Source: a virus
Lineage: Duplodnaviria; Caudoviricetes
Virus record (IMG/VR): IMGVR_UViG_3300017978_000064
Coordinates: 1 to 30,813 of that record
Reading direction: 5' to 3' (one strand)
DNA length: 30,813 bases
The notes under the pieces were generated by a model. The model had not been told where the DNA came from and did no database searches. It saw only the letters and a list, made by a program, of their open reading frames with translations. Position numbers and translations under genes: made by a program. This document shows positions 1 through 30,813 of the stretch, in pieces (positions within the stretch are counted from its first letter, which is position 1; the number at the start of each line of letters is the position of its first letter).

Positions 1-64
1 TTGGATGTTTTAATAAAATTTGCTCAATCAACCACTCTACGCTACTTTGTTTATTGTTGCTCAT
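1..64 (-). CDS. 5' part of a small hypothetical protein (MSNNKQSSVEWLIEQILLKHP...) that runs off the left end and continues in frame at the right end
   Basis: Hand translation from ATG at 64; open to position 1; N-terminus resembles that of ORF 51..257; joins in frame with 30656..30813. Confidence 0.75.
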   Translation of the reverse strand, partial: MSNNKQSSVEWLIEQILLKHP

Positions 65-257
65 TGTTAAAAAAGTTATTTACGATTTCAGTTGCCTTCT
101 TAAACCCTTCATTATAGCCATCTAAATAAGCCTGTTCTTTTTCAAGCTTAAATAGTTCTCTGGCTTTAGCGATTTCCTTTTCCCATTGTCTATGATGACC
201 AGAGAAGATTTGTTCGATTAAATATTCTAAACTGCTACTTTGTTTATTGTTGTTCAT
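51..257 (-). CDS. small hypothetical phage protein (KQSS.xEyLIEQI type)
   Basis: 68-aa ORF, ATGA-coupled to the upstream gene and preceded by AGGAGGT. Confidence 0.75.
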   Translation of the reverse strand: MNNNKQSSSLEYLIEQIFSGHHRQWEKEIAKARELFKLEKEQAYLDGYNEGFKKATEIVNNFFNNEQQ

Positions 258-478
258 TTGTTACCTCCTTGTATTTTATCACGCATATAATCAATGCCTC
301 CATAATAAGCTATGTCGTCAGGGTCAAAAGCATCATAACCCATTTCTTCTTTGATTTCCTCATCACTTGGTAGTTCGATGGGGGTTAGTTCTTCTAAAAC
401 TTCATCAAAAGTTTTATCGGGTTGACATCTTGCTATATCTATAGCAAATTTTACTTCAAATTCTGTGTATAGTTTCAT
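254..478 (-). CDS. small acidic hypothetical protein (LTPIELPSDEEI motif)
   Basis: 74-aa ORF with 4-nt overlaps on both sides. Confidence 0.75.
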   Translation of the reverse strand: MKLYTEFEVKFAIDIARCQPDKTFDEVLEELTPIELPSDEEIKEEMGYDAFDPDDIAYYGGIDYMRDKIQGGNK

Positions 479-690
479 TTCTTTAACTCCTTTCTGATAC
501 GTATCATTGAACGGTTAAAAACCTCCGATTGATGTCTGCTAACTCTAACAGGCTTTTCTAACTGGTAAGGTGTTGCCTCTTGCTGTTGGTCAAGCCACTT
601 TTGAAATTTTAAGTAGTCGAAATAAATCTTAATTAGCACTGATATTCCACCAATGACTAATCCTGCTAATAAATATCCTACGTCTATCAT
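475..690 (-). CDS. small membrane-anchored hypothetical protein
   Basis: N-terminal hydrophobic helix YLLAGLVIGGISVLIKIYF; starts 5 nt after a TAnnTTTG element. Confidence 0.7.
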   Translation of the reverse strand: MIDVGYLLAGLVIGGISVLIKIYFDYLKFQKWLDQQQEATPYQLEKPVRVSRHQSEVFNRSMIRIRKELKK

Positions 691-695
691 GGGTT

Positions 696-727
696 CAAAA
701 TTAAACTATTCTTTTAATATTACAAAA
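696..727 (-). promoter_or_regulatory. Bacteroidota housekeeping-sigma promoter (TTTG-N19-TAATTTTG) overlapped by a 17-bp operator-like repeat
   Basis: TAATTTTG at 696-703 and TTTG at 723-726; 711-727 is identical to 2372-2388. Confidence 0.7.
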
Positions 728-1357
728 TTATTTTAAGATTTTTGTTAAAAGTTCTGATGCAGCCTCTAACTTCTCATCTATCTCTTCCTTCACTAAATGC
801 AATTCTATCTCTGCTACGTGTATATCTTTGCCCATTGGCATTCGTGGATCAAACGAAACAAAGTACCCTTTTTCTAAATTGGCGGTAATCATGCCAAGTT
901 GCATTTGCCAATAGTACTCTGGGTGAATCTCCTTTAAACTATCAGCATCGTAGATTTCAAAGTTCTTCAAGTGAATTGCAGAGTTATACGGGCATTTAAT
1001 CTCAAGAATGGCATCTTTACTCAAGCCATCAGGAGAATATCCGCTAAAGTCTCCGTAAGGAATAAAAACGTAGGTCTCCCCACCATAGTAAGTAAACTCC
1101 TCAAATGTGATACGTGAGAACTTACTGAATGCGTGTGACTCGTGTTCGATCCCCCAATCAAGAGCCTGACCGAAGATTTGTTTCTTCTGACCGGTGAGAA
1201 TCTCTGCTGCTTTCTCATAGACAAAAGTCTCTGCTGTTTTAGAGAGAGAGTTCCCATTTCGAGAACTCCCCATTAGTTTATGGATTTCCGAGGCTGTGAA
1301 GCGAGATAATCTCGCCTCTTGCCATCTTTCTGCTGATGATGTAATTGTAACTTCCAT
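728..1357 (-). CDS. YqaJ/lambda-exonuclease family recombination nuclease
   Basis: Motifs W..AR...FTASE, WG.EHE, SPDGL, LEIKCP, YYWQMQ; adjacent to erf. Confidence 0.9.
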   Translation of the reverse strand: MEVTITSSAERWQEARLSRFTASEIHKLMGSSRNGNSLSKTAETFVYEKAAEILTGQKKQIFGQALDWGIEHESHAFSKFSRITFEEFTYYGGETYVFIPYGDFSGYSPDGLSKDAILEIKCPYNSAIHLKNFEIYDADSLKEIHPEYYWQMQLGMITANLEKGYFVSFDPRMPMGKDIHVAEIELHLVKEEIDEKLEAASELLTKILK

Positions 1358-1371
1358 CCTTTTTCAATCAT

Positions 1372-1908
1372 TCATTTAGTAGCCGTTAATAAAATTCTAA
1401 CTTCGTCCGTCAAAACGTACTTTGCTTCAATGTCAGATACACTACCACCTTTTGATAAGTGTTCAAGAGCCTTACTCCACATTGGATGCTTTGAGTTTAA
1501 ATGCTCTTTTACAGCAGTAACCTTGTGACCACTTGCAGCGTTGCCGTCATCATCTTCTTGGTTAAGATTAAAGATAGATGCTAAAGCGTAGCGTCTTGCG
1601 TAAGTAATAGCAGAACCTTGAGCCTGTGGGTTATTCAGGTCTTTCATTCTCAATATCTGCTCACTCTTCATCCATTCACCACTTTCTGCATGGTAAACAA
1701 TAGTTACAAGTGACTCGTTATTTGGGTGTTGTGTAACTAATAGACCGCATTCTTGCAAGATTGGGTTGATGGTTTCAAGAATAGCAGTTAAGTCTGCGTA
1801 GTTCTTTTTGAAATGTGGGTTGTTTGCAGTCTTTTTAACGCTGCTAACTTTTGTCTGAAAGCTAAACATAGCCTTCGTTAAGTTGGTGATTTTTTCGCTG
1901 GTTATCAT
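1372..1908 (-). CDS. erf: ERF-family single-strand annealing recombinase
   Basis: NPHFKKNYADL, HAESGEW and GSAITYARRYAL...EDDDGN signature motifs. Confidence 0.92.
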   Translation of the reverse strand: MITSEKITNLTKAMFSFQTKVSSVKKTANNPHFKKNYADLTAILETINPILQECGLLVTQHPNNESLVTIVYHAESGEWMKSEQILRMKDLNNPQAQGSAITYARRYALASIFNLNQEDDDGNAASGHKVTAVKEHLNSKHPMWSKALEHLSKGGSVSDIEAKYVLTDEVRILLTATK

Positions 1909-2177
1909 AATAGTTTTATTGGGTTAACTCCGAATTGGGTAAGGTCTAAAATTGCATCGTAAATGACAATCGGATCAACATTATCGCAGTTGAAGATATA
2001 GTCAAAGCCTGGATGCTCGTCAATGTCTACTTTTTCAATGTGGTCTGCAAACTCGTGAAATAGTTTAGATGCTACAAGGTCTTCAATCTCAAACCTATCA
2101 AACTCAACAGAAATAAAGTCATCGTAAGTGACTACAATAGTTTCGTCAAATACTTCTAAATGAATTGATGCTTTCAT
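1905..2177 (-). CDS. acidic hypothetical protein
   Basis: 90-aa ORF coupled by ATGA overlaps; very D/E rich. Confidence 0.7.
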   Translation of the reverse strand: MKASIHLEVFDETIVVTYDDFISVEFDRFEIEDLVASKLFHEFADHIEKVDIDEHPGFDYIFNCDNVDPIVIYDAILDLTQFGVNPIKLL

Positions 2178-2353
2178 TTGTTCACCTCCTCTAATGCTGT
2201 TTTTATTACCAACATCGCTTTTGGGTTAATTACATCACCGTCAAGATACTTTTTAACGGTTGGCATAGATACACCTGTCTTCTTGCTAACGGTCTTGATT
2301 AAGCCGTGCTTCTTGTGTAGCTTAATTACTGCAATGATTTCTTTCAGTTCCAT
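2174..2353 (-). CDS. Cro-like helix-turn-helix regulator (start revised to ATG 2353)
   Basis: IKTVSKKTGVSMPTVKKYLDG is an HTH pattern; first gene of the operon; ATG lies 4 nt after TATATTTG. Confidence 0.75.
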   Translation of the reverse strand: MELKEIIAVIKLHKKHGLIKTVSKKTGVSMPTVKKYLDGDVINPKAMLVIKTALEEVNK

Positions 2354-2357
2354 GCAG

Positions 2358-2388
2358 CAAATATACAAAAACTTTTAATATTACAAAA
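2358..2388 (-). promoter_or_regulatory. Bacteroidota housekeeping-sigma promoter (TTTG-N18-TATATTTG) with 17-bp operator-like repeat
   Basis: TATATTTG at 2358-2365 and TTTG at 2384-2387; palindromic core TAATATTA. Confidence 0.75.
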
Positions 2389-2493
2389 ATATTTTACAAA
2401 TAAGAGTTTATAAATTACCACCTAATCAGATTTAGTGGCAAAATATAGTCATGTTTTTTACAATAAAAACTGGACAAATATCGGTAATTCCGA

Positions 2494-3015
2494 TTATTCC
2501 CCTGCTAAAGACTCTGCTATGTAAACTCCGATTCTATCTGATAGCACTTGCATCGTTTTGTCCGTGAGTGCCGGTGATATAAATGGTCTTGCTTTTGTGC
2601 CATTTCTGTGAATCTTTCTTGCGATAACGTATGCAAGAGATTTAATCGCAGTTCGTCTATCTTGGTTCTTGGATGTCCTTACTTGAATACCCTTATTAAC
2701 AATCCACTCTTCAATAGACTTTTGAAGCGTTGGGTTGCTTGGTGAGTTTGTTCGTGTTGGAGGTCTGCCGTTCTCGACATACTTCCAGTAATCCAACATC
2801 TGAATCTTTAAGTTATAGCCTTTAGGCTGTGTGCTTATTGATGGCTCAATCTGTTGGTAAAGGTTACGAGATGCAAGACTCTTGTTTTTTTGAAGATTAG
2901 AACGAAAGTTAGAAATTAGCTCATTGCCCCAATTCTGAATAATACGCAAAATGCCATCATCCGATGGTGGGTTGTAACTACTCCACTCTTTACCTATATC
3001 TTCAACGCTCTTCAT
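2494..3015 (-). CDS. virion morphogenesis / tail completion protein (HK97 gp10-like)
   Basis: ASRNL..SI, YWKYVENGR and IARKIHRNGTKARPFI patterns typical of neck/tail completion proteins. Confidence 0.65.
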   Translation of the reverse strand: MKSVEDIGKEWSSYNPPSDDGILRIIQNWGNELISNFRSNLQKNKSLASRNLYQQIEPSISTQPKGYNLKIQMLDYWKYVENGRPPTRTNSPSNPTLQKSIEEWIVNKGIQVRTSKNQDRRTAIKSLAYVIARKIHRNGTKARPFISPALTDKTMQVLSDRIGVYIAESLAGE

Positions 3016-3587
3016 TTCATCAATTCACGATTAGCGTATAGGTAGAAGTCCTGCATACGATTAAGCCAACCTTTGCCGAAGTCCTTAAACGAAGTAAGTG
3101 ACTGCAAAAATGAAACTCGCCAAGCGTAGCAACTCTCAAAAACCCACTTTTCTGACTTTTGCGAAATAAGGCTATTTAAAGCATTAATTGTCTGCTGCCC
3201 TATCTTACCATCAACTTTTAAATTAAAGCCGTGAGAGTTCAAAAAACGCTGCATCTGACGTGAAGCACCACCTATCCCACTACCCCAAGCAAAGTCTGCC
3301 CAAAATTCTGCGATTATTTGTGAGTTTATAGCAGTAGCGTTAACCCCATCCCAATATCTCTGATAAACGCTTAAAAAGTCAGTATGCGTCATTTTATAGA
3401 AACGTGCAATAGACTCTGGTGTTGAGCCGTTAATAGTACGCCATACCATCCAAGTGATTCCCTTGTTAGTGTGAAATCCGCTTCCGTCAGGTACAGGATG
3501 CCTTGAGGCTGTATCTGCCTTGTGTTTAGATAGACCGCCTTCCCATTTAAGGATGTAGTCGATGTTAGAGTGTTCTATTTTTGCCAT
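3012..3587 (-). CDS. endolysin, glycoside hydrolase family 108 with peptidoglycan-binding domain (start revised to ATG 3587)
   Basis: ILKWEGG, TNKGIT, YW, VDGKIGQQT and FGKGWLNR motifs. Confidence 0.88.
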   Translation of the reverse strand: MAKIEHSNIDYILKWEGGLSKHKADTASRHPVPDGSGFHTNKGITWMVWRTINGSTPESIARFYKMTHTDFLSVYQRYWDGVNATAINSQIIAEFWADFAWGSGIGGASRQMQRFLNSHGFNLKVDGKIGQQTINALNSLISQKSEKWVFESCYAWRVSFLQSLTSFKDFGKGWLNRMQDFYLYANRELMK

Positions 3588-3792
3588 TTTCCAAATGTTT
3601 AATAAGTCTGTTGATGTACCATTCTGCTTTTCGTAGGTCTTCAACTCCGTTTTTACGATCATAACGGATAATATACTTAAGAGCATTACCCTGACAATAA
3701 CCTTTAAATGCTTCATAACTCATTGCTGCTTTAATTGAATCTATGGCTTCAACTTCGCCTTGATAATGTGGTGGTTTGTTAACTAAGTCCAT
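3565..3792 (-). CDS. DUF3310 family protein (T7 gp1.7-like)
   Basis: DLVNKPPHY, EAID, GNALKYIIR..RKNGVEDLRKAEWY signature. Confidence 0.9.
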   Translation of the reverse strand: MDLVNKPPHYQGEVEAIDSIKAAMSYEAFKGYCQGNALKYIIRYDRKNGVEDLRKAEWYINRLIKHLENGKNRTL

Positions 3793-4016
3793 AGTGCTTC
3801 AAATTCATTTAACGGCAAATCTATTAAAAAAGTGTGATTACCAATGCAATATACATGAGTCATTTCGTAAAATTCTGTCGCAGCGATAACGTGATTAAGG
3901 TCTAACCACCCCTCTTCTATTATCTCAACAGCATCTGCACCCATATCCAGACCTAACTTTTCGTAGATTGGATCGATGTTATCTTCTTGAAAAACAAAGT
4001 TTACTTTTACTCTCAT
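3783..4016 (-). CDS. hypothetical protein
   Basis: 77-aa ORF overlapping both neighbours in the operon. Confidence 0.7.
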   Translation of the reverse strand: MRVKVNFVFQEDNIDPIYEKLGLDMGADAVEIIEEGWLDLNHVIAATEFYEMTHVYCIGNHTFLIDLPLNEFEALWT

Positions 4017-4864
4017 AATGTTTTGTAAGTGTATGCTGTAACTTTAATTTCTTCTTTGCCGTCTTTAATAATTCTTTGTGGATGCATTTCTAACCATCTA
4101 CCGCCTAATGGCTTCGGAGTGCCTCCTCTTTCAACGTGCCAACATCCTTTACCATCATTGTACTCTTCTTTGTAAGTTGCAGTTCTAATCATTAAAATAT
4201 CTCTTAAATGAACTTTGTGAGATTCGTTTATTCGTTCAACCGTGTATGTCAATTCGTGGTCTTCGTGTACGTGTCCCATCCAAATCATATCAGCACCTTC
4301 TACCATAGTAGACATACGATTGTACTGAATCACTCCTCTTGTTACCGGTCCACCGCCACCGCTTCCGTGAAAGTATTTAATGCGATAAGAACAACCGCCT
4401 CTGTTAGGCTCTCTGCTAAATGAATAAACTATCCACCCACCATAACCACCAACTTCAATTTGAGTATTGTTTTTTGAGTTTAAACCAAAAACAAAGCGTT
4501 CAATTACGTCTGTTTCTTGACGTTTGAGAATAGCGGTCTCATGATTACCATAACCTACAACTTTAATCAAATGAGCATAAGGTGAGAACCAATCTACCGC
4601 ATCACTTACAACCGCATCTAAATAGTTTGCTTTGTTGTGTTCAGGTCTAATGTCGTTTTTGTTTTTTCTTGGGTCGTATGCTCCTTGCATTAAGCAGAAA
4701 GTATCACCGTTGAGCAGTATGTCCGCTCCGATTTCTTTTGCTTGATCAAGGTGACGTTTAAGCAAACCTCTGTCGCATTTTGGATTATCCCAATGGGCAT
4801 CAGAGATGAGTAAAACCTTTTTAGAGGTGAAGTTGTTGCGTAATACATGAACGTTATTTTTCAT
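4013..4864 (-). CDS. calcineurin-like metallophosphoesterase (start likely ATG 4864)
   Basis: All five motifs are present: SDAH, NGD, GNHE, FHG, GHVH. Confidence 0.88.
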   Translation of the reverse strand: MKNNVHVLRNNFTSKKVLLISDAHWDNPKCDRGLLKRHLDQAKEIGADILLNGDTFCLMQGAYDPRKNKNDIRPEHNKANYLDAVVSDAVDWFSPYAHLIKVVGYGNHETAILKRQETDVIERFVFGLNSKNNTQIEVGGYGGWIVYSFSREPNRGGCSYRIKYFHGSGGGGPVTRGVIQYNRMSTMVEGADMIWMGHVHEDHELTYTVERINESHKVHLRDILMIRTATYKEEYNDGKGCWHVERGGTPKPLGGRWLEMHPQRIIKDGKEEIKVTAYTYKTL

Positions 4865-5166
4865 ATAAATAGTGCTAATATGATTAGTGACCAAGAGATA
4901 ATGGCAAAGTCTCTGTATCGCTTTGCATCCCCTTTTAAATCAAAATTAGCGTTTTTAAGTTGGATGATTTGTGAGTGCTGTTCTTGTATGGTTATTGAGT
5001 CATTAGCCGCCAATTTGACGTATAATGACTGCTTTTGACGACATTTGTGTAGTTCTAATAGACGCAAATTTATTTCCTTAATCGTGCTGTCGGAGTATTG
5101 AGAGAATGCTCTCTGTGGTGTGAGCAGAAGTGATAGAATCAGCAAATACTTTGTAAATGCTATCAT
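4861..5166 (-). CDS. secreted coiled-coil protein with C-terminal TM helix, putative spanin-like lysis protein
   Basis: Signal-like N-terminus (YLLILSLLLTPQRAFSQ), heptad-rich middle, C-terminal FAIISWSLIILALFI; near the endolysin. Confidence 0.55.
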   Translation of the reverse strand: MIAFTKYLLILSLLLTPQRAFSQYSDSTIKEINLRLLELHKCRQKQSLYVKLAANDSITIQEQHSQIIQLKNANFDLKGDAKRYRDFAIISWSLIILALFI

Positions 5167-5308
5167 GCTTTTTTTCAATCTCATAGATTTCTCTGATTAT
5201 GACTACTCTACTTGTATCAAGTTGGGATGTCGCAGTAGCTTTCGAGGTAGGGCGTGTTAACAACAAAGTCAATACCATGCCCAGCAACAACATCAGATTT
5301 AGCATCAT
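5078..5308 (-). CDS. N-terminally anchored membrane protein, putative i-spanin-like
   Basis: MMLNLMLLLGMVLTLLL hydrophobic segment then a helical tail; overlaps both neighbours by about 90 nt. Confidence 0.5.
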   Translation of the reverse strand: MMLNLMLLLGMVLTLLLTRPTSKATATSQLDTSRVVIIREIYEIEKKHDSIYKVFADSITSAHTTESILSILRQHD

Positions 5309-5654
5309 AGAAAGGTTCAGCCGTTGCACTAACGACAATCTCGAAGTCTGTATCCGTAACATTTCGTTTAATTAAAGTAACTATATCTAAAATAATTCCT
5401 GCTGTGTCTGAAAGCACCTCAATCGTGTTAGAACCGCTCTCAAACTGCCTATCCATTACAAGCATTGCAAAGTTGTAACTAACTAATCTTGCTTCTGTGT
5501 TAAAAGTAAAGCCGTTAGGCACTAACCAAACTAAAGGGTAGTATTTAACCTCTTCAACCGCAAAGTCAAATTCAGCTCCTACTGCGAACTTGCCCACCAT
5601 TTTGTGTGCTTCCGCTTGTGTTTGGATGTGATTGATTATCTGATTTAACGTCAT
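5217..5654 (-). CDS. putative tail terminator / neck protein
   Basis: 145-aa acidic beta-rich protein with YPLVWL motif; second structural gene after the portal. Confidence 0.6.
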   Translation of the reverse strand: MTLNQIINHIQTQAEAHKMVGKFAVGAEFDFAVEEVKYYPLVWLVPNGFTFNTEARLVSYNFAMLVMDRQFESGSNTIEVLSDTAGIILDIVTLIKRNVTDTDFEIVVSATAEPFYDAKSDVVAGHGIDFVVNTPYLESYCDIPT

Positions 5655-5692
5655 AAAGTTTGATTAGTTTCTTCTCGTTTTTTAATCGCCAT

Positions 5693-6250
5693 TTATTTTT
5701 GAGGGAAGTCATAATTTTTAAAGCATTCGTCTTCACCACCGGGTAAGTACATACCTCCAAAGAAAGCCGTATTTGATGGGTGTATTACATCAAATCCACT
5801 TCCAGGATTTAAGTACAATGGGTAAAGAGTCGGGTTTTCCTTGAGATAATCTCTTAATCTTTCAGCGTAGTATTCCGCTTTGTCTCTGTATCTCTGTTCT
5901 ATCAAAGTCAACTCTGATGGTGTGATAGGGTTAGCATTGTCTGCTGTCCTCGAAGATACGCTTTTATTTAAGAATTTAAACGTCATTGGAAGCATTGACT
6001 CCACCAATGTGTAATATTTTAGACAAGGTGCAATATAAGAGTCTAAAAGTGTTGTATTATCAGCAGTTAACGTGCCATTAAATGCTTGGTCTTGTAACTG
6101 ATTGTAAATACCTGATCCGATTACATCTCTAACGTAAACCTCTTGAGCCTCTTTGATAGCAGACTTTAATAGTTTATCATCAAGATTTTCGTTGATGGGT
6201 GTATTGTCCTTTAAAAAGGAAACGGATATAAAGTAAACGAAATTAGCCAT
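5693..6250 (-). CDS. putative head-tail adaptor protein
   Basis: Helical 185-aa protein directly after the portal; AIKEAQE and Y.ERL.DYL..N...YPLY patterns. Confidence 0.65.
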   Translation of the reverse strand: MANFVYFISVSFLKDNTPINENLDDKLLKSAIKEAQEVYVRDVIGSGIYNQLQDQAFNGTLTADNTTLLDSYIAPCLKYYTLVESMLPMTFKFLNKSVSSRTADNANPITPSELTLIEQRYRDKAEYYAERLRDYLKENPTLYPLYLNPGSGFDVIHPSNTAFFGGMYLPGGEDECFKNYDFPQK

Positions 6251-8024
6251 TTTTTCTTCTTAATAATTGTGATTTCCAAATGTGACGGCAGTAAGGAACG
6301 TGAACAGCAGGAGAAGAGCCTTTAACGGTCATCCAACCGCCTCTTCTTTTCCAAGCGTCATAACCAGGTATTCCGTATTCACGCTGTAAAACTAAACTGA
6401 TTTGGTCAATATCCTCTCTTGAGTACACACGATTCAAAGCGATGAGTCTTCTGCAAAAATCTCTCGAAGTTGGGATAACATCGCCTCCGCTGATACCCGG
6501 TGCTTTCTCATAAGTGTAACGCACTACTAACTCTGTGTCAAGTCCTGACCTTCTTAAGTCTGTTCTACCTTCTTCGCTGATGTTTAAAACAGCATCGTTA
6601 GGAACTATTCTGCCATCGTTAATCATGCGGTCTACCGCTTCAGCAATTAACGCAGGATCTTCTTTGATGTTATTAGCAAGGTCTTGCAAAGTAAGTTGGT
6701 TATTACCTTGTAAGAACTGCAAGATAATCAACTCAAGAGCAGAAGCAAACTGCATTGGCAAAGCCTCAAACATTTCAGCAGATTCACCGTACTTTGAGAA
6801 CACTTCTAAATCTCTATCATCATCCCAGTTAAAAGGGTTTTCTGTATAGCAAGAGCAACTCTGTTTTGAAAATTGCACCGTTTCTGTCATTCCCATTTCT
6901 TTACGAGCCTCTGCTTGAGAGATAATACCCTTTTCAAACAAAAGAACGTAGTCAAGTCCGATAGGAGGTTTGTTCTTGGTAATGAGTTTAACAGGAGTGA
7001 TATATTTAAAGATAGACGTTAACGCTCTATCCATTTGATTCTGTCTTGGCTCAATGTAAGCAGTTTGGAAAGCCTCATAAGCCTCAATAAGTTCTGAACG
7101 TCCACCAAGTTGACCTTCTGTTTTGATGCCGAATAACATCGGAGAAGTAACTCTGTGTGCCATCAATATTTCTTGCTGCACAGTTTGGTTTAAAAGGTCA
7201 AACTGCTTATCAAAGTCAGACGGTGCTAAGTTGTTAACGACAGATGGCGTTTCGTTCGGATCATTAAACTGAATGATGATTGAACCTGCGTTATCCGTTC
7301 CGCTAAAGTTCTCCTTAAAACGTCTCATTGTCTGACGAGCCTCTTCAGGAGTTGGAATGCCCTTGAACAATTGAAGTAAGGTCTGTGCAGAGAAACCACT
7401 CTTAATTGAGTTTAAGTGGAAGTTTGCTATCTCCGTGTCAATCTCTATGTATTTAAGAGCTGATTGATATGGTGCAGTAGGATAATCGCCTTGTCCTGCT
7501 TTGTACAACTTAAAATAAAATAGTTGCTTATTTTCTCTGGTTAAAGGATTCCAGCAATAGTAATAAATTGGTTCTACTCTTCTATCTGACCAATCTTCAG
7601 CATACCAATAGTGACCGTCAAGTGAATGACGCACATTTTGAAAGGGTAAGTGATAGATTTCAGCTACGGAGGTTTTCGCCTTATTCCAAATAACTTCCAA
7701 AGCGAAGCCGTCAAAAAGTTCAAGGTCTGCTGCAATTTTTGATTTAACGTCATCAAAGGACTCGTAAGCGTTAATTGAGGCAAGTCTATCATTTGCTATG
7801 GTTAGTTGCTCTGTGCTTTTTGCTACTACCTCTGTTTTATCACCTGCAATGTATTCTGCCTTTTGAGTTACAATAGCACCGTGTTTTGGTGAACTATTAA
7901 ACAAGTCAATCAGCATATTAGGATAACGATTATCCGCTCCGTAGGTGATATAGTTCTTTGCCTTATTCTCCTTGAAGATAGGGATTTTTGATTCAGCAAA
8001 GTTTATTCTTAAAAATTCAGTCAT
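6243..8024 (-). CDS. portal protein with C-terminal wHTH-like and MuF-like extension
   Basis: YGADNRYP, SPKHGAIV, D.ELFDGFALEV, FSGTDNAG and ILMAHRVTSPMLFG portal motifs; C-terminal SRDFC...RGGW...CRHIW. Confidence 0.85.
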   Translation of the reverse strand: MTEFLRINFAESKIPIFKENKAKNYITYGADNRYPNMLIDLFNSSPKHGAIVTQKAEYIAGDKTEVVAKSTEQLTIANDRLASINAYESFDDVKSKIAADLELFDGFALEVIWNKAKTSVAEIYHLPFQNVRHSLDGHYWYAEDWSDRRVEPIYYYCWNPLTRENKQLFYFKLYKAGQGDYPTAPYQSALKYIEIDTEIANFHLNSIKSGFSAQTLLQLFKGIPTPEEARQTMRRFKENFSGTDNAGSIIIQFNDPNETPSVVNNLAPSDFDKQFDLLNQTVQQEILMAHRVTSPMLFGIKTEGQLGGRSELIEAYEAFQTAYIEPRQNQMDRALTSIFKYITPVKLITKNKPPIGLDYVLLFEKGIISQAEARKEMGMTETVQFSKQSCSCYTENPFNWDDDRDLEVFSKYGESAEMFEALPMQFASALELIILQFLQGNNQLTLQDLANNIKEDPALIAEAVDRMINDGRIVPNDAVLNISEEGRTDLRRSGLDTELVVRYTYEKAPGISGGDVIPTSRDFCRRLIALNRVYSREDIDQISLVLQREYGIPGYDAWKRRGGWMTVKGSSPAVHVPYCRHIWKSQLLRRKNG

Positions 8025-8137
8025 TTTCCTTGTCCTTTTGTTGGTTTAAACGATTCGTGTTTATTCTTATGTTTCTTGTGTCTGCCTAATTTCGCTTTAG
8101 GCTTTGCACTATGATTATTTTGCTGAACCTTTGCCAA
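8021..8137 (-). CDS. 38-aa basic peptide MAKVQQNNHSAKPKAKLGRHKKHKNKHESFKPTKGQGK (absent from the ORF track)
   Basis: Hand translation; TTG start; TGA overlaps the portal ATG; fills the intergenic gap. Confidence 0.7.
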   Translation of the reverse strand: MAKVQQNNHSAKPKAKLGRHKKHKNKHESFKPTKGQGK

Positions 8138-8318
8138 AGTACTTCTCTATTAAAAGTGAGTCGTTAGCCTCGTGAATTTCAACTAAAACTTGCATTGCAC
8201 TATCATGCACTTCTTGGCTCTCTTCAATCTGCTCTTCCACTTTCTCTTCGATGGTTGGTGGTTTAACCGATAGGGCAGTGATTAACACAACAAGCCCCAA
8301 TGCTGCTAAAAATTTCAT
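8115..8318 (-). CDS. small membrane/secreted protein
   Basis: N-terminal hydrophobic helix followed by an acidic tail. Confidence 0.65.
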   Translation of the reverse strand: MKFLAALGLVVLITALSVKPPTIEEKVEEQIEESQEVHDSAMQVLVEIHEANDSLLIEKYFGKGSAK

Positions 8319-8572
8319 ATCTTACCTAATTTTTTGTAAAGGGTTATTTCAGTAACTAACGCAGAACACAATGAATCTTGCGTTTTTAACTGCCTTGATA
8401 GTTTTTCGAGTTTCGCCTCGCACTCCAATAGTCTCTTCTCGCAGCGGTCATTTATGCTTTTAGATTGTGACTCCGTTCGGTAGTATAACACGCTCACGAC
8501 AACAAGCAAAAGGAACATAATTGCCTTACTTGGGTCGCTTTTAAATTCTTCGAATGTTATGGGGAATTTCAT
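8315..8572 (-). CDS. single-TM coiled-coil protein, holin/lysis-accessory candidate
   Basis: AIMFLLLVVVSVLYY helix followed by a coiled coil; follows the fibre genes. Confidence 0.55.
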   Translation of the reverse strand: MKFPITFEEFKSDPSKAIMFLLLVVVSVLYYRTESQSKSINDRCEKRLLECEAKLEKLSRQLKTQDSLCSALVTEITLYKKLGKI

Positions 8573-8790
8573 AGTGGTAGTTCGGGTGATGGTGGTGGTA
8601 TGTATTCTCCTTGTGGTAAGTCAAACAACCACATATATTCGGAATCTTTAAAAACCTCTTTGTCTTGCTCGTTGCCGAAAAAGAACCAAGTGCCGTTAAT
8701 GTCTTGAACGCAGTTAATAAAGCAATAAGGATTAATAAAAACGCCTTGTACTTGTTCTGCTTGTTCTTCTGTTAAAATATATCCTATCAT
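8569..8790 (-). CDS. hypothetical protein, possible fibre accessory/chaperone
   Basis: 73 aa with Pro-rich C-terminus; coupled to the upstream fibre-like gene. Confidence 0.65.
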   Translation of the reverse strand: MIGYILTEEQAEQVQGVFINPYCFINCVQDINGTWFFFGNEQDKEVFKDSEYMWLFDLPQGEYIPPPSPELPL

Positions 8791-9581
8791 ACTTGACGTG
8801 ATAAAGTTGTTTGGAACGATTGAACGGCTGTATAAAAGTTAGATGCTTGAGTGTCGGTTAATCCGTCACCTATGGAAGAAAAAGCACATTCTTTGTTAGT
8901 TGGTAATCTTGGACTTCCGTTATTGTTTTGCGCACCAATCCAAATAGATAAATTAGATAAACCCGTACTTGATAAAGTATTATCACTTTGCTTTATAGTA
9001 TTTCTAAAAACTGACATCCCGCTACTTGATATGCGATTACTAACAAAAAAACCCCTACTATCTGTCCATTCAGTTAAATTATCAGGTCTTTCAGTAGAAT
9101 TATTAGCGTGCCAAGCACCAGCAGCAGCAAATCTTGCCGTTAAATATGTAGCGTTTGGTATATATGTACCCATTATTACTGCCAATAAAGCATTATCAGT
9201 TCTTGAATAATAACTAATATGGCAACTATTTTGGCTTATATTGCCATTTGCAACTAAACCTGAATTTAAATATGCACTCGTACCATTCGGAGTAACACCC
9301 GTACTCGCAAAAGTCCAACCGCTTGTAAATGTACCCGTAAAACTTGAACTCTTTAAATTCTGAGCACACGCTGCTGCACTTGCCCCGACCATTGGGTAAA
9401 TGGCTTTCATCTTAGTCCAAATCCCGTCGGTTTTCATTTGAATAACCAACGTGTTTACCGCATTTTTTTCAGTTGTAGAAAGTGTGCCTCCTGCAGTTGT
9501 TACTCGGTCAAAAAATGCTTGAGCATCTGCGTCAAATTGCCCTATTGAACTCGCCAAAAATCCGTGTGTTGCTAAAATCAT
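8787..9581 (-). CDS. beta-rich virion protein, lectin/LamG-like receptor-binding candidate (start revised to ATG 9581)
   Basis: DADAQAF, GIWTKMKAIYP, NGTSAYLNSG and IGDGLTD..ASNFYTAV patterns; S/T/N/G rich. Confidence 0.65.
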   Translation of the reverse strand: MILATHGFLASSIGQFDADAQAFFDRVTTAGGTLSTTEKNAVNTLVIQMKTDGIWTKMKAIYPMVGASAAACAQNLKSSSFTGTFTSGWTFASTGVTPNGTSAYLNSGLVANGNISQNSCHISYYSRTDNALLAVIMGTYIPNATYLTARFAAAGAWHANNSTERPDNLTEWTDSRGFFVSNRISSSGMSVFRNTIKQSDNTLSSTGLSNLSIWIGAQNNNGSPRLPTNKECAFSSIGDGLTDTQASNFYTAVQSFQTTLSRQV

Positions 9582-9586
9582 ATACT

Positions 9587-10813
9587 TTAACTTACGATGT
9601 CCCCAAAGAGGTACCATTCATTTTCCGCTATCTTTATCAAAGTAGCACCGCTATACTGCACGTTTAATTTTAACTTTCCTCCGTTACTTCGGATAGTCAC
9701 TCCACTTGTTGCAACTACGGTTGTTTGACCTGCTCCGTATTGGGCAAGTAGAATTTGAGTTCCTGTTGGAAATGCAACTGAAGAATTTAAAGGGATTGTA
9801 AGGTTATTTGCACTACCTACGTTCATCTCAATCAACTTATCAGCATCACTTAAAACAAGGGTGTAAGATGCGGTTTGGCGATTTGTGACTACTAATTTAT
9901 CGGTCTTTAAGGCAAGGTTTGCAATGGTAGCAAATAACCCTACTGCCCAATCGTACACCGCTTTAACTGATGGGTATTTAGTATTGGAGGCTTGGTCTGT
10001 TGTTACTGATGTGCTTTTATTTGCAACGTCCTCTTTACTTGCCGCTAAGCCTGAATACTGCGAATTAGTTGCATTATCACCGCTATTCGTTCCGCTTGTG
10101 TTTCCAATAACCGTTAATTGTGCATCAGTTACATATCTCTTATCGGTACTATCTGCAATATCTGCCGTTGTAGCATCTGCTCCAGCGGTTACTAAACCCT
10201 TTGCGTCGTAGGTAATCTTTGTTTTTGTCGCTCCTGTGATTGCAGCGTTTTCGTCAACCTTTGCGTCCAACTGCGTTTGAATTGCAGATGTAACACCGTT
10301 TAAATATTGAAACTCCGCATTACTTACCGTACCATCAGCCAACTTTGCAGCGTCTATTCCTGTGCCTAATTTATCATTGCTTACAACACCGTTATCAATA
10401 GTCCAAGTTGCTCCACTTGCACTAACAGTTATATCTCCTTTGTCACCGTCAGAAATCCCACCACCACCGCTAATTGTAATATCTCCGCTTCCTAAAAGCG
10501 AAGTTCCGTTAATGGTCTTAATGTTAGTCCCACTTACTAAAGTAGCTTGTTTAGCGTTTAAGGCAGTTTGTGTTGCAGTAGATACAGGCTTGTCAGCATC
10601 TGAAGTGTTATCGACATTGCCCAAACTTACATCGGACTTATCCAAAGTTACAGCACCAGTTTTACCTGCTACGCTTTGAACAGGCGATTGAGCCTTAATT
10701 TGTGTAATGCTTATCTTCTTGGTAGTAGATGCAGAGTTATCGACAATAGGCAGAACGTCATCGTTTGCTATCGTTACAATGGCATCTAAAGCACTTATTT
10801 TTTTATCTGGCAT
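9587..10813 (-). CDS. tail fibre protein
   Basis: Mosaic fibre modules: VQSVAGKTGAVTL, LGNVDNTSDADKPVS, SGTNIKTING, DGDKGDITV, YTLVLSD...W.L.GD. Confidence 0.8.
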   Translation of the reverse strand: MPDKKISALDAIVTIANDDVLPIVDNSASTTKKISITQIKAQSPVQSVAGKTGAVTLDKSDVSLGNVDNTSDADKPVSTATQTALNAKQATLVSGTNIKTINGTSLLGSGDITISGGGGISDGDKGDITVSASGATWTIDNGVVSNDKLGTGIDAAKLADGTVSNAEFQYLNGVTSAIQTQLDAKVDENAAITGATKTKITYDAKGLVTAGADATTADIADSTDKRYVTDAQLTVIGNTSGTNSGDNATNSQYSGLAASKEDVANKSTSVTTDQASNTKYPSVKAVYDWAVGLFATIANLALKTDKLVVTNRQTASYTLVLSDADKLIEMNVGSANNLTIPLNSSVAFPTGTQILLAQYGAGQTTVVATSGVTIRSNGGKLKLNVQYSGATLIKIAENEWYLFGDIVS

Positions 10814-11259
10814 TATAGTAGAATTTTAGAGTCATCTTCTTGAAGTAAGAAATCACCGCTTTCCAAAAGTAGATAAGCGATTGTTTCTGGTGCTTCAATT
10901 TCGTATATTTTTTCGTTTAGTGTTACGCTGTAACTTGTTCTAACAACATCAAAGTCAACTTTGACTATTCCTTGCTCAACTAATTCGTCAGCGTTTGCAG
11001 GAATTACGTTAGTAGGAGACGTTTGAGCGTAGATCTTGTATTCGTACTCACCTGCGTCAAGAGTTACGGTTGTACCCTCTGTAATCGCAAATTCGTTGTA
11101 TCTTTCTTTGTAGGAAGAAGTATCTGTAAGAATGAAGTTATACTCAACAGCGGTAAGTCTATGCTTTAACGAGAATAAATAAGTAGGATTTGCAATAGTG
11201 GTTTTCTCCGTTAACGTGAGATACCAATTTTTAGACTCTGCCTTATTTATCTGTAGCAT
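10813..11259 (-). CDS. Ig-like structural protein (fibre anchor candidate)
   Basis: Beta-rich with LDAGEYEYKIY and a C-terminal LLLESGDFLLQED motif; precedes the fibre gene. Confidence 0.6.
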   Translation of the reverse strand: MLQINKAESKNWYLTLTEKTTIANPTYLFSLKHRLTAVEYNFILTDTSSYKERYNEFAITEGTTVTLDAGEYEYKIYAQTSPTNVIPANADELVEQGIVKVDFDVVRTSYSVTLNEKIYEIEAPETIAYLLLESGDFLLQEDDSKILL

Positions 11260-11265
11260 TTTATG

Positions 11266-11290
11266 TAATTAGCAATTTTTCAGAAATGGC
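11266..11290 (-). promoter_or_regulatory. putative phage late promoter GCCA-N14-CTAATTA
   Basis: Same boxes and spacing as 13361-13385 and 14292-14316; 6 nt before the ATG. Confidence 0.65.
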
Positions 11291-11292
11291 AT

Positions 11293-11321
11293 AAAAAAAG
11301 GGAGACCGAAGCCTCCCCTTT
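11293..11321 (-). terminator. Rho-independent terminator after the capsid/tail tube genes
   Basis: GGGAGGC-TTCG-GTCTCCC stem with a UUCG tetraloop followed by T7. Confidence 0.9.
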
Positions 11322-11341
11322 CCCAATGAAAGAAAACAATA

Positions 11342-11848
11342 TTAGATACCCAAAGCAGTCACAACAGCAGTTTGCAATTTGTAAGGTGCTTCTGCCTCAA
11401 TCGCACTTAAAGTGAAATTGTAGCCGTAGTTATCACCCATTGCAGTACCGGTCTCTTGCGTCATCGCTGTGATGTCACATCCGTACTCTTTACCTACAAG
11501 CCAGTAGTTAGCGTTGTTGTCTTCTACTACACAGAAAACTCTGTTTTGAGCAAGAAGTTTCAACTCGTTACGTTTAGTTGTTGCCAACTTGCGTAAACGT
11601 GCTACTACGTCAGTTTGGTTAAATACAGTTCCGTTTTCTTGTGATACGTTAGTAGTGGTAGTCATAGAACCAACACCCTTTGGCATCTCGTATGTGTATA
11701 CGCTGCCAGAAGCGATGGTAGTTGCTGTAACCTCTCCACCGCTAACGGTAAATCCTGTTGATGCAAAGTCTACCAAGTGGATAGCTTTAACGCCTCCTAC
11801 TGAATCTTTGCAATCTAAAGTAAAACCTGCGGTTAAGTTACAAGCCAT
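11342..11848 (-). CDS. major tail (tube) protein, putative
   Basis: MAC.LT.G...CKDSVGGVKAI, VED.N..YWLVG and TGTAMGD..GY.FTL patterns; between the MCP gene and the terminator. Confidence 0.7.
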   Translation of the reverse strand: MACNLTAGFTLDCKDSVGGVKAIHLVDFASTGFTVSGGEVTATTIASGSVYTYEMPKGVGSMTTTTNVSQENGTVFNQTDVVARLRKLATTKRNELKLLAQNRVFCVVEDNNANYWLVGKEYGCDITAMTQETGTAMGDNYGYNFTLSAIEAEAPYKLQTAVVTALGI

Positions 11849-11859
11849 TTTCTACCTCC

Positions 11860-12795
11860 TTATGCTAATTTAAACTGAACGATTTGATCAGGGAACGCAA
11901 TCTGAACACCATACTTCATGGTAGCTCTGAAACGAACTTCATCGTTATCTTGGCTGTACCAGAATTTGTATTCTTCTTCCTCATTTGCAAGGTCAGTACC
12001 TACGAAGAAGTTGCTCAAACGACCACAGAACATTCTGTTAGTACCGTTCAATCCGCCTACACCAATCATCTTGATGTTAGTTGCAGGGATGATTAACTCC
12101 ATTCCTTCGCTGTCAGCAGCATAGTGGAACAAGTTGTTATTTCTCAAAGCAGTAGTGTACTTCTTGAAAGTATCAATACCTACCCAAAGAACCAAGTCAT
12201 CAGAATCTGCGATGTCAGCAGGAACAGCAGCGTAGATGTTGTCAATCAAATCGTCTACGTTTGCAATAGTGATTGCAGTTGCAGATGAAGTGTTACCTGC
12301 GATTGTAGAAGCAGATGCCGCATCGATGATTTTAGTGAATCCGTCAAAACGGTTAGTGTTAGGGTTAGTGTTGCTTGTTGCAGTATCACCTTGCCACATA
12401 GAAACTTCTAACAATTTAGCGATGTTGTTAGATTTGTCAGTTCCGATTTGAACCTCGAAAGGTACTTCAGTTGGTGAACCTGGAGCGATTTGAGTCTGCA
12501 TCCACTTTGCTTCCAAAGTTTTAGGACACAAAGTCTCTTCAACTTTGATTTTACCTACGGTGATGTTACGTTGAGTGAAAGTAGTGTTACCCGAAGCGGT
12601 GTAACCACATCCGTCAGCTTGGAAGTAAACATCTGAAGTTAAGATGTTCAAAGCCTCTGCTGATTTTACTCCTACTTGAACTTGACCTGCTGCTTGTAAG
12701 ATAGCGGCAGTTTTGCCACCAAACAAAGACTTAAGTACTAACTCTGTAGACTGCTCGTTGGTGTAATTAGCTAATCCTGATACGTTAAATGCCAT
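11860..12795 (-). CDS. major capsid protein
   Basis: 311 aa after protease and scaffold; WQGD, FDGF and YGVQIAFP-type C-terminus. Confidence 0.85.
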   Translation of the reverse strand: MAFNVSGLANYTNEQSTELVLKSLFGGKTAAILQAAGQVQVGVKSAEALNILTSDVYFQADGCGYTASGNTTFTQRNITVGKIKVEETLCPKTLEAKWMQTQIAPGSPTEVPFEVQIGTDKSNNIAKLLEVSMWQGDTATSNTNPNTNRFDGFTKIIDAASASTIAGNTSSATAITIANVDDLIDNIYAAVPADIADSDDLVLWVGIDTFKKYTTALRNNNLFHYAADSEGMELIIPATNIKMIGVGGLNGTNRMFCGRLSNFFVGTDLANEEEEYKFWYSQDNDEVRFRATMKYGVQIAFPDQIVQFKLA

Positions 12796-12800
12796 GATTT

Positions 12801-13352
12801 TTATTTATTTTTTAGGGTTTGTGCGATTTTCATGATGTTTGCAAACTGCTCTTCTTTCTTGGAAATCTTTGCAGGTGCTTTTGTTGGTTCTTCAGATGGT
12901 AATTCTGCTACTTTTTCAACCAAGTCAACGGTCTTTGAAAAAACCTCTTTCATTGAGTTGAATTTAGCCTCTTGTTCTGCTGCTTTCTTTTCGATTGCCT
13001 CTAAACGAGATACAACCTCATTGAACTTGTCTAACAAAGAGTTGAAAGACTCAAGCGATGCAAACTCATTAGCTTCGATAGTAACTTCTACCTCTGCTTC
13101 AGTTTCTACGATTTCGGTAACGATACCTCCTTCAGTAGTTACAAGCATTCCGCCTTCTACTTCGTGAGTTGCGTCAGGAGCAGGAATAAGACCTTCGCCA
13201 GTTTGAACAAATAAAGGAGTACCTACTGCAAGTTCTCCCTCCCATTCTACGATAGTGCCGTCAACGAGCGTAGCGGTAGCCATTTCTACCTTCTGCTCTT
13301 CAGCACCGAACAATAATGTTCTGATTTCTGAAATAACTTCTTTTGAATTCAT
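12801..13352 (-). CDS. capsid scaffolding protein
   Basis: Acidic, PAPDATHEVEGG motif then coiled coil; between protease and MCP. Confidence 0.7.
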   Translation of the reverse strand: MNSKEVISEIRTLLFGAEEQKVEMATATLVDGTIVEWEGELAVGTPLFVQTGEGLIPAPDATHEVEGGMLVTTEGGIVTEIVETEAEVEVTIEANEFASLESFNSLLDKFNEVVSRLEAIEKKAAEQEAKFNSMKEVFSKTVDLVEKVAELPSEEPTKAPAKISKKEEQFANIMKIAQTLKNK

Positions 13353-13360
13353 TTTATATT

Positions 13361-13385
13361 TAATTAGTGGTTTACTTATTTTGGC
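13361..13385 (-). promoter_or_regulatory. putative phage late promoter GCCA-N14-CTAATTA
   Basis: Minus strand TGAGCCA-AAATAAGTAAACCA-CTAATTA, 8 nt before the ATG. Confidence 0.7.
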
Positions 13386-14285
13386 TCAATTTTTACCGTT
13401 CCATTTCTCAAGGATGCGTTTCAATTTGCTGACCATAGCATTAGCAATCTTATCTTCAGTTGACTCTTGGAAGTCAAACATTCCCTCTACAGAAAAGCCT
13501 TTGAACTCGCCTTCTTTGACTCTTGCCCATATTTCATCATCATTTACAATGTAAGACAAGAACCATGATCCATCAGCAACTTCTTCGTAACCTTTAGGAG
13601 GCATAATACCTCTTTCTCTGTCAACGATAAAAGACTCAAATAGAGATAGCCCTTTTACTGCTTTGTCGTGATGTATGTTAACAGCATCGTACTTATCACC
13701 TCTTGCCCATTTCTTGGCAATTTCAAAGATGGTCTCTTTGTCAAATACGACATAGTATTCACCTCTGATTTCATCATACCGGTAAATAGGTAAATCAGCA
13801 ATCATTGCAGCACCAGAGATGATACGTTTCTCTTCGTTCTGAATCTCAAAACGTGCCTTTCTTGCTTTAGTTAACTCTAACTCTTCAAGTTTGCGTTCAG
13901 TCCATCTTAACATCTCTTCTCCACCCCATAAAAGGTAAGAAATAGTACCACACGCTTTGGTGTCTTGTGGATTGTAGTATTCTTTAGCTCTTGACAAATA
14001 AGAATAAGTACGTTTGATTGTTTCTATTGATAGATTCTCGTTTGCAACTAATTGCCTTGCTCTGTTCTTTCCCACTAACGTAGCACACTCATTCCCGATT
14101 GCTTGGTTAAGGTTTATTCCTCTCTGTGCGTTTTGAGATGCTGCTTTTGGATAGTCGTTAAAAAATAGTTGCTTGTCAAAGTATTGGAAGTCTCTTTCTA
14201 TCGCAGGGTTAGTCACAAGAGATACAAATTCCACACCTGTTTCATCGTCTGGGTTGATAATCAGTTTGTAAACGGGTAATTCCAT
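13386..14285 (-). CDS. prohead protease (XkdF-like) with an inserted ~95-aa domain
   Basis: VSLVTNPAI, EKRIISGAAMIADLPIYR, NIHH, GSW and GEFKGFSVEG motifs. Confidence 0.82.
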   Translation of the reverse strand: MELPVYKLIINPDDETGVEFVSLVTNPAIERDFQYFDKQLFFNDYPKAASQNAQRGINLNQAIGNECATLVGKNRARQLVANENLSIETIKRTYSYLSRAKEYYNPQDTKACGTISYLLWGGEEMLRWTERKLEELELTKARKARFEIQNEEKRIISGAAMIADLPIYRYDEIRGEYYVVFDKETIFEIAKKWARGDKYDAVNIHHDKAVKGLSLFESFIVDRERGIMPPKGYEEVADGSWFLSYIVNDDEIWARVKEGEFKGFSVEGMFDFQESTEDKIANAMVSKLKRILEKWNGKN

Positions 14286-14291
14286 TTTCTA

Positions 14292-14316
14292 TAATTAGTG
14301 ATTTGTTTTAATTGGC
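14292..14316 (-). promoter_or_regulatory. putative phage late promoter GCCA-N14-CTAATTA
   Basis: Minus strand TGAGCCA-ATTAAAACAAATCA-CTAATTA, 6 nt before the ATG. Confidence 0.7.
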
Positions 14317-14322
14317 TCAATT

Positions 14323-15954
14323 TTAACCACCTAACACGCTTACTGATTGGTTAGATGCTACTCTTCGCTGTGTTCTTGTTATATCGCCCTCAAGCACGTA
14401 CACTTTCCTGTTTTGAGATAAAATGTCATTTGTTTGAGGCAATGATGAAGAACGAACTTGAACGCTTGGAACATTTGCACCTTGATTAGGGCTTGGTGTA
14501 CCTACTTGACCACCAGAAAAAGTTTGATTTCTGATTTGTTGAATCTGTGCTAATCCGTAGGCTGCTGCTGCTGCTGCTTGAATAAAAGGATAAGCAGGTA
14601 ACACCGCAGTTAATGGTGACTCTTGAGCAGATTTAAAAGCCGCAATAGTTGCTTCAATAGTTGAAATAGATGCTTGAACTAAAGCAAGTTTCTTTCTTGT
14701 TTCAAAGGCTTTCTTTTGTCTACCTTCATCTTCCCCTGCAAATGCTGTTTGAAGAGCAGAGATAGCACCAAAGACGTTTACAAATGTATCTACTAACTCT
14801 CGTCCATACGCTTTTATAAATAATTGGCTTAATTCAAGAGTAGATTTTTGTTTTTGTTGAATTGCATCTAAAGTAATTGTAACTTGTTCTAACTGATTTT
14901 GAGCAAGTATGTCTGTTTCTTCAAGTTGCTTATTTGAAAAAGTCCTTAACTCACGTTCACGCTTTTCTCTTTCTCTTTGGATATATAAGGCAAAAGAATC
15001 TATTTCTTCTTTTTCGCTTTTATTGTTTAGTTCCCTTTGAGATTTTGCCCTTGCTGCTGCTTGGTCATCATATTCTTGTACTGTTTTTTGAAGTTTTAAT
15101 TTTTCTACTACAAGTCTATCGTTATTTAAAGCAATTTGTTTAAGGTTATCTGCTGCTCTTTTTGTATCAGATTCTGCTTCTTCTACTCCTAATGCTCTTA
15201 AATCGTTTAAATACTTTGTTCTTGCCTCTACTTTTTCTTTAAGTTCTCTTTGTCCTGCTGCAAGTCTTTCTGAAACCCTTTTTAATTCATCTCTGGTGTA
15301 CTGCTCGTCTCCTTTTTGTAATTGCTCACGTTCTCTTCTTAATTTAGCTACTTCTTCATTATAATCTTTTTGCTCTTTTGCTGCGTTTTTTGTTTCTTCT
15401 TGTAAAGTTACAAATTTAGCTATTAATGTACCAACTGCAATGACAGCAATACCTATACCAGTTGATGCTATTGCTGCTCTTAAACTTGAAAATGCTACAA
15501 CTAAACGCTCTCCTATTACACTTGCAAGTTGTCTTAATGCACCGCTAAACTCATTCCAATCTTTAATACCTTGAGCAATAGCCATTGATGCTTGAACCTT
15601 CAAAAGAATTCTTTGCAAGTCCTCCGATTCACCAGCGAAAATAGCTACCGAACCAACTATTGCTTGAAATCCACCAATCAAGGCTTGTGTTGCTCTAAAT
15701 AAAGCCTCTGAAGATACCTTTGCGTTATCAATAGCATAGTCCAAAGCCTCTAATTGAGTTTTGTACATCCCTGCTCTTTTGATAGCATCTTGTGTACGTT
15801 GATCAGTCAGCCCATATTGCAAGGCTAATGCTTCCGCTTCTCGTTGAGTTTTTGCAACCGCATCTCCTAAATCTTCAAAGCCTTGTGCAGCTTGTTTGAC
15901 CGTAGCCGTTCCGTCTACGTTTACGTCTATATTAACTGAAGTTTCTATTGCCAT
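14323..15954 (-). CDS. tape measure protein (start likely ATG 15954)
   Basis: Ala/Gln-rich helical protein with IASTGIGIAVIAVG hydrophobic segments and long coiled coils. Confidence 0.8.
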   Translation of the reverse strand: MAIETSVNIDVNVDGTATVKQAAQGFEDLGDAVAKTQREAEALALQYGLTDQRTQDAIKRAGMYKTQLEALDYAIDNAKVSSEALFRATQALIGGFQAIVGSVAIFAGESEDLQRILLKVQASMAIAQGIKDWNEFSGALRQLASVIGERLVVAFSSLRAAIASTGIGIAVIAVGTLIAKFVTLQEETKNAAKEQKDYNEEVAKLRREREQLQKGDEQYTRDELKRVSERLAAGQRELKEKVEARTKYLNDLRALGVEEAESDTKRAADNLKQIALNNDRLVVEKLKLQKTVQEYDDQAAARAKSQRELNNKSEKEEIDSFALYIQREREKRERELRTFSNKQLEETDILAQNQLEQVTITLDAIQQKQKSTLELSQLFIKAYGRELVDTFVNVFGAISALQTAFAGEDEGRQKKAFETRKKLALVQASISTIEATIAAFKSAQESPLTAVLPAYPFIQAAAAAAYGLAQIQQIRNQTFSGGQVGTPSPNQGANVPSVQVRSSSLPQTNDILSQNRKVYVLEGDITRTQRRVASNQSVSVLGG

Positions 15955-18716
15955 TAGTGTCCGTGTGTTATTATCCAATATTGAGTGCCATCACTAACTA
16001 CTTGGTCGTAGCCGTTTTTAGCGTTATCTGTGTGAGAGGTAGCGTCATCTATCAAAATAGAGCCGTCTCCTGCGTTAATGGTTACCGAGTGATTTGATGC
16101 CGTCTTTTTAACCGTGTACATCTTACCGCTGTTTTCTGTTGATGGTGTTGGAAGAGTTACGGTGATATTCCCTCCATCGGTGTTACATAGAATTAACCAA
16201 TCTTCAGAAGTGGCTAAATATGGCGAATCTGCCGTAGTTATACTTGTAACCTTTCCTCCTGACATCCAACTTCCCAAGCAAGGGTAGTTCTCAACGTAAA
16301 GCCTATCTGAATAAGGTGGTTGGTAGTTGTCGCATCTGATTGCAGTTATATTATCGTAGCCGTCTGGAATGATAACACGCTCCGAACTTGTAACTACATT
16401 GTAGTCACCTCCTACTGCGTTAAGGTTTCCTACTACTACATTTTGACCGCCTCTGCCTTCAGAGTTACCGACATAAACTCCTTTTGTTGATGCACCTGTA
16501 CTGCCACCTTTTGAAGAGAAAGGTATCTGCTGTGCGTCTCCAGTTCCTGCATTAATGACATCGGAAAAGTCTAATCCCTTTTTAGTCGGTGTGAAAGGCT
16601 TGTAGTATTTAACCAATAAGAACTCGCATTGAAAAACATCGTCTACCAATGGGTTATAATCAGTCACCTTTTGCAGTCTCCAATATTGCCCCTCAAAAAA
16701 GTAAAGGTTTGACATCTTCATGGTCTGCCAATCCTTTGTAGTGATTCTGAAAAAGCCTCTGAATATCTTTGAATCTCTGTCGGTTATTTCTGTTAAGGTC
16801 TGATAATAGTAAGTATTAACAAGATTCTGATTGCTATACTCAAGGTTCAAATAAGCCTTGATTTCACGAGGCATACCAAACAATAGGTCAAACTGCATAT
16901 TGGCAGGATCATCTATATGCAAGGTTAACGGATAGCTTGTTTGATTATCAGAGATACCGGGTGTGCCTTCGTTGTATAATCGGTAAATTGAGCAATTAGC
17001 CAATCCCCCATAATACAATATTCTCAAATCCCCTACTTGACCATCTTGATTGGTTGCTTCGGAGTAATAACGAGAAACTGAATCATCTTCGTAAAGCAAA
17101 GTAGGTGCAAAAGTGATATCTATCTTTTTCTCATTCTTGATGAAGTCGTTATCTATTCGATAGGTACGCTCTCCGTATACTTGATTAGTATTTGTTTTAT
17201 ACTGCTTGTTTTCTTCGTCTTGACCTTCCTTGTATGAGAACTTGTAAGGGTTGCCTTGTAATTCTCCGTAAGGTACAATGTCATAAGGCTGTGAGTAGTC
17301 TAATTTTTGAGACCAATCAACAGAACCAACATAGAAGTTATCTCTTGTTTGTATTCTTAAAACCTTGCTATCTTGTGTAGGCTCGATGTACAAATTGAAC
17401 ATCTTGACAAAGTTTGCAAGTAGTTCGGTTTGTGTGTATTCTCCAACAAAGAAATGAGCGAAGTCTAATGCAGTTTTATAAGCGTAACCACTTGACTTTG
17501 ATTTATTAAAAACATAAGTATTGTTTGTAATGTCAATAGTTGATAGCCTTACAATACTACCAGAAGTTGAATTGACATAGATAGCACCAAACTTAATCTC
17601 AACTTCATCTCCTTCTACTAAAGATACTGAATTGCTTTGAGTTTCATTAAATACTGCGTTATTTGATTGAATTTGCCCATTAACTACAATAAAATTGACA
17701 AAGGTGTTATTGACAAATATACCAAATCCTGCTCTACATAATGCACCGTCAGTATCAACGTATGCAGAAGATCCGTCTAAAGTAACATAAAACTCATATC
17801 TACCACTTGCAGGGCAAGTATACTTATAAGTTGAATTATTGTAATTACTACCGTTGTCAAAGTTACCGCCTGTTGAATCGTTAGCGGCAGGTATGGTTGC
17901 ACCTGTTGGATTGTTTTCCCAGGATGGAATAGTTGTGTTTCCTGTTACTTGTGCCTGATAAAGTCTATCTGTAAGTTGACTATCTGTAATTGTAAACCCT
18001 AAATTAGTATAGGGGATAATAAGCCTTTTAAAACGCTCTAAATTAAAGAACGAGTCAGAAGTGTATCTGTACCCTGCTTGAGAGAAAATCTTGTCTATTA
18101 CGGTCTTTGCGTAAAGGCAAGGTATATGATCATCAACTCTCCACTCTCTTGAGTTATAGCCTTTAGTTGCTCTTTTAGGCAACATTTGAGAATAGGTGTA
18201 ACCTCTGCCAAGCTCAAAAGGTGTACCACTTGCACCATCGTACCAAATAGATGTATCCCAACTATTAACGATATTGGTCTTATTTAAAACGTGGTTGTAT
18301 TCGCTGAAATCAAGTTCTGATAACTTCTTATCCTTGATGTTAGTGAAAAGGTCAGCAGTCTCGCCATGCACCGTGCAGTTATACTCTATCTGATTTGTGT
18401 CAGTTAGCACAACTTCTGTCAATCGCAAGAAGCCGACAAGCTGCTCCATGCCATGTGCAATTATTGTGCAATTAGCCTTCTTGTTTACCTTGAAGTCCGA
18501 TATCTGCTGAATGTTGCCTCCGATGGTTACCTTACCTACCTCAAAGAAAGCGTTAAAGAACTTGTTGTTTACCTTTGTACCGGGAAGCGTAAAAGTCTTA
18601 CTCCAATCTGATGATCGTTTCTCTGGCTCTCGTAAATCGGAAATTTCCCGATTAATGAGTAGATTTAAATCATCGTTTACCTCTAACTGATAGCCTTCAG
18701 CTATTATTTCTATCAT
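15954..18716 (-). CDS. large tail tip / hub protein
   Basis: 920 aa; SKTFTLPGT..NN, KMFNLYI and DWSQKLD patterns; fibre-like C-terminal module. Confidence 0.7.
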   Translation of the reverse strand: MIEIIAEGYQLEVNDDLNLLINREISDLREPEKRSSDWSKTFTLPGTKVNNKFFNAFFEVGKVTIGGNIQQISDFKVNKKANCTIIAHGMEQLVGFLRLTEVVLTDTNQIEYNCTVHGETADLFTNIKDKKLSELDFSEYNHVLNKTNIVNSWDTSIWYDGASGTPFELGRGYTYSQMLPKRATKGYNSREWRVDDHIPCLYAKTVIDKIFSQAGYRYTSDSFFNLERFKRLIIPYTNLGFTITDSQLTDRLYQAQVTGNTTIPSWENNPTGATIPAANDSTGGNFDNGSNYNNSTYKYTCPASGRYEFYVTLDGSSAYVDTDGALCRAGFGIFVNNTFVNFIVVNGQIQSNNAVFNETQSNSVSLVEGDEVEIKFGAIYVNSTSGSIVRLSTIDITNNTYVFNKSKSSGYAYKTALDFAHFFVGEYTQTELLANFVKMFNLYIEPTQDSKVLRIQTRDNFYVGSVDWSQKLDYSQPYDIVPYGELQGNPYKFSYKEGQDEENKQYKTNTNQVYGERTYRIDNDFIKNEKKIDITFAPTLLYEDDSVSRYYSEATNQDGQVGDLRILYYGGLANCSIYRLYNEGTPGISDNQTSYPLTLHIDDPANMQFDLLFGMPREIKAYLNLEYSNQNLVNTYYYQTLTEITDRDSKIFRGFFRITTKDWQTMKMSNLYFFEGQYWRLQKVTDYNPLVDDVFQCEFLLVKYYKPFTPTKKGLDFSDVINAGTGDAQQIPFSSKGGSTGASTKGVYVGNSEGRGGQNVVVGNLNAVGGDYNVVTSSERVIIPDGYDNITAIRCDNYQPPYSDRLYVENYPCLGSWMSGGKVTSITTADSPYLATSEDWLILCNTDGGNITVTLPTPSTENSGKMYTVKKTASNHSVTINAGDGSILIDDATSHTDNAKNGYDQVVSDGTQYWIITHGH

Positions 18717-19888
18717 CGTCTTTGTGATTTATCGTTGTAAGAAATCTCTACTTCTAAAGTCAAATTGAAAACCTTGTCATTGACGTGGTATCTTCTCTCG
18801 TATTCGCTGGTTTTAATGTTGACCGCTTTAAGTGATCCGTCATACATCCATACATAAGTAGAGCCTATCAACTCTTTTAGCCAATCTGCTTCTGCCTCCG
18901 TAATAAAGTCAGAGTTTAGCGTGAAGCGTGTAGTAGAGTCAGTATAAAAGTCTGTGTTGTGATGGTCTTGGTTTGTTGTCTGATACTCGACCGCTGTGTT
19001 GTTTAGCGTGTATGGATTGCGTTTGTATGACTTGCGATTGTAAGTGAGATTCTGTCTCTTTAACATCGAGAATCTAAATGACTCAACACCGCCTAACTTG
19101 TTCAAAAAGTACAAATCTACATCGCCATATTTGCTACACCTTTCGTCTATCGTTATAGTATAGGCACTTCCGATTGTGGCGTTGCTGCTGTTCTTTGGTG
19201 TGATGGTGTATGACTTCGTACCGATTGGAATACCGCCTGGAATATTGCTGCCAATAGGGAAACGAGTAATGTCTTGAGCCGTCCCATTAATAGTAGTAGA
19301 ACCGCTTGGAGAAAAACTAACATCCAAATGATGAAGAGTCCCAGCGTGTAAAGCGTAGAGCCAATCTTTTTGGTCAATGTGTATGCGTTTATTAAAGTTG
19401 TGTGTTAGGAATTTAGCAGATGAGCCTGTACCCATTAAATAGTCTGCCTCTGCAAAGGTCAAGAACTCTTCAGGAGAAAGAGCAGCGTTCCATACTTTTC
19501 TTGCTGATTCCGAAGTTACTCCAGTAGATAAGATGATGTCAGTAGTTGCACCTGTGCTGTATTCATATCCGAAACGTGCTTGGTATCTAAAAACTGAATT
19601 TGTGCATCCACTTGCTGCACTATCAGAGTAGTTCCAATCGTAGGTAACATAGTTTTCTAAAACTCTGCTGATGTTAAAGACTCCCTTATTAGTGCTACCG
19701 AAGTAGATAGGTGCTTTTAGCATTGTGATGTTGCCAGAAGCGTTTGAGTCAACGATTACGGTGTTAAACTTGAAGTTAAACTGCGAGTAAGTACCTGAAG
19801 CACTCTCACTAACTACATAGATGTTGTCGTTATATGCAGGTAAAAAACTAATTCCCGAAGCAGGTTGATGCTTAAATGATAAAGCCAT
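18713..19888 (-). CDS. tail/baseplate structural protein (distal-tail-like)
   Basis: 391-aa beta-rich protein; FLNKLGGVESF and LNSDFI.E....WL.ELI.S patterns. Confidence 0.65.
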   Translation of the reverse strand: MALSFKHQPASGISFLPAYNDNIYVVSESASGTYSQFNFKFNTVIVDSNASGNITMLKAPIYFGSTNKGVFNISRVLENYVTYDWNYSDSAASGCTNSVFRYQARFGYEYSTGATTDIILSTGVTSESARKVWNAALSPEEFLTFAEADYLMGTGSSAKFLTHNFNKRIHIDQKDWLYALHAGTLHHLDVSFSPSGSTTINGTAQDITRFPIGSNIPGGIPIGTKSYTITPKNSSNATIGSAYTITIDERCSKYGDVDLYFLNKLGGVESFRFSMLKRQNLTYNRKSYKRNPYTLNNTAVEYQTTNQDHHNTDFYTDSTTRFTLNSDFITEAEADWLKELIGSTYVWMYDGSLKAVNIKTSEYERRYHVNDKVFNLTLEVEISYNDKSQRR

Positions 19889-19895
19889 ACAATTA

Positions 19896-19920
19896 TAAAT
19901 AACAATAGTTCTAAAGTGTC
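19896..19920 (-). promoter_or_regulatory. putative late promoter variant GACA-N14-TTATTTA
   Basis: Same spacing as the three GCCA-N14-CTAATTA sites with three mismatches; 7 nt before the ATG. Confidence 0.5.
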
Positions 19921-19922
19921 CT

Positions 19923-19998
19923 AAAAAACGAGCCGTACGATGTAGCCGTTAATCCGCTTTCACACCCAACTTAATGTCAGTATCGAATCACTCGTTTT
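19923..19998 (-). other. intergenic stem-loop (terminator or structured RNA candidate)
   Basis: AAAACGAG...CTCGTTTT(TT) closing stem and inner CGAT/ATCG pair enclosing about 40 nt. Confidence 0.45.
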
Positions 19999-20275
19999 AT
20001 ATTATCTCATTTAGACAAGCACAGACATAAGCTTCAAATCCTTGCCCTGCTGCCTTCTCTAATCTCTTCTGCTGCTCTTTCTTGATTGTCGTGTGAAAGG
20101 CTAACGTATTTAAGAACTCAATCAACGGCATTTCAAGAATCTTATCCCACTCTGCTCGTCTGCCACCTGCTAACTTATCTATGAGTGTAAGCCATCCAAA
20201 TGCGTCTGCACTTCCTTCTCCTTCTCCTTCAAATAAGTTAGGGTAGCGTCTAATAACGCTGGAAAGAGAGTCGAA
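19997..20275 (-). CDS. -1 frameshift extension of the tail assembly chaperone (GT-like product, about 242 aa in total)
   Basis: T9 run at 20274-20282; the -1 frame is open for 92 codons (FDSLSSVIRRYPNLFEG...FGWLTLIDKLAGG...EFLNTLAF...LNEII). Confidence 0.82.
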   Translation of the reverse strand, partial: FDSLSSVIRRYPNLFEGEGEGSADAFGWLTLIDKLAGGRRAEWDKILEMPLIEFLNTLAFHTTIKKEQQKRLEKAAGQGFEAYVCACLNEII

Positions 20276-20724
20276 AAAAAAAGAGCGTAAGTGTAAAACT
20301 TGACAAATGGAAGTGATTTGTAAGCCTCTACCTTTACTTCGTAGTCGTCTTTTACTCTGCGCCCAAAAATATTAACACGGTACGATAAGCACCCAATAAT
20401 CTCGGGTAGCGCCTCGATTACATCTTTTTTGCTTAATTCTTGCAATTCGATGAAATGGTGAGCGTTCATCTCTTGAGCGTTCTTAACTAATCGATAGCGT
20501 TTACCTTGATGCTTAAACTTAAACTTTAATGGTGACTTGGGAATCTTCTCTAAAAAGGTAAGGTCTACTTTTCTCAACTCGTCAAGAGTCCAAGTCTCAA
20601 CGTGTTCGTAAGGCAACTCTTTTAGAATGCTGACAATCTGTGCTGTGCGTTCTATTGGGTTGTTTGTGTCAACTTGGTTTATCAGTTGCAGTTTCTCTAT
20701 TGTTATGTCATTCCAATTAAGCAT
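20179..20724 (-). CDS. tail assembly chaperone (G-like; start revised to ATG 20724)
   Basis: MLNWNDITI start overlaps the terL stop; ALFF slippery site near the end. Confidence 0.78.
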   Translation of the reverse strand: MLNWNDITIEKLQLINQVDTNNPIERTAQIVSILKELPYEHVETWTLDELRKVDLTFLEKIPKSPLKFKFKHQGKRYRLVKNAQEMNAHHFIELQELSKKDVIEALPEIIGCLSYRVNIFGRRVKDDYEVKVEAYKSLPFVKFYTYALFFSTLFPALLDATLTYLKEKEKEVQTHLDGLHS

Positions 20725-21904
20725 AAAAAAATACTCCTTTTTTGTTATGTTGTTTACAATCCCAAGCAAGAGCCAAAGCACATACAGCATCATCGTGTAA
20801 GCCTTGTGGTGCTGTGTACTTTACGCCTGTTCTTGTGTATTCAAATTCAAAGTTACGCATTTCATCGGTGATAACGCCTTCAGGGAATGCTATTTTTTGT
20901 TGTTGAACTGCCACTACTAAACCTTCCATTATTTGTTGTTTAGATTGGCTTGTAAATTTAAAACCATATACTCGTTGGTTAGTTCGTTGTAACTGCTCTA
21001 CAATTGGATCTCCGTTTCCAGTTGCATCCACATACGCAGGAGTGTTACCTATTTTTGTCGCAATTTTTGTCAAAGTTTGAGACCAATCCATTTGAAACCT
21101 ATCAAAGTAACATACTTGACCACTATCGTTTAAACCAATAATAACCGTCCAGTCCGTATACTTGGCTAAATCTATGCCGTATGCTACAGGTATACCCGAA
21201 GAGGTACTTATAATGCACTTTTCGATGTTATCGTACCCGAAAGGGTTTGAGTTGTCTTCCGCAGGTTCTGCAAGGTACAATTCTTTGAAAATATGTGACG
21301 GCAAGTCTCGTTTAGCTTGTTCTATTTCCTCTGGTTCAATGATGCCTTCTTTTGCTGCATCATAAGCCGTTATTTTAAAGTACTCGTGATTAGGCTCTCC
21401 TGCTTTGGCTCTTTCTCCCAACTTGTAAAACCAATTCTTTTTACCTTTGACGTTACCGATTAGTTTGCACTTGCCTTGAGTTGCAGTTAAGGTAGAACGT
21501 AGTGCATACCATGAATCTTCTCTTGCTCTGGATGCTTCGTCAAACACAGCAGCGTAGACATCGTCTCCGTATAAGTTGTCAGGCTTTTCTGCTGACTTAA
21601 ATTCTATCCGTGAGCCTAAAGGAGTAGTTAAAACAAGTTTAGACTCATTAGAGTGAAAGAAGTTCTTTTCATTGACTTGAGCCTTCATCCTTCGGAATGC
21701 TATCTCTGCTTGTTGGTATACCGGTGCAACCCACCACACCGCTTGGTTTTCTTTTAGCGTTAAGGCTTGTTCAAATAGCCAAATGATATGTGATGCCGTC
21801 TTACCTGTTTTAGTAGACGCAGCAGTAATTGTATATCGTGCAGGACTATCAAGTATTGCCTTTTGATATGAGGTCAAATATGGTCTCTTGTAGTTTATCT
21901 GCAT
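20717..21904 (-). CDS. terL: terminase large subunit
   Basis: YQ motif, Walker A ASTKTGKT, WVAP, Walker B AVFDEA, GIDLAK and HDDAVCALAL nuclease motifs. Confidence 0.95.
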   Translation of the reverse strand: MQINYKRPYLTSYQKAILDSPARYTITAASTKTGKTASHIIWLFEQALTLKENQAVWWVAPVYQQAEIAFRRMKAQVNEKNFFHSNESKLVLTTPLGSRIEFKSAEKPDNLYGDDVYAAVFDEASRAREDSWYALRSTLTATQGKCKLIGNVKGKKNWFYKLGERAKAGEPNHEYFKITAYDAAKEGIIEPEEIEQAKRDLPSHIFKELYLAEPAEDNSNPFGYDNIEKCIISTSSGIPVAYGIDLAKYTDWTVIIGLNDSGQVCYFDRFQMDWSQTLTKIATKIGNTPAYVDATGNGDPIVEQLQRTNQRVYGFKFTSQSKQQIMEGLVVAVQQQKIAFPEGVITDEMRNFEFEYTRTGVKYTAPQGLHDDAVCALALAWDCKQHNKKGVFFYA

Positions 21905-21960
21905 GAATTATTCCTATACTTGTGGTTTATTTAAATGAACTTTTTTAAACTTGAGGGTGC

Positions 21961-22989
21961 TTATGAGGGTGCTATTACTTTTTGAATAAACTCTAACCTT
22001 GTTTTATTAATAGTCTGGATGTTGTGATGCTCGTTGCAGTATACGTGATTAATCTTTCCTACCTCTTTAGATTTGCCCGATTTCATTAACTGCTCTAAAG
22101 GAGTTTTCCAATCGTTATTGGTAACAAAAAACACCCCTAAATTGTTACGGTGGTTCGTGTATGGCTCTACCGATGAAACCAATATAGGCAAACGATAAGC
22201 TGCAGCCTCAACGATTTTCAGCTCTGACTTGTAACGGTTAAAATGCTGATTAGTCAAAGGTGCTAAAGCAATGTCCATTTCTGAATAGAACTTGCCGTAT
22301 GCAGCAGGGTTAGTTCCTTCTCTTCTGATGAACCAATCAGGGCGGTCTTTTTGTTTGCGTCCTGTTATCGCCTCTTCCATCGTTGCCCATAGTCTACTAT
22401 TCTCGTGGTGACCTCCCATTAAGAACTTGTAGCCGTATTTTTCGCAAAGTGGTGCTATCTGTCCACTTAATAACTTTAAGTCCTCTACGTGGCTTATTCC
22501 ACCTATCCACCCTATTGTAGGTTCGTGCTGCTCATACCCCATCCATTGCTCTTGGGTGAAGTCTAAAGCGTTCGGTGCAATGCAGATGTTATCGCCTTTG
22601 TAAAACTCTGTTACCTTATCCGCAAGTTGAGGAGTAGTGACCATTACACCATCAGCATAGGTCAAAGCATTTTTAACTCCGTCCTTGATGTATGCTCTAT
22701 AGAACTGATATGCAGGGTTGTACTTTGGTAGCACCCAGTAATCGTCCAAGTCAACTATGTAAGGAACTTTTAGTTTTGCAAGAATTGGCAGTATGTTGTA
22801 TTGGTACCTGCCTAACCATCGATTGAAAATTACAACATCATACTTCTGAAAATCCATGTTAACCCAATCGTTCTGATCATGGCTTACGTCTACTTCAACT
22901 CCCAAATCTAACTGCATACGAACATAGGGAGTGTATAGCCTATGAAAGCTCACTCCCGTATATCCGTCAAACAAACAAAGAATCCTCAT
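21961..22989 (-). CDS. glycosyltransferase, GT-B fold (GT4-like)
   Basis: HRL..P, DLDDYW, IGWIGG.SH.EDL, DIALAPL...FNRYKSELKIVEA (Ex7E) motifs. Confidence 0.88.
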   Translation of the reverse strand: MRILCLFDGYTGVSFHRLYTPYVRMQLDLGVEVDVSHDQNDWVNMDFQKYDVVIFNRWLGRYQYNILPILAKLKVPYIVDLDDYWVLPKYNPAYQFYRAYIKDGVKNALTYADGVMVTTPQLADKVTEFYKGDNICIAPNALDFTQEQWMGYEQHEPTIGWIGGISHVEDLKLLSGQIAPLCEKYGYKFLMGGHHENSRLWATMEEAITGRKQKDRPDWFIRREGTNPAAYGKFYSEMDIALAPLTNQHFNRYKSELKIVEAAAYRLPILVSSVEPYTNHRNNLGVFFVTNNDWKTPLEQLMKSGKSKEVGKINHVYCNEHHNIQTINKTRLEFIQKVIAPS

Positions 22990-23207
22990 CAGAAAGGCAT
23001 ATCGTTTTTGGGCTTTGGCAAAGCGACATAATGCGTTGCCTTGCTCTTCTCGTTAGGTAATTTCAATTTCCCTACTCTTACTTTTACGTCACCGTACTTG
23101 TTGATTTCTAACTCACCGCTTTTAATTGCAGCGTTTAATTTCTCAATGTTGATTGTTACGTTAAGACCGTATTGGTCTTCCCAAGCATTTCCTAAATATG
23201 TTGTCAT
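22989..23207 (-). CDS. small SSB-like protein (start likely ATG 23207)
   Basis: Beta-rich 72 aa with THY motif and SSB-type C-terminal tip NDMPF. Confidence 0.55.
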   Translation of the reverse strand: MTTYLGNAWEDQYGLNVTINIEKLNAAIKSGELEINKYGDVKVRVGKLKLPNEKSKATHYVALPKPKNDMPF

Positions 23208-23288
23208 AGTTTTTATCTTTTTTAACCATGTCGTTGTATTCAACGAGGTGGTAGTGTTTTTATCATTTTGTTGATCCCGACAATATGA

Positions 23289-23537
23289 TTATAGTTTTTC
23301 AATTTCTTTTTTAACCTCTAATAGAAATCCAAACTGCTCAATTACTTCTTTGTTTCTTTGTAGTTCATCCAATAAGTAAATCATTTCTTGAACAGCAATT
23401 AAGGCACATTGTTTTGATTCTTCTATGTTTAACATAGTGCAAGGTACATCGCAATAAGGCATATCACATCCCAAGCAGTTAAATGGTGCGTCTTTGTATT
23501 TGTACACTAACTCTTTGGCTTTGTCTTGTGGTGTCAT
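23289..23537 (-). CDS. hypothetical protein (MTP..KAKEL...KQCALIAV type) with Cys-rich insert
   Basis: 82-aa ORF with CLGCDMPYCDVPC; ATGA overlap upstream. Confidence 0.75.
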   Translation of the reverse strand: MTPQDKAKELVYKYKDAPFNCLGCDMPYCDVPCTMLNIEESKQCALIAVQEMIYLLDELQRNKEVIEQFGFLLEVKKEIEKL

Positions 23538-23893
23538 TCTAAATTCAATGTTACGTTAATGACTTTAGCTTCTACGGTTGCTTCTACGCTTTCCTTTGGC
23601 TTACCGAATACTCGAGAGAGTAAAGTGTCCATAGAATAAAGAGAGCCTTTCTCATAGCTTTTGATGATTGCCTTTGCTACCGTCTTCTCTAACATCGTTG
23701 CCTCTTCGTTTTTTAATATCTCTTTAATGTTCTTTTCGTCCATTGCCATAATAGCCTGAATAGAATCATTGACCTCGCATAAAGAGTAGCCGTTCTCCTT
23801 CATCAAAGTAGTGAACTTCTTCGGTCTACCTTCCATGTGTCTGCGTTCATCTTCGCCTTTTTTGAACGGTTTTAGGTTCTGTTCGTTTGCCAT
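23534..23893 (-). CDS. terminase small subunit-like protein
   Basis: MANEQNLKPFKKG...GRPK N-terminus and LLSRVFGKPKESVE C-terminus. Confidence 0.65.
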   Translation of the reverse strand: MANEQNLKPFKKGEDERRHMEGRPKKFTTLMKENGYSLCEVNDSIQAIMAMDEKNIKEILKNEEATMLEKTVAKAIIKSYEKGSLYSMDTLLSRVFGKPKESVEATVEAKVINVTLNLE

Positions 23894-23910
23894 ATTATTT
23901 CACAGATTAT

Positions 23911-24132
23911 TCACAGATGTAAATCTATTTTATTTTCCCAAATTATTTCATGCACTCTCTCTCTAACTTTAGAGTAAGTCTCAATAACTTCTTCGGTATC
24001 GGTCTCGTTGTATCTGGTCTTTGTTCTTAAATAGTCTTCTATTTCAGTTAGTGCCAAATACATTTGTCGTGCTTGTTGGAAGATTTCAAGTTCGCTTCTA
24101 TCTTCATCGTTGAATTGGTAGTTTACTTGCAT
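23911..24132 (-). CDS. hypothetical protein
   Basis: 73-aa helical acidic ORF within the operon. Confidence 0.7.
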   Translation of the reverse strand: MQVNYQFNDEDRSELEIFQQARQMYLALTEIEDYLRTKTRYNETDTEEVIETYSKVRERVHEIIWENKIDLHL

Positions 24133-24380
24133 TCGTTCATTTTTACTTTGTGTACTACTTTTAGCATTTCTTTATGCTGTTTTTTATCTCCGAAATCTAT
24201 GTGGCATTTTCTACATAGTGCCATTAGGTTTTCGATTGTATCTGCGTGTTTAGAGCCACCCATGCCTCGTGCTTCGATGTGATGAATATCTTGAGCCTTA
24301 AGACCACACATTTCACAAGGTATAAAATCTGATGTATCATAGCCGAAATATTTAAGATACGTCTTTGTATGATTCTTCAT
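24123..24380 (-). CDS. small HNH endonuclease
   Basis: CEMCG, DIHHI, ENLMALCRKCH motifs. Confidence 0.88.
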   Translation of the reverse strand: MKNHTKTYLKYFGYDTSDFIPCEMCGLKAQDIHHIEARGMGGSKHADTIENLMALCRKCHIDFGDKKQHKEMLKVVHKVKMNECK

Positions 24381-24519
24381 AGATCTTTATCAGTTGGTCA
24401 ATTGAATAAGTCTCTGCCCCTTTTTTATAAATCTCTTTGCCTCTTACTATATCGAAGAGTATGTAGTTAGCGTGTAACCACTTTACAAATTTACCTATTT
24501 CTTTAGGAGGAGTGACCAT
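24352..24519 (-). CDS. 55-aa hypothetical protein MVTPPKEIGKFVKWLHANY...IYEESYKDVS (absent from the ORF track)
   Basis: Hand translation; ATG to TAA; spans the 24381-24494 gap and overlaps both neighbours. Confidence 0.6.
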   Translation of the reverse strand: MVTPPKEIGKFVKWLHANYILFDIVRGKEIYKKGAETYSIDQLIKIYEESYKDVS

Positions 24520-25079
24520 TTAGTGGGCTTTTCTATTTCTTTGTGTAATGTATATCCAAATTTACTAAAAAATTCTATCCAATGTGCTTTAGGCTTAATA
24601 TTTATATGTCCCCAGTCTTCATCAAACTTTGTATAAAACGGTGTAGAACTAAAGTGCAAATAGTTGCATTCAAGCCTTGCAAAGAAAGGTATTAGCTTTT
24701 CATCGGTGATGTGTTCAGCAACCTCAATGCAAGATACTAAATCCCCTTTTATGACCATAGTGGTGAAGTCACCCAAATGGTATGAATCTGCTACATTTCT
24801 TTCATGTGCGTACTCGAAGTGATGTGGGTTAAGGTCGTAGTAAGTTACCTTTTTACCTGCTGCTTTCATCTGCTGACAATAAGCACCTACTCCACCTCCT
24901 AAATCTGTAAATGAACTAAATTCAATTTCATTTGTTATTAGTTCAGTAGTTTCTTTGTAGAGATTGATGAATGACGGATTGTCCAAGTGGATTCCGTTTC
25001 TCATTTCCCAATCGAAGCATTGGATATCTGACCAATTACCTCCGAAACTATTTACGCCTTCTTCTCTTTGGTTGTTCAT
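24495..25079 (-). CDS. class I SAM-dependent methyltransferase (not of DNA MTase type)
   Basis: DLGGGVG motif I, YDLN, DLVSCIEVAEHI, GHIN..P..HW. Confidence 0.85.
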   Translation of the reverse strand: MNNQREEGVNSFGGNWSDIQCFDWEMRNGIHLDNPSFINLYKETTELITNEIEFSSFTDLGGGVGAYCQQMKAAGKKVTYYDLNPHHFEYAHERNVADSYHLGDFTTMVIKGDLVSCIEVAEHITDEKLIPFFARLECNYLHFSSTPFYTKFDEDWGHINIKPKAHWIEFFSKFGYTLHKEIEKPTKWSLLLKK

Positions 25080-25341
25080 CTGTTGCTATTGTTGCTGCTT
25101 CAAGTTGTTTTTCTTTTTCCATTAGTTCGGCATGGTGTGCGTTTGCTCTTACGATTAGTGAGTACAAGGACTCAACAAAACAATTAGAACAAGTTGGCAT
25201 CGGTCTGCCCATCTCTTTAAAGTAGATGTCTCTGATCTTCACGTTATCTTCAGGTGCTACTCTGAAAACTCCAGATGCTTTCCATTTTAGAAAGTTCTGG
25301 TATACATCACCGGTAATGTACAAAATCTCTTCTTTGGTCAT
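25048..25341 (-). CDS. hypothetical CxxC protein
   Basis: PTCSNC motif and basic C-terminal tail. Confidence 0.7.
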   Translation of the reverse strand: MTKEEILYITGDVYQNFLKWKASGVFRVAPEDNVKIRDIYFKEMGRPMPTCSNCFVESLYSLIVRANAHHAELMEKEKQLEAATIATDEQPKRRRRK

Positions 25342-25541
25342 ATGTATTTATTTAATAAAGTTGCTGTTGTTGCTGCTGCGAAAGCAAAAGGTATTCCAAT
25401 CAATGAGTGATACCAAAATAGTGTGATCCAAAAAGCCATACACAGCTCACAAGAAAAAGGCTTTGGAAATTTATACCCAAACTCTCTAACAAAAATCAAA
25501 CTCATCGATGCTATTCCCAAAATCACTAATAAGTCTTGCAT
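25338..25541 (-). CDS. small membrane protein with KPFSCELCMAFW motif (DUF1360-like)
   Basis: Hydrophobic helices flanking a CxxC motif. Confidence 0.65.
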   Translation of the reverse strand: MQDLLVILGIASMSLIFVREFGYKFPKPFSCELCMAFWITLFWYHSLIGIPFAFAAATTATLLNKYI

Positions 25542-26040
25542 TTATTTCTTTTTTAATTGTGTTAATGACCCTTAAGATTTCTTGTCTACTGATATCCGTT
25601 GCTCTGCTTATGCTCCTGGCACTTCGTGGTTTAATGTCTTTAGTCTTGTCTCCTTCAGCGTATAACGTCCAAATCTTCTGTTCATACCAATCTCGTGACT
25701 CTACAACCTCTTCAATAGCTAAATGTAGCATCTCTCTGTAGTGGCTGTCAAAGGTGGTTATCTCTTGTACTTCTACGATGTCGTAAAGTCCTATAGGTGC
25801 AAGGTAGTTCTTTTGAAAGTTTGTGCGTTTGCCGTAAAATTGATTTAAGCCTATTCTGATAATGAAGCCTTCCCAGTAACCGCTCGTGTACTTTTCTTCA
25901 ATCCACTTGTCATCTTTTTCGCATAGAATCAAAAAGAGTTCTTGGTATAAATCAGAGGCTAACTCTCCTGCAATCTTTTGACAGAAATCTCGTACCCACT
26001 TTTGAGTCGTTAAGTCTTTTATGATTTCTTGCTTTCTGAT
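25486..26040 (-). CDS. phage RNA polymerase sigma factor (ECF-like), probable non-canonical ATC start
   Basis: Frame open upstream of the track start through ASDLYQELFL (region 2-like); C-terminal HTH SARSISRATDISRQEI; in-frame TGA two codons before ATC 26040. Confidence 0.72.
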   Translation of the reverse strand: MRKQEIIKDLTTQKWVRDFCQKIAGELASDLYQELFLILCEKDDKWIEEKYTSGYWEGFIIRIGLNQFYGKRTNFQKNYLAPIGLYDIVEVQEITTFDSHYREMLHLAIEEVVESRDWYEQKIWTLYAEGDKTKDIKPRSARSISRATDISRQEILRVINTIKKEINARLISDFGNSIDEFDFC

Positions 26041-26044
26041 ACAT

Positions 26045-26052
26045 CAAAGTTA
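26045..26052 (-). promoter_or_regulatory. Bacteroidota -7 element TAACTTTG in front of the sigma gene
   Basis: Matches TAnnTTTG; 4 nt from the ATC, the same spacing as TATATTTG to ATG at 2353. Confidence 0.65.
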
Positions 26053-26084
26053 ACCCCTATTTTTAAACAAGTTTTCAATATTTT

Positions 26085-26234
26085 TTAAACAATACGTTTA
26101 CTATCGTCTATTGAATAAAGCGTCCATCCTTGCTTAATATACTTTTTATAATAGTACATCAGTTCCTCATCTGTGTTAAGACAAATGTGGATTGATTCGT
26201 AAGACCTCCTCATTGTAATTGTCAGGAATCGCAT
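26085..26234 (-). CDS. 49-aa hypothetical protein MRFLTITMRRSYESIHICLNTDEELMYYYKKYIKQGW... (absent from the ORF track)
   Basis: Hand translation; fills the gap between the DnaA-C gene and the sigma promoter. Confidence 0.55.
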   Translation of the reverse strand: MRFLTITMRRSYESIHICLNTDEELMYYYKKYIKQGWTLYSIDDSKRIV

Positions 26235-26661
26235 TCAATTCTGCTTCGATTTGTTTGAATAGTTTCATTTCGTATTTAGCTCCAATATGCACTAAATCTC
26301 CTATCATATTTCTGCCGTGAATTACTGTGCTATGGTCACGATTGATATACAACCCTATTTTAACCGTTGCCTCTTTCATGTAGACGTTGGCAAAGTAGCA
26401 GAAGAATGATCGTGCAAGTACATACTCTTGCCTTCTTGATTTAGAAAAAAACTCTGTTGGTAGCACATTCGTGACAGAGCAAACTATCTTCATCAGATTG
26501 TCAAGGCTCTTGTGATGCACTTTGATTATCTTCTTTGGGTTGAGAATCATGTTTCTTAATAGTTCAATCTCTTGGTCTTTCTTTGCTAACAAAGCCTCAT
26601 ATCTCGCTTTCATTCGAGCGTGTTGGGCTTTTAGTGTGATTAAATCGGCTTGGTAGTTCAT
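26176..26661 (-). CDS. DnaA C-terminal-like HTH protein with N-terminal coiled coil
   Basis: SRRQEYVLAR..F.Y and IG..INRDHSTVIHG signature of the DnaA domain IV fold. Confidence 0.85.
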   Translation of the reverse strand: MNYQADLITLKAQHARMKARYEALLAKKDQEIELLRNMILNPKKIIKVHHKSLDNLMKIVCSVTNVLPTEFFSKSRRQEYVLARSFFCYFANVYMKEATVKIGLYINRDHSTVIHGRNMIGDLVHIGAKYEMKLFKQIEAELNAIPDNYNEEVLRINPHLS

Positions 26662-27638
26662 ATTGTTTCTATAATTTTAAAAAGTTCTAATGCTACTTGT
26701 GGTACTATTGCATTTCCGTATCCTTTGATAGATTCTGCTCTCCATTTAGAAAAGGTAATTCCGTCCAATTTGGTGGAAAGCCCATCATCTCCGCTACAAA
26801 CTGGGGATTGAGTTGGGAATTTTTGCCAGTTTTGTAGCCCATTGTGTCCTCTACATAGCTCGGTATATCCCCTATCCTCCCTTCGCATCCCTTCCAGTCT
26901 CGGCTTCTTGGTTTTGGCAGAATCCCCATTGTCATTGCTCTTGCTAATGTTACTGAGTGCATACTGCCCTCCTTCACTTGAGTTGATTTCATTGTTGCTG
27001 TCGCATTTGTTGAGTCCATTACTGTCGGTGTCGGTAGCATTCCTCTCTGATAAATGAATCCGCTCTGAACTTCTTGTGCAAGTGTTCCGCTGTTGCCAAA
27101 CTTCTGTTGTTTCTTGCTTAGATTCTCCGTGTACGCATCTGTTGAACATGGTGTTTTGAGCAATAAACCAGCATCTGTCTCGTCTATGCGGTGCGTTTTT
27201 GGCTGCAGCTGGAATAATAAACGGTTGAACTTCGTACCCTTCAGTTTCCAAGTCAAGGCACACCTGCTCGAATACCAATCCGCCATCAATATTCGTGATG
27301 CCAAAGACGTTTTCTGCAATGACGTATTTGGGTTTAATTTCTTGAATTGCTCTAAGCATTTCTCCCCAGAGGTAGCGTTCATCATCTTTCCCTTTTCTTT
27401 TTCCTGCCATTGAGAATGGTTGGCAAGGGAATCCTCCTGTGAGAATGTCAATTGTGTTTGCATATTTTTTAAAATCAGTTTTACAAATATCTATGTGACT
27501 ATCAGCGTTTGGAAAATAATAGTCTAATACTTTACGAGGGAACTCCATCCATTCGCAATGAAATACGTTTTCCCAACCCATCCACTCAGCAGCAAGATCA
27601 AATCCTCCTATACCTGAGAATAAACTTCCGTGCCTCAT
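26658..27638 (-). CDS. DNA (cytosine-5) methyltransferase, catalytic alpha chain
   Basis: Motif I FSGIGG, IV GFPCQ, VI ENV, VIII APHRRDR, X YGNAIVPQVA; no motif IX seen in this frame. Confidence 0.92.
   Translation of the reverse strand: MRHGSLFSGIGGFDLAAEWMGWENVFHCEWMEFPRKVLDYYFPNADSHIDICKTDFKKYANTIDILTGGFPCQPFSMAGKRKGKDDERYLWGEMLRAIQEIKPKYVIAENVFGITNIDGGLVFEQVCLDLETEGYEVQPFIIPAAAKNAPHRRDRCWFIAQNTMFNRCVHGESKQETTEVWQQRNTCTRSSERIHLSERNATDTDSNGLNKCDSNNEINSSEGGQYALSNISKSNDNGDSAKTKKPRLEGMRREDRGYTELCRGHNGLQNWQKFPTQSPVCSGDDGLSTKLDGITFSKWRAESIKGYGNAIVPQVALELFKIIETI
26705..27463 (-). CDS. overprinted alternative-frame subunit (beta chain: TRD plus motif IX) of the C5 methyltransferase
   Basis: 252-codon nested ORF with LKTP/LPTP/LPKP repeats and LNPQFVAEMMGFPPNWT; exact start uncertain. 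Confidence 0.78.
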   Translation of the reverse strand: MQTQLTFSQEDSLANHSQWQEKEKGKMMNATSGEKCLEQFKKLNPNTSLQKTSLASRILMADWYSSRCALTWKLKGTKFNRLLFQLQPKTHRIDETDAGLLLKTPCSTDAYTENLSKKQQKFGNSGTLAQEVQSGFIYQRGMLPTPTVMDSTNATATMKSTQVKEGSMHSVTLARAMTMGILPKPRSRDWKGCEGRIGDIPSYVEDTMGYKTGKNSQLNPQFVAEMMGFPPNWTELPFLNGEQNLSKDTEMQ

Positions 27639-28864
27639 AGTATTTCTTTATAACGTGTGTAACGCCCTTCAAATGACATTGGTACAGATACACATTGCCC
27701 ATGTCTATTCTTGCCTATAATTAACTCAGCATCCATTTCAATCTCAGGCTTATCGTCTGAGTAATACGCTGGTCTAAATGGAAATAAAACAATATCAGCA
27801 TCTTGTTCAATTTGACCACTCTCTCTTAAGTCTGAAAGCATTGGTTTCTTTTCAGCTCGTTTTTCAGTTTCTCGTGAAAGTTGTGCAAGTGCAATAACTG
27901 TAATTCCTAACTCTTTAGCCAAAAGTTTAAGAGTTCTACTGATGTGTGCAATCTCTTGCTCTCTTATTTTCTGATGGCTTTTGATTAACTGCATATAATC
28001 AATGAAAACTATATCTAACCCATGTTTTGCTTTGTGTAGTTTTATCTTCGCTATAATGTCATTAATATCACTATTGCTGCCATCATCAAGAAAGAAGTCC
28101 ATATTCATTCCGTAAAGTTGCTCTGTGATTTGTTTTAAATCAGATTCAGTCAACCTTGCACTTCTTATTTTGTAGTTTTCTACATTCGCAATAAACGAAA
28201 GATATCTTTTTGCAAGTTCCTCTTTTGACATCTCCAAAGAAATAAATAGAACCTTTGCAAGTCTACAGGAGTCAATGGCAAGTGAAAGAGCTATTGCAGT
28301 TTTTCCGCTACCAGGTCTACCTGCTATTACAACCATATTCCCTTTATTCCAACCGCCTAAATATTTGTCAAGGTATTTCCATCCTGTGCTTATGCCTGTC
28401 ATGTTAGTTCCTCTTTGAACTGCCTCGTATAAGGTGTCAATTACATTTCCTGCAACTGAAGAAATTACTTTTGCTTTTTGCCCAACACTTACGGTGTTCT
28501 CTTGCAACATCAAATTGATTTCGCTTATTATTTCGTTTAGATCACGGTCATAATTAAAATAAGCCATCTTAGATTGAATGTTGTTTTTCTTGTAAGCAAT
28601 TTCAATCTGAAGAATCTCTTTTTCTAAATTGACGTTTGTAGTTACAAGATTTTGCATGGTTGCAATCTCTCTCAGATGTTCACGATGGCGTAAACCAATA
28701 GAGGATAAACTTACAGGCTCATTGCTCATGTAAAACTCTTGCATTGTAGTTACAACGTCTTTTCTAAATGAGCTAAACCATAAAGGGTTTAATTTCATTA
28801 TAAAGTTATGTGCATCAGGATAAAGAAACATTTGTCCTAATATGCTATTTTCTATTTCAATCAT
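27635..28864 (-). CDS. dnaB: replicative DNA helicase
   Basis: GRPGSGKT, SLEM, IDYMQL, LAQLSR, DLRESGQIEQDAD and KNRHG motifs. Confidence 0.96.
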   Translation of the reverse strand: MIEIENSILGQMFLYPDAHNFIMKLNPLWFSSFRKDVVTTMQEFYMSNEPVSLSSIGLRHREHLREIATMQNLVTTNVNLEKEILQIEIAYKKNNIQSKMAYFNYDRDLNEIISEINLMLQENTVSVGQKAKVISSVAGNVIDTLYEAVQRGTNMTGISTGWKYLDKYLGGWNKGNMVVIAGRPGSGKTAIALSLAIDSCRLAKVLFISLEMSKEELAKRYLSFIANVENYKIRSARLTESDLKQITEQLYGMNMDFFLDDGSNSDINDIIAKIKLHKAKHGLDIVFIDYMQLIKSHQKIREQEIAHISRTLKLLAKELGITVIALAQLSRETEKRAEKKPMLSDLRESGQIEQDADIVLFPFRPAYYSDDKPEIEMDAELIIGKNRHGQCVSVPMSFEGRYTRYKEIL

Positions 28865-29423
28865 CTAATGTTGCTCTTTTATGTGTTATCGTTGTTGTTT
28901 GCAAAGTTATCTTTTTTGGTGGATAAATACCGCTGTAATTATTTGCTATGCTATACTCTACAGCGTTTGTAAAGTCTAAAGGGTTTGGATAATCTTTAAC
29001 AATTGTTTTCTTCAATGCTTCAAGTCCAGTAGGTTTATACGTTTGCTTTTTCTCTTTCTTGTACTGTAACCATAAATTTAAACTCTCTTTGTATTCTTTT
29101 ACATTATCATTATCATTATCATTTACATTAGCTTTTACTTTGCTTTCGTTTAGGTTATGTTTAGGTTCTATTTTGGTTTCAGTTAGGTTTTCTTTTGCTT
29201 TCTTTGGTCTACCTCCTTTATTGCCATTTGCATACTTACGCAAATTTGCATCTAATTGAGGTTTAATAAGTTTAAAGATTGTAGATGGTAAACCACTTAA
29301 ATCAATTTGATTTTGGTTTAATCCATACTCAAAAACTGCTTCCAAAACTTTCGCTTGGTGTAGTGGCTCAAGCTCTTTGATAGCATCATAGAACGAGCGA
29401 TAAATTATCATTGATTCTCTCAT
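28857..29423 (-). CDS. putative replication initiator (DUF6291-like N-terminus)
   Basis: YRSF..AI..L, IKPQLD and NG.KGGRP patterns; low-complexity linker; helical C-terminal domain; directly upstream of dnaB. Confidence 0.72.
   Translation of the reverse strand: MRESMIIYRSFYDAIKELEPLHQAKVLEAVFEYGLNQNQIDLSGLPSTIFKLIKPQLDANLRKYANGNKGGRPKKAKENLTETKIEPKHNLNESKVKANVNDNDNDNVKEYKESLNLWLQYKKEKKQTYKPTGLEALKKTIVKDYPNPLDFTNAVEYSIANNYSGIYPPKKITLQTTTITHKRATLDD
29102..29200 (+). repeat. iteron-like array (7 x TTWGSTT at an 11-bp period) plus adjacent CATTAT tandem repeat; putative origin
   Basis: Units start at 29128, 29139, 29150, 29161, 29172, 29183 and 29194; (CATTAT)3 starts at 29102. Confidence 0.7.
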
Positions 29424-29575
29424 AAATAAAAAATGCCCATAGAAAATAGATGTGAGAGAGACATCTATTAACTACGGGCAAATATCTTTTAACTTAACCA
29501 TCTCTCTCATGGTTGTGTTTTTAATATTTAAAAGAGAGGCAGCAGGTGTTGTTACTACCCCTCTGATTTGGTGTA
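29424..29575 (-). ncRNA. structured 5' leader with two complementary-loop hairpins and a terminator-like stem (candidate cis-regulatory RNA)
   Basis: AACCAT-GAGAGAG-ATGGTT (29496-29514) and AATAGATGT-CTCTCTC-ACATCTATT (29445-29469), the latter extended by TGCCCGTAG/CTATGGGCA and followed by T7. Confidence 0.7.
29472..29510 (-). CDS. 12-aa leader peptide candidate MREMVKLKDICP
   Basis: ATG lies in the first loop-hairpin after an A-rich run; TAG lies in the 5' arm of the terminator-like stem. Confidence 0.4.
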   Translation of the reverse strand: MREMVKLKDICP

Positions 29576-29577
29576 TG

Positions 29578-29585
29578 CAAATATA
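29578..29585 (-). promoter_or_regulatory. Bacteroidota -7 element TATATTTG for the replication operon
   Basis: TATATTTGC immediately after the upstream stop codon; identical to the element at 2358-2365. Confidence 0.7.
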
Positions 29586-29587
29586 AA

Positions 29588-29800
29588 CTAAATTTCGGGA
29601 TTTTCCAACTGAATAAACCCAGTATGTCTATTACTTCCCATTTCTTTTAAAAATTGCACTTCTACTTTTGCGGAGTTAATGATTACCTGTGCAACCTCGC
29701 TGATTGCTCTTGCCTTCTCTATTTCCATGTCTCCGTCTTTAAGCATTTCAATAGTTTCAAATAGATGGTGTCTCAGGTCTTGAATTTTGTCTTTTGCCAT
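29588..29800 (-). CDS. small helical hypothetical protein, partner of the upstream HNH gene
   Basis: DLRHHLFETIEML...ARAISEVAQVIINSAKVE; overlaps the upstream gene. Confidence 0.8.
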   Translation of the reverse strand: MAKDKIQDLRHHLFETIEMLKDGDMEIEKARAISEVAQVIINSAKVEVQFLKEMGSNRHTGFIQLENPEI

Positions 29801-30380
29801 GTTCTGTGATTAATTTAGTTATTGTTTTTTTTAAATGTATTACTTCTTGTACGTCCTCTGGAAGATTAATCCAATGGTTTCTATTCATGTGTTCTTGTCT
29901 TGTGATTAGCTTTAAATTATCGATAGCAAAGTTATTGCGATCATTGTCTATAAAGATAACCAAATCCATGTCAGGTACTTTTACTCCGTAATATTCTTCG
30001 TAAATAACACGTTGTTTAGGTCTGTACTTGCCGTTTCTTTTAATTTCTATATATCCGTCTCTGTTTATTCTTTCAGTTCCTTCAGGAGTCCAATTGTGTG
30101 GCTTATGACCTTTTTTAAAAGTGGTGTTGCCTCCCCAACCTTTAGGCATTTTTTTGCCTGTATTCCAGCTCTGATGACCGGGTTTAAACTGCGTTGGTAT
30201 GTTTGGCTTAACAACATAAACCTTGTTGTACATCCACTCCTTTGAACGTCTAATGCCATGACTTTGAGCAGCACAATAAACTTGAGATTTAGTTGCGTTA
30301 AAATATTTGCAGATTTCGTGAATTCCTGTATCTACATACATCTCACGCAACTTATCTACTTTATCCTTTGTCCACCGCAT
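29757..30380 (-). CDS. HNH-like protein with NUMOD-type repeats and N-terminal HTH
   Basis: WT...L HTH start, FKPGH/FKKGHKPHN repeats, DGYIEIK, IDNDRNNFAIDNL. Confidence 0.8.
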   Translation of the reverse strand: MRWTKDKVDKLREMYVDTGIHEICKYFNATKSQVYCAAQSHGIRRSKEWMYNKVYVVKPNIPTQFKPGHQSWNTGKKMPKGWGGNTTFKKGHKPHNWTPEGTERINRDGYIEIKRNGKYRPKQRVIYEEYYGVKVPDMDLVIFIDNDRNNFAIDNLKLITRQEHMNRNHWINLPEDVQEVIHLKKTITKLITEHGKRQNSRPETPSI

Positions 30381-30672
30381 AACCTAAATCATATTTGACC
30401 TTTTCTTGTTGGTTGTGTCTATCTTGGTACATTTCACCTCTTAAGTGAGGATAGAACATCTGCAACTTGCGTCTTATTCGTGTGATGCTTTGTGCATTGC
30501 AGAGATGACCGTTTTTAATTAAATCTAAAAACATTTGTACATTTTCAGGTCTCATTCCACTATCGTTCATCTCCATTGCCCAGTAGTCAGCGATTAAGAT
30601 ATTATCGTTATCTCTTGCGTGTGGGTTGTTTAACAAACAAGCAGTCACTCTTCTTTCAATTAGTTTGTTCAT
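30361..30672 (-). CDS. hypothetical protein (start revised to ATG 30672)
   Basis: PHARDND..LI..YW and SITRIRRKLQ..YP.LRG patterns; the 5' part of the track ORF overlaps another gene. Confidence 0.75.
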   Translation of the reverse strand: MNKLIERRVTACLLNNPHARDNDNILIADYWAMEMNDSGMRPENVQMFLDLIKNGHLCNAQSITRIRRKLQMFYPHLRGEMYQDRHNQQEKVKYDLGYAVDKG

Positions 30673-30813
30673 TGTTAAATGTTTCGTTGTAGTCTTGGTC
30701 AATATCATTTTTATCTGCTCGTTCGTGAGACCATGAATAACAAAATTCAATCATCTCCTCCTTGTGCATTGCTTTGGCTTGTTCAATGATAGATTTATCA
30801 AAATTCCAATTTG
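30656..30813 (-). CDS. 3' part of the end-spanning hypothetical protein (...NWNFDKSIIEQAKAMHKEEMIEF...YNETFNNEQTN)
   Basis: Open from the right end to TGA at 30656; in frame with the ORF starting at 64. Confidence 0.75.
   Translation of the reverse strand, partial: NWNFDKSIIEQAKAMHKEEMIEFCYSWSHERADKNDIDQDYNETFNNEQTN

Follow-up and report, generated by a model that had tools for sequence, protein, structure and literature searches.

A conserved kissing-loop leader, with a terminator-type hairpin, precedes the replication genes of a phage with a likely Bacteroidota host

The window (the whole stretch of DNA analysed, 30,813 nt) is an almost complete phage record (G000; estimated completeness 99%) in which all 28 open reading frames (ORFs) of at least 130 aa sit on the minus strand. 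Its genes include those for a terminase, a portal protein, a lysin, a methylase, a DnaB protein and a DUF6291 protein with weak O-type initiator likeness. The last is the predicted replication initiator (188 aa, 28857–29423, minus strand; DUF6291 N-terminus, Pfam PF19808, E 6e-16; phrog_678, replication initiation O-like, E 8e-7). Its ATG lies at 29423 (minus strand), and its stop is overlapped by the gene for a DnaB-like replicative helicase (27635–28864, minus strand; Pfam DnaB_C, E 1e-84). The leader occupies the gap between a 70-aa gene (29588–29800) and the initiator, confirming the position directly before initiator and DnaB given in the original prediction. Elsewhere on the minus strand, a 240-nt gap (25932–26176) ahead of a 148-aa ORF that starts with TTG and has no family match may be the broken 5' part of that ORF's gene. 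A 252-aa ORF (26705–27463) runs in another frame within the C5 methylase gene (26658–27638), and a short ordinary terminator with a UUCG loop (11290–11340), of a kind that relatives also have, lies 3' of gene 11342–11848.

All parts of the leader lie on the minus strand. The predicted leader promoter is a Bacteroidota-type -7 box, TATATTTG (29578–29585), read against the consensus TANNTTTG, the TAnnTTTG box described as the Bacteroidetes -7 element in the accessible part of PMC6847099; by itself the motif is frequent in the window (44 found, 39 expected). Because the leader carries a box of this type, the phage host is likely a member of the Bacteroidota. The box is followed by accessory hairpin A and a short U-run (29533–29564; 12 bp including G-U pairs, by folding prediction), by hairpin B (29491–29519; inner stem 29496–29514, 3-bp outer extension) with the 7-nt loop x (GAGAGAG, 29502–29508), and by an A/U-rich linker (29481–29495) whose length is conserved in relatives. 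Hairpin C (29434–29480) has a terminator-type stem, assigned from folding and stem stability, and a 7-nt loop x' (CTCTCTC, 29454–29460). The U-tract that had been predicted to follow C is present (29424–29433) and directly abuts the initiator start codon, but it reads T6-A-T3 and not T7. The 201-nt leader region was predicted to fold at -54.6 kcal/mol (z -5.7; 0 of 200 shuffles equally stable), and its minimum-energy structure contains A, B and C, so that the three hairpins first proposed all stand. The loops of B and C, described as perfectly complementary over 7 nt, were found to be so, the exact complement extending to 9 nt, and neither loop is paired in the fold predicted for the full-length leader. 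No hairpin-plus-U-run found in the window is more stable than hairpin C (~-25 kcal/mol); a scan for short-stem terminators makes no call there, and the features of an intrinsic terminator (a stable G+C-closed hairpin, then a U-run) are present, which marks C as a predicted terminator. A 12-aa upstream ORF (uORF), starting in B and stopping in the 5' arm of C, lies at 29472–29510 as had been stated, and the C loop is also complementary to the initiator start over 7 nt.

Taken alone, the window is weak evidence for a loop-loop contact, GAGAGAG being a GA-repeat 7-mer with 9 copies against 3.4 expected, and the case for more than a chance match therefore comes from covariation in relatives. Loci were gathered around initiator relatives in viral contigs and genomes, with four more from a loop-specific scan. 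From 286 loci with a start position, those with less than 150 nt upstream were dropped and duplicates merged, giving 183 distinct upstream regions. A single hairpin of at least 12 bp with a U-run near the ATG was present in 66 of these and absent from 117, so that most initiator genes do without the element; among the metagenome loci, 10 of 61 distinct upstream regions held the strict leader form. An exact upstream complement of at least 7 nt (within 70 nt) was found for 20 of the 31 distinct C loops as against 19 of 930 swapped pairs, a count reached in 0 of 10,000 permutations (permutation maximum 8); one leader was taken per distinct loop string, with no tree built, so that related leaders are not independent samples in this count. 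Since the four loop-selected loci all have the loop of the window, the count is unaffected by them. The loop-specific scan (39 stretches, many of them unrelated chance matches) selects on the result and was used statistically for the start-codon test only.

Two open-loop scans, with patterns fixing only the flanks of B, gave 76 matches in 34 distinct leaders, with a complement of at least 6 nt in 34/34 and of at least 7 nt in 31/34 (9 codes; swapped pairs 1/72). These patterns were derived from leaders already seen and many of the matches are known contigs; three of the codes were new. A covariance model (R1), built from 25 leaders, matched 46 of 66 sources chosen by hand, a count that includes its 25 training rows. 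A perfect 7-mer loop pair was present in 43 of these 46 matches, always 48–51 nt apart and in 12 codes, the other three having 6-mers. All 7 kiss pairs had changed on both sides (covariation 0.467 versus at most 0.222 when slid; 0/500 shuffles), and most unpaired cells in this test arise because the GAGAGAG group is misaligned by one column. Two-sided changes were also seen at 20 of 21 stem pairs, and at 6/6 pairs of the inner stem of B, where 94.9% of cells were paired in an alignment fitted to the structure. Leaders of DUF1376-like initiators bring further codes, with a complement of at least 7 nt in 7/15 distinct loops (7/210 swapped) and of 6 nt in 12/15 (34/210 swapped). The compensatory loop changes that the original prediction had asked for in homologous leaders were thus present, in 12 codes and on both sides of every kiss pair. 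An ordinary terminator with a chance loop match would agree with the low-complexity GA repeat of the window's own code, but for the leader family it is refuted by these same compensatory changes, and it is given next to no weight. The comparisons argue that the match between the B and C loops is real and under selection, and that the leader is a real, conserved kissing-loop element before phage replication genes.

The conserved core of the leader runs in the order promoter box, hairpin B (5–6 bp plus an outer stem), linker, hairpin C, U-run and ATG. A promoter box was found upstream in 53 of 57 leaders; its distance to x is 13–19 nt in the largest leader group and 68 nt in the window, where hairpin A intervenes. 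The linker between the inner B stem and C measured 16–19 nt in 38/43 leaders, and the distance from the end of x to the start of C was 20–24 nt in 46/46; hairpin C itself was 44–49 nt long with 17–21 bp, again in 46/46. The U-tract directly 3' of the C stem is conserved among the leaders, and in most two-hairpin leaders C ends 5–11 nt before the ATG. Hairpin A was rejected as a core part: among the leaders viewed only close relatives of the window have it, L003 and L011 with an altered stem and loop, and it is absent from L012, L014, L177 and others.

Two further elements of the original prediction were not borne out in the relatives. The uORF has its 12-aa form in 5 of 57 leaders, is 41 aa long in the close relative L003 and a single codon in many leaders, and 8/57 leaders are without any ATG; in the window it is probably incidental. 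Pairing between the C loop and the start codon fared no better, a downstream 7-nt complement being found for 1 of 31 loops as against 24 of 930 swapped pairs (5,889 of 10,000 permutations as high; 70 nt downstream searched). The window's own loop pair moreover precedes ATGGCTGAA starts in L070, L072, L079 and L093, and MAENKK starts in relatives, which argues that the complement between C loop and start is a by-product of the common MRE start. A translated uORF acting with loop C/start codon pairing to gate translation, in the manner of IncI plasmids, would explain why both features occur in the window and its nearest relatives; given the single loop with a downstream complement, the different starts behind the same loops and the leaders without an ATG, such an arrangement is very improbable. 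An IncI-type leader-peptide switch was accordingly rejected, because neither start pairing nor uORF nor hairpin A is conserved. What survives of the RNA switch originally suggested is a structured leader with a B/C kiss and a terminator-type C; start-codon pairing and a role for the uORF do not. An antisense RNA, which the original prediction had suggested as a check, was looked for as an opposite-strand TAnnTTTG box (this promoter type only), and none was present to +150 in 57/57 leaders; such a box lies at ~+380 to +405 in 4 of 26 leaders. The window has one at 29038–29045 (plus strand), within the initiator gene and pointing toward the leader, as in 4/26 relatives tested.

One copy of the leader per genome was found in the window and five related records, with no further copies. 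In 5/5 genomes, C exceeded all other terminator-like hairpins in stability and was alone in having an upstream complement of at least 7 nt. These genomes are almost wholly one-directional, and no tyrosine integrase, resolvase or above-threshold HTH_3 repressor was found in 5/5 genomes examined. The leader is a candidate master control of gene expression in these phages, since neither an integrase nor a clear repressor was found in the five genomes tested. The gene downstream is usually that of a DUF6291 protein and elsewhere that of an HTH_36 or DUF1376-like protein or a short unknown ORF, and the proteins of the three named families have unrelated N-termini. Leaders ahead of short ORFs without a Pfam family occur in L340, L365, L395 and L387; on the L365 contig, the initiator comes ~230 nt after the short ORF. 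In L011 the flanking genes are 88–100% identical to those of the window, whereas the leader code and the initiator N-terminus differ, the differing cassette (~450 nt) being 42–68% identical; the two records thus present natural codes on near-identical backbones. In host chromosomes, the 71 loci gathered around relatives of the initiator contained no full match and a set of 5 genomes a single weak one; genomes of one phylum gave 0/151, in a scan with 25 candidates scored per genome and no positive control, which shows little. Two Riemerella-type cultured phage records with DUF6291 initiators, the two examined, were without the leader. Expression was looked for in the contigs of two runs, none of which extends over the leader, so that they speak neither for nor against its transcription.

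Other arrangements were seen upstream of initiators. A two-site form (~330–500) precedes DUF1376-like initiators in L472, L475, L477, L478, L480, L487, L488 and L494: the loop of an upstream hairpin complements the 3' internal loop of the terminator, a second segment just 5' of an ATG complements its apical loop, and both sites covary. Five of these eight leaders were scanned against Rfam, with no match. A one-hairpin form lies upstream of the initiator ATG in L140, L146, L158, L164, L168, L170, L171 and L123; its predicted 5' end carries 9 nt complementary to the terminator's upper stem on the 3' side, and the letters of this pairing differ in each leader (read by eye, without a count). In L021, L027, L035, L122, L142 and L145, a segment complementary to the terminator loop occurs without a clear hairpin B; it lies 3–12 nt past the promoter box in all of these except L142, where no box was found.

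The leader is proposed to be a transcription attenuator in which the kiss, in cis, would block termination, and terminated leaders would break the kiss in trans. In the first step, nascent x' would be captured by loop x before C is complete; the linker would be too short to allow the kiss while C is zipped over its full length; C would thus stay open at its base, with read-through into the initiator, DnaB and the genes behind. In the second step, in a transcript without the kiss, C would zip and a leader RNA of ~100–150 nt would be released with both loops free. In the third and weakest step, released leaders would bind the loops of nascent leaders of the same code and pre-empt the cis kiss, giving more termination with the linker unstrained; the outcome would be delayed negative feedback on the replication genes, and possibly exclusion of same-code phages. 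The first two steps (read-through with the kiss, termination without it) are considered probable, and the complete scheme, with its trans step, is judged somewhat more apt to fail than to hold.

The contact is placed in cis because the spacing is fixed, and the variation in the kissing letters makes a ligand pocket unlikely. Nested-only folding of growing transcripts, a calculation that leaves out pseudoknots and the polymerase footprint, gave x:x' pairing with P>0.5 in 23–27 of 43 leaders when the 3' end lay 0–6 nt past x', 16–20 of the 43 being without it; at +18 nt it was found in 0/43, and the top of C won in 42/43. In a crude coaxial model, a kiss together with a full C needs roughly 68–98 Å base to base. 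With B fully folded, the linker is at most 13 nt in 43/43 leaders, too short to bridge this distance easily; with only the inner B stem formed, the 16–19-nt linker of 38/43 leaders, fully stretched, could reach across kiss and full C.

The same hairpin could instead act on translation, C hiding the start region in read-through mRNA and the kiss (in cis, or by the short leader in trans) opening it. The 5–11 nt between C and the ATG would suit this arrangement, as would the tuning of Bacteroidetes initiation by structure near the start codon (in the available text of PMC6847099) and the precedent of IsrK (likewise, PMC4825925). The conserved U-tract right after the stem points to termination instead, and at equilibrium, opening the base of full C was calculated to cost ~17 kcal/mol, more than the 7–13 kcal/mol of the loop duplex; control of translation is considered unlikely.

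For the trans step of the proposed attenuator, four observations were counted in favour: the missing antisense box to +150 in 57/57 leaders, the unrelated N-termini of the downstream proteins, the occurrence of the 70-aa gene in only 2/5 genomes, and the different code of L011 on a 42–68% cassette inside 88–100% flanks. Leader-derived RNAs that act on their own transcript have precedents in P4 CI/seqA and IsrK (PMC4825925, as far as its text was available). Counted against it were the variability of the loops, which is no greater than that of the stems (mean pairwise difference 0.36 versus 0.47–0.60), and the 9 of 12 codes that are one letter away from another code, both unlike the result of strong selection for distinct specificities. 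Also counted against it was the lack of an integrase, resolvase or clear repressor in 5/5 genomes, in which no lysogenic state needing RNA immunity is therefore seen.

Several of these points would equally suit an attenuator gated by the kiss without any trans RNA, either as a fixed read-through set by folding kinetics or with the kiss stabilised by a host or phage protein. The ColE1 kissing complex is stabilised in this manner by Rop, which reads its shape. Fixed spacing and stem lengths indicate a cis contact; the letters of the loop show some constraint (G at 1 in 10/12 codes, A at 6 in 11/12) and no more variable than the stems; and lysogeny genes were not found in the 5 genomes. A fixed fraction could, against this, already be given by a simple leaky terminator, and no conserved partner protein was found, phrog_2044 occurring in 2/5 genomes. 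The 70-aa upstream protein found no support as a Rop-like partner, its gene being present in 2/5 genomes; the model of the phrog_2044 protein showed a generic helical hairpin, for which fold comparison gave nothing at E<=0.001. Gating without a trans RNA is thus a possible but doubtful account. Alternatively, the terminated leader could be a small RNA with a job of its own, such as a decoy or a double-kissing dimer, the initiator being fed by terminator leak. The leader's own promoter box, its strong predicted terminator and the loops left free in the predicted full-length fold would agree with this, as would AbiF/RCd22, where a terminated leader acts in trans on a protein (bioRxiv 10.1101/2025.04.15.648962, in the part consulted). 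The genes directly behind the leader, however, are of initiator type and belong to three unrelated N-terminal families; listed with this point are the 3 of 34 open-loop-scan leaders that precede short unknown ORFs and the one more that precedes a cut-off ORF. An independent small RNA is accordingly rated a distinctly improbable explanation.

In its fullest form, the kiss-gated attenuator with trans feedback would be an RNA-only self-timer and exclusion code, one 100–150-nt leader serving as cis antiterminator, terminator and trans self-repressor, with the 7-nt loop pair as its swappable code; this is put forward tentatively, as a reading rather unlikely to hold in full. If it were true, the one-site and two-site leaders of Bacteroidota phages may together form an undescribed superfamily, of which this leader would be the simplest member. 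A true trans step would make the element an RNA-encoded exclusion system and would provide a limited number of orthogonal attenuator parts for Bacteroidota. The kissing-loop/terminator geometry, known from one riboswitch class, is also used, with no conserved ligand pocket, where the replication genes begin in many uncultured phages with likely Bacteroidota hosts.

The original remark that no described family was known for the element agrees with the Rfam result. Nothing in the whole window reached the gathering score; positions 29200–29800 gave 11 chance-level matches far below gathering; and 17 related loci gave 1 weak unrelated match. A literature search whose scope excluded most subscription journals found no description of the element.

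Plasmid replication initiators offer the first comparison. The IncI/IncB rep leader uses a pseudoknot and a leader peptide, pT181 and pIP501 use attenuation, and these systems are antisense-controlled. They share with the phage leader, where it is predicted, the control of a replication initiator by RNA in its leader; the phage leader differs in having no conserved uORF, start-region pairing or counter-transcript promoter. The C4 antisense RNA has an a'/b' pair of sites, which the two covarying sites of some DUF1376-like leaders resemble. Like P4 CI and P1 C4, the phage leaders have same-strand loops complementary to an upstream segment (seqA; a1/b1). In P4, a leader RNA controls premature termination before replication genes, according to the available part of PMC4825925. 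The second, downstream target of those systems (seqC, a2/b2) has a counterpart here for 1/31 loops in the 70 nt searched, a conserved small ORF of the icd/kil kind is absent from the phage leaders, and the complementary loop lies on the intrinsic terminator itself. Rfam holds the C4 RNA of P1/P7 (RF01695; PMC2864571, as far as consulted), and the phage leader has no match to it, either at the gathering score or at E<=10 or E<=1. In the Gifsy-1 prophage, transcription of the IsrK leader either stops at the leader's own terminator or continues past it, and the short form acts in trans on the long one; as described in the accessible text (PMC4825925), IsrK activates translation via an upstream ORF and long pairings, in contrast to the 7-nt loop-loop contact without a conserved uORF seen here.

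A 2023 catalogue of phage RNAs (PMC10690425) places four candidates, DNAVirus_187, 4653, 4859 and 704 (49–124 nt, from aquatic Caudoviricetes), within 25 bp upstream of DUF1376, DUF4373 or HTH_36/Phage_rep_O genes. The DUF1376/HTH_36 gene context is common to the leaders described here, and on comparison by description only, the leader family may overlap these anonymous entries; the catalogue's terminator entry is 'no' for each of the four, and in the portion of the catalogue available a pseudoknot is mentioned only for GP32 leaders. The closest likeness in layout is to the guanidine-IV riboswitch (mepA motif) and its variant Gd4v, which share two hairpins, a loop-loop pseudoknot and a 3' hairpin that is a Rho-independent terminator. 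There, the linker becomes shorter as the terminator stem grows, which puts the kiss under strain (available parts of PMC11611296 and PMC9788692), so that in both systems the kiss would hinder completion of the terminator, as predicted for the phage leader. The pseudoknot letters of guanidine-IV are conserved, whereas the phage leaders have 12 codes in which each kiss pair changes on both sides; guanidine-IV controls guanidine export and related metabolic genes, whereas the phage leaders precede DUF6291, HTH_36 and DUF1376-like initiators and short unknown ORFs. The leader, with no Rfam match to guanidine-IV or any other family, is thus uncatalogued there, and its geometry is one already known from guanidine-IV.
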